A DNA stretch of 64,000 nucleotides, taken from Vitrella brassicaformis CCMP3155. Lineage: Eukaryota; Protista; Chromerida. A model generated the notes under the pieces. It was not told the DNA's origin. It saw nothing but the letters and a program-made list of their open reading frames with translations, and searched no databases. A program made the position numbers and the translations under genes. Where the stretch lies: assembly GCA_001179505.1 (NCBI GenBank), contig CDMY01000033.1, forward strand, positions 124,001 through 188,000. Direction: 5' to 3'. This document shows positions 1-64,000 of the stretch, one piece after another (within the stretch, counting starts at the first letter, position 1; every line of letters starts with the position of its first letter).

Positions 1-1666
1 CGCTGACGACTCACACACAGACACGCGGCAGGCAGCTACAAGAAGCAACAAGTCGTTGTTTGCGTACTTGTAGACAAGCAGGAGGGCCTCTTGGTATGTG
101 TGAAGAATGGACATCTCCAAATCAAGGCCTGGAGAGACAGACAGACAGACAGACACACGGGCAAATTGGAACCATTCCAACCATCAAAGCACCCACATCA
201 TCACGAGTGAATTTGACGCACCCGTGAATTCACAGAGGTGCCGCCTCGATCTCGACTTCTCGGCCCTGAAGACGGGCCCGATCTCGAAGACTCTGTCGAG
301 GTCGCTGCTTATGGCCATCTGCTTGTACAACTGAGGCGACTGGGCAAGGCACACCTGCTGGCCGAAATAGTCAGTCCGGAACACCTCTACAGAGCAGACG
401 GGAAGCCCACATCAGACGCGCACCACGGAGGTGGGTAGGTGTGTGCATGTGTGTGCGTTGCTGCCTCGGCCATGGGATGCCAGGCCTACCTGCCCCTCCC
501 TCCGACTGTCCTGGTACAAGCTTGGGGCTGAAGATCTCTACAAAGCCAGCCTGTCAGTAGGATTAGTACACTCGTCAGTCACCTGAGGACGGTCGTCTTG
601 ACGCTTGTTCTTCTTCTTCTTCACCTGGATGAGTTGCTGTCGGAAGGCACTGGCCATGTGAGCCTTGACTCTCATAATGGCCTGGTTAGCGGGTGTCCTG
701 AGGTCCAGCCACCGGTGGTCCAGACGGAGGTCCTGACCAATCACAGGGATCGGACGCTCCGTCTCCTGCGATTCCATGACCTGATCAATCAATCCATTGT
801 GGTCAAATAGGCAACTCGCCGATGATGGATGGATGTGTTCCATGGCTGCTTGCGCCATGCACCTACCTCTGCCGGCGATCGTGCAGCGTCCCGGACACTG
901 AAGGGGAGCTGCTGTGTGCAGCTGGATACAAGATGCGCACTGAGGATCTGCAGCCAAGGAATCACACAGAGTCCATCGTCAGCAGCACATGCCTGCCTTC
1001 ACTGCAGGACGATTAGAGGTACTCACGTGGATCTCGACGTTCTTCTGAGTGCATGAGCTTACTCTTGCAGGTTTCACCGTCCCCTGCACGAGAAGGAAAG
1101 ATGAAGCGATACTGCGCGATGAGGGATGCACGCGAATGCGATCATATACGTCTGCGTCCCCTCACTCTGGTCGATCTCTCCGACCTCAGTCCCAGCGGGT
1201 GTCTGCCTACCTGTATGTCGATGATTGATTCCTCCGGAATGCTCTTGAGGAACTTGAGTAGCTCTTTAGATCTCTCGGGGTCTTCTGTGTCTTTGAAGAG
1301 GCATGCCTGCACTGTAGATCCTCCACTCTAACAGACACACCACATATGCACAAAGACAAGACGGTTCTTGTTGACAGAACGTCCCAGACGTGTCTGTACC
1401 TGCCGTAGGACAAGGAAGCAAGAGTTGCCTTTGCTTCTGAATGCATGGAGACGTCCCCTGACGTAGACTGATGACTCAGCCGCCACCTTGTCGATGTCCG
1501 GGACTCGCACATAAAGCTGGCTGTCCAACGAAGACCAGAGGGTGGTAGATCTGGGACTTGCTGCTGCCGAACGACGAAACGCGGGGGCAACGAACGCTCT
1601 GCTCAGCGGCAGCCAACACACAGACACTGCTGCACACACTGCTGCATATAGACACCGCTGCTGCAT
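1..1666 (-). CDS. DARS1: Aspartyl-tRNA synthetase, eukaryotic/cytosolic type, with N-terminal signal plus transit-like leader; 3' part lies outside the window
   Basis: Spliced exons 1666-1400, 1327-1211, 1084-1028 and further give the OB-fold [20 protein letters not shown] and ESIIDIQG, then [20 protein letters not shown], and the class II motif region [20 protein letters not shown]...[24 protein letters not shown]. Junctions checked are GT-AG. Confidence 0.93.
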
Positions 1667-1768
1667 GAATTCAGCCCCGGCACTACTTGCGAGCTTGGTT
1701 TGCAGATCTCTGACAGGGAAGTTTTTTGCGCGAAGAAGCAGAGGAGAGCCTCCTCCATTCATTCCAAG
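1667..1768. promoter_or_regulatory. Putative bidirectional promoter (102 bp) between AspRS and phosphatidylserine synthase
   Basis: Divergent ATGs at 1666 (-) and 1769 (+); inferred from geometry only. Confidence 0.5.
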
Positions 1769-4058
1769 ATGGAGGCTGCTAGGCAATGCAGGGATGTTGG
1801 GACGCAGGTGCATGTGCCTCCACGCGAGGTACGGTGACTGACACAGCTGCGAGGACGCGTAGCACTTGTGACGAATTCATTCTACCTGCTTCCTCTTGTC
1901 ACATTTCAGTATATCAGCCCTCAAGGTTCACGCTCTCGTCTGATGGAGATTCATGCACTCATTCTTCTGTTGTATGCATGCATGCAGTGTTGTTCTCGCA
2001 GCCTGACGATGCGTGGCCCGACTGGATTGAAAGGTAAAGGGTGAACCACACAGACGGGCCACACTGCCACGTTTGCATTCACTGACCCCTGTGCGTATAA
2101 TGCAGACCGCACACGATCAGCTGGCTGATGCTTGCAATCAGCCTCATCTACACGGCTTCTACTTGCATGGAGGCCTCTGACCCACCACCAGATACAAGGA
2201 AGAACGTCACTGCGTACGCCTTACAACCCACCACTCGAAAAGGCACGCGACAGATAGGCGAAGGCTTGTCTTTCTCTCTCTGTTCAGGGGTCTGCTCGCC
2301 GGTATTGCCATGTTCCTCGTATTCGCGATGGTCCAATTGCCGGACGGTATCCTCATCCGGCCCCATCCCGTCATCTGGCGGGCGGTCAAAGGCGTCTCTA
2401 TCCTCTACCTCTTTCTAGTGATCTTTCTCTTGTTCCAGGTATGCCATTTCACTGCATCGCTCCACCCGTGAACCTGGAACTGGGACGGTGCACACTGTGT
2501 GTCGGCGGGATGTGTGTGTGTGTGTGTGTGTGTGCGTGTGTGTTTGTGCATGTGCAGTCGCTTGACGATGTCCGTGTGGGGCTGAAGTTCGTCGATCCAA
2601 AACTCGGTTGGCACCCGAGCACTTACCCATGCAGGCAGTTTATCCACTTCCTGGTCCGCAGGCGTTCCTTTACCGGAGAAGAACTACGCGGAAGATTGCC
2701 GCCTTTACACTCCTGACAGCGCTCATTCTCGCTGGGCCAACCTGAAGGCAAGATCGACGGACGCCCAACGTGTCTGCAAGTGACAGCATGTTGTCTTCAG
2801 GAGCAGCTGGACGTCTTCGTCGTCGCACACCTGATCGGTTGGCAGGACCACACACACACACACGAGCGCACAATCACACATGGAATGCGAGTGTCTCCGT
2901 GTTTCCTCCCGTCCTCTTCCTCCTTTCTCCCTGTTGCGTCTCTTAAGGTTGGATGGTGAAGGCTTTGATCATACGCGACTGGTACCTGCTTTCTGCACTC
3001 TCTATCGCCTGGGAATGGACCGAAATCACTTTGAGACACGTGTTGCCCAACTTCTGGGAGTGCTGGGTAAGTAAGAAAGAGAGGTGTTCAGTTTGTTTTG
3101 GTGTGCATCGTATCGGTGGCTGTCCCCCTCATCGGTTACCCTAGTGGTGAGCCCTTACTTCCCTTATGCATGTGTGGGGCAATCCATGGTATTATCTCCA
3201 GGGACCACATCATTCTCGATGTGATAGGCTGCAATGCCGTCGGGATCTACTTGGGTCTGCGTTTATGTCGCTTCTTCAAGGTCAAAGTACGTGGGGACAC
3301 AATGTCAAGAGCGGAAACTATCCGTCTCTGTTCGTATCCTTCCTGCCATTTCCGTTGCAAGGAATATAAATGGGTCATCCAGAGTCCGAAACGACGGCTT
3401 TTTGCGAAAGGGCTGCTGTCGCGTTTCCTCCCCTACGCCTGGTAAGACACTCTGCTGACGCTTTTCTGAAGTCTCCCACGATCGCACCTTGTGGCTCGAC
3501 CATCAGGACTGATTATCACTGGCCGGGTTTCCTTTCCAATTTGGAAACCTTTTGGGGCCTCGTCCTGTATGGTTTTTGCGTGACTCTCGTGGATTTGAAT
3601 GTGTTTTTGCTCAAGAACCTCCTGTGGCTGCAGCCACATCATTTCCTTATCGTCCTCAGGACAGCTTTGTTTGCTTCTGCATGTGGTAAGCATAAAGCCA
3701 GACAACCAGGTCAGCGAACGGCCAGCACCAATCTCTTTTCTCTTTTCAGCGTCAGCGACACGAGAGTTCTATGAGTATCTGACTGACAGGTGGAGGAAAC
3801 GAAAAGGGCAGCATTAAGAGCCAACTCGAATATCTGTTTTCATTCAGGAACTGCACGCGATTGGGAATGCAGTGTTGGCTCACTATGGCCATGTTGTCCA
3901 CGGAGCTGCTATTGGTGTGGAAGTGGAGAGGGGGTTTTGTCGTAGTTGAGTCGATGCCTTGGCCCATAGCTGTTGCGAATGGAGGCTTGTTGTTTGCTGC
4001 ATGTATGGTCACGCTAAGACTCTCTGTGTTTCGCGCGTCTCATGAAAAGACTGGATAG
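1769..4058 (+). CDS. PTDSS2: Phosphatidylserine synthase (base-exchange type, PTDSS1/2 family), multi-exon
   Basis: Exons encode ERPHTISWLML, RHPAIWRAVKGVSILY, KALIIRDW...LSIAWEWTEITLRHVLPNFWECW, DHIILDVIGCNAVGIYLG, ATREFYEYL and IGMQCWLTMAMLSTELLLVWKW; TAG at 4056-4058. Start at 1769 is inferred. Confidence 0.92.
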
Positions 4059-4130
4059 ACGATATTCACAATACATGGCGCAGAAGCACTTAATTGTCGA
4101 CATCGCTACATGCACTCCTGCTCGGTAGGC

Positions 4131-7100
4131 CTAGCTACTTCTAGATCGAGTCTCGGTCTTGTTAGCGTCCTGGAGCCACGACAGTATGAGCGTCCTGAGA
4201 TTGAGACGAAGCTCGGCCACCTGCAATAGCCACAGATTGTGCAGGACAGATGAGTTCCTTTGTCGTGTTCACGATTACCTTCGCATCCCTGCACTGCTCA
4301 ACACAAATAAGGTCACATAGGGCAGGCAAGAGATCGTCCATGTGCTCCTGAAACTGGCTGCGATCAGCATCAGACAGACCAAGCAGGATCTGCTGTGCCA
4401 CTATGGGCGTCAAGCCAGTAAGCTCCCTCTCCGTTTCCAACTGAAAAATATAGACAGCACATCGGTCAGGATTGAGCAGCTCGGTCACTCTCCTGCCTTT
4501 TGTAATGCTGCGGATGGTGAGAGAGATGTAATGGCCCGTGCTGCGTGAAGCATCTTGTCCATGGCGATGTAATCCCGCAGAACAGACCTTGACAAACAGA
4601 GAAAGGTGCGCTAAAACACATGTACCCAAAACCAGACATGGCACTTTTTGAACCTGATCAAGCTCGTGAGCTTTTCGACGATAAACGTTCGCAAAGGAGC
4701 AGCCGCAGTCGACCTGCACTTGGCAGCGCAGAACATGATCCTCAAGATGCTCTTCAACCCCTCCCGCTCCTGCTTTAGAAGTCCAGGAAGCTGCTTCAAT
4801 TCCACCATGAAGCCCCGTTCCTTTAACTGCTGTCTCCACTGCACCTGAAGAGTCACCGGAAAGTGTCATGACAGTATAAAGATGATGTTGTGTACTATTT
4901 CTAGCGACCTTCCGATTGAATTGGCTTGCAAAGGAAAACGAGAAAAGAAGTGAGTCGAGCAACCGTAGCAGACACTCGCCAGGGAGACAGTCCACGTTGG
5001 GTATTGACACCTCCTGGACCAATGCAATGAGCTCAAGCTGAACGATCGAGCGGGTAACAACTTCCTGACAGTCAAAGCCCAACGGCGTCGACGATGTTTC
5101 CTGAACTGGAACAGACGAAGCCTCCTGTGCCTCGGGGGAAGGTAAATCTGGAGGCTTCCCTCTCCCAAAGCCTGCAAATGTTAGCAAGCTTCTCCTCTTC
5201 TCCGACGGTGCCGGCTTCTCTGTCGCTGGCGAATCAGGAGGCGTTGTCGGACCAGATGAAGGGGGAGGAGGGGGAGGGGGCGGCTTTGGGGGGCTCGGGC
5301 TGTGGCGAGGTGCCGAAGTATGCCCTCCTGACGGTAGAGCCTCGGAAGGCTCGCTTTGGCGACTCCTGCTCGTGGGAGGCTGACTTCGACAATCTTTGCT
5401 TGTTGTCTCAGTTCGAGTGCTGTCCTCCAGCGACGTTTTCTCGACGAACTCCTGAAACTCGGCTTGGAGAGATCCAGGCTCTTCAAACTCCTCCTCTGTT
5501 TCAAGCAGTTGCCGAGGAGTCGTTGCTCGGAACAGATCCTAAAAGAAGCGAAAAGGAGCGATTTGCATGTGACAATGCCATAGGCGCTCTCTTAAACCTG
5601 CAGATTTTTGCTGACATGAACCCAATGGGCTGCGTTGAATTTGGATCCAGACAGCCTCAGTAGCCGCCGGAATGCCTCGACACCAATCCGCGCGATGATT
5701 TCAGTCGGCTGTTCCGCGGAGGAAACCAGCAGAGTGAGTACGTCCCCAAACTCAAAGTTAATGGTCTCGAAATGCCGGTCAAACAAAACGATGACGTGCT
5801 GAAGGGCCGCAAAGCACGTTGATGTGGCGAATTGTTGGGGAGGATGATGCAGAAACGGCTGCAAAGAAGGCTTCTCTTTTCCTTCGGCATCGGGTGTACT
5901 CGCCGGCTGGCTGACCAGGGTCCCGGCTTGTTGACCGGCTTCGACGTCCTTGGTAACAGTTGATGATGAGTCTGCCCTCGTGGGCCAGGTGGCGCCAAGC
6001 TGGACTCGTAAGAACTCGCCCCCGTGATGGATGTCGTCCATGAGTGGAAAGAGTATACCTGAAGACAAGAAAAAGAGGAATTAAAAATAAAAGGGAGCGA
6101 CGGCTGCCTTGGTACCTCTGAAAGCCATCTGCCATGTGTCCTGGCCAAAAAAACGACTGCCGTGGCGATCCAGGACGTCAAACAACACGTCTAGAGCGAA
6201 TCGTCGAACCCTTGTTCTCTTGTCGCTGAACGAGGACATGACATCACTTGGTACAAATCTAAAGGCTACATACCTGACTAAAGACGATAAAGACGAGAGA
6301 AGCGGAAACCAATAGAGACTAACGGCGTCCTCCACTGCCTTTTCCGCCTTGATTTGACTGCCTAGCTTGTCAGCGACACTCTTCATCAACTCAATCGCCT
6401 GACGACATGCAGCATGCAACCAAAGGAGCAGAATTTGTAACCATCTCTTCTCTCTTTCCCACCCTGATCGCCACTTCAGAATCTGCGCTGCAGGCAAACG
6501 ACGTAAGGACTTTCACCGTCTCCGAGAAGTTCTCGATCAGCGTCTCAGTGTTCGAGTTAATGGCTTCAACGACAGTAAGAGACTGCTGCACTAGATTTGG
6601 ATTCTTTTCATGCGCAGCCGAGTTTAAAATCCGAAGGATGAGCATCCAGCCGCTCTTGATGTTCCTCGCCCGCATCTGTGAGCCAAGAGAAGACGTAAAC
6701 CAAGCTTTCTCCGGGGATGGCGGCTCACCATAACCATGTTGGACATGATCTGCACGATGAGCTCCTTGATCTCACTGCTGGTTTGGCTGTTACTCATCAC
6801 CATCTGCAGGAATGGAATACGGCATTAGTAATTGCCATTTAAAGCATGGAGTGCGCTGCAGACCTCGAATGGACGAAGGAATTCCACTTGAAAGTGGTAA
6901 TTACTGAAGAACAGGACAAAGCGCAAGGCACGAAACAAGTTTGGCGTATCGGTTCCCTCTTTTTTTGCAGACCTCAGCTCGTCCTTCTCCAAAAATTTCC
7001 ATGCCAGCTGCCTCAGTGAATCGATGACATACATGCACACTTGGCGGTTGTGATGCATGGCAACCTGTGCATACCCGAAAGCGAATCAAGCGCAACATCC

Positions 7101-10100
7101 AGTCGCAACCGTACTGCCTTTTCAGCAAACCTCTGCAAAATGCACTCGGAGCACTGTCCAGATGCGGTTCCATACCCATCTGGTGTGACACCAAGCAGGT
7201 GTAAGACATAAGATTAGTAAGTTCTCGATTCCGGAATCGAGCACGTACCGTATTCTATTCATGTTCCCGCTGGCCACTTCCACGAGTTTTTGTAGAGCGA
7301 AAATGCGAGGCTGCTCGTTTGAGAGCTCTTCGATTGATACTGCGCAAAGCTGAGTGACGAACTGGACGATCTCGCCCGACGATAGAAGGACTGATCTGCT
7401 GAAGAGCCGTTCGATGGCGGATGTATCGATCTGCGAGTACATTTACAAGACAATGATTGTCGGCGCATCTTCGTGTCCATGATTTCCGCACCTGTGCCAT
7501 CACGTTTTCCGCGTTCATTTGCTCAACGGCCTGTGCATCATCGCCGGTGAATAGAATGTTGTACGACGCAGCTGAATCCAGAAAAAGACACTCTAGAGTG
7601 GCAAAATGTTAAGATGAGCTCTCTCCACCTGTCGTGTTGCTGGTGTGGCCTTGGTGCAGCTGATGGGTGAAGCGCGACGGGATCTGGGCTTGGGAGTGGC
7701 TGCCAGCGCTGGTCGGGCTCTGGGAAGAGAAGAAGAGGAAATCCTCCTTTCCCTTTTTCTGCTGAAGCCGTTCCAGTTGACTGATGCACTGCAGCAGGGG
7801 CAGCCACGAGTGCCCTAGGTTGTTGCCATCGGCCAGACCAATGGACAACAGGGTCTTGATGCACTCAATGTTCTTCCCCTTGATCTCCTTTAATGTTGTG
7901 AGATATGTGAACTTCGCCAAGGAGCTTACGAAAGACTCCAATTCGACAGGCATGTCGAACCTGAAAAGCCAACAAAGGCAACTATAGTCCATTTCACATA
8001 ACATGTTGCTGCGAAGGCCACCTCGAGGCGATTCTGACGCAGTGTTTGAAGCCTTCCAGACATCCTTCGACAGTCAAGGAGTCGTCCTGCGTCTCTAGCA
8101 GCACGCTGAATGTCGCTAACAGTGGCCAACACGCCACCTCGAAGAGAAACCTGACATACTCGACCGTTTCCGCAGTGGCAACGATGTACGGCGACTCCCT
8201 AAGAGGCAGCGACAGCGGTAAACGGGTGCATCGCGTACACTTCTTTCTCTACGGCGTACTTCTTTTTTTCCTTCTTCTTGATCAGTTCTGTCGATCGCGT
8301 GACGATTCCTCGTGTCTGATCAGATAGACCGGCAGACAGACAACACGTACATATCTCCCTTTCTTCTTACTTCTCTAAGGAACAACTCAAATTTCTTGCG
8401 GCCAGCAGCTGTCATGGATTCCATCCGGGCCTTCGCGCCTTGGTCTTCCGGCAATAGCCACTCCTCAGACACGACACGATCGTATAGCGTCTCCAGGTAC
8501 TCCTTAGGGAGATCTTGCGAGTCGTTAATGCCTCGGTTGTTGCTACGCGGACATACAGATGCGCATCGAGCAATTTGTTGGTGCGAGTGACCTCCAAATT
8601 CTGCACTAACCGAATGAAATCTTCCTGCAAGAACACACGCACAGCACCCTACTGACAAGTCTTAGTCAAGGCATGCACGCATCAGTCGCAGACCTTGGTC
8701 ATTTTGTTCTCGGGCCGTATCTGCGAACTGTGTGCGTCCGTGTGCAACATGATCAGAGAGAACGAGAGCACGTAACACGAGTCGGCGTTCGCGAATATTT
8801 TGTCCGGGTTATCTCGAATGTACTTCTCTGCAATGTAAGACCACAACTGCGGAACGTTTTGCGAATGACTGTGCCGCCTCACCTGCGAACTTCTCCATCA
8901 TCCTGTCGATTTTCTGCGCCTCACCAGGCAACCGGAAGCTGGATATAAAGCGGCGAAGAGCCAGGTCAAGCTCGAGGCCCTAAAGTTGTTGACGAATAAA
9001 GATCGATGAGCCATTCTGGCTGGAAGAACCTCACCGCAAAGTCTTGAAGGTCTATGCAGAGCGGCAAGGGAGCTGTGTCTTTCAAAAGCTTCTTTCGATT
9101 AATCAGCGCAACTTACCGATTAGTGCATACAACACCTTCTGGTTGAGGCTCTTGTCCTCGCCGAGGTAGTCACCAATCAGGGTCTTGTCGAGTCCCTCCT
9201 GGGTTAACAGGAATCTCGCAATGGCCTCAGGATCATCTTGGAGTTGTCCTGTGCTGATGAGGTACTCGATCCCTTTCTTGGGCTTGATGTTGAATTTGGC
9301 TATCGCCCGTTGGAGTTGGGCCTTCTTGAGACGCTGCTGATACACCTGGAGGAAAACGGTGCACGTCCGACGAAAGAGGCCTCGCTCTATCGCTCAGGCC
9401 CACCTGCGACGAGGACGCTGACCCTGCTGCTGCCTGAGCCGTCATACGGTCTTTTTCGGCTTCACTCGCAAAGTCGTCCTCCTCGGTTTCCTGTTCCTCT
9501 AAGTGGCTTGCCGGCTGCTCTGCATCTTCTGTCGCCCGTCGCACCCAATCAACCACGGAGCCCATCAGTGTAACAAGAGCCTTTAGGGCCACCATTTGCA
9601 GTGCCGCCTGCTGTTGCGGGAGGATGAGGTTCGTGTGCTCTGTGGACGTATACTTTCCCTGCGCGAATAAGCAAGGACGCAAGAGAGCGACCCTTCTNNN
9701 NNNNNNNNNNNNNNNNNNNNNNNNNNNNNNNNNNNNNNNNNNNNNNNNNNNNNNNNNNNNNNNNNNNNNNNNNNNNNNNNNNNNNNNNNNNNNNNNNNNN
9801 NNNNNNNNNNNNNNNNNNNNNNNNNNNNNNNNNNNNNNNNNNNNNNNNNNNNNNNNNNNNNNNNNNNNNNNNNNNNNNNNNNNNNNNNNNNNNNNNNNNN
9901 NNNNNNNNNNNNNNNNNNNNNNNNNNNNNNNNNNNNNNNNNNNNNNNNNNNNNNNNNNNNNNNNNNNNNNNNNNNNNNNNNNNNNNNNNNNNNNNNNCGC
10001 CCCCCCCCCCCCCCCAAGAAAAAACACCTTTCAAACCTGGGCAATCCTGCTAAGACATTCGATAAGCCGCGCGAAAATGTCGGTCTCGCCCACACAAGCA

Positions 10101-12870
10101 TCCCAGTTGAGGAAGAGCTCCAGAGCTATAGTCGCGTCCGTGCAGAGCTTGTAAAAGACCTGAAAGGGGAGGAACCAGAGGGCCGTTCCCACCACTGCCG
10201 TTCCGTGTTTCGTTTTCGAACTTGAAGAACGCGATGCTTGTGCTCAAAAGAAGAGTTGCCGCTCTCCAGAATCTTCACTGAACCAGAGACCATTCAAGTT
10301 TCTGACCTATCAGGGGGCTCTGGGGGCTCTCTCCCGCATAGGCATAGCTTACGGAATATCTGCAGATCATAAACGGCAATACATTGAAATGCGCAGAGAT
10401 TTCGGCTACTCTTACCTGTTCCACAAAGACTCCGATTTCGGTCCGCAAGTGGTCCTATTCCAAAAAAAAGGCAAAGGTATTATCAAGTTAGCGACGAGGA
10501 GCAAAGGTACTTTGAAGTTAGCGACGAGGACCTGAAAATAGAGACATACATCTCACGTCCTGAAGTAGCAAGAGTTTGGTTTGAAGCTGCATTCAGCCCC
10601 CCCAGCTTACCAGAAAGATGGAAAGCGATAAGCCAAACACCCGAGGGATGTGCGACACCGAGTTCTTCACTAACGAGAAGCAAAGCAGATTCCTAAGCAC
10701 TTGCAAGAATCGTTCGGAATTCTTGAAAACAGGTCCCGAGTTCTGAGACACGGACACAAGAACGTACCAAAACGCACCTCACCACCTGTGTCCTCACCTG
10801 AAGCATGGACAGAATCAGCTCGAGGGACAGACGTTTCGACCGAACTATTCGCTGGTCGGGCTGAGTTGTGGGTGCCATCAAACCCATGCCCATCCCAATT
10901 GAGGCCTGTTGTGGTTCCGGGATGTCTTTCATCGAAAGCTTGCACAGGGACTGGAAGACCATGAGGGCGTCCTGGACACACGTACATGGATGCCGCTTAT
11001 TCGTGTTCGTGTCCGCCTGTGCACGTGTGTACGTGCGTGTGTCTGTCCCTCTTTCCGTGACCGTCTTCCCCAGTGCCCTCTGGTGTTTCTTACCCGTTGA
11101 TGAAGGCTCATGATCATCTCCCTTTCCAATGCGCCCGTTGGTCGGCCGATGTGTGGACGCGGGGCCATGCTGAGTCCCTCGACGCGGACTTCCAGCTCTG
11201 TCTCTCCATCGCTGGCCGGAGAGGGGGTCGGCGAAGAGGTCTGTACCCCACTGCGCCCATCGCACTCGACCCCGACGGCCTTCTGTAGTTCGGGTGTCTG
11301 CCTCTCCGCCGCCGGATGGAGGAAGGCATCGATGCTGTTCAAGCGGTAGAGGTTGGTATGCTTGCATGCGTGGGAACAAACAGGATCCTTCGTCTCAATG
11401 CAGTAGTGCTTCGCAGGGCGGCGGCAAACGATGCACCAACCTGGACGCACAGACGGACGCCATTCAAGGGAGATAACACACACATGCGTCTGTTACCGAA
11501 CTTCCCGCAGGGATAGCCGAGCTCGTTGAGGAGTGGTCTCGCTCCTTCGCTGGCTGCTGCCTCCCCCACGCCCTCGCCTGTCGGTGTTTCGCCGTCCGCT
11601 GCGGTTCCGGCAGCTTCTGCTGTTGGCGGATTCGCTCGACAGACATCGTCAACGAGCTTGGTCAGGTGGGAGCGAAGCCACTCATTCAGAAGCAGCTCCG
11701 GATCGGGCTGGGGTGAAGCATCGCCTCCCTCATGCAAGACATCTCCGACTGGGCGCTTGAGCGGCTCCCACACCAGTGGTGGCTTTGCCGAGGACGAGAA
11801 CTCCATCCGGCTCATAACGACGTTGAGCATTTGCGTAAGGGATGCCTGGGCCGTCCGCTGGTTTTGCACGTCTCGACTGTCCCTGTGTATCTGGAATATC
11901 GTCTGGACCGCCTTCATGAGGGAAGGGCCGTGGACGTGGTTGGAGCCGACACCAATACTGATGTTCATGTTGGTGCCGAGGCTGACTGCGCCGGGGATGC
12001 CCGTCGTGCCCGCTCCTGTTCCGTTGATGACAGTCCTGGTACTCCTGTCTTCGCCCGTGTCCGACGATGTCAGAAGCGGCACTGTCGGGGCTGTGGTCGT
12101 GGTCGTGACCGCCGTGAGAAGGCAGCGGATGATCTGGAGGTGCACGGCGTCGTCTTGCAGCTCCGAACACGCGCAGATGACCTTGACGACCTTGTCAATG
12201 AGCAGAAGAGGGGCCTCATGGCCCCAGCCATGTCTGCTGCGATCACCCTCTGCTTGATGGGCGGCTGCGGCGCTGCCATGCTTGCCATCCTTCTCTGCTT
12301 CCACGTCCGCAGGCTTCTCCTTCAGCGGGCCAGAGAAGAAACCGTACACCAACAGCTTCTGAGGCAAGACAATCAGTGACAGACCGGCCCGACAGTCAGT
12401 CAAGCAGCTAGTAGAGACTCACTTGGATCGAGTCAAGAGCGATGAGGACCAGCTTGACCGTATTGCTTTCACATGCCATCTGGAAGGGCTTGAAGAGGTC
12501 CTCTGCACTTGCATAGAGCTGCACCGACAAGGCTGACATGACGGCACCGCTCGCCTCGCCAGCCGGCGCGTCCCTCTCCCCCTCTTCCTCTCCTGCGGGC
12601 CGGCCTTCATCGGTGAGCTCCTCTTCAAGTGCCTTGAGCCTCTCCAAGCACCTTTGACACTGGATTACAGCCAGGCAGACCAATACACACACGCGGATCC
12701 ACAGGATGCCTGCTGCCTGCGTGAGTACCTCATCCCGCAGCTCCTTCTGCCGCCGGGTGGCTAACTTCTGAAGGGACGAAAAGGTGCTCCTGCAACACAA
12801 GCAGAAAAACCAAGCTTATTTCAATCTTATTTTGCTCCCCTGCTTCTCACTTGAGAATGGATAAGGCCAT
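4131..12870 (-). CDS. SEC7: Large Sec7-domain Arf guanine-nucleotide exchange factor (BIG1/BIG2/Sec7 class), many exons including micro-exons
   Basis: DCB region ([11 protein letters not shown]...[37 protein letters not shown]), HUS region ([18 protein letters not shown]), Sec7 motifs [18 protein letters not shown] and [16 protein letters not shown], and HDS regions ([27 protein letters not shown]). ATG 12870 (MALSILK); TAG ends at 4131. Confidence 0.95.
9698..9997. other. Assembly gap (300 N) inside an intron of the Sec7 gene
   Basis: N run next to a C homopolymer; the flanking exons (…LSRIAQ / GKYTST…) join in frame. Confidence 0.98.
10471..10530. repeat. Two-copy 30-bp tandem duplication across an exon/intron boundary
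   Basis: gcaaaggtattatcaagttagcgacgagga followed by gcaaaggtactttgaagttagcgacgagga. Confidence 0.85.
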
Positions 12871-14205
12871 CACTCAAACGATGGAGATCTTCCATTCAAA
12901 GTGCGAGCTTAAAGCAATCAATGCGAGCTGTTTCTCCTTCCGAATGGATTGCATTCAAGTGGGAGAAAGCATGAGTGGCTCTACAAGAACAACAGCAGCT
13001 GTGGAGGATGGACTGTGGAGGATCAGGGTGGCCTGACGAGGAGGCACGGTGCATCGTCCTCCCACACCATTATCATCCATGATCAAAGATAAGGTCAGTG
13101 GAGAGGGGAGTGAGAGGGGAGTCAAGTGCACAGAATAATGGATGTGTTCAACGGCTCTATTCAGGTTGGGCGGCACGAGCGTTTGCACATGCCGACGAGG
13201 GGAGGGGAGTATTACTGTATGACGGGAGAAAAGCACGAACACGAAGAAGTGTGACGGCAACACGGCACAACGAATCGATGGATGGAACAAACAAATGTGC
13301 GTGGGGGGAAGGGGGAAGCCGCGCGTGCGGGAGCGAAGACTATGGCCTTCGTGTGATTAGACCTCTCAAGACAACTCAGCGTGTGCAGTGCGCGTATATA
13401 TTGCATTTTTCGCGTTGAATATCACACCTAACACGAATTCTCCCTTTTCTCCTGTCTCCCTGTCAGTCGTGCAGATCGGGTGTCGTCGGCCAAGCCGTTG
13501 GAGGGGCAAGAGCAAGGGAATCGCAACGGCTTGGCGTTTTTCTCGACTCGTGCGTGCGTCGAGGGGCTCTATTGCGTGGACTCGATGATACAGTCTATTT
13601 GTCGGTCGTGTCAGCAGGCGCGGATGGGTGGATGGCAGCTGATGAACGCATTCCGCTAGGCGCCATCGCGCATGCGATCTTGTGTGCGGCCTCTCTGTGC
13701 TTCCAGTCGAGTTGCTTGCACTCCCTCCACCTGGGGGAGCGGGGGGCACATGTTTGATTGATGCCTCAATGCAAACGGCTACGGTGAGGGCATCTGATGT
13801 GTCAGTGACGACAACTGAATGACATTTGGATCGTGTGTTCGTGAATGTTTGTGTCATGTGTCTGGGTTGTGAAGTATCTTCTTGGTTCTCACAACTCAAG
13901 ATGTGACGGCCTCGCCCCCCTTGAGTTTGTCAATCTTCTGAAGCAGATCAATGAGAGAGATCGGAAACACATACACAGAAAGGTCTACACACACAACATG
14001 AGATCTTGCCACATACATACATAAAGACACGCCCCTCCGGCACTACAGACGAACCATTTGGTAATTCATTCACACAGTTAGTCACCCCCGGCATGGATGA
14101 CACATGAGCAAGAGAATGTAGGGCTGACTGCGTCAGTCTCCTCTGTCTTCCGCCCTTCCTCCTTGCCCCCATCTGTCTGCATCTATTTACCTGCATCGAC
14201 CGCTC

Positions 14206-14619
14206 TCACTTGCCCTGTTCTCTGGCTTTGGCTATGTGCGGATGCTCATCTCTGACATAAGCGGCGAGCAGCCGATAGACATCATGATTGGCCCACTCGA
14301 CGGGCACCTCCTCCTGGCCGCTCAGCCACTTGAACAGGTTGGGGTTCTCGCAGTCCAGGAGCTTGTCGAACTGGTCCAGCTGCTGCTCACTGAAGCTGCC
14401 CAGGTACTTGTCCGCGAAGGATCCCATCAGCACATCCAGCTCAAGCCATCCCCGCTGCTTGCTGCGGTACAGCAGCTTCTTCCGACGCCCCTCCCACTCG
14501 CCAGTGTTGGCCACGAAACAGCGACGCTGCAAGTCGGCCCGCAGAAAGACCATCCCAGATGAAGGGCGAAAGGCTCGTAGAGGCACCACCATGGCTTTTT
14601 GAAGCATAGCTGTCTTCAT
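14206..14619 (-). CDS. SDHAF2: Succinate dehydrogenase assembly factor 2 (Sdh5/SdhE family), intronless, with mitochondrial presequence-like N-terminus
   Basis: RRKKLLYRSKQRGWLELDVLMGSFA...DQFDKLLDCENPNLFKWLSG contains the RGxxE motif. The start could be 14619 or 14607. Confidence 0.95.
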   Translation of the reverse strand: MKTAMLQKAMVVPLRAFRPSSGMVFLRADLQRRCFVANTGEWEGRRKKLLYRSKQRGWLELDVLMGSFADKYLGSFSEQQLDQFDKLLDCENPNLFKWLSGQEEVPVEWANHDVYRLLAAYVRDEHPHIAKAREQGK

Positions 14620-14807
14620 TTCCCAGCACAGGACCCTAACCCTGAATCCCAAAACCCTGTCGATGCAACACTCGTCGATTCATCAGGCATGATCTCCTGC
14701 ACACACACACACGCACACGTGTGTCTTATCATGCAATCACTCCAATCCCTGAGCTGGTTCTTTTTCTTGAAAGGGCGCGAAGGCCTCTGCACATGGTGCA
14801 CTGAAGC

Positions 14808-16603
14808 ATGAACCGTAAGAGCATCTCGTTGTGGCATTCTCTGCCCTTGTCCATCATCGCCGTCATGGGACGTAAGTGCACAGATCGGGTGCGTCCGAGA
14901 TGAACGAATTGTGCAAGTGTTTCTGTGCATGCTGCTATCAGTATCGACGTGGCAGAATCGACGAGAGATGAGGCGGAAGGCTAAAGGCAAACCCCTCCCG
15001 ACAGGTCCGGCCAGCTGACCTCGCCGCTGTGAGGCGGATGGATGCGTCCATCCATTCATTCATTCATTCATGTGTCTTCTGTTGGTGTGTTGGGCGTTTC
15101 AGAGGCCGAGCGTCGCGAGATATTCGACGAGGGAGCGAGGGGGTGGGATGCCATGGTCTTCTGGGATGAACTCGTAGGCACGGGGTGGCACCGCAGAGCA
15201 CAAGACAACAGTGCAGAGCCACATGGGCCATTTATTGATTGTATGTGTCTGTCCATCTCTTCTTGTGCTGGGTGCGGTGCGGTGCGGTGGCTGCATTGCA
15301 GAGTATGAGTTTGACGAGTTGGAGGTTCGAGGTGATTCGCCGGGCGTACGGCCACGTGCTGGAGGTGGCCGTCGGGACGGGCAGGAACTTCCAGTTCTAT
15401 GACCACACCAAAGTCAAAAGCATCGTGGTGGGGGCTGGCAGCCACGAGGCAGTCAGTCACTTTGTCAGGCTCATGAATGAAACCTGCCTGGCTTGTGTGT
15501 GTGTCTGTCTGTCTGTCTGTTCCCCCGCCGGTGACTAGGCAGTGGACTTCAGTGAGGGCATGCTTGATGTAGCGGCATCAAAAAGAAGTGAGCAACCCAA
15601 CCGGCCTGCCCCTCCCTCTCTATCTATCTACTGTTGTGGTCCCTGGATGCGATGCGATGCGATGCGATGCGTTGTTTGTGTGTGTTTGTTTCCACAGAAT
15701 ACATTCATCAGGCCATCCCCGTGCAGTTTGAGGTTGCCGACATACTGCACTTGGACTTCCCAGACGACACGTTCGACACTGTCGTCGACACGTTCGGTAG
15801 GGAGCGACGTGTTCGAGCTAAATGGACCACACACAAGAGTTCTCTTTGCCCGCATTGCGTGACTGCGTGTTGCTTGCTTTGGAAGGCATCTGCTCTTTTG
15901 AGAAGCCAGTTGAAAGCGTCAACGAGATGGCGCGGGTATGTCAAAGACAACCAAAGGAATGCGATTGGGTCCCCCCATGGGTGATGCCCGTGTGGTGTGT
16001 GTCTGTGTGGTGGTGTGTGTCTGTGGGTGTAGGTCCTGAAGCCCAAGGGATCGGTATTGCTGCTTGAGCACGGTTGTGGCACCTGGAATTGGATGAATAT
16101 GCGGCTCGACAAGTTGCTGGCCGAGCACGTCCACAAATATGCATGCTATCACAACAGGTCAGGTGACTATATGACGACAGCGAAACGCATATATGGGAAG
16201 AGTGGTTGATTCATACCATCCATCGGTTGTGTGGTGTTGTGTGGTGTCCAGGCCGATCGACCAGATAGTGCGTCAGGCGGGCCTGGAGGTCATCAGGTGC
16301 GAAAGAAGACACTCGGGTGAGCTACAGGCCTACATAACGATAACCCACTCACTCAATGTTCCATGCACTCACTGCACACATGGATGTTTGTCAGGCACCT
16401 CTTACTTCATCTACGCCACCAAGACATGTCATGGGAAGCCGCCAACACGCATGGAGACGGAGGAGAAAACAGACGAGACAAGCAGCCAGCCAACGGCTAC
16501 AGACGATCATCAGGCAGGGCAAGCAAGGCAGTCTACAAGTGATAGTGCACCCGCGCAGTCAGAAACACCACAAAAGACAGCGAGACATGCAGAAGACACC
16601 TAA
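14808..16603 (+). CDS. Class I SAM-dependent methyltransferase, OMS1/METTL7-like, with N-terminal hydrophobic segment
   Basis: Spliced: MNRKSISLWHSLPLSIIAVMG...FDEGARGWDAMVFWDEL...GHVLEVAVGTGRNFQFY (motif I), AVDFSEGML, DFPDDTFDTVVDTF, LCSFEKPVESVNEMARV LKPKGSVLLLEHG, HKYACYHNRPIDQIV. Confidence 0.85.
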
Positions 16604-17066
16604 GAATGGCCCACAGCAACATAATTGCATCCATCCACTTTGGCAACAATGAAAACCAGTGCGTGTTCGCATACCTTTCCCACTCACACAAATAATGGCA
16701 ACAATGTACGAACATGTTCCGGACATTGGCGTTTTGCCTGGCTTGCTAACCGCCATTGAACTGAGACCTGAGACATGCCATATACTGCACACGCAGAGGT
16801 GGCGTCAGAGTAGTTATACACGCAGAGAAGGAGGATTAATTTGACGCCAACCAACAAAGCGGATGCAGTTTCATGCAGCCTTCCTACCTGTGTGTGATCC
16901 CCAATGGCGAGATGACGCGAAGGAGGGGAAATAGGGGACATGCAAGTCAAGCTCGCAGTCGAGATTTTCGCGACGAGAGACGGCCGGCAACCTTTCGTTA
17001 CAATCAGGACCCCAACTCATCAGGCCAGAACGAGGCCATCCGCGCCTTGTGCGGCGCCTGACGAGG

Positions 17067-17108
17067 TCATGCATGAAGGGGGACCCCGGGGTCCCCCTTC
17101 ATGCATGA
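17067..17108. repeat. Perfect 42-bp spacerless palindrome
   Basis: tcatgcatgaagggggacccc|ggggtcccccttcatgcatga; the arms are exact reverse complements. Confidence 0.97.
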
Positions 17109-19798
17109 TGAAACGAAGCATTGCTGGCTGTCTGCTGCTTACCGTGCTGTCTACCGTGCGTGTTCAGGCCGCCCGCCACTGTTTCCGTTGGGACGCCGTC
17201 GTGGAGGAGGTTAAGGAAAAGTTCAATCGCTTTGAGTGTGGCAGATACCGTCGTCATCCAACTGCGCATGCTGCAGGCGGGTCACATCCTCAGCCTCTGG
17301 GCCCGCAGACGAGCGCTGAAGGTGAGGTTGGCCGGCACCGACCATGTGGGGAGCGACTATCTGTTCCACTAGGAGACCGCCAACCCCATGACCTCCTCCC
17401 GCAAAAGAGACCGCTTGCTGAAAACCGGCATCCCCTCGGTGCCCGTCTGGCCTGGAAGAGGCCAAGACTCTCAGCCGCACCCACGCCGTCCCGGCCTTCT
17501 GCACAGATAACCACCGCCTCGTCGCGTATCTGTTCTTCGACCCGAAGGAGCAGGACAGGATCGGCCAGACAGTGGCAGGCAAGCCGCTTGCCGGGACACC
17601 CGAAATGGGGGTAATCGTTGCCCAGCACACGAGACTGGACATGAAAGAGAAAGGACAACACCCTTGCAGCGTGCTCCAGTCTCCTGTCACCGTCGACTAC
17701 TTCCGCAAGCTCTCTTGACACTCATTGGTGAGTGTGTGAACAGGGGAGAAAGAGGTTAGTTAGTTGGTGAATGGGCCTGTTTGTGTGTGAGCAGGCGCCT
17801 GCCCCTTCCCACTGCCCCGCTTCGAAGCCATTGTTCGCTACGTGGAGCCAGTCGTGGCGCGTGTCTCCGATAAGGTCATGCAGCTTTGGCCGGAGGACTG
17901 CGGCACCTTCAAGGGCATGGATGATGCCCTGGAGGTCGCCCGCTACGCCATCTGCAAGTAGCGAGTCAAGAAGTTGTTCGAGGACTTCGTCCCGCCGAGC
18001 GACCCACCAACGCAAGCCGAGATAGTGGAAGCACGATCTTATTTTGAGCAGGTCGGTGCGTCCGGGTGGGGTCGATTGGTCGATTGGGTGTCTGTGTGGA
18101 GTGCCTGTCTATGTGGCGGACTGCCTGCAATGCAGAGGATGAAGAGCTCGTTTTCGCCACCAGATCCAGACGAGCTATCTCCAACAGATCAGGTACCTAC
18201 AGAGAGCACGGCAAGGGCCACGGAGGCCGTGTGCCGCGTCGATGGCAATTGACAAGGGAGGGACAGAGGTCAGTCACGTCGGCCGAAGCGAACCACACTT
18301 GGTTGATGGTTTGCTTGTGCACCGATTGCAGGTGGCATGCAAACGAGCGCCACACTCGTGAGGTTTTCGCCTGTCCCTTCCACCTGGCGCTCGAAGACAG
18401 GGATTCATTTCATCTGGTCTTGGACCGATGCACCGGCCCAAGCCTCATCCAGGTCATGATGGACGGCGGGGCGGTTCCGGAGGGCCAGTGCAAGACCATC
18501 ATTTGGGACATTCTTCGCTCTCTTGCTGGAGGATGCGGCCACAATGCGGGTGCTTCACACCAATTCCCCGGGGTAAGCTCTTGCCATTCACGTCACACAA
18601 TTGGAAAGCAGTTGGCGTCTGTGTTGTAGGAAGTCGAGCGCCGCATCGCCTGAGGGAGGGGGAGCACCTAAGGACATGCCAATCGAGGAGGGGGAGCACC
18701 TGAGGGAGATGTACAGGGAGCAACTGAGGCGCCAGCAAGGGGTATGCAAGTGACACCCATCAACACAGACAGCACTTTGTCACTTGTTCTTTGTTTCCTT
18801 CAGCCTTTAATTGCGCAGTGGCGGGCAAAGATAGAGGCCCTCGCGGTCGAGGCCGCCGCCATCCAGCAGAGGGCGCTGCTGGTATGTGAATGTTGATCTG
18901 TACTAAGAGTTTGAGGCACAACATGCCACATGTTTGGCTTTGCCTCCCCAGAGCGACCAGGCCGTTCTGATTGGCGAGTTGGTGGCGATGCGGGCGAAGG
19001 TGGAGGCGCTCAAGGCGGTGGAGCAGCACACGGCGGCCGACCGGGAGGCCGAGCTGCTGGCCGACAGAGCGGCGCGCCAGCAGGAGGCCCCTGATGCTGC
19101 TGCGAGCGACCCCCGAGGAGCCGGCCCCAAGATCACCACCACCAGCGCCCCCAGATCAAAGCAGCTGCAGCAGAGGTTGTTGGTGAGAGAGAGAGTGGCG
19201 CCCACACCAGGACCGCCCCAGTATGACCCCAACATGAGGGCCTGCCTGCCCACATCCACCACTACTGCGGACCTGGCCCTGTCTGCGTCTCTCTACCGCT
19301 CCCGTCTCGTCGCATCACCCACCGCCCGGCCCATGGTGCCCCTCTCACTCCCTGCAGACCAGCGGACCACCGGCGGATGGTCTGCCGCCCAGAGAGACTC
19401 GCATGCCCGGTCCCCCACCCACAGCAGCACCGATCCCCTCCCCTGCCTTCGTTCCCGCACCTCTCCAGCACATTCGCGCTCCCCTCGCCCAGCACGCCGA
19501 TGTGTTCAAGGCCGGTATGGCCCTGGAGGTGCCTGGCCCGCACCCCAACACGGCTGAGGCGGCCAGAGGCGGGTGGGTAGAGGGGTAGGTGTTTGACGGC
19601 TCGCGGGGGGAGCACACCTACTGGGAGTACGACTGGGGCAGCGGCGTGTGACTGGTCCGATCCGAGTCCCAGGACGCAAACATGAGCCTTCGACGCCTGT
19701 ACGTGCCACAGCCACATGCGGCCCTGCCGGGAGTGTACGTCCCCACTCTACTACCCAGACATGCAGCGCCACCTGCCCGATACTGCCCGACGCCATGA
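17105..19798 (+). pseudogene. Decayed multi-exon locus: unknown N-terminal domain, protein-kinase-like remnant, coiled coil and Agenet/Tudor-like remnant
   Basis: Intact-looking GT-AG exons, but in-frame stops at 17959 (TAG), 19586 (TAG) and 19649 (TGA) and an apparent frameshift near 17710. Kinase-like GKGHGGRV and FHLVLDRCTGPSLIQVMMDGGAVPEGQCKTIIWDILRSL with no HRD/DFG found. It may be more than one gene. Confidence 0.55.
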
Positions 19799-21271
19799 CA
19801 GCCTGATGGTCACGTCCTTGGGGGGCGTTAAATTACATCGCTGCCTACATTTTATATCCCTAGTGCTGGTTGTCGCGATGTTTGCATTCGTTGACACCAA
19901 AGACTTGCTCACAGACATTGAACACGTTCTCACGTGAATCGGACTTATTCTCAAGTATCGGTTTTGTGTCAACCAATCAGACTTTGCTTGCCTAATGGAC
20001 ACGCCAATCGATTGAATGCACCATGTGTGTGTCTCTCTTTCCATCCATCTAAACAACCAACCGTCTCCCTGATACACATACACATACATACAAAAATACA
20101 TACATGCCCACCGGCCCACCCACACATCACACACCAGCACGCACACACACGAGGCGGCGATGCATTTCGTGTGGATGAGCTGTGTTGTTGCTTGTATTGC
20201 TGCTGCAGGAGGGTGTTGGGGGCGTTGGTGGGGATGGTGACGGTGGGTCAGGACCGTCCCCAGACCGTTCAACAGAAAGATGCTCCAACGAACGACAGGT
20301 CGGTCGGTGAATGGCAACAGTTCACGCCAACACACACAGCACACCCACGTATCATTCATTCATCGCGGAGGTCTGAGCGGCGGGGTAGTTCGCTACTGGT
20401 GCAGGCCGTCAGGGAAAGGGAAGGGTTTGGCAGGGAGGGAGGGAGGGAGGGAGGGAGAGGGAGGTGGGCTGTGCGCTTGACGTGGGTGGACGAGCCGGTT
20501 TACACCGAGACGAATACCATTCAATTAATAAAGCTCTCTTACACACGCTCATCGGCAGTCAGTCGGTGGGCGTGGGAGTGATGCTGCCAGCTAGAGGCAC
20601 ATCCATCCAGCCCCTCCGATTCCTGCCAAGCAGAATCGGATGCTGGATATGCTCATGGTGCACCATTCGCTCATGCTCGTCCAACAACACATACAGGCAG
20701 GTAGGCAGCTCTCGCTTTCAAACACCTTTGTATGCACTCACGCCACACCACACCATACCACACCACCCCACACGGCATGACGTGACTGACACCCATATCT
20801 GTGTGTCTGTTGGTATATCTAAAAACCGCAGCGAGTGGCGCCAGCCATCGATATTCCACTCACTCACGAGTGGTCTCTCCGGCTGGCGTAAAAATACAAC
20901 GCAGAGGCAGTACCAATAGGTACGTATGGAGCTCTGACTTTCACGCGGGGCACGCAGACAGACAGGCAGCCGGAAGCAGACAGACCAGTCATGTCATGAC
21001 CCTCCCTCCTCTCGTGGGTGAGGTGACTGACTGACGGAGGGGACACGACTGGACTGTCTTTCTCGCACGCCCCGCCCCTGCGTTTCTCCCACCCCTCCCT
21101 CCCCTCCCCATCCCTCTATCTCTCAACGAGAAACATTGCACACAGACGAGTGCATGCCATGCACACATGGACTCTCTGCCGCTCTCCCAAGTGGCCGCGC
21201 TCTCAGCCCATCCAGCGACTTGTGTGTGGTGCTGGACGGACTTGGGCGTGCCTCGCTCCCATGACATCCGC

Positions 21272-23087
21272 TCACTTGCGCTGGCGGGCGCCAGAGGCCT
21301 CGCCCAACGCCTTCTCCTCTGCATATACACACACAGAAGGCACGCACACATACACATGGCTTGCCCATGTGTGTGTGGCCCCACCCCGTAGATACGCATA
21401 GGAATGCATACATACCTTCTGCGAGTCTGCCCTCGAGTATCTGGTTGTTGAGTTGGAGCTTGAGCATCTGCAGCTGCGTCTCGAAGGCGGCTGATCGACG
21501 GGCCATTTCGGCAGCGTGTCGGGCATCGAGCAGCAGGATGTCCCACTCAGCACTGCGGAGCGAGATGAGGCAGATGGACGTGATCATCTTGGCCACGCTG
21601 TCCATCGCGGTGTACCTACACGGCAGGCAGGGCAGGGAGACACGCAGACACAACACAATGGATGAATGTGTGGCAGCCCTGATGCGTCCTGCCCTTGACG
21701 TGTGCGTGTTCACGTACATGAGCTGCTCTCCCTCAGATGGCAGGATGCCCAGCTGAGCCAGGTGGAAGAAAATGCCGTACTGCACACACACACACCAGCC
21801 ACATACGATGGATGCATGATGGATGGATGAGATTGTGGGTGGGACTCCCCACCCCCCGCATGTGTGCACGTCAGTGAGGTGAGAGGTTGGCTGCTTACCG
21901 ATCCCCACCAGACGATGGTGAAGTAGAGGAGGCCCTTCTTGACCCACAGGTCGCCGTGCTTGTCCTGCACGCCATCCGTGAACCGGGCCAGGTAGTAGGC
22001 CGACGCAAAGTACCCGATGTACGCCCCGTACACGCAGCCCCAGCGGATCAACGGATTCGCAAACACTGCAGCCCTGCAATGCATTAACCAACAAAACACA
22101 AACGTGACAAGTGTGTGTGAGTAGAACACGGTACGGTGGGCTGGTGTTTCCTCTGTGTGTGGTTGGGTGAGAGGTGACTGGCTGGCTGGCTGACTGACCA
22201 GAGTCCCATCTGTAGGTAGATGGCGGTGATGACCATGGGGGGCAGCACCTTGCTCAGGGGCTGGTTGAAGATCAGACGGCCCGTCAGATACGTGTACATG
22301 GGAGCGGCCATCGTCCACTCGATGAAACGACCACCGTACACACGCCGCCCTGACGGAACAGCACACACGCACAGAGAGACACCACACCTTGCATTAGTTA
22401 ATGTCGCTCGCTGGCGTCAGTGAGTGTGTCGGTCTGTGTATCTCACCGACGACTGGGTCGAGGAATGCGGGTACCATGTCGTTGGCGAGGAAGATGTACG
22501 AGGTCATGATGACGCTCACAATGGTGACGTTGACGGTCGACACCTTCAGCTTGAAGTGCAGGTGGGCGTGGTCGGGGTGCTTCAAGATGTTCACTATCGT
22601 AAACACCATCGGAAACAACTGCACACCACCGAGACACACACACACACACACGATGTTCATTCGTCCACAGTGGGCGAGACATGTCCCCTCTCTCTCCCTC
22701 CCCCCCTGTGTTTTGGGCAGCCGGCTTACTTCCATCATGACGACGGTGCCAAGTACGTAGCATGCGATTTCGAAGAAGTAGAGCTCCGCACGGTTGGTGT
22801 GGACAGCGGGGTCGATGCGCTGTGCCGAGTAGAAGTGCAGGCTGCCCAGCAGCACCGCCCAGATGGCCGCATACGTCCCCGTGAAGACCGCACTCTCGTA
22901 GATGTTGAGTGTCTGCTTCTGCAGCACCTCCTTCTGCTCCTGCGTGTAGTCAGGATCAATTGGCTGCACGCGCACAAAGCACACCCATGCACATACGCAG
23001 GGAGGGAGAGATGGTCAAGGTCAAGCACATCAGCGCATCTCCCATGTGACCCTCAGGCATGCCGCTCACCTTCAGAATGGATGCCAT
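21272..23087 (-). CDS. Type-1 (microbial) rhodopsin A, 8 predicted TM helices, short C-terminal coiled coil, 352 aa
   Basis: Eight GT-AG exons (23087-23070, 22963-22730, 22618-22447, 22349-22199, 22073-21899, 21779-21718, 21615-21416, 21318-21272) sum to 1059 nt in frame. Helix C is GRRVYGGRFIEWTMAAP, helix F is VWWGSYGIF and helix G is TAMDSVAKM (Lys codon 21590-21588). Confidence 0.9.
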
Positions 23088-23324
23088 CGTGACGCGTTGA
23101 TCAACTCGTTCAACTCACAAAGCAAAACCCGTTTGGCGCTTCTGGTGAAAGTTTGGTCTCTGAATTCTCTTGTCCTCCTGGCTGCAACGGTTAGCTGCAC
23201 GTCGGATTTCCACCGGACTTCGGATTTCCACCGAAGTATCCGCGAGAGGCAGGTCACTCCTCCAACGGCTAGAGTTTTACGTGAAACCTTCTCTCAGCTT
23301 CCGCGGTGCGAGCTTGAATAAGGG
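23088..23324. promoter_or_regulatory. Putative bidirectional promoter of the rhodopsin pair, with a 14-bp direct repeat overlapping a hairpin
   Basis: tcggatttccaccg at 23202-23215 and 23220-23233; inverted repeat acttcgg (23217-23223) / ccgaagt (23231-23237). Promoter function is inferred. Confidence 0.55.
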
Positions 23325-25928
23325 ATGGCGAGAATGACGTCCACTACTCATCCCACCGTGGGCGGTGCGCCGCCTATGGCACCCTCCAAGTGTTTCGACA
23401 AGGAGGGGATGGGCGGCGAGGAGGGTGCCCTTATCGTACGCAAGACAGTCGAGCGGGACGCCCGCAGCGAGAGCGTTGAGTCCAAGGCGAGTGTGGACGA
23501 CACGCTGCCCTACTTTTGTCTGCGTGACCTGAAGTAGGCGCGCCCGCCACACGAGACACGACCCCCCTTGACTCCCTGTGTGATGGTTGTGTCTGCAGGC
23601 TTTTTGCCTCGTACTTGCTGGCTTGGGGAGTGCTGGTGTGTGTGTGCAATGTGGTGGCTGGCCCGACCGCCAGCCGCAGCCCTCCCTCGGCCGACAGAGG
23701 GCTGTCCTCGGGGGCATTGGCAAAGGTGTTCGGCCTCTCGTCCATGATACTTCTCATCATGGTCGCCATGGAGCTCTTCCCAATGATTTTTACCGGCGTG
23801 ACAGTGCGCCGGGACCCTTCGGACAAGCGGCTGCTGTTCGTTCGAGAGGCGACAGCGGTGCTGTTTTTTGTCAAGGTGGTGTGTGCGGCGAGTTACGGGA
23901 TCCTCACCTCGGGTCTGATGCCGTCCCAGCTGGACCACCTGACAGGTCGGCCGGTGATGAGCCTGCGGTCGATGGAGTGGGCCTGCAGCTTCCCCCTGAT
24001 CCTGCGACTACACGGCCTGCACGCATTCAAGACCACCAATGAACGCATCTACGCCGCCATGATGCTCGGGTTCTTCACACCTATGTTGCTGCACTGGTGA
24101 GCCCACCTGACCTGATGCTGGCTGGCTGGCTGGCTGGGGGACTGGCGGTGTCCATCCATCCATCGTTGCCTCTGCCTTTCTTTCTTTCTTGTGTGTGGTA
24201 TGTGCCCCTAGGGGATCTCTGGTGCCTCTTACATGGCTGAGTTGGGCCATGCATGGCGCGGCGATTGCGGGCGTCATAGGAACCATCTACACGACCTCCA
24301 AAGTCTCTCGTGGTGGCTGTGTTTCTGCGCCGTCCCCCCAGCAGCCTGATGGAGATGGAGGAGACTTGGTGGACACCATCTGCCACTTCATCCTGCTGTG
24401 GTCCATCCCCGTCTCGCTAACGGCTCACACGACCATCTTTTGTTTCGCACACAGCGGCCTGCTGTCGATTACGCTTGAGCAAGTGGGGCTGGCGGCCGTC
24501 GATGTGGCCATCAAGGCGGTCGAAACGGTCGCACTGGCGTGCCTCCGCAACAGCGGCTCCAGCCTCATTCTGGAGGAAGCCCAAAAGGGCTACGGCAACA
24601 CCACCACAGCCGCCACACCACGACCACAACCGATTATCCAGGACACCGTCACCGCCCACACTCACACACACACGCGGCATGTGGGCACTTTTCCGGCCAG
24701 TGCGGCTGATGCCACCACAGGTGCCAAGGAGGGTGGGCACCTGCGGCAGCGGCAGCGGGGCCAGGCATCAGCAGCCCATGGTCAGGAGCAGCGGGTGGGC
24801 TCCTCCATGTCGTCCTACCATGGGCAGGGTCGGGTGCCCGTTCGCAGTGAGCAGCAGACGCGAGTGGACCTGCTGAAGTTGCAGCTGCAGAAAGAGCGGC
24901 TCGAACATCAGGTCAGCCACTCACCGGGGGTGTAACTACCTGGCAACTGATTCACTATCTGTGTCTCGATCGCTTTGGTGGATGGTGCATGCAGCTTGAG
25001 CTGTTGGAGTTGAGTCGTCGTCCATCGGCCTCTGCTGCGACTGCCCCTGCCCTGAGCAAGAGCCGCCCCCCACATCCCCCTACTGTGCTTCGCCGCAAGA
25101 AGAGCAACACCCTGGGGGATGCCAGTGCTGCCCACCCAGGGCTGCCGCCCCGGCCACGGGCCACCAGATCGTCCACCAGCCGGCTGCACGCCACACTGCC
25201 GCCGCGACAAGGCGACAAGCCGGACGGAGACTCGCAGCCGCCAGCTGGTGGGGTCGGGGGGGTGTCGGTGGGTGTGGCCAACACCAAGAGCTTCACTCTC
25301 GCCGACACCTCTAGCAGCGGGACGAACACGAGTTCGGGCGAGATGGCTCGCAGCCATGTGGGTGCCCGATCTTCGCATCGGCAGCGGTTGATTGACCGCA
25401 AGATGGGGCACTCCACCAAGGGGGGCGGGGGGGCCGACGACGGCACTCTGGACGTCAGACTAGCACTCGGCAAGGCCGCTGAGACTGCATGTGAACATTT
25501 TGTCAAGCGACGTAAGGAATGCACGGTCGGGACGGGACGCAGACACAGAGGGAGACGGCATGCGCATGTGTGGGCGTCTTTGTACATGTGGGTTCAGGTA
25601 ATGCCTGTTTGAAGAGTCTAAGCAACAAGACCCATCGCGACCTGGTTATCGAGTACCTGGTAAGCGGCTCGCCTCGCCTCGCCTCGCCGGGCTGCCTGCC
25701 TACCTGCCTGCCTGACATCAACAGATACCTGTATATTGTGTGCGTCTGTAGGTGTGCCAGAAGCGCGCGTCATTTCTGGTTCGACGGCGTCGCTTGCGCC
25801 CACGCCTGACACCAACAATTGCCGCTGCTCTGCGCATGATGTACCAGCAGCAGCAGCCACCACATCATGACCTCACGGGGCAGTTGGGGGATGCATCTGG
25901 CAGTCTTGTGAAGGGGTGTGTGGGGTGA
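23325..25928 (+). CDS. Type-1 (microbial) rhodopsin B, 8 predicted TM helices, coiled coil and long low-complexity tail, about 720 aa
   Basis: Six GT-AG exons (23325-23533, 23599-24096, 24212-24911, 24995-25511, 25598-25659, 25752-25928) sum to 2163 nt in frame. Helix C is GRPVMSLRSMEWACSFP and helix G is AAVDVAIKA (Lys codon 24513-24515). Tail exons are less certain. Confidence 0.82.
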
Positions 25929-27173
25929 AATGAATCAATGAGCTGGGATTTTTGCTTGCGGGGAGACACCGATCACTCTAATGCTGCTGTGCATGTCTGT
26001 CTGTCTGTCTATGTCTGTGTGTTGGGGGAAGTTAGGGAGGCCCTTGACTGACTGAGCTGACAAGGGGCATCCCATGCATTCAGCTGGGGGGGGGGGAGGT
26101 GAGGGCATTCCATTCACCATGCCACTGGGTGGGGTGGGGTGGGCGTTTCAGCCAGCAGGGCGAGTCAGGGCAGGGGGAGTGGGGGATTTGAAACGACAGG
26201 GGCGGTGCGGTGCGCCTGGCGTGAATGCATATCATATGTGCATGCCATATGATACATCCATCTCCTGTATGTATGTATGTATGTGTGTATGTATGTGGGG
26301 GCGGATGTGTGTGGATGGGATGTGGCTGTCCTGTCTGTCAGTCAGTCAGTACACAGACTGACTGAGATGGTTTGTATGGGTGCCGTGCGGTGGGTACGTA
26401 TGGGTGGGTATGAATGAGGATGGGTGTAGTGCGCTGTGAATGTTATTACCCACCTCGGCTACCTGTTCAGCCTTGTTCGCTTTTTGCGCACGCAACACAC
26501 GTGTGTGTGCAGGTGTCGGTCATGGCTGACCAAGGAGCCGAGAGGGTAATGTAATGGGTGCTGTGGAACTAACTGCTGCCTCAACTCAACCCGATTTCTT
26601 GTCCATCCATCCACCGTGCTTCCTTTTATGTGTCTGCGTGTAGCTTACATGTATGCGTGTGCGTGTGCGTGCGTGCGGGTGGGGCGGGTTGTCTGCACGT
26701 CCTAACGCTACTGCGATGCTCTGGGTACCTACCTGCGGTCTTTCTTTCCCTGACTTGTCCAAGGCCTGCCTGACACACATGAGTGAGTGAATGAGTGAGT
26801 GGAGCAGACACCTTCTAGTGTAGGGACATAGAGCATGTTGGTGCATGCGGGACCATACAGACACCAGAGAACATTGCTTACAAAGAGAGAATTTCAATCA
26901 TGAACTCCACGAATTACGGCCCCCATGCACAGCAGGCGGCCCCCATACACAGCAGGAAGGACAGCACATTCATGGAGTCAGTCGTGTCTGAATCATATGT
27001 TTGTATGTATAGCACCACACCGGGTCATCCATCCATCCATCCGCCCATCCATACGTCTCTCTGTCTGCACATAATGGACGCATGGATGGGAGGCTACGCT
27101 AGGACAAAGTCAGTCCGGCACTGCCAAGCAGGGATTCAGGCTACAACGGTGCTACCATCCTATGGGTGGTAAT

Positions 27174-30388
<3,215 letters not shown>

Positions 30389-30986
30389 TGTGGGTGACGG
30401 TGGACCCAATCACGGGGGAAGCACAGAGAGACGCACAAACCAGAGAAACGCCTCCAGGGTCGCTTGGTTCGGCGGCCTAGCTCGCGTTCCTTTCGCGAGG
30501 CGAGAAGGGCAATTCATTCCTTCGGTGGCATTGCAGTCAGTACCGTCCTGGATCACTCGTTTGCAGACACGCACCAGCAATCAATCAAGAGGTCCGTCTG
30601 CCGGCCAATGGCATGCACTCACCTCAGGCAGACACCAACCACCTAGCCAGCCAACCCCAGCCGCCCAGCCAGCAGATAGATAGATTCGCTCACCACACTC
30701 ATGGTTGTTTGCTTTAAACCAGCCACCTGTCTGTCTGTCTGTATGCAATGAATGCAGCCATGCCATTGCAGCCCTCCCATTCATTCCCAGTCAGCCAGCC
30801 AGCCAAAACCGATGATATCATATGCATGTCATGTAAGGATGGCTGTATGTATGTGTGTCTGCAGTATGCACATGGACACGAGTCAGTCAGTCAGTGAGGC
30901 AGTCAGCAGTTAGTTAGGTGAGCAGAGCAAGTAAATGAGTGAGTCTTGGGCGGACGGACGGACGACGTTTCCTTCACCTCACCCTT

Positions 30987-33900
30987 TCACCCTTTCTGTG
31001 GGCGCTTGACGCGGAGCTTCTTCCTCTCTGAAGTCAACCCGACACACATACACACAATGCATGGGGTAAATAGGTAGGTGCATGGACGCAGGGGTGTGAC
31101 GCGTCATGTGACCTACCTTGTTTGGGCGCGGGCGTGAGAGCGCCTGACGAGAATGCAGTGCCCGATGCAGCAGCAGCCCCGAGGCCGCCACCGAAGGCCG
31201 ACTGGCTGGCAGCGCCACTGCCCGACACCTGACACACACATAATCCAATGCGCATGTGTCAGAGAGACCAACAAGCGAAGGAGCCGCTCGTACGTCTCAC
31301 CTGTGCTTGAGTCAGTCCGCCCCCGAATGCTCCACCCGATGGCGGCTGGCCGAACGGATTCGCTGAGCCGAAAGGTGCCTGGGGTTGCTGAGGCTGCAGA
31401 GAGAAAACGAGACAAACAGACAGACAGATCCACGGCCATCCACCGAGCGGTTGACCTAGGTTCACCTACCTGGCTGAAAATGCTGCTCTGCTGTGCAGCA
31501 CCGCCGGCGGTTTGCTGGCCGAAGGCTCCCCCGCCGAAAAGGCTGCCGCCTGTTGATGCTGATGAGCCGCCGAACAAAGACGACCCCGCCACGCCTGATC
31601 GATCCACACGCAAACACACACACATGCCATCCATCCATCCACCTCTGCCGTGTTCGCTTCATGACCCTCACTCACCACTAGTTCTGAAGATGCTCCCTCC
31701 TGAAGAGGTCCCCGCCCCCGTGCCACTGGTGCCGCCGAAGAGGCTGCCCGCCGTCTGTCCAAATATGCTACCGCCCGTCCCAGGTGCGGCAGCTCCACCG
31801 CCAAACAGGCCGGACCCCCCGCTGCTTGTGCCTGCGCCACCGCCGAACAGGCTGCCCGTGGACGCGTCTCCCCTAAACAGAGACCCGCTTCCCGACGCTG
31901 CCCCTGCGGCAGCAGAGGCGGCCTCTGCCACGGCCGCACCGAACAGGCCGCCCCCTGTGCCAGAAGAAGGCGCCTTGGCGGGTGCGAACAGGCTGGTGGC
32001 TGGTGTGGTTGTCGACTGCGATGCAGACGGTGCGGGTGCGGTGGCTGGCGCGAAGAGGCCGCCAGCTCCAGGCTGTGTCTGGGCGGTCGTGGCGGCTGGG
32101 GCCGTGGTGGCGAACAGACTTGCGGTTGACGCTGGTGTGAGGGTGACAGCGGGGGCCTGTCCTTCGCTCAGTCGATTGAAGACGCTCACGCGTGGCTTGG
32201 CAGCATCTGATGCTGCCGAAGGGGCGGCGCCCGTTGATGGGGCAGCGGCCGTGCCTCCGAAGGTGAACAGTGATGACGTTGCCTCAGCAGCACCAGCATT
32301 GGGAGGGGGAGTGGCGAAGATGTTGACACTCGACGAAGGGCCAAGCAGAGACGACAGTGGTAGGTCATTTCTCGCCGGCAGGCCGTTGGCACGGACGTCC
32401 TCGGGTGCAGCCGTGGTGGTGCCGTTGACCGATCCGAATGTGGCCCCCGCAAACAGCGCGCCGCCACTGGTCGAGGGCAGCGCAGAATCGGATGTCATGG
32501 ATGAGAGGGTGGAGTAGGTGCCAAATAGGCTGCCAGTGCCCAGCAGGGGCGTGTAGGGGAGGGCGGTGCCATTGGAGGTGAGAAGGGGTCCTTCGTCTGC
32601 TGCTGCCGCCGCGGCAGGCACACCGTTGGCCCTGGGCTGTCCGTCTTGTGCCTCCTCTTGGTCGTCGTCTGCGAACACTCCCTCTCCCTCGTCAACCCCC
32701 ACCATATTGGGCTTGCCCACGTTGGCCAGCCACCACGGCACGCCACCTGCATTGCAGTGCATTGCACCCATCCAAGCGTCAAGTCAACCACATAACACAC
32801 ACCATGGCCATCCATTCATTCGCTCTCCGCCCTGTCTGTGTGTGTGCCGTTCGTTTGTCCGTACCTGCGTCTTGTGCCGGTGCCGTAGGTGCGGGTGCAG
32901 GTGCAGGTGCTTGCGCCGGCGCCGCAGCGGCTCCCGTGCTCACAGATATGCTAGGGTCCTTCTGGTCTCCACCTGCAGCAGCTGCAGCTGCAGCAGCGAC
33001 ACCCTGACCCGGCTCACCAGGCCGCAGGCCGGGAAAGGCACCGCCAGTGGCGGGCCTGGCACCCGCAGCCTCTTCGTTTCCTCCCTCCCGCTGCTGTTGC
33101 ACCTCAGTCGTCGTGCCGAATGTGGGCAGCAGTGTGGGCAGTGGCCGGGGGGCCACGCCCGTGTCGGGCTTCTTCTCTTTGGTGGCTCGTCCCGCCTCGT
33201 GTGCCGCCCCCTCGGCCCGGCGCTTCTTGTCGTTGGCGGCGTCGACCATCTGGTCGCTGTCGCTGGCGGCTGCGGCACCGGTGGCGAAGAGCGACCCCTC
33301 GCCGGTCTTGTTCATGTGGAAGAGGGCCATGCCGCCACCTGACGGCGGGGCTATGAAGACATGCTGCTGCTGGCTCCCGGGAGGACTGGTAGTGAACAGC
33401 GAAGGCTGGGGCTCCACCGATGGCTGTTGGACCACACGAGCTGCCGCAGCAGCAGCAGCGGCCGCAGCGGGTGGCGGTTCGGCAGGTGAGCTGTCCTGGG
33501 AGAGGGGCCGTGTGGGGGAGGAGCCGAATGTGGGGGTGGGTGGAGAGGGGCGGTCGTCGTCTGGTGAGTGGGCTGTGGGCGAGGCCAGGTGCGGGTCGGT
33601 GTGTGACATGCCCAGCGGCGGGGGCCTCTGCCGACTCTCCTCAGCCTGTTTGGACAGCCACCACAACACAAAGAGGCAGACGCATCGGGCAGTGTCGGTG
33701 GCCTCATTCATGTGTATGTTGTGCACCGTACCTTTCTGGCCTCCTCTTGGATGATTCTCCTCCTGATTTCCTCTGCCTCCTTCCTGCGCGCCTCTTCCAC
33801 CTCCTTCTCCCGCTTCTCGCGCTCCTGGCGGGCCCTCGCCTCCAGCTCCCTGCGCTTCTTGTACAGATAATCCTGCACACGCACTCAGGCCATGGACGGA

Positions 33901-36057
33901 TGGATGGATGGATGGCGGTGAGCCGCGCAAACTCACCAGTGCATTGTCATTGTTGAACCTGCGTGACCGGCCATGACGCCGCATCAACTCCATCGTCGAC
34001 AGACCCTGACAATCATCACGACAGATGATTGGATGCGTTGCATTCATGTGTTCGCATCTCTGGCGGGTAGGCAGGTGCGTACCTGTGTTCTGCTGTGAGT
34101 GGAGCCGATGAATCCATCGATGGGGCGGGGCACTGGCGTCATGCCGGGGCGCCAGGGGGGAGGCTCCGATGCACCCGGACCTGCTGCTGCTGCTGCTGCT
34201 GCCGCCGCTGCGGGCGGCTCCTCATCCACCCTGTCCCTGCCGAAGTCGGGCGTGCCAATGCGAGCGAATACGCTGTCGGTGACTGAGGCAACCACACACG
34301 AGAGGCACACCCAATATGCATCCCCCTCTGTCTGCCTCTGTGTGTCTGTGTGTGTGTCGGTCGATCAGTCGCCCACACACCATCGGTTGTGTGTCGTGAT
34401 TGTTTGCGTCGATCATCCTCCTCGTCGGTCGGACGGTCCGCCATCGCCCTCTTCTCTAACCCCCCTAAGCCGCCCTGGTCAGCCCGCAGCCCCGAGAACA
34501 AACCCAAGCTATGGCCGCGACGACCGGACCCCTTAATGGCCAGCGGATCGGGCGACAACACACCAGCACCACCGCTGCCGCCCATGCCAATACCCGCAGC
34601 CGTACCGACACCGTTGGGGATGACCTCTGCCGCAGCGGCATACGGAGGCCGGTGGTAGCCCATCCCTGACGACTGACCTGACGTCAGTGACGAGCTGTAG
34701 CTGTACCCCCCACCTGCAGCGGCCGCAGCTGCTGCTGCCGGCGACGACACTGACGCTGCTGGTCCCGACTCTTTGCTGGTACGGCGAGAGGGGTTGGAAG
34801 AGATGAGTGGTGTGGGTGGTGCCAATGGGTGGCCGGGGGGCAAGATGTCAGAGGGCGGGATCTGCACGTCGGTCTGGATAGACTTTGAGCAGCCGAGCAG
34901 CCCGTCAGGGATGGCGGGGCGCGGCAAGCCGGCACGGTACGCCTCGATGTGCTGATTGATCCAACACACACAAATGACAGACAACAAACAGTGAGGGACA
35001 CATACGACCGATGTGCATCCCTGCCTGCCTCCCTGCCTGCCTGTGTGCCCACCACTCTCAAGCGCTGCTGGTCGAGGTATCGTTGTGGCCCCTCGTTCCT
35101 CGTCAGCGGCCAGTTGGGGTCCCGCTCGCACCACCTCTCGCCCGTCCGCATGTCGTACTTGTAGGTGTACTTGGGGACGTCACGGCCGCGCCACAGGTGC
35201 TCGTACACGTAGCGGGTCACACGAGACGTCCGACGGCGGTAGGGGCGAGGCAGCTCCAATATGTGAGGGGATGTCGATGTGCCGATCCCCAGACCGGCCG
35301 CCGGCTCCTGACGGCTGCTCTGCTCGGTCCCGTTGAGCAATCCCATCCCTTGGCCGGACGAGCCGGGCCACCCCGACGATGTAGCCGAAGCTGCCGCCGC
35401 CGCAGCCGCTGCTTCAGGTGCCCCGCTGGGCGGTCCGTAGTTGAGAGGCTCGTATGCGTTGCGGGGCATCTCGAGGGGTCGGTGTGAGTCCATCATCAGC
35501 TCGTCTCCCGTCTCCTCCTTGGCACTGCTGCCTCCCGACAAGCGGTTCCACGCGCTCTTACCCATCCCAATGGCCCCAGCCACAACACCACGCGCGGAGT
35601 TGACAAGGTTGCTGGGCGAGAAGAGCCCCTGCGGCCTCTCCGGGGCCCCCCCTCCCTCCCGATCCTCCCACTCGTACCCTTGCAGCTGCGCGGGCTGGTC
35701 GTCATAGTCATCGTGTAGGGGTGCTGGGGGGCCGTGGGTCTCATAGATGGACGTGTCCATCAGGCTGGCCTTCCACGACGAGTCAGGCAGCTGATTCAAG
35801 AGCGGACGAGACCCTGATGCCGCTGCTGCCGCCGCCGCTGCAGGCGGAGACGAGGGTCGGTTCGGGTTGGGCAGCGGTTCGTCGAGGTGAGGGTATGGGC
35901 CATTGGTCGTGGTGCTCATGCTCACAGATGTGTTGTTCTGGGAGGTGTCCTCGTCCATCGGGGCAGGGGCGGGCCGAGACGAGCCGGATGACGTCGGACC
36001 TTCGCGGAAAAACGGGTCCGCATAGCGCGGGTCGATGAACCTCTCCGAAGGATCCAT
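30987..36057 (-). CDS. FG-repeat nucleoporin-like protein (Nup153/Nup1/POM121-like architecture)
   Basis: Low-complexity N-half, a central charged coiled coil (KKRRELEARARQEREKREKE), many GSLFG/GGLFG/SIFG repeats, and a basic C-terminus ERKKLRVKRPQKG-stop after splicing. Confidence 0.7.
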
Positions 36058-36286
36058 AGAGAGTCACTCGTAGTCAGCTGTAGTCCACAAACGAGGTCAA
36101 GGAGTCGTCACGGGCATACGTCACTCTTCCTCGACATGCGTCCCAAAGGCTGCCGAGCGCTATTGGCCGAGCGGGGGACGTGTCGCTCCTATGCGCTCAA
36201 GCCGTCACACACTGTCAATTCTTCTCCCCTTTCTTTGCCGCCAATGCGAGCTAATCCACAGCCCGTGGCCAAAGGCGATCGTGGGC

Positions 36287-36318
36287 GAAACCCTAAGCCC
36301 CAGGTTCTATAGGGTTTC
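36287..36318. promoter_or_regulatory. Inverted pair of telo-box-like motifs in the Nup/IMPDH divergent region
   Basis: GAAACCCTA (36287-36295) and its exact reverse complement TAGGGTTTC (36310-36318). Confidence 0.35.
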
Positions 36319-36664
36319 TTTGGCCGTCGCGCTGAAAAGGAAACACCGCCGTCCCACTTCCACGCCGCCGTCCGCTTCCTACCCGTCCTCTTTCGTGGAG
36401 TCAATATCAGAATCCCAGGAAGAGGAGCGCGACGCTATCTGTCAGGTACGCACATGCGCGAGCAAGAGAGGAAACACGTGGACACATGAGTGACACGAGG
36501 ACACGACCTCACATGGTCCGTCCATATTGTGGATGTTGGCTTCTCTCTCTTCATGTCATGTGTGTGTTGTTTCACCAGGCTCCCCGTTCCTGCGTGTCTG
36601 ACATCCATCCATCCATCTCCTCATCTGCCCGTCTGTGTGTCTGTTTGAGCAAAGGACTGTCGCC

Positions 36665-38409
36665 ATGGCTGACGGCTGGGACGCTGAGAAGGTCTTCAAC
36701 TCGTCTGTGTTCGGCTTCACGTACGATGACGTCATCATGATGCCGGGCCACATCGACTTCGGCATCGACGAGGTGGATCTGTCGACCAACGTGACCAAGA
36801 ACATCATGATCAAGACGCCCATCCTGTCGTCGCCCATGGACACCGTCACCGAGTCCAACATGGCCATATCCGTGGCCCTCATGGGCGGCCTCGGCGTCAT
36901 CCACAACAACAACACCGTCGAGGAGCAGGTTGCTGAGGTCCGCAAGGTCAAGCGGTTCGAGAACGGCTTCATCATGGACCCTTTCTGTCTCGCACCAGAC
37001 AGCACCATCACAGATATCGACAAAATCAAGGTCAGTCACGGCGTCAGGCCGAGAGCGAGAGAGGGGATGGGCACACCACCCCCCTTCCTTTATGTATCAT
37101 CTGGTGTGTCTGTGTGTGTATGTGCGTTCAGGAGAAGTTCGGTTATTCGTCAGTGCCGATAACGGAGAACGGTCAGATCGGGTCCAAGTTGGTGGGCATC
37201 GTGACGAGCCGCGACATCGACTTCATCAAGGACCGGTCCCTCAAGCTGTCCCAGGTCATGACGCGAGACTGCATCATCGGATACGAGCCCATCACCCTCA
37301 ACGAGGCCAACAAAATCCTTCGCGAGAGCAAGAAGGGCAAGCTCCCCATCGTCAACGAAGACCACGAGCTCGTCGCCCTCATCTCCCGCAACGACCTCAA
37401 GAAGAATCGCGACTACCCCACGGCGTCCAAGGATGCCAACAAGCAGCTGCTGGTGGCGGCGGCGACGTCCACAAAACCCAAGGACGCCGAGAGGGCCAAG
37501 GCGCTGATCGAGGCTGGGGTGGATGTGATTGTCATCGACTCGTCGCAGGGAAGCTCCACCTTCCAGGTCGACCTCATCAAGCGCATCAAGGCCGACTTCC
37601 CGGATGTCGACATCATCGGGGGCAACGTCATCACAGCGAGACAAGCTAAGGTACACACACCACACACACACACTCACACACGAGGGAGGGAGGGAGGGAG
37701 GGAGAAAGAACCACACGATATCCCACCCACTGTTGTACCTGTGTGTGTCCTGTCATGCCTCATTCAGGTGTTGATAGATGCGGGTTGCGACGGTCTTCGT
37801 ATCGGCATGGGTTCAGGGTCCATCTGCACGACCCAGGAGGTCTGTGCGGTGGGCCGCGCCCAGGCGACGGCCGTGTACCAGGTGGCCAAGTACGCCCGCG
37901 AGTACGGCGTGCCGTGCATTGCCGACGGCGGCATCCAGAACAGCGGCCACATCATGAAGGCCTTGGCCTTGGGCGCATCGGGCGTCATGGTGGGGTCGCT
38001 CTTTGCCGGCACGGAGGAGGCGCCGGGCAACTACTACTTCCAGAACGGTGTGCGTGTCAAGACCTACAGGGGTATGGGCAGCCTCGAGGCCATGGAGAAG
38101 GCCCAGGGCGCCATGACGCACGGGTCGCAGGGCAGGTACTTCGCCGAGGACGCCAAGGTGCGGGTGGCCCAGGGGGTCAGCGGCGCTGTGGTCGACAAGG
38201 GGTCGGTCAAGACGCTCATCCCGTACGTCATCCAGGGCGTCAAGCACGGCATGCAGGACATGGGCAACCACACCGTGACCGAGCTGCACAACGGCCTCTA
38301 CAGCGGCCACACGCGCATGGACATCAGATCGGGGGCGGCACAGAGGGAGGGAGGCGTGCACGACCTTCTGAGTTACGAGAAGCGACTATTCAGCGTCGTC
38401 AGGGACTAA
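36665..38409 (+). CDS. IMPDH: Inosine-5'-monophosphate dehydrogenase, eukaryotic type with CBS (Bateman) domain, 3 exons
   Basis: [11 protein letters not shown]...[26 protein letters not shown], catalytic [37 protein letters not shown] and [14 protein letters not shown]; TAA at 38407-38409. Confidence 0.98.
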
Positions 38410-41400
38410 CCCACTCACTCACTGGGTTGGGAGGCGGGAGAGGGCGTTACATGGGGGGTGGATGGATGGATGGCGTCGCATTCCCTTCTATCGCGGCTGT
38501 TGTTCGTTCATTCATGGGTTGCTTTGAGGGCGGGTGGGCGTGGTTTCTCCTCGGTGTGAAGGACAGGCATGACTGCGGTGGCAGCCAGCCAGCCATGGTC
38601 AGTGAGTTTTCTTGGGCCAACCAACTAGCGAGCGTATGCAGTCAACTAGTTGTGTTTATGAGTGTCTCTCTCGGCCTTCCCTGAGTGTCCCCTCTCACCC
38701 TCTGTGTGGGCGCAGCGGTGTCTCTCTCTGTCTTGTGCTGCATCTGCGTGCGTGTCAGTTGCGCGTATTTCTCGACGGATGGAGCCTGGCCTGGCTTCAT
38801 GTTTTCCCCCCAGTAAGGTGTGTGTGTGTGTGCATGTGATGGTGAGTGAGACCTTGGTGCATGCTGTGTTGTTAACAGACTTGTGATCCACTTTACGTAC
38901 GTATTGTGAAATGGTGTGTGCCAGCAAGTGCCTTCCCGATCCCCACACACAGCACACCCCTTGAACAGAACGAACACAAGCCGCACGTGTGTGTGCGTTG
39001 CCATGCCGTGCCGACAGGTGTTTTATGGACTGGATGAGTGTCCGTCTACAGCCATCCATCCATCAGTCAGTCAGCATTGGTCCGGTCGGTCGGTCTGTCT
39101 GTAACACTTGAACACACACCCACCGTCTATCCTACCAGCACACACAGCGCACCGCACCGAACAGCCATCCATCCATCCATCCATCCATCCATATGCCATC
39201 GGCCCGTCCGTCCATCCAATCCATGCATGCAGAGAGCTAGTCAGTCAGTCAGGCAGGCAATCAATCAACCAGCCTGTCGATTTGATAGACATTGATGAGC
39301 TAAATCCGCAGCCCACACTCTATCGCACCCACCCTCAGCCCTCCCTCGTCTAGGCCACCCTCCCTCCCTCCCTCCCTTGATCGATCAAGTGCTGACTGAT
39401 GCGTCCCCCCTCCATCCATCCGTCCATTGCAGCCATCAGTCATCCCTTCCCATCCATAACCCACCACCTAGCGTAGCACCACCGTGCAGCAGAGACACAG
39501 GCAGGCAGGGAGTCGGCAAGAAACAAGGCGAGCGAGTCGTGTATGTATGTAGGTAGGTATGAACCATCATCGCACTTGTCAGGCAGGGAGGCAGGGACGA
39601 ATTACACACAAAACGGCTGGTCGGCTGTCTGCTTGGTCAATGGTCAATGAGTGAATGAATGCACGGACGGCTATAGCCCTGTGAGGATGTATGTATGTGT
39701 GTGTGTGGTACGTCTGCTGGCCCTTACTTACACGATGCACCAACCAAGAAAGACAGACAGAAGGCTAGGCAGGCGCATCCGCCCACATCCGCACACCACC
39801 CCACACATGCATGTCAGTTATCATGATATAAATGGTTTGTCCGTATGTCCGTCGGTGCCCTCCCTAGCAGGGTGCGATGCGATGCGATGCGATACACAGA
39901 GAGGGAGAGAGTGAGGCATGTATGTATGTATGTATGTACGTGTGTACGTATGTGTGTACGTATGTATGTTGAGCGTATATGTATCGGTATTTATGTAAGA
40001 TGTCCCCTGACGGTAGGGGAGGGGTATGCGAAGCGAAGCGAAGCAAGGCGAGGCGCACATGCGAGTGAGGAAGCCAGTCAGTCAGTAAGTCAGGAAGTAG
40101 GGCGGAATTACAGCGACAGACACGACAGGCGAGCAAAAACACAAAACACACACCAACACGCCAACACACGCACACGCACCACACACATCCCATGGATGGC
40201 ATCACAGAGAGGGACCCTTTTCTGTAGGTTTAAAACATCCCAGGTTGGAAATGTCGTATGCACATCGCATCACACAGCACATCAGCACATACACGCTAGT
40301 CGTCATTCACCGAGCGAGTAGGAGGCATGGCATGCATAGAACACGTGCGGGCAGGCATGCAGGCGAGCGAGAGCCAGTGGGCGGGCAGCAGGGCGGGCGG
40401 TTGAGAGTGGGCCAGCGCTCAAGTCAGATGGCAGGCAGGCAGGTAGACAGTAGGTAGAAAAGCCAGTAGGGACAAAAGGACCAAACATTCTAGGCACTTC
40501 CCCCTCCAGTCCCCTCCCCCCTTTGTACATGCCTTACTTAGGTCACCACATGCATTCAAACATGGGCGCCCGACATGCAACCATCACACCGACGTCAAGT
40601 CAACATACATACATAGCCGAGTGAGTAAACTGGATGATATGAGCGAATAGCGAGCGAGGCACACACACACAGAGCCCACATCAGTCACATAGCGCATGGC
40701 ACACAGACACAGAGAGCACAAGGCGTGACGTAAACAAACACCAAACGGTCGATAGACAGAGACAGCCATACAGACGGAGAGAGAGATGGAGAATGCGCTG
40801 TATATATAAGGCAGAGAAAGGCAGGCAAACAGCCAGACACTAAGACGGCTAAGACAGACGGTAAACAAACACCCCCTGGCAGCCACCCACGCCGCTTTCA
40901 CGCCCCCCGGCCCAAAAAAGGAGCAGATTTCTTGGTTCTCACCTTTCATTCGTGTATCTGAATGTCTGTCTGTCTGTCTGTCTCTCTGTACGTACGCAGC
41001 CGAGCCCAGCTCAGTCCAGCTCAGCACTTTGGTGGCTCTTTCGCTTTTCTTCTTCTCTTCTCCATCCATCCATATGAAAAGGGACGTCCATGCTATGCGT
41101 GTGAGTGTATGTGGATGTGCGTGTGTGTATTCATTTCATCCTCGATGGAAGTAGTGTGACAAGTGGAATGGATGAATGGATGGATGATGCAAACACCAAC
41201 ACATACACGACGCGTACAGCGATATGTCGTCTTGCCCTCCCTCCCTCCCTCCCTCCCCCCTCCCCTACACACACAAAACACAGAGCGGACACACCACACA
41301 CAGACACACACACATAGACCACCATCTATCTAATTCTTGGAGTGCGCCAGCAGCAGCAGTAGCCAGCCTGCCAGCCATCGAGTCCACCAGAGCCATTGGT

Positions 41401-44272
41401 CTGGCGGGGCGGTCGGGAGGCAAGGCTGACGACCGGGCCGCTGGCGCACACACACATGAACACATCTATCCATCCATCCATGTATGTGTGTGTGTAGGGA
41501 TGGATACGGTAAAAACAGCAGCGTGCTAGACATCCATCCATCCATCCGAGCAGACAGACAGACAGACAGACAGAGAGGAGAATGACACACACACACAGTG
41601 ACAGACGACATAACAGGTAAGAATGAGTGAATCCAATAGATGCATCCAGCCCACGAAGGAACAGACAGACAGACATACACAGGCCGAGCCAGCCCACCCC
41701 AGCAACACAACCACCACACAGCACTCATTCATTCATTCATTCATCAATCTATCTCCCATGTCAGCACGAACCAACGGACTCTCCGGCAATCCAATCCTGC
41801 CCGCCTCCCTCCCCCCCTGCTTTCCTCCAGGCTGCCTCGCCTTGCCTCCCTGGCCTTGCGCCACCAGAGCGATAAATAGGCGGGCCGAACCAGCCCGGGC
41901 CGCCGGGCCATGCAGGAGGGCGATGGATAAAATGCATCCATGGGATCCATGCCATGGAATGGACCACCACACCCATCCGACCCCCAACCACAATACACGC
42001 ACACACAGACATGCACACACACACGCCATTCATCGACACGCCACGATCAGACCCACACGAACCACGGCACGGACTGCATCGACGACGCCGACGCTGCAGC
42101 CGGAATAATATTAGTAACCGTTGCTGCACTCGTCCATCTGTCTAGCTAGAGTGGCGGATGGGTGGTGGTGGCACCTATGGATGGATGGATGCGTCATGCG
42201 ATGGATGCGATGCTTGAGGGAGGGTTAGAGTAGCAAACAACTCCCAGCCACACACACACAGGCAGTCAGGAAGGATCAAGTGGATGGGATAGATGGATGG
42301 ATAGATGGTGGGAAACGAACGAAACAAAGACCGCACGAGCACAACAGCCAGCCAGACGCAGACACAAAATTGTCCCGTTCTTCATTGTCTTGTTCCCCTC
42401 CCTCCCTCCCTCTCCGTGTGTGGAACCATCCAGGCGGGTACCCATGAAGGAGTGACTGAGTGAGTGAGTGCATTAATGCGATATCCGTCAGGCCTCGTAT
42501 CTACACACACCACGCCACACCACATCACATCACATCACAATCACGACCACACAGCAATGAATGCACAATTCACAGCGCTCAGGGTGGCTGCTTGGCTTCC
42601 TGGTCTGTCTGCCTTGATTGATATCCCTCTCGTTCTCCATCTCTCCCCTCCCTCCCTCTCAACCAAAACCCACATGGTGATGTGATTATGAACGAACGAG
42701 TCACTGAATGAAAGCGTCGCGTCAGTCAGGTGTGGCGTCTTGTCTTGTTTGATGCGATAGATAGATAGATGAGGGCGAGGCGAGGCTGGGCGAGCGAGTG
42801 GGCCATAAATGACTCAACACGCTCGTACACACATACACACACACACGGGGTACACACGGGGAGGGGGCGGACTGGACAAGAGGCAGGCAGGCGGGCATGC
42901 TAGGTCACCGGTGCTTACAAGATAGACGACGGAGAAACTCATGGACTGACTGGACCGACCGGATCAGAGGGGGCAGTGCAGTCGAGTCGGGCGAAAGGGA
43001 TAGCGGGAGAGCGGAAGGGAGAGCGGGCGGGCGCGTTGAGAAGACACACGACATAGCACAGCACGGCACAGCAGGGCACGGCAGGACACAGATGGAATAG
43101 CACAGCATCAGGCGGACACTCACACAGGGTGAGGTGAGGTGAGGTATGTATCAATCACGCCATGCCACCCCATCAATCGACGACATTCCCTCTGTGGCCT
43201 CTCTCCCACCCATCTCCCTCCCTGCCACGTTTCCTTCACGCGCCCCCGAGACAGACAAATCGATGGCTGGCTGGCTGGCTGGCTACACAAATGAAGGACA
43301 TCAATCACATTGAGGTAGTTCGGTAGGGAAACACCCTCAGCCTCACGCTCTGTCTGTCAGTCAGCACTTCCCTCCCTCCATCCCCCTCCCTCATCATGGG
43401 GGGCACGAACCACACCACAGCACACACATGATAGCGCAAGACACACACGCAGGCCGGGGCGAGAGACAGGCAGAAAGAAATGCACTGCACTCAAGACAAC
43501 ATGGCAGCGCAGCCCTGCACTCACGTGAGCACTCACTCACGGATCGATCGGGGGGATGTCGGTGTGCTTGATTGAATGTACGCATGACATCAAGGAAGCA
43601 TGCCTACACCCAAGCCCTTGCTGTCTTGATTGCCTTGGTGCGTGGTGCGTGTGTGCCATAAAAGCGACACCAACCCGTTCCCAGCCCAGCCCAGCTGGGA
43701 GGGGGAAGCTGCCTCTACAGCCGGCTGGTCTGTCTGTCTGTCTGTCCGTCTCTCTGTGTCGATGTGCAACGTGTCCACGGTCAAGCCCGTCAGTCAGTCA
43801 GTCGTCCTTGCCGTGCATCGGTCTCCCACTCCAGGTGACGCATTTGCCCCAGCCAGATGTCATGGCTGTGACGGACACGTCACCCAGAGAGGGCCCAGCG
43901 ATGCACAGAAGCTGACCGAGGAATCAGGCAGCCACTGTCTGTGCGTATGTATGTACGGTCAGCGATCTCTCTACGCACCCATGAATGAAGGAAGCACACT
44001 CAACACACGCAATGCACGGGAGGGAGCACACGAGCATCCATCCATCCATCAACACTTTGGGCCACACGCTGAAACACAGTCATGGCCGGCCGTTCCACCA
44101 CACCCACGCCACACACACACACACACACACACACACAGCAACCCGCCCACACACCACAGCATAGCATACCCTCGCCACACCACGCACACCACACACGAGA
44201 GAGACACGAAGCTAGCACATACCCCCCGGGGACCCATCCATCCATCCATCCATCTGTGCCCACACTGATCAG
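38410..44272. repeat. About 5.9 kb of microsatellite-dense, apparently non-coding sequence (CA, CCAT, CAGA, CAGT, CCCT, GATGC units)
   Basis: ORFs here are translations of simple repeats; no recognisable domain was seen. Confidence 0.7.
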
Positions 44273-47200
44273 TCAGTCTTCGTATTGGGCGGGCTCGGCC
44301 TTCTTTAGATCTGCCAGACAGACCACACACAAAGAGACCAGCCAGACCCATGAGACCAAGAGACCATTGATGTCAGTCAACATCTTATGCTGCTGAGGCA
44401 CTCTGACTGACGTACCAGATGCGGTGATGTGCAGTTCGCTGAGTGCCGACTCGATGCTCTCGATGGACCGTGACGGCATCGCCATGCTCTCCACACTCGC
44501 AGTAGTCGTCGCCAAGGTGCTCTGCGTCGTGGAGGGCAGCCCCTCCGGCCCGCCCCTCGTGCCAGATGACACCACCACGCAGCTGCCCTGCTTGGCCACC
44601 TCACCCTCACCCACGGTGTCGAGCGCACTCCCCAGCAGCGCCCGCTGCCGCGCCCGTTTCTTGGCCGCCCGCGGGTTCATGGGCACGTGGAAACCCAGGA
44701 ATGGCACCGTGGGCGTGTTGGCCGCTGGGTGGTTGGGCGCATCGTCCTTGGCAGAGGCGGACGGCAGCGATGAGGACAGCGAGGCACCCATGCGGGCCGA
44801 TGTCATGGCCTGCATGCCGCTGAGTGAGGGAAGGGGCGCTAGGGATGACGTGGGCGGCGACGATGCACTGGTTGAAAAGGACGACAGCAGCGCCATCTGT
44901 GTGGAGCGGGTGGTGCCTCGTGGGTGGGGCAGAGGGGGCGGGAAGGGCAGCGGGCCGCCACGCCGAGACGGCGTGCTTCGAGTCGTGCGGGACTCGTCTG
45001 TCGGTCCACCCTCTGAGGCCTGCTGTGCCACCCCAGGCGCGCTCCTGCCCCTCTCCACCGTCGGATGGTGCGCCATTGGTCGCGGGGTCGTCACGAGTGG
45101 CACGACCGATTCCATGGTCGATGCGCGCGGAATGCGCTCGCGGACGTGAGACGACGCTGACGATGCAGTGGCTGGCCGCGGCTCGGGGCTCGCCGTGGCT
45201 GATCGTGAGAGGCTCGTGAACTTGCCGGTGGTGCGGGAGGGTGGGGGCCNNNNNNNNNNNNNNNNNNNNNNNNNNNNNNNNNNNNNNNNNNNNNNNNNNN
45301 NNNNNNNNNNNNNNNNNNNNNNNNNNNNNNNNNNNNNNNNNNNNNNNNNNNNNNNNNNNNNNNNNNNNNNNNNNNNNNNNNNNNNNNNNNNNNNNNNNNN
45401 NNNNNNNNNNNNNNNNNNNNNNNNNNNNNNNNNNNNNNNNNNNNNNNNNNNNNNNNNNNNNNNNNNNNNNNNNNNNNNNNNNNNNNNNNNNNNNNNNNNN
45501 NNNNNNNNNNNNNNNNNNNNNNNNNNNNNNNNNNNNNNNNNNNNNNNNNGGGGGCGGTGGGGGAGGGGGATGCGGTGCGGCCATGCTGCCGATTACAGGG
45601 GAGGTCTGGGCCTGTGTGCTGGTCTTGCCGGTGAGCAGTGGGGTCAGGTCGGGCAGCGACGAGGTGGTGCTGTGTCCGTGGCCATGCCTGCGGCCTCCGC
45701 TGCCATTGCCACCGGGTGGCTTGGGCTGTATGGGTGCGAATGCCTTGCGGGGGGCAGTGGGTGAGGAGACGAATCGGAATCGGTCGGGGAGGGGCTCGTT
45801 GGACCTCGCCTTGAGGTTGTACAGCCACTGGTTGCCCCGAGGGCTGAACGTCGCCGTCGCCGTGCCAGTCACCGACCCACGATGAACCGCATGCCCGCTG
45901 GCCCTTGCGATCTCGCCCGCGGCGTGGTGGGTGGTCCTCTCCGCCCTCTCTGCTGCACGCCAACTGCTCGGCTCTCTGTACTCGAATCGTGGAACGAAGG
46001 CCGACACACCAGGGGGGGACAGCCCCCTCCCTCCCATAAGAGTTGAGTAGGGGTGCGCCTGCTCGATCGACAGCAGTGACGGGGGGATCTCTGGCGGCTC
46101 TGGCGGGGCAGGTGGGTAGAGACCGACAGGCGGGGGCGCTCGAACGCCAGCGGCAGCAGCGGCCGCCGCAGCAGCAGCCGCTGCCGCTGCTGCCCCCGGT
46201 GCGGGCTCCATGTGTGTGGGTGCTGGGATGGCATAAGGGACCGGCGTGCCGTAGTGGTGCATGGGCGACAGCTGCACGCCGTAGTCCTCGAGGCTGTGGT
46301 AAGTCGGTTCCTCTGGGGGCGAGGACGACATGGAGGCATACGAGCTGTAGGCCGGGTGGTGTGGAGGGGCCCCACCCCAGTGGGCCATTTGGTACTGGGC
46401 CTGCATCTGCATCTGCAGCGGACCGATGGGGGGCGGGGGCGGCCGGTGATGTGTGAGGGGGAGTGCGGGGGCATCCACGGGCGTCTCGAATGTGAGCGAC
46501 GGGTAGGGGATAGAGGCCGTGACGGTCATCGGGGGGAAGGCAATGTGCGGCCTGGGGGCGGGGGAGTGAGGGCCGGGTGGGGAGGAGGGGTGGTGCAGCT
46601 GCTGTGGGTGCTCCGTGGGGATGTCGTGCTGTGAGGCCTCGGACACCTGGTCGGGGATGTCACCCGCTGACGCGCGGCGAGGGGGGCGAGGCAACCTGAT
46701 GGACGGATGGATGGATGGATCGACACGAACAGATACCGACATGTGTCTGTGTGTGTGTGTGTCTTACGCTCGTTTGGGCCTCAGTTCGTCCCATCCATGC
46801 GCATGACGACACGTATCCTGACAGACAGGCACACAGACAGAAAGACACGTGGACCACAGAGACCGTACATTTGCCCCACTCCCTGCCTGCCTGCCTGCCT
46901 GCCTGTGTGTGTTGCTCAGCTCACCCCTCTGGGGCAGTGCCCCCGCTTCCAGAAGACACACAAGGAGGTCTTAAAAAAATCGTCCGTGTGTCGAAGCTCC
47001 TCCGTCCCGTGGGCTGGCAAGGTAGGTGATGCACACGCACACACACACATTACATGGTCACAACTCATCTCATTCACCCGATCTACCCGTCCCGTCGACA
47101 GCACAGCTGATGTGTCTGTCGTGTGTGAGTGTGTGTGTGTGTGTACCGAATGGGCAGTCCTCATCCTGGCACTCTCCCTGCTGCCACAGCTCACACACCT

Positions 47201-47704
47201 TCGTCTGTACAACACACACCACACACCACACACACCATACAAAGAGACTCGTCATGTGATGGCTGGATGCGTGTGTGTACCTTGGCCAGGTCAGGCTTGG
47301 TCCTCAACTCGACCTTGCCTGCACATCAATCAATACGCACACAATAACACGCAAGCAGCATGATATGATAGCCGTCGATAGATTGTTGTCTGTATCTCCG
47401 TCGATCGACCGCACCGTGAGCATAGCTGCACACCAACATAACACAACACAACACAACACACAGCAAGCCATCGTGACTGACTGACAAGAGTGTTGTGATG
47501 TGACCGTTCCCCCTCACCGGCAGAATTCGCCTTTGGTACACTTGCCCTGCACAGACAGACAGACAAAGCAGGCAACACGACAGTCACACATCCACCCACC
47601 GAACGAAACGTCGCAGCCCTCGCTCCCCTCCCCTCTCCCTCCCCCCGGCTCACCGATCGCCAGTACTTGCAGTATTTGGTCTTATAGAACTGGTTCATCT
47701 GCAT
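44273..47704 (-). CDS. Triple CCCH zinc-finger RNA-binding protein with long Pro/Ala-rich disordered C-terminus
   Basis: Small exons splice to [100 protein letters not shown]. The exact start, the gap-spanning part and the 3' end are uncertain. Confidence 0.88.
45250..45549. other. Assembly gap (300 N) inside the coding region of the CCCH gene
   Basis: N run flanked by G-rich (poly-Pro coding) sequence; the frame differs on the two sides, so the gap length is a placeholder. Confidence 0.97.
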
Positions 47705-48296
47705 CTCGCCTCACCGACCGACGCAAGCAACCACAGATCCTTACGTACTTACTGCCCGCCTGACCGCGAGCCGACCTCGAGCGAGAAGCACGAGGAGCTG
47801 GCTGGTGATATCAGTTGTCCGTGTGGGCGGCCCGGTCGACCTGCACACAACACAGCCACACGCGCACAAGAGAAAGGGCCCTCGTCAAGTGGCACAGCGG
47901 CGTTCGCATCTGTGGGCATCTATCTACCTCGTCGGTCTGCATGTTGGAGCCAGGGGATAGTGCGGCGGTTGCTGGCGTGCCCTCTCGCACCTGCGCAGAC
48001 CCCGCTCCCTGCCTGCCGCAGACGAGTGACTGTCTCAGGGCGCCGCAGGTTGTCACCCCGATCTGGCGATTTCTCGGCACAAATGAAGCTGCTCGACGCC
48101 CGAGATGAAGCTGCGCTGCCGCCCGCAGCAAAGATGCCAAACGATATTGCCCAGATTCGGCAAGCTCGCACATTCCGTGAAACCGCTCTCTCTGGAAATG
48201 CGAGCTTCGAAACTTCCCCGCGGCACATGAGATGAGTTGAGCGAGGTGTGTTTGTTGGGTGTGGTGTTGTGGACGTACGCGAGTCGTTCCACCGGC

Positions 48297-48999
48297 ATGA
48301 TTCATGTCAAAGTTGGAGGATCCGTTCACTGTGAGGTAGATGTGGAGGCGGAGACCATGACGCTGGCGCAGATGAAGCAGCACATCGCAGAGAAAGCCGG
48401 TACGTACACACAACACAACGCAGATAGATGGATGGCCGGCATGGCCATCATGGCGCACAGGCATTGCCACTCGCCCATGTGTCTGATGTCTGAAACGTGT
48501 TTGTGGCCCGGCCGCTGTGTGGGTGGATGGATGGATGGATGGTTGCTGTCAGGATTGGACAGCTGGAGTGACTGGAAGGTGATCAGCCGCGGCAAAACGC
48601 TCACCGACAGAGATGACGACAAAACGCTGCGCACACTGGGGTTCAAGAACGACGTACGCGCCACACCACACACCACCAAACAACGCACCAGCAACAGCAC
48701 ATGACAGAATGCCCCGGGTGTGTGTGCGTGTGTGCGTGTGTGGTGGTTGGTTGACTTGACCTACGCGATGCAGACAAGGATAATGATCACGTCGGCATCA
48801 GCAGGTCGTCAGCAGCTGGCTGCTGACGAGACGGCCCAGTCGGAGGGGCGGGTGGCCGAGAAGAAGGTGGAGCAGATCCTAAACACTGCCGCAGAGCTAG
48901 CGAGACGCCAGGATGCTGGGACCAGGTACACACACACACACACGGGAGGGAAGGAGGGTCTGTGTGGCGGGTGGGTTTGGTGCATGCGATGCTGTGTGG

Positions 49000-49034
<35 letters not shown>

Positions 49035-52000
49035 CAGTGCCCGGCGTCACGACTACTTCGCATCGCTGGAAACGACAGTAGGCTGTCAGCCACACTCGAC
49101 GCTACCGATCACCGCATGGAATGCCGTGCGTGTGTTGCGTATGTGCAGTCCGGCGAGGTCATCAACATCCCGAAGCAAGTGGAGGAGAACCTTAAACTGG
49201 TAAGGGGGGCACACACAGCACACCAAATCGCAGCATACACAACGGTTCGCCATCCCTGTGTGTGTGTGTGTGACCCCTCTCTCCAGGCGATGACGTTGGA
49301 CGCCAAGGCGCGTGAGATCCGCAGTAGCAGCAACGAGGAGACCGCCCGTGTGCTGCTCGAGAAGGCCCGCGGGGCCATCGAGAAGGTCCCGGACGAATTC
49401 AGAAACATGATCGACAACGACGTACGTCTAGATGGATGGATGGATGGATGGAAGAGCTCTATAGGACACACCACACACCTGTGGGGGGTTCATGTGGTCT
49501 TGGTGTTGTGTTGGTGTTGTTTGCTGTCAGGTGGACATCTATCTGGATCTGGCGTGGTGCTACTTCAAGAAGCAGGAGCTCAGCCGACTTGACGACTTCG
49601 AACAGGCGCTCGCAAAAGCCGAGGTCACACACGCACACACATGACCTACCGACAGCCCACCACAATGGGGGCCTGATTGTGTGGTGTATGTTGTGTATGT
49701 TATGTGCAGACCAAGTTGCAGCGCATGGAGAAGCGTGACCGAGGCGACAAGGCCGAGATGGCCGCACGCAAGGCCAAAAAGGCACGGCTGCTCCTACTAC
49801 AGTGTGAGCGAGGGGGGAACAGAGATTGGGGTGGGCTGCGCAATCCGATCCACCGTCTGCATGTCTGCATGTCTGCGTGTATGTCTGTCTGTCTGTCTGT
49901 CTGTGTGCAGGTGTGGTGGCGTTCTTCAAGGACCGCAAGATGCAAGCGGCCGGCTTCCTCAACGACGGAATAGAAATATGCGATGAGGTCAGTCAGTCAG
50001 TAAGCCAATCTGTCTGTCAGTCTGTGAGCTAGCTAGTGCTCTCGCGCACCACACACAACACAACACACGTCACGTTGCTTGCGTGCCACGTATATGTGTG
50101 TGTATATTTATGTGTATGTATGTATGTGTCCGTCAATCAGTTCAATGTGCGGGAGGAGCAGATGGCGTACCTGCAGGCAATGGGTTACCAATTCAGAGAG
50201 GCCAAACGGTGCGCTGCGCCAGGGGGGGGGGGGGGGGGGGGNNNNNNNNNNNNNNNNNNNNNNNNNNNNNNNNNNNNNNNNNNNNNNNNNNNNNNNNNNN
50301 NNNNNNNNNNNNNNNNNNNNNNNNNNNNNNNNNNNNNNNNNNNNNNNNNNNNNNNNNNNNNNNNNNNNNNNNNNNNNNNNNNNNNNNNNNNNNNNNNNNN
50401 NNNNNNNNNNNNNNNNNNNNNNNNNNNNNNNNNNNNNNNNNNNNNNNNNNNNNNNNNNNNNNNNNNNNNNNNNNNNNNNNNNNNNNNNNNNNNNNNNNNN
50501 NNNNNNNNNNNNNNNNNNNNNNNNNNNNNNNNNNNNNNNNNGGGGGGGGGGGGGGGGACGGACACACGGATGGATGAAAGGCATGTACCCATATGTATGT
50601 GTTGTATGTGTGTTGTATGTGTTTGCAGGAGTCTGCGTGCGGTGTGCGGTCGTCGCCGTCTGAGCGGTGACTTTGTGGATATGGACGACCCCACCATCGT
50701 ACAGGAGGCTATCGAATTCATCTATGTATGTGCACACACACACACACACACACACACAGAGGGAGGGAGGGAGGAAGGGAGAGCCCGACGGACCACCGAC
50801 CATGTGTATGTGTGTGCAGGAGATGCGCGAGAAGCGTTCTGAGCTCAATGGCAAGAATCGAGAGGCAAGCGGGCCACACACGACGCGACGTGTGAATTCC
50901 TCCTCCCTCCCTTCCTCTGTATGTGTGTGTGGTTTATCAGAAGCACCAGCTGATGTTGAAGCAGAAGCGTCTGGGCAAGTGCCGCGACGGCAGCTGGGTC
51001 AACATGACACTGCTGCAGCAGTTCACACGTACAGTACCTACACAGCACAATGCCACACCACACGTCCGTGCCATGCTATGATTGATGCACCCACCCACCC
51101 ATCGTGTCCTGTGTGTGTGTGTGTGTATCAGTCCAGAAGTACCCCGAGAAGGACGTGGTGCGTGTGCTGCAGAAGACCAACAATGACCCGCAGGAAACCG
51201 AACGCATGCTACAGGGTCAGCAGCAGCACGCACACAATACGGTGCCAGGGATCCATGTGATGTGTGCGTGCGTGTCTATCCATCCATCCATCCATCCAGA
51301 GGAGGCGCTGTCCAAGTCTATGCTAGAATCGGCCGTAGAAGCTATGGTGGGAGCCTCACTCTCGCGTGTGCGTGTCATCCGATGGATCGCTGTCCACATG
51401 TGACTGACACAGGTGGGTATGGGTGTTGACGCCGAGCGGGCCCGCGCGGCGCTGCAGCTGACGAGCAACAACTCGATCGACGAGGCCATGACCATCATCA
51501 CCACACAAGACACCAACAGCCAGGACTCGGTGCCACCTGCTGCCGCTGCGGCCGCTGCCGCTGCTTCCGAGTCATCACCCTCCCCTGCTGGCCCACCCAG
51601 CCTTGACTTCAGCTGCCTACACAATCCACTGCCGTCTACCAACTTGGAGGTGGGAGGGGAGGGGGAGGGACAGAGAGGACGGAATGGCATCCGTCAGTGT
51701 GTGGGGGGGCGTGTGTGCAGGAGTGGACGGGCAACGAGTTGTGTGTGGGGTTCGTGTGTGCGTGTGTGATGTGTTGTGTGGCGACCCGCCTGTTAGGCGG
51801 TGCCACCCTGGCCATGCTCAACACCCAGTGGAACCTCACACCGCCCGACATACCGCCCGACGACGACGACGACGGCGAGGAAGTCGACTACCAGGCTGAG
51901 CAGCTGAACGAGCAGATTGAGGAGCAGTTCGCACACTCACTCCGCAGTAAGAGCAGAGACACACACATACGAGGGATACAGACGGGACGCGTGGAATGGC

Positions 52001-52682
52001 CTCCCTCTCCCCCTCGCTGTGATGTGATGTGATGTGATGTGTGTATTCCATTTATCCATGATGGCCATTCCATGCCATGCAGCTCAGAGCGACCCGTATG
52101 CGTATCTGGACATTGATTTGAGCGAGGAGCGGGCCTACCTAGACGTCTACCGCAACACATATCTCGAACACCAGCGCAAATTCGGTAGTTATCTAGGCAA
52201 CACACACACAACCACCAGACGCGTCATGTCATGTCATGTGTGTCTGTCTTTTCTGATGTTTGCATGACATGGTCCCCATTCCTCCAGGCGACAGTGGGTG
52301 GAGTGGCATGGAGATCCTGCGCGTGGGCGCCCAGGCCCTCTCACACACATCCACGGCATCCTCATCCAGCGGCCCTTCATCGGCCACATCCGCCGCAGCC
52401 ACCGTGCCCTTCCCCATGCAGACAGACGACGCACCCAGCCCAATGTCCATCGACCAGCAGCCGCAGCAACAGCAGCAGGAGGGTGGTGGTGGTGGCCAGG
52501 AGGGGCAAGACCAGCCTATGGACGACAGTGGCGGTGACAATGACAATGCCAATGACAATGGCAGTGGCAACGCGGCGGAAGAGGGTGAGGGTGAGGGTGA
52601 GGATGGTGGCGCGCGGAAGCGGCACTGTGGCGAGGGCAAGGCCAAAGACAAGGAGCCAGAGGACGGGCATGGCAACAAGTGA
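48297..52682 (+). CDS. NUB1: NEDD8 ultimate buster 1-like protein (N-terminal UBL, NUB1 helical core, C-terminal UBA domains)
   Basis: UBL (TLAQMKQHIAEKA...WKVISRGKTL...TLRTLGFK), Y-x-x-LETQSGEVINIP, HLYLDLAWCYFK, RLLLLQGVVAF, and UBA-like LQAMGYQFREAKR and MGVDAERARAALQLTSNNSIDEAM; TGA ends at 52682. Confidence 0.8.
50242..50541. other. Assembly gap (300 N) within the NUB1 gene, flanked by G homopolymers
   Basis: N run between poly-G tracts. Confidence 0.98.
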
Positions 52683-53417
52683 TATACAGCCAGACAGACA
52701 GACAGAGAGGTGCACTCACTGCACAGGCAGCTAACAGACGGCTGGCTGGCTGGCCCACTGGACTGTCCAATCCGATGCAATGCGGACGGACGTAGCATCC
52801 ATCCATCCATCGATCCATCGATCCATCCACCATCCCATCCACACGGCACAGAAAGGGAAGGACGTTACTTTTTGCAAGCAGCTTTGTCATTCCGACACAC
52901 CCACAGACATGTGCGTGTGCGTGTGCGTGGTTGGTGCATGACATCAAGGTATGTGCGTTCTGCTGCCAGGGTGGGTGTTGTGTTGTGTATCATATCATAG
53001 CTTGGGCGACGATAGAGAGTCACGAGACAAATCCATGCGCTGATATGTGAAGGGCATTCTTTGTTCGATGCGGTTCATCGACATGCACAGAGGCAATCCA
53101 AATGTCGTCATGTGTGTGTGTACTGCTTGTGCGTCTGCAGACCTGACCGCTGCAGTGGCAGTTGACATACTACCACCGACCCTTGTCAAGGCAGACACAC
53201 AACACAACAGCACCCCACACGAGAATCACCACTGGCGGGACGGGATCAGCAAGCAGCACATGAGACCGCCACACCGACCATCCATCCATCGTGACATCCA
53301 TCCATCGTGACAGCAAAAAGACCACTCACGTCTGTCTGTCTGTCTGTACACAAGGAGGCTGGGCAGGTAGGCTACAACCCATCACATACACACACACACA
53401 CGACCCACCCTCATCTC

Positions 53418-54377
53418 TCATCTCTTGGCAAGTTTGCTCAGCAATGGCGCCCTACTCGGCTTCTGTTTCGCCAGCAGCCCCTCGATGCGACTCCTCGGCC
53501 CGTCCGAGCGGAGGAAGCCGTTGCCGTTGCGCGCCTTCTTGGCTACCGCATCTGCCAATGCCGCTGCGGGCGCACTGCGCTTCTTGCCGCCCGCCCCGTT
53601 GCCGCTGCCGTCGAATATCGACTGTGTCTCGATGTTCTTGCGCCTGTGGTGTTGCCGCACGGTGGCACTGGCGCCCTTGAAGCGCACGGCAGACGCCTCG
53701 ACGCGGTCCTCGTGGCTCTCGTCGAGCAGGGGCATGGCGAAGTTTTTGGGTTTGCTGTCCTCCTCCTTCTGCCGCTCGATCTCCTCCTTCTCGGACCGGA
53801 ATGTCCGCCGCAGGGCCGAGTTGAGGGCGTAGTGGTCCTCGCGATCGTCCTGCAGGTCGATGAGGGCCTCGAGTGCCGACTTCTTGGCCTCGGCCTTGCT
53901 CTTGTCGTCGGCAGTCTTCTCGAGTCTCAGCATGGGGTCAGCCCTGATGGCGGCCTGCTCCTCCTGTGACGGCAGCTCGGGCAGGTCGGCGTCCTTGGCG
54001 TCCCAGGTCTCGACCTTCTTGTGCAGGCCCTCGAGGATGACGTACTCGCACTGCTCGGGGTCGGTCTTGATGGCGAATGTGTTGTCGCAGTAGTAGCACG
54101 TCATGCGGAACTCCCAAATCTTGGTGGTGTAGTAGTTGCCGATGCACTTCTTCTCGGCGTTGAACCGCACCCCCTTGGCGATGTAGGAGCCGCACTTGGT
54201 GCAGATGCACTTGAACGGCAGCTCGAACCGGATGATGAGGATGCCCTCGTGCAGCCGCTTGGCGCGGTCGCCGAGGGCGCCGTGGGAGCCGCGGTACTTG
54301 TTGAGGGAGCCATGCTGAGGCCCGTAGGACGGACCGTAGTAGTAGTTGTCCGCACGAGCAGCCGCTAACGAGCTCAT
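53418..54377 (-). CDS. YJU2B: CWC16-family splicing factor CCDC130/YJU2B, intronless
   Basis: RADNYYY, GALGDRAKRLHEGILIIRFELPF, CTKC...IAKGVRFNAEKKCIGNYYTTKIWEFRMTCYYC and IKTDPEQCEYVI. Confidence 0.93.
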   Translation of the reverse strand: MSSLAAARADNYYYGPSYGPQHGSLNKYRGSHGALGDRAKRLHEGILIIRFELPFKCICTKCGSYIAKGVRFNAEKKCIGNYYTTKIWEFRMTCYYCDNTFAIKTDPEQCEYVILEGLHKKVETWDAKDADLPELPSQEEQAAIRADPMLRLEKTADDKSKAEAKKSALEALIDLQDDREDHYALNSALRRTFRSEKEEIERQKEEDSKPKNFAMPLLDESHEDRVEASAVRFKGASATVRQHHRRKNIETQSIFDGSGNGAGGKKRSAPAAALADAVAKKARNGNGFLRSDGPRSRIEGLLAKQKPSRAPLLSKLAKR

Positions 54378-54718
54378 GATGCCAACACAAACCGACCAAA
54401 CAACGTGTCACTGACCAACCAGCGAGAAACCTAACAAAGCCGCTCTTGCAGCAGAAACAAACACTGTCGCTCGTTTTCCTCACAGCAGCATTCCCTCTTT
54501 GTGCGAGCTGAGATTTCTCGTGAAACGTATGCCTACTGACGTGTTTCCATACTGCCTCAGGCGAAGGAATTTGACGTTCTTTCGCACTCCTGTCACAGTT
54601 CAGCACTTTCCCGTGTTGAAAACCGCTGTTATCGCTACATCCCGGCTTGTCGTGTGTTAGCACGTAGCTATCGGAGCTGTGAAGTCCCTTTGCATCGCTT
54701 GGAGGTACCGCTGACAGA

Positions 54719-56656
<1,938 letters not shown>

Positions 56657-57184
56657 GGTCCTTGTTTGACTCGAAGATAGGCAGCCAGCGGGGTAGCGGC
56701 TGGTTGATGGAGGGGGCGGGTTGGGGATGAGTGTATGGTGACAATGGTGTGCAGGAGGGGTGGCATGGTGTCGTGGACTGACTGATTCCATGTGTTGCAT
56801 GCGTGTGTCTGTATGTGGTGCCGACACACCTGTTTGCACACAAGAGAAGTACAGTGCCTCGGCCGCAGTCTTGTCAGCCGCCGTTTGGATGTCCATCATG
56901 GCGGGCTGCACCACAGCTACAAAAGCGGGTGTGTTGCAGACCGTCAAGGTGGGCTTCTCCATGGCGGCGTAAAGGGGGACGGACAGACGGATGTATCATG
57001 AATGGAAGATAGACCGACGGAGAGTGTATCTCGTTCGTACTCCGAGAATTTCGTGCCTTCACCCATGTGTGGAAACCCATGTGTCAAACCAATGTGAAAA
57101 ATGTCCAAGCCAACGCCGCCATTCGGCGTGCTCACCAAACAAAACATTGCCAGCAGCATCGACTGTAGCAAAACACGAAACTCG

Positions 57185-60100
57185 TCAGGTATCGGCCCTC
57201 TTCTGCACTCTTGCACACCTGTCTGTCTGGCGCTGGCCCCTGTTGTGGGCAAAAACGCCCACACAGGCCATCAACATCGCACCCATCGCCACGACATAGC
57301 GGGGCATTGACAAAATACACAAGACAGCAACCAACAGAATCGCGACAAAGACAGCAACAAACACCCCCCATCCACCACCCGACATCGGCGGTGTGGCGTC
57401 CCTGTCGGCGGCTGTGTGGGGCTGCATTGACTCCTGGGTAGACAAAGAGGCGGTGAACGACACGTCCACATCCCGCTTCACCAGCTTGCCGGCACTCGTC
57501 CCCTCCCCCCTCCTCTCGCGATGATGCCGCCTGCCTGGCCGTGGGGGACGGCGCCCACTGCTGCGATCCGGTCGGCCCCCCCTCTCCCCTCCCCCCTGTA
57601 GGCCAGTCGACTCCTCGAGAGGGAACTGATAGTGCTGGCTGATGTACTCCCACGCCTCCTTCCATGAGCCCACACAGCGTTCGGCACCGCCCTCATGCAG
57701 ATTGGAGGTCGGCTCGGCCCCCCAGCCCACACCCACGGGGGTCACGCCGGCGTTGCGGGCCATCTGCATGTCCAGCCTAGCATCGCCGAGAAAGAGGGCG
57801 TTCTGCTGGTCCACGCCGAGCTCCGACAGGATCTCTGTGACCATTTGTGGGTTTGGCTTGCCGAGACATTCTGTCGGTGTTCGGGAGGCCGCGAAGAGGG
57901 GCCGGAAGCCGGTTGAGTCGAGCTGCACGTTGAGGCCGCGGCGGGACTTGCCCGTGGCCACCGCCAGACGGACACCACGACGCCGGAGGGCATCAAGGAA
58001 GTTGCGGGACCCGTCGAACGGCTCAACCTGACGAAAAGAATGAAGACAATGTTGCAATGGGGACCTCTGTATGTGTATGTGTGTGTGTAGATCGATGTAC
58101 CTGTGTCTCGATTTCCCTCCAGTGTGTGCGGTATGCGGCCTTGATCTCTTCGTGCGTCTCTTGGTCATCGTCCGGACAGAGCACCAGGGGCACGTCATCG
58201 ATCGACAGGCCAATCGTCTCGCGAATCTCCCTCTCCAGACGCCTCTCGTCCATCGGCGGATCAGGCTCATGGCCACAGTCACCAGAACCATCAGCCGCCT
58301 GCCGTCTCCTCTTGTTGTCGCGAGCGGTCTTCTTGCCCTCCTTGACGGCCCTTGCCCAGCACCGGATGATCGACGTCACCGAATCGACCACAGTGCCGTC
58401 CCTGGTGCAAGAAGCATTACAGTGGCCCATGCATACACCGCTGCGCACCTGCCCCGGTCACCCACTTACCAGTCGAAGCAGACGCATCGCAGGACGGGCT
58501 TGTCGGAGACCGCCTCCCTCACATCGTGGCCGACAGCCGCCTCGTCATGACAAACATCGTCTGGCGGGTCGTTCCCCTCCTCGCCGCTAGCCCTCTCGTC
58601 CCCAGCATCCTGCTGCCCTTGGTCATCACCCGGCGGATCGGCAGATGCCGTGGCGGCCACATCGCCACTCTCCGTCGCGCCCCTGGTAGGAGCAGGGGCG
58701 TGCTGGTACACAGGGGGCTCCTCAGTGAGATCATCAAAGGAATTCCTTTGCACAGATTGGCCCTCGTCAGATGGCGACACGGGAGAGGCCATGGCGTCGG
58801 GGCATGAAGGGGAGCGCCGTGGGGTGGGGGGAAGAGACGGGGGGAGGGAGAACGACATGCTGGTACGGAGGCCGCCCAGTCTCGATACAACGATGTCCTC
58901 ATGCCCGAGACGCAACCGATCGACCTCTTTAAGAGTCAGTTCCCGCACAGGCTTGTTGTCGGGGCCCTCGACCGCGATGGATTGCGCCTCTGTCGGCTCG
59001 GGGAGGGCGCTTGTCGAGACCGTCGCCTGCTCCGGCGCCGCGCTCGTGGCAGCATCCACAGTTGAAACGGGTGTGGGTGTGGGCGCTTCCGGCACAGCTG
59101 CCGGTGGCTGCTGTGACTCTCCCTCAATCACGTCGTCCGATGCCAGTCTCCTTGTGTCGTCATAGGGGGTGGCTGTGGGCACATCAGCGACATCAGGGGC
59201 CAGGGTGATGGCCGCATAAGGGATGGCTGGGGGAGGTGTGGGTGTGGCGTGGTCAGAGGGCGACGCCTCGCTCAGGTCCAGCGACACGCATTTGTCGACC
59301 ACACTCGCCGGCCGGCTGGCACTGTCCGCCTTGCCGGAGGCTGCGGTCTTGTCCTGTGGAGACATGACAGCGTCCTCTAGGATCGCCATGATATCTTCCG
59401 CTGCCTCGTCGAAGAACGCCTCGTCGTCCATCTCACTGCCCACAACCACGTCGTGCCCTTGAGGCAGCAGCGGTGGTGGCGACACCAGCCGAGCGCCCTT
59501 GTCCCACTGGTCGTCTGCAACCACACGCGTGAACCTCTCGGTGCACGCCGTGCAGCCGCTGGGGACCATGTAAGATGGGATGGAGGAGAGGCCCTCAAAC
59601 ATGGACCCCTGGGGGGCCGACTGGTGGTTGAGCAGCTGGGACTGCAGCTGCTCAACCGTCTTGGGAGGGGAGCGGGATGACGCCGACACGGGGACGGCAG
59701 ACGCAGAGGAGAGGAAGGATATGGGAGACCCGAGGGCGTTGGTGGCGTCTGGGAGCATGGTCTCGTCGAGGGGGTGCTGCTGCAGGGTGAGCCGATTGAA
59801 CCGCTTCCATGCACGTTGGGAGGTCAGCAGATGGGGGCCGGTGGGCACGGTGAGGGTGCCATGGTGCTCTTGGTCCTCATCGATGCTGGCCTGATGGGAC
59901 TGCCACTGCCACTCCTTGTGCGCATCGATGGCGAAGGAAAGCTCCTGCCGCCTCCTGTGTGTCATGACGTAGCCGGTCGCCTCCATCTCGTTGTTCCTGG
60001 CGGACATCGGGGTGACCGACCGGGTGTTGACAGAGGGGGTGAAAGAGAACACCGACTCGACATGTTGATCATGTTGCTGCCGTGGTCTTGCCTTCTTCTG

Positions 60101-63100
60101 GCCGTCCCTGACAGGGCTGAGCACCGCAGGGGCAAAGCGGTCGAACGGCGATCGACCTATGTGTCTGGCATCCCTCAGCGGCCCCGCGTCCCACTCCACC
60201 CGCGGCACCTTGCCCTTCTCCCTCACCACTTTGCCGGTCTCGGGCACGTCTGCCGGTGTGAGCAGCAGCCCTTCCTTAGTCCGCCGCAGCGTGAAGGCCA
60301 GGCTGTCGATGGGCACCTGCATCACCGCCCTCGGCTTCCGATGAGGACGCCGCGGACGCTGGCGCGCGCGTCGAGCAGGTGACGGGGGATTCTGGGCATG
60401 CGAGGGTGCGTCGTGACGCATTGAGGGTCCTGCCGTGTAGGCCGCCGTGTGGGTCTCCTGGTCCTCCCCTCCCCAGGGCGACAGCGACACCGGCGTCTCA
60501 TCGCCTGGGACCAGAGGCACCTCGACGGGCTCGGCAGACACCACATGCGGCCCTTTCTTCCGTGAGTGGCGCCGTTTGTCCACCAGCACAGTGCCGCTCT
60601 TGCGTCTCGTCGTGTCGGGGGGCTCCGCATGCGTCCTGGGCGTCGGCTCGAGGCGTCTCTCGGCCTGGGGTAGAGCCGCAACCTTCTCATCTTCTTCTCC
60701 AACTGACTGGTCGCTGGTTGCTCTTGACGGCAGAGACGGCGACAGCGATGCCACGGTGTCGGCACGGGTGGCTCGCTGCCGCTCGGGCGGCCTCCTTGCC
60801 ATCGATGGAGCTCGTGAAGAGCCGGTCCGCCTGCGAATGTGAAGAACCGGTGACGAGACTGACCGCCTGGCCGTCGCAAACCTGACGGTCGAGGGGGTCT
60901 TGCCGGTGGATGTGGCTGACGCAGGGGAGCCTGGTGAAGCTATGGTTCGACGTGTCTTGGTGGTGCCAAGGGGGGCGCTGAGCCGAGATGCCGGTGCTGT
61001 CTTGTTAAAATCGCTCTGGTAGGACCCCCTCCCTGCTGCGACGTAGGGCGTTGGTGGCAGGCTGATGGCGTCGATGCCGCTCCGCTGCTTCCTCCTCCTC
61101 GCTGCGCCCTTGGAAGTTGGCTTGCGACGGAACGAGCGACGAGATGTTGTGATTGTCTCCTTCAGATGCACGTCCACCCACTCGGGCACCATAGCTATCT
61201 TGGAATCGAGCCGCTCAATGCCCCCGTGACCCGCCAGACGACCGAGCGACAGCCGGCCCATCCGACCCGTCAGCGACCTGCGCTTTGAGCGAGAAGGGGG
61301 GCGGGATTGCTGCCCCTGCTGTTGGTGCTGGTTGGCTGTGGATGGCCGTCTGCCCCTTGCTGCAGGGTGAGACCGCGGTGAACCGGTGGGCTCGCGTGCC
61401 GGGGGCTTGGGGGCCGCCGATGAGAGCACAGGGGGCATTGTGGACGCCTGTCCCCTCTTCTTTCTGGTCACCACCGGGGGACTCGACAATGGCAGGGATA
61501 TCCCCTTCTCGCTGGGCGGCGGTGACGGTGACGACACGTCGGGCGCCGAATGACGAAACGCGGCTGCCTTGGCCAGGGGCACCGCCTTCGCCGCAGGCTC
61601 CACATCTCTCTGCTGCGGCGTGGGGATCGTCACAGCTGCCGCATCCGTCACCTTGGCCGGTACAGCTTTTCTCGCCCGCATCAGGGGGCCGCCAGCGGTC
61701 TGCTCCACGATGCTGCCTCTGGCGATGGGGATGATGTCGACGCGTCCCGATGGCTGCACGTCGATGCCGAGGATTGCGTGCTGCGAGTCGAGCCTCTTGC
61801 TGGGAGGTGATGTGCGCTGGTCCAGGAGCTGCAGGGTTTCGGATGGAGACGTAGGACCCGCTGCGGCAGCTTCGGGCTGCATGGCTTCACGTGCAGTCTC
61901 GATGTACTCGTCGCAGAGGTCCATCATCGACCTGTGGACAACCGCACCTCCCTCCCTAAGACAGACACAGAGCCCACAAAAGGAACCATCCATCCATCCA
62001 TCCACCGATGCGCATCGATCGTCGGTCTTTTCTTGCTTACTGTGTGTGTTGGTACTGGATGTTGAAGAACATGGCAAGGTTCCAATACACCTCTGGCGCC
62101 TTGAGGCGCAAGATCTGGGAGGACGGGCACCGCTGACCCCACATACGGCTATCCATATCGGGAAACGAATACGAATAGCCAAAGCTGAGCCGCTCCCCGC
62201 CCGACTGAGAGGGCGACATCGACATCGATGCCGCCGCCGGCGACCCCCCCTCCGTCTGCGATGCAGCCATGGGCGCGACGGTCGAAAGGCTGACTCCCGT
62301 CATCTCGGCCAGGATGGTGAGGATGCCCATGAGAGTCAGGAAGGGCACCTCCCGGCCGGCGTCGCCCGCCTGTGTGGCCGAGGAGAGCACGAAGTAGGGG
62401 GGCTTGAGGGCAGGGTCCTGCCCACACTTGCCGCACGCCACAGTGACGCTCTCTGCCTGCCAGCTGCGGAGCGACTGGATGCTGCGCCGGCCGGGCTGCG
62501 TGTCTTGCAGGTGGTGCCTGTCGGTGGAGTAGAGGCCCACGGCCGCCTTGAGGCGGATGGTGGGTGAGTCTGTGAGGGGGGCGGCGCAGGAGAGAGACGG
62601 GCAGGAGAAGCCGGGAACCCCCGTGCAGCGGCGATAAATCTAGAGAGAAAGAAGCGACCAAGGACAAAGCGTCATGCGTGCACGGTTGGCTCTCCGGTTG
62701 TCGTTTGCTCTCACCTCCCAGAAGGCGATCTTGAATCCACATGTCGGGCACTGCGAGCCACACTCGACCACGTCACGCAGCGCCCCCCACAGCAACGCAT
62801 CCTCCTCCCCCTCCATCCCCGCCAGCTGCCGCATCGCCCGCTCGAAGGGCGTGTCCAACATGATCCCATTCAGCAACATCGTCAGGGCGTCGGCGAACTG
62901 CCCCGCCATCATGTTGGTGGTGCTGCGGGGCGACCGCGCCGCGCGGGCCATGTTGCGGAAGACGGGCGATGTGCCCAGGTCGGGGGAGACAGACGGTGAG
63001 GGATGAAGGCTGGGAGAGGGAGGGGGGGAGGCCGAGGAGGACGAGTGGCGGGAGGGCTGCTCGGGGCTCCCGAGCCGCAGCTGCAGCCATGGCCACCTGT

Positions 63101-64000
63101 CGCTCCCCCATGGCACCGGAAAGCGCGCGGGGTCCAGCTGCCGGACTGGGAATGGGCGGCCCTTCACAAGTAGGTCCATCAACACACTTGGGGGAAGCCC
63201 CGCCAGGTCTTCGACAGGTAAGTGTGTGGGTGGGGTGGCCGTGGTGTCGTCCATGGGCATGACGATTGTCGTCTCCACCATGTCCCTTTTGGCCATTTCC
63301 CTCTTGACCCACTCACGGAACCCCGATATGTTGCCGAACTCATACACAGGCCCCTCAGCAGCAGGGGTGGCCACACTCGTCCCCCTGGTGGACGTCCTCG
63401 AGCGTGGCGCCGTGGTGGTCCCGTCGGCTGCCTCGAGCAGGTCGCCGCCTGTGTGTGACGATGGGCTCGGGACGGGTGTGGACGAGGGGGTGGCGCTGCG
63501 GACACGGCGAGTGCTCGGGGGTGCGTCTGCGGCTGAAGTGGCGTCCTTTCTGAGGGGACTGCTGCCGGTTGCTGGGGTGGGCTCGACCCTCGACACACAG
63601 CTGGAGCTGAGCAGGGAAATAGACAGACAAAAAGGCATGTTGATGCACCCAATCCATCCTTCGAGGTGTTTGGGTGTGATGTGGCTGGCCTACTTGAATC
63701 GACTGCAGAGGCTGCCGAAGAATGCCGCTGCCCTTGCGGCCTCGGGCGTGGGGTGATGGTGGCGGTGATGGCTCTCCGCCTCCCTCCTGCCTGGCGACGC
63801 ATCACGGCTGCTGGGGCGACCATGGCTCCTGCACCACCATCACACAACAAACGCATCAAAAGCAAAGCAAGTCTACGCATTGTTGCCACCGAGTAGAGCA
63901 ACGGGCGACCTGACCTGATGAATATCTCCCATGCGTTGGTCTGCATCAGCCCTCGCACAAAGGGCTCGGCCGTCTCCAACCCACGACTGAAGAAACGCAC
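57185..64000 (-). CDS. Large protein (5' end outside window): dDENN-like segment, DENND4-type Cys-rich module, about 1150 aa low-complexity exon, HAD phosphatase (Gph-like) and C-terminal hydrophobic hairpin
   Basis: EPFVRGLMQTNAWEIFIR (dDENN-like); CGSQCPTC...ACGKCG...EVPFLT...PEVYWNLAMFF (DENND4 C-terminal-like); exon 61931-58470 is open and splices in frame to form CFDWDGTVVDS, followed by ATGKSRRGL, KPNPQM and FLGDARLDMQMARNAG. The HAD call is strong; the DENN call is by eye. Confidence 0.7.

What the first reader, a model, noticed from the sequence alone, without database searches (positions are those of the whole stretch)
21272..25928. Head-to-head pair of paralogous 8-TM microbial rhodopsins with no effector domain: candidate two-subunit photoreceptor
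Seen: two spliced genes with start codons 237 bp apart, on opposite strands. Both have an extra N-terminal helix (YAAIWAVLL / YLLAWGVLV) plus seven rhodopsin helices, and share MELFPMxFT, LDxxxGRxVxxxRxxEW, EQxxxxxxDxxxK and LKLQL. Both have Glu at the bacteriorhodopsin D85 site, Asp at D212 and the Schiff-base Lys, but Leu at the D96 proton-donor site. Established: the 8-TM topology followed by a coiled coil is typical of enzymerhodopsins (RhGC, RhPDE, histidine-kinase rhodopsins) and bestrhodopsin domains, and fungal NeoR works as a heterodimer with its RhGC partners. Here no cyclase, PDE, kinase or bestrophin domain follows. Inference: these are co-expressed sensory rhodopsins that dimerise and signal in trans, possibly an undescribed class in a chromerid.
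Basis: partly seen in the sequence, partly recalled or inferred. Interest (0 to 1): 0.93.

Follow-up and report, generated by a model that had tools for sequence, protein, structure and literature searches.

The report
Bestrhodopsin-like rhodopsin pair without channel
Two neighbouring, co-expressed genes of the alga Vitrella brassicaformis encode light-sensor-type membrane proteins related to the rhodopsin part of bestrhodopsin ion channels but with no channel attached; one looks like a working photoreceptor and the other like a fast-evolving, possibly light-blind partner.

Summary
Gene A (minus strand, 8 exons, 352 aa, CEL91947.1) and gene B (plus strand, 6 exons, 720 aa, CEL91948.1) have start codons 237 bp apart. 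RNA contigs from three runs show 12 of the 13 introns and both genes. Neither transcript reaches an effector domain.

Both proteins model as 8-TM type-1 rhodopsins. Both carry Arg, Glu and Trp in helix C, Asp and Lys in helix G, and Leu at the D96 site.

They are not an unplaced class. Gene A matches the Phaeocystis bestrhodopsin structure 7PL9 at E = 4e-48, across both of its rhodopsin domains and the helix after TM7. The next PDB hit is 4e-5. A lacks the fused bestrophin and has Ala at the third counterion site, so far-red absorption is not expected.

A has a 354-aa orthologue in Chromera velia. Its post-TM7 helix is as conserved as its retinal helices.

B belongs to a fast-evolving sister lineage. 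B's Chromera orthologue and its Vitrella paralogue both have Arg instead of the Schiff-base Lys.

Best reading: A is a stand-alone bestrhodopsin-family sensor that signals in trans, and B is a diverged paralogue that may be its partner. Heteromer formation is untested. The scan noted this stretch before, in overlapping windows.

The parts
21272..23087 (-). Gene A coding region (CEL91947.1 = P0012, 352 aa). Exons: 23087-23070, 22963-22730, 22618-22447, 22349-22199, 22073-21899, 21779-21718, 21615-21416, 21318-21272.
   Evidence: Model built and identical to P0012. Six of the seven junctions appear in RNA contigs.
21112..23260 (-). Extent of the gene A transcript contig (about 1392 nt spliced; 3'UTR about 160 nt, 5'UTR about 173 nt).
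   Evidence: records 2, 5 and 8. The 5' end was computed from contig length minus exon lengths.
23325..25928 (+). Gene B coding region (CEL91948.1 = P0006, 720 aa). Exons: 23325-23533, 23599-24096, 24212-24911, 24995-25511, 25598-25659, 25752-25928.
   Evidence: Identical to P0006. All five junctions appear in RNA contigs.
23308..26259 (+). Extent of the gene B transcript contigs.
   Evidence: The 5' end comes from the JGI transcript contig L001. The 3' end comes from X8 record 9.
23088..23324 (.). 237-bp interval between the two start codons. The mapped divergent transcript 5' ends leave at most about 47 bp (23261-23307), which makes this a compact bidirectional promoter.
23199..23233 (+). 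Tandem 17-nt repeat ACGTCGGATTTCCACCG / ACTTCGGATTTCCACCG, lying in the 5'UTR of gene A.
   Evidence: It is the only occurrence in the 64-kb window and is absent from the paralogue loci.
22285..22329 (-). Gene A helix C motif R149-F-I-E152-W153-T-M-A156-A-P ... L163, corresponding to BR R82, D85, W86, T89 and D96.
   Evidence: Alignment to 7PL9.
21588..21602 (-). Gene A helix G motif D276-S-V-A-K280, holding the Asp counterion and the Schiff-base Lys.
21416..21557 (-). Gene A cytoplasmic helix continuing from TM7 (about residues 291-347, including LKLQL at 322-326). Its last few residues lie in the final exon, 21318-21290. It aligns to the R1-R2 and R2-bestrophin linker helices of 7PL9.
   Evidence: 71% identical to the Chromera orthologue.
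23966..24010 (+). Gene B helix C motif R193-S-M-E196-W197-A-C-S200 ... L207.
24501..24515 (+). Gene B helix G motif D333-V-A-I-K337.
24870..24911 (+). Start of the gene B coiled-coil helix (LLKLQLQKERLEHQ..., continuing in the next exon). A disordered linker of about 80 residues separates it from the TM7 helix.
   Evidence: (helix 395-422 of P0006:55-480).

Best explanation
This is a divergently transcribed pair of ancient paralogues from the bestrhodopsin branch of 8-TM microbial rhodopsins. Both are encoded as stand-alone proteins without the bestrophin channel.

Gene A has an intact retinal site: R149, E152, W153, W247, Y251, D276 and K280. It has a Glu/Asp counterion pair but Ala where bestrhodopsin and NeoR carry the third carboxylate. 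It most likely binds retinal and works as a visible-light sensor rather than a far-red one.

A's output most likely runs through the conserved 55-residue cytoplasmic helix that continues TM7, and reaches a separately encoded partner. Gene A is not expected to be an outward proton pump, because the D96 site is Leu.

Gene B keeps the 8-TM fold, the Arg/Glu/Trp of helix C, the Asp and, in this copy, the Lys. It has lost the helix-F aromatics and carries a long disordered tail. Its lineage tolerates loss of the Lys. It is therefore most likely an accessory or scaffold subunit whose role does not depend on its own photochemistry.

Shown here: the gene models, expression of both genes in the same samples, the absence of any effector domain, the family placement, the age of the A/B split, and Lys loss in B-type relatives.

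Inferred: retinal binding by A, the colour, signalling in trans, and any A-B contact.
For: Family placement:
- Gene A against the PDB: 7PL9 scores E = 3.9e-48 (167.5 bits) over both rhodopsin domains and the post-TM7 helix. The next hit is 4e-5.
- Paralogue P0003 against 7PL9: 2.4e-40.
- The TM1 Glu (MELFPM) aligns with a Glu in both 7PL9 domains.

Fold:
- The AlphaFold2 models show 8 TM helices plus a long C-terminal helix (pLDDT 81.8 for A, 75 for B).
- VIA-align gives Z = 28.9 to the 8-TM RhPDE domain and Z = 25.7 to 7PL9 R2.
- Foldseek's top hits for B are RhPDE.

No effector:
- Pfam finds only Bac_rhodopsin.
- Transcript contigs end shortly after each stop codon.

Expression:
- Both transcripts appear in X1, X2 and X8. 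Depths are 107/51/632 for A and 31/16/226 for B.
- Transcript 5' ends lie at most about 47 bp apart.

Conservation:
- The Chromera orthologue of A has the same length (354 aa) and 55% identity.
- The post-TM7 helix is 71% identical, against 73-77% for TM3, TM4 and TM7.

B lineage:
- The A-type/B-type split has 100/100 support, and each type has a Chromera member.
- Arg replaces Lys in CvB and VbB2.

Counterion triad: the literature describes carboxylates at BR sites 85, 89 and 212 in bestrhodopsin and NeoR (PMC12875766). A has Ala156 at site 89.
Against: - There is no direct evidence for retinal binding, colour, oligomeric state or a partner.
- Pfam's Bac_rhodopsin model does not hit gene A itself at E <= 1. 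Its Chromera orthologue scores 45 bits, and 7PL9 settles the homology.
- Co-expression rests on assembler word depth in three runs from two studies. That is a weak measure.
- Gene B alone has no significant PDB sequence hit. Its link to bestrhodopsin runs through A.
- The only exhaustive HMMER search was run with B exon 2, not with A. The true taxonomic spread of A-type proteins, and whether stand-alone forms are already catalogued, is not established.
- The founding bestrhodopsin paper could not be read.
Confidence: 0.6

Rival explanations
1. A and B form an obligate heteromeric photoreceptor. A senses light. B pairs with A through the TM domain and/or the shared LKLQL coiled coil, and passes the signal on through its long tail.
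For: - Head-to-head genes with a promoter interval of at most about 47 bp.
- A steady A:B depth ratio of 2.8-3.45 in three runs, while the neighbouring transcript varies 1.2-2.9-fold relative to A.
- An LKLQL-type amphipathic helix is present in A, A2, B and CvA.
- B-type tails share short motifs.
Against: - No interaction test was possible.
- The second Vitrella A-type and B-type genes are on different contigs next to unrelated genes.
- Adjacency in Chromera is unknown.
- The A/B split is ancient, so adjacency could be a relic.
Confidence: 0.3
2. A and B work independently, each as a homo-oligomer or with its own partner. The head-to-head arrangement is a leftover of an old inverted duplication.
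For: - The A-type/B-type split predates the Vitrella-Chromera divergence.
- The other paralogue pair is unlinked.
- The two have very different tails and evolutionary rates.
Against: Adjacency has survived divergence down to 23% identity, and the promoter interval is very short. Both fit better with selection for co-regulation.
Confidence: 0.3
3. Split bestrhodopsin: A, with or without B, assembles non-covalently around a separately encoded bestrophin pentamer and gates it by light, as the fused rhodopsin domains do in bestrhodopsins.
For: - A aligns with 7PL9 R2 up to the linker that leads into the bestrophin domain (query residues 67-346).
Against: - There is no bestrophin gene within 10 kb.
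- The noted bestrophin was read as plastid-type.
- A lacks the third counterion carboxylate typical of bestrhodopsins.
- There is no interaction evidence.
Confidence: 0.12
4. Gene A is itself a light-gated channel or ion pump.
For: - It has the Glu-at-D85 plus Asp-at-D212 pair, as in many channelrhodopsins.
- Chrimson is the second PDB hit (4e-5).
- A conserved intramembrane Glu sits in TM1.
- Vitrella does encode functional channelrhodopsins (PMC10147648).
Against: - Sequence affinity to bestrhodopsin domains exceeds that to channelrhodopsins by more than 40 orders of magnitude in E-value.
- The D96 site is Leu and the T89 site is Ala.
- The characterised Vitrella proteins VbACR2 (CEM28120) and CEL94649 are different genes with different counterion residues.
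Confidence: 0.08

Closest known systems
Bestrhodopsins (rhodopsin or rhodopsin-rhodopsin fused to bestrophin; Phaeocystis antarctica RR-B, PDB 7PL9; Rozenberg et al. 2022)
   Same: - Clear sequence homology of gene A to both rhodopsin domains (E = 3.9e-48).
- An extra N-terminal TM helix.
- Shared motifs: GRRVY-x2-R-[FY]-[IM]-EWT in helix C, WW-x2-YG in helix F, and EQL-x-[YW]-T-x-MD-x3-K in helix G.
- A conserved Glu in TM1.
- A long helix continuing from TM7.
   Different: - No bestrophin domain in either gene or transcript.
- The third carboxylate of the counterion triad (BR T89 site) is Ala in A and Ser in B.
- The two rhodopsin units are separate genes, not a tandem in one chain.
- B is far more diverged, and its relatives lack the Lys.
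Enzymerhodopsins (RhPDE from Salpingoeca rosetta, PDB 7CJ3/7D7Q; RhGC; NeoR/RGC heterodimers; HKRs)
   Same: - 8-TM topology, and the best structural match (Z = 28.9; Foldseek E = 6e-8).
- A Glu/Asp counterion pair as in SrRh-PDE (PMC12875766).
- A cytoplasmic helix after TM7.
- The NeoR precedent for pairing of two different rhodopsins.
   Different: - No cyclase, phosphodiesterase or kinase domain.
- Sequence similarity is marginal (RhPDE E = 0.03 against P0003).
Sensory rhodopsin II with its transducer HtrII (haloarchaea)
   Same: A rhodopsin without an effector domain that must signal to a separately encoded partner. Structural Z = 26.
   Different: SRII has 7 TM helices and no long C-terminal helix. 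It is unrelated in sequence beyond the family level (E about 0.3). Its partner is a two-helix transducer, not a rhodopsin paralogue.
Vitrella channelrhodopsin-like proteins VbACR2 (CEM28120) and CEL94649
   Same: Same organism, and also microbial rhodopsins.
   Different: They are different genes from the 7-TM channelrhodopsin branch with other counterion residues. VbACR2 has Gln at the D85 site, and CEL94649 has only Glu96 (PMC10147648).

Membership tests
Microbial (type-1) rhodopsin | Seven-helix retinal-protein fold | tested here: met
   AlphaFold2 models align to BR, SRII, RhPDE and 7PL9 at Z = 24.5-28.9. Foldseek gives probability 1.0 for both A and B.
Microbial (type-1) rhodopsin | Schiff-base Lys in TM7 (DxxxK), with Arg and Trp in helix C | tested here: met
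   A has K280, D276, R149 and W153. B has K337, D333, R193 and W197. The B-type relatives P0002 and P0005 have Arg at the Lys site.
Microbial (type-1) rhodopsin | Pfam Bac_rhodopsin (PF01036) above the gathering score | tested here: inconclusive
   B scores 32.3 bits against a cutoff of 24.6. A has no hit at E <= 1, but its orthologue P0013 scores 45.2 bits.
Microbial (type-1) rhodopsin | Covalent retinal binding and a photocycle | not testable with these tools
   This needs expression with retinal.
Bestrhodopsin | Rhodopsin domain homologous to bestrhodopsin R domains | tested here: met
   A against 7PL9: 3.9e-48, both domains. P0003: 2.4e-40. B exon 2: only 0.024. The whole B domain has no hit.
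Bestrhodopsin | C-terminal bestrophin channel domain in the same polypeptide | tested here: not met
   No Pfam bestrophin hit. Transcripts end after the stop codons. Neighbouring genes are unrelated.
Bestrhodopsin | Counterion triad: carboxylates at BR sites 85, 89 and 212 (PMC12875766) | tested here: not met
   A has E152, A156 and D276. B has E196, S200 and D333.
Bestrhodopsin | Far-red absorption (about 660 nm) and an all-trans to 11-cis photoreaction | not testable with these tools
   Spectroscopy is required. The missing third carboxylate argues against it.
Enzymerhodopsin (RhGC / RhPDE / HKR) | Extra N-terminal helix (8 TM) with a cytoplasmic linker helix | tested here: met
   The RhPDE match covers model residues 25-304.
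Enzymerhodopsin (RhGC / RhPDE / HKR) | Fused cyclase, phosphodiesterase or histidine-kinase domain | tested here: not met
Channelrhodopsin | Closest sequence affinity to channelrhodopsins, or identity with the characterised Vitrella ChR-like genes | tested here: not met
   Chrimson scores 4e-5 against 4e-48 for 7PL9. The accessions and counterion residues differ from VbACR2 and CEL94649.

The most novel reading that the evidence does not exclude
The pair is a two-gene photoreceptor of a kind not described before. A bestrhodopsin-family sensor (A) works as an obligate heteromer with a 'lysine-optional' pseudo-opsin paralogue (B-type). B-type has kept the 8-TM fold, the TM1 Glu and the Arg/Trp/Asp core, but not necessarily the chromophore, and it relays or localises the signal through its long tail. 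The complex might also gate a separately encoded bestrophin, as a split bestrhodopsin.
Probability: 0.22. Interest if true: 0.85.

Novelty: new variant of a known kind. Interest (0 to 1): 0.62.

Why it matters
Bestrhodopsins are known only as giant rhodopsin-bestrophin fusions in chlorophytes, haptophytes and dinoflagellates (PMC10962995). A conserved, expressed, bestrophin-less form in chromerids, the photosynthetic relatives of apicomplexan parasites, bears on three questions:
- How the fusion arose: by loss of the channel, or from a stand-alone ancestor.
- How such a module signals without a built-in effector.
- How much of the far-red colour depends on the third counterion carboxylate, which A naturally lacks.

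The B lineage gives a natural series running from Lys-bearing to Lys-less rhodopsin folds inside one small family. That series is useful for asking what an opsin fold does once it no longer needs retinal. A compact 352-aa sensor from this family could also be of interest as an optogenetic building block.

Tried and rejected
1. Pfam on separate exon translations. Only B exon 2 scored. One gene-A piece (window:22200-22348) was given one base out of frame, so that row is void. The frame was corrected.
It returned only four real relatives, all chromerid, plus one spurious bacterial Ig-repeat protein (P0004). No such search could be run with gene A.
3. The search for homologous proteins with P0003:30-235 found nothing.
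4. The search for homologous proteins with P0003 region 30-470 found only the query itself, swamped by low-complexity words. A profile that included gene A's own exons finally retrieved P0012 and P0013. No search therefore reached bestrhodopsin sequences as usable ids, and no tree with outgroups could be built.
5. JGI metagenome scans: an exact 43-mer of A exon 2 found nothing, and a back-translated A-type pattern found no relative.
6. I considered identity with the published Vitrella channelrhodopsin-like proteins and rejected it.
7. ESM Atlas searches returned only generic rhodopsin clusters.
8. The Rozenberg et al. 2022 paper is not held. I could not check whether it already lists chromerid relatives.
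9. No paper in the library contains the accessions or links bestrhodopsin with chromerids.
10. Genomic context in Chromera could not be obtained. Only a transcript contig holds P0013, and P0005 is not on record.


Full report
**What is there.** The window comes from Vitrella brassicaformis CCMP3155, contig CDMY01000033.1. Reading both strands between 21.2 and 26.0 kb gives two intron-containing genes.

Gene A lies on the minus strand. It has eight exons (23087-23070, 22963-22730, 22618-22447, 22349-22199, 22073-21899, 21779-21718, 21615-21416, 21318-21272) and encodes 352 aa.

Gene B lies on the plus strand. It has six exons (23325-23533, 23599-24096, 24212-24911, 24995-25511, 25598-25659, 25752-25928) and encodes 720 aa.

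All introns are GT-AG. The translations are letter-for-letter the database proteins P0012 (CEL91947.1) and P0006 (CEL91948.1). Exactly 237 bp separate the two start codons.

**Transcript evidence.** Contigs from three RNA-type runs (X1, X2, X8) reproduce 12 of the 13 junctions. The one not listed, 22618/22730, lies beside a repeat that the tool skipped.

- The A contig is about 1392 nt. It spans 21112 to about 23260.
- The B contigs reach 26259. A JGI transcript contig starts at 23308.
- Neither transcript splices to anything downstream. The next annotated genes are unrelated: a 226-aa protein without Pfam hits, a WD40 protein and a methyltransferase.
- The divergent 5' ends therefore lie at most about 47 bp apart.
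- Assembler depths are 107/51/632 for A and 31/16/226 for B in the three runs. The ratio stays between 2.8 and 3.45.
- A neighbouring transcript at 20700-21073 varies 1.2 to 2.9-fold relative to A.

This is a hint of co-regulation from only three runs and a poor measure of expression. It is not proof.

**Are they rhodopsins and paralogues?** A and B are 23% identical over 287 residues (BLASTP E = 5e-18). They also share an intron at the same position and phase: a Trp codon split TG|G at the end of TM4. The A-type paralogue P0003 has it too.

Pfam Bac_rhodopsin scores:
- B: 32.3 bits against a cutoff of 24.6.
- The Chromera orthologue of A: 45.2 bits.
- A itself: no hit at E <= 1.

AlphaFold2 gives confident models for both (A pLDDT 81.8, B 75). 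Each has eight TM helices. In A, TM7 continues as one helix to residue 347. In B, TM7 is followed by a disordered stretch of about 80 residues and then a second helix.

The A model aligns to the 8-TM RhPDE domain at Z = 28.9, including the extra N-terminal helix. It aligns to 7PL9 R2 at Z = 25.7, and to BR and SRII at Z about 25. The top four Foldseek hits for B are RhPDE chains.

By motif alignment the residues at the BR sites are:

| BR site | A | B |
|---|---|---|
| R82 | R149 | R193 |
| D85 | E152 | E196 |
| W86 | W153 | W197 |
| T89 | A156 | S200 |
| D96 | L163 | L207 |
| D212 | D276 | D333 |
| K216 | K280 | K337 |

**Which family?** This is where the finding changes. A phmmer search of gene A against all PDB sequences gives one outstanding hit, the Phaeocystis antarctica rhodopsin-rhodopsin-bestrophin complex 7PL9. 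It scores E = 3.9e-48 (167.5 bits), with separate alignments to both rhodopsin domains. The next hit, Chrimson, is 4e-5. The A-type paralogue P0003 scores 2.4e-40 against 7PL9.

The alignments cover several shared features:
- GRRVY..R[FY][IM]EWT in helix C.
- WW..YG in helix F.
- EQL.[YW]T.MD...K in helix G.
- A Glu in TM1 (the MELFPM motif), conserved in A, B and both 7PL9 domains.
- The helix after TM7. In 7PL9 this helix links R1 to R2 and R2 to bestrophin. For R2 the alignment runs to A residue 346.

A is therefore a bestrhodopsin-type rhodopsin module that ends where the channel would begin.

Two defining features of bestrhodopsins are missing. There is no bestrophin domain. The third member of the counterion triad is Ala in A and Ser in B. 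The literature links that triad (carboxylates at BR sites 85, 89 and 212) to absorption beyond 610 nm in bestrhodopsin and NeoR (PMC12875766). A carries the plain Glu/Asp pair, as in SrRh-PDE. I therefore predict a visible rather than far-red pigment. This is inference.

**The family in chromerids.** The exhaustive HMMER search used B exon 2 against 1.84 billion cluster representatives. It found only chromerid proteins. With the profile search, the set is:

| Organism | A-type | B-type |
|---|---|---|
| Vitrella | A (this window); A2 = P0003 (CEM22193.1, 708 aa, with a ~130-aa insert in the E-F loop) | B (this window); B2 = P0002 (CEM05436.1, 1139 aa) |
| Chromera velia | Cvel_4599 = P0013 (354 aa) | Cvel_16259 = P0005 (1012 aa) |

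A maximum-likelihood tree splits A-type from B-type with 100/100 support. It pairs Vitrella A with Chromera A (86/91) and Vitrella B with Chromera B (83/86). The A/B duplication is therefore older than the split between the two chromerid genera.

A-type proteins all keep the Lys. In the B-type set, Chromera B and Vitrella B2 both have Arg at the Schiff-base position. B2 also has Arg at the D85 site. B-type branches are long.

Invariant across all six proteins are the helix-C Arg and Trp, the helix-G Asp, the EQ at the start of TM7 and a Pro in TM1. Retinal binding is thus conserved in A-type proteins and dispensable in B-type ones. Gene B here still has the Lys but lacks the helix-F Tyr and second Trp.

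**Signalling surface.** Between Vitrella A and Chromera A, overall identity is 55%. The cytoplasmic helix after TM7 (residues 291-331) is 71% identical, as conserved as TM3, TM4 and TM7 at 73-77%. For a protein with no effector domain, this is the obvious candidate for contact with a partner.

B has a related LLKLQLQKERLE helix after its disordered linker. The three B-type tails share weak short motifs: [FY]xVCQxK..S...RR and H[RA][QK]RLI. Pairwise E-values are about 0.01 and only suggestive.

**Is the pairing a rule?** No. A2 lies on contig CDMY01000553, head-to-head with a Bystin gene. B2 lies on CDMY01000358, next to a PAN-domain gene. Adjacency in Chromera could not be examined.

The case for a functional A-B unit therefore rests on three things:
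- The very tight divergent promoter.
- The steady depth ratio.
- The shared helix motif.

I put heteromer formation at roughly 0.3, about level with independent function.

A split-bestrhodopsin arrangement with a separately encoded bestrophin is possible. Another reader noted a stand-alone bestrophin gene elsewhere in this genome (s1-248751; unchecked). It has no direct support here. A pump or channel role for A itself is unlikely given the family placement and the Ala/Leu at the T89 and D96 sites.

**What is known already.** The two published Vitrella rhodopsins, VbACR2 (CEM28120) and CEL94649, are different genes from the channelrhodopsin branch (PMC10147648). No paper in the searchable library contains the accessions of A, B or their relatives, and none links bestrhodopsins with chromerids. 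Reviews list bestrhodopsins only from chlorophytes, haptophytes and dinoflagellates, always fused to bestrophin (PMC10962995).

The founding paper (Rozenberg et al. 2022) is not held. I cannot exclude that its supplementary trees already include these sequences.

AlphaFold DB cluster searches with both models return the same top entries. The first is a 344-aa protein, A0A0G4HDQ8, with 25% identity to A and TM-score 0.79 over 339 residues. The next are entries of 297-931 aa. From memory of UniProt accession ranges, not from a tool result, these look like chromerid and Symbiodinium/Polarella proteins. This hints that further stand-alone or differently fused 8-TM relatives exist in myzozoans.

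**Verdict.** It is wrong that they belong to no known family. It is weakened on both subunits being photoreceptors.

The pair is best filed as a new architectural variant of the bestrhodopsin family, made of stand-alone modules. One module is conserved and probably photoactive. The other is diverging toward a chromophore-independent role. The scan had already flagged this same stretch several times in overlapping windows.

Noticed in passing
window 23199-23233: A perfect-core tandem repeat (ACGTCGGATTTCCACCG / ACTTCGGATTTCCACCG, spacing 18) lies inside gene A's 5'UTR, between the two start codons. It is unique in the 64-kb window and absent upstream of the paralogues. It could be a regulatory element of the shared promoter or a 5'UTR element.
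   Followed up: partly
window 22180-22202 and 24117-24140: The same GGCTGGCTGGCTGG-type microsatellite sits in an intron of gene A and an intron of gene B. It produces spurious assembler 'joints' between the two genes (for example 22202->24117) and many loose ends in the contig data.
   Followed up: partly
window 20700-21073: A separate, more deeply covered transcript contig ends only about 40 bp from gene A's 3' end. Its depth is 308/61/~1560, against 107/51/632 for A. Its gene was not identified.
   Followed up: no
L003:1576-5913 (P0002, CEM05436.1): This Vitrella B-type paralogue has Arg at both the D85 counterion site (RGMRW) and the Schiff-base Lys site (DVGGR), and a ~90-aa insert in the B-C loop. 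It has a rhodopsin fold but very probably cannot bind retinal. It is transcribed (Logan contig SRR646408_904).
   Followed up: partly
L002:4788-7364 (P0003, CEM22193.1): This A-type paralogue has an intact retinal site and a ~130-aa low-complexity insert in the E-F loop, plus a 240-aa acidic tail. It shares three intron positions with gene A and sits head-to-head with a Bystin gene.
   Followed up: partly
P0006 residues ~640-690, P0002 ~880-910, P0005 ~905-935: The otherwise disordered B-type tails share short motifs ([FY]xVCQxK..S...RR[KR] and H[RA][QK]RL[IA]). These may be docking or localisation signals. Pairwise E-values are only about 0.01.
   Followed up: partly
AlphaFold DB entry A0A0G4HDQ8: A 344-aa protein auto-named 'TLC domain-containing' is the best structural cluster match to both A and B (TM-score 0.79, 25% identity to A over 339 residues). 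It is probably a further member of the 8-TM-plus-helix family. Its sequence could not be fetched.
   Followed up: no
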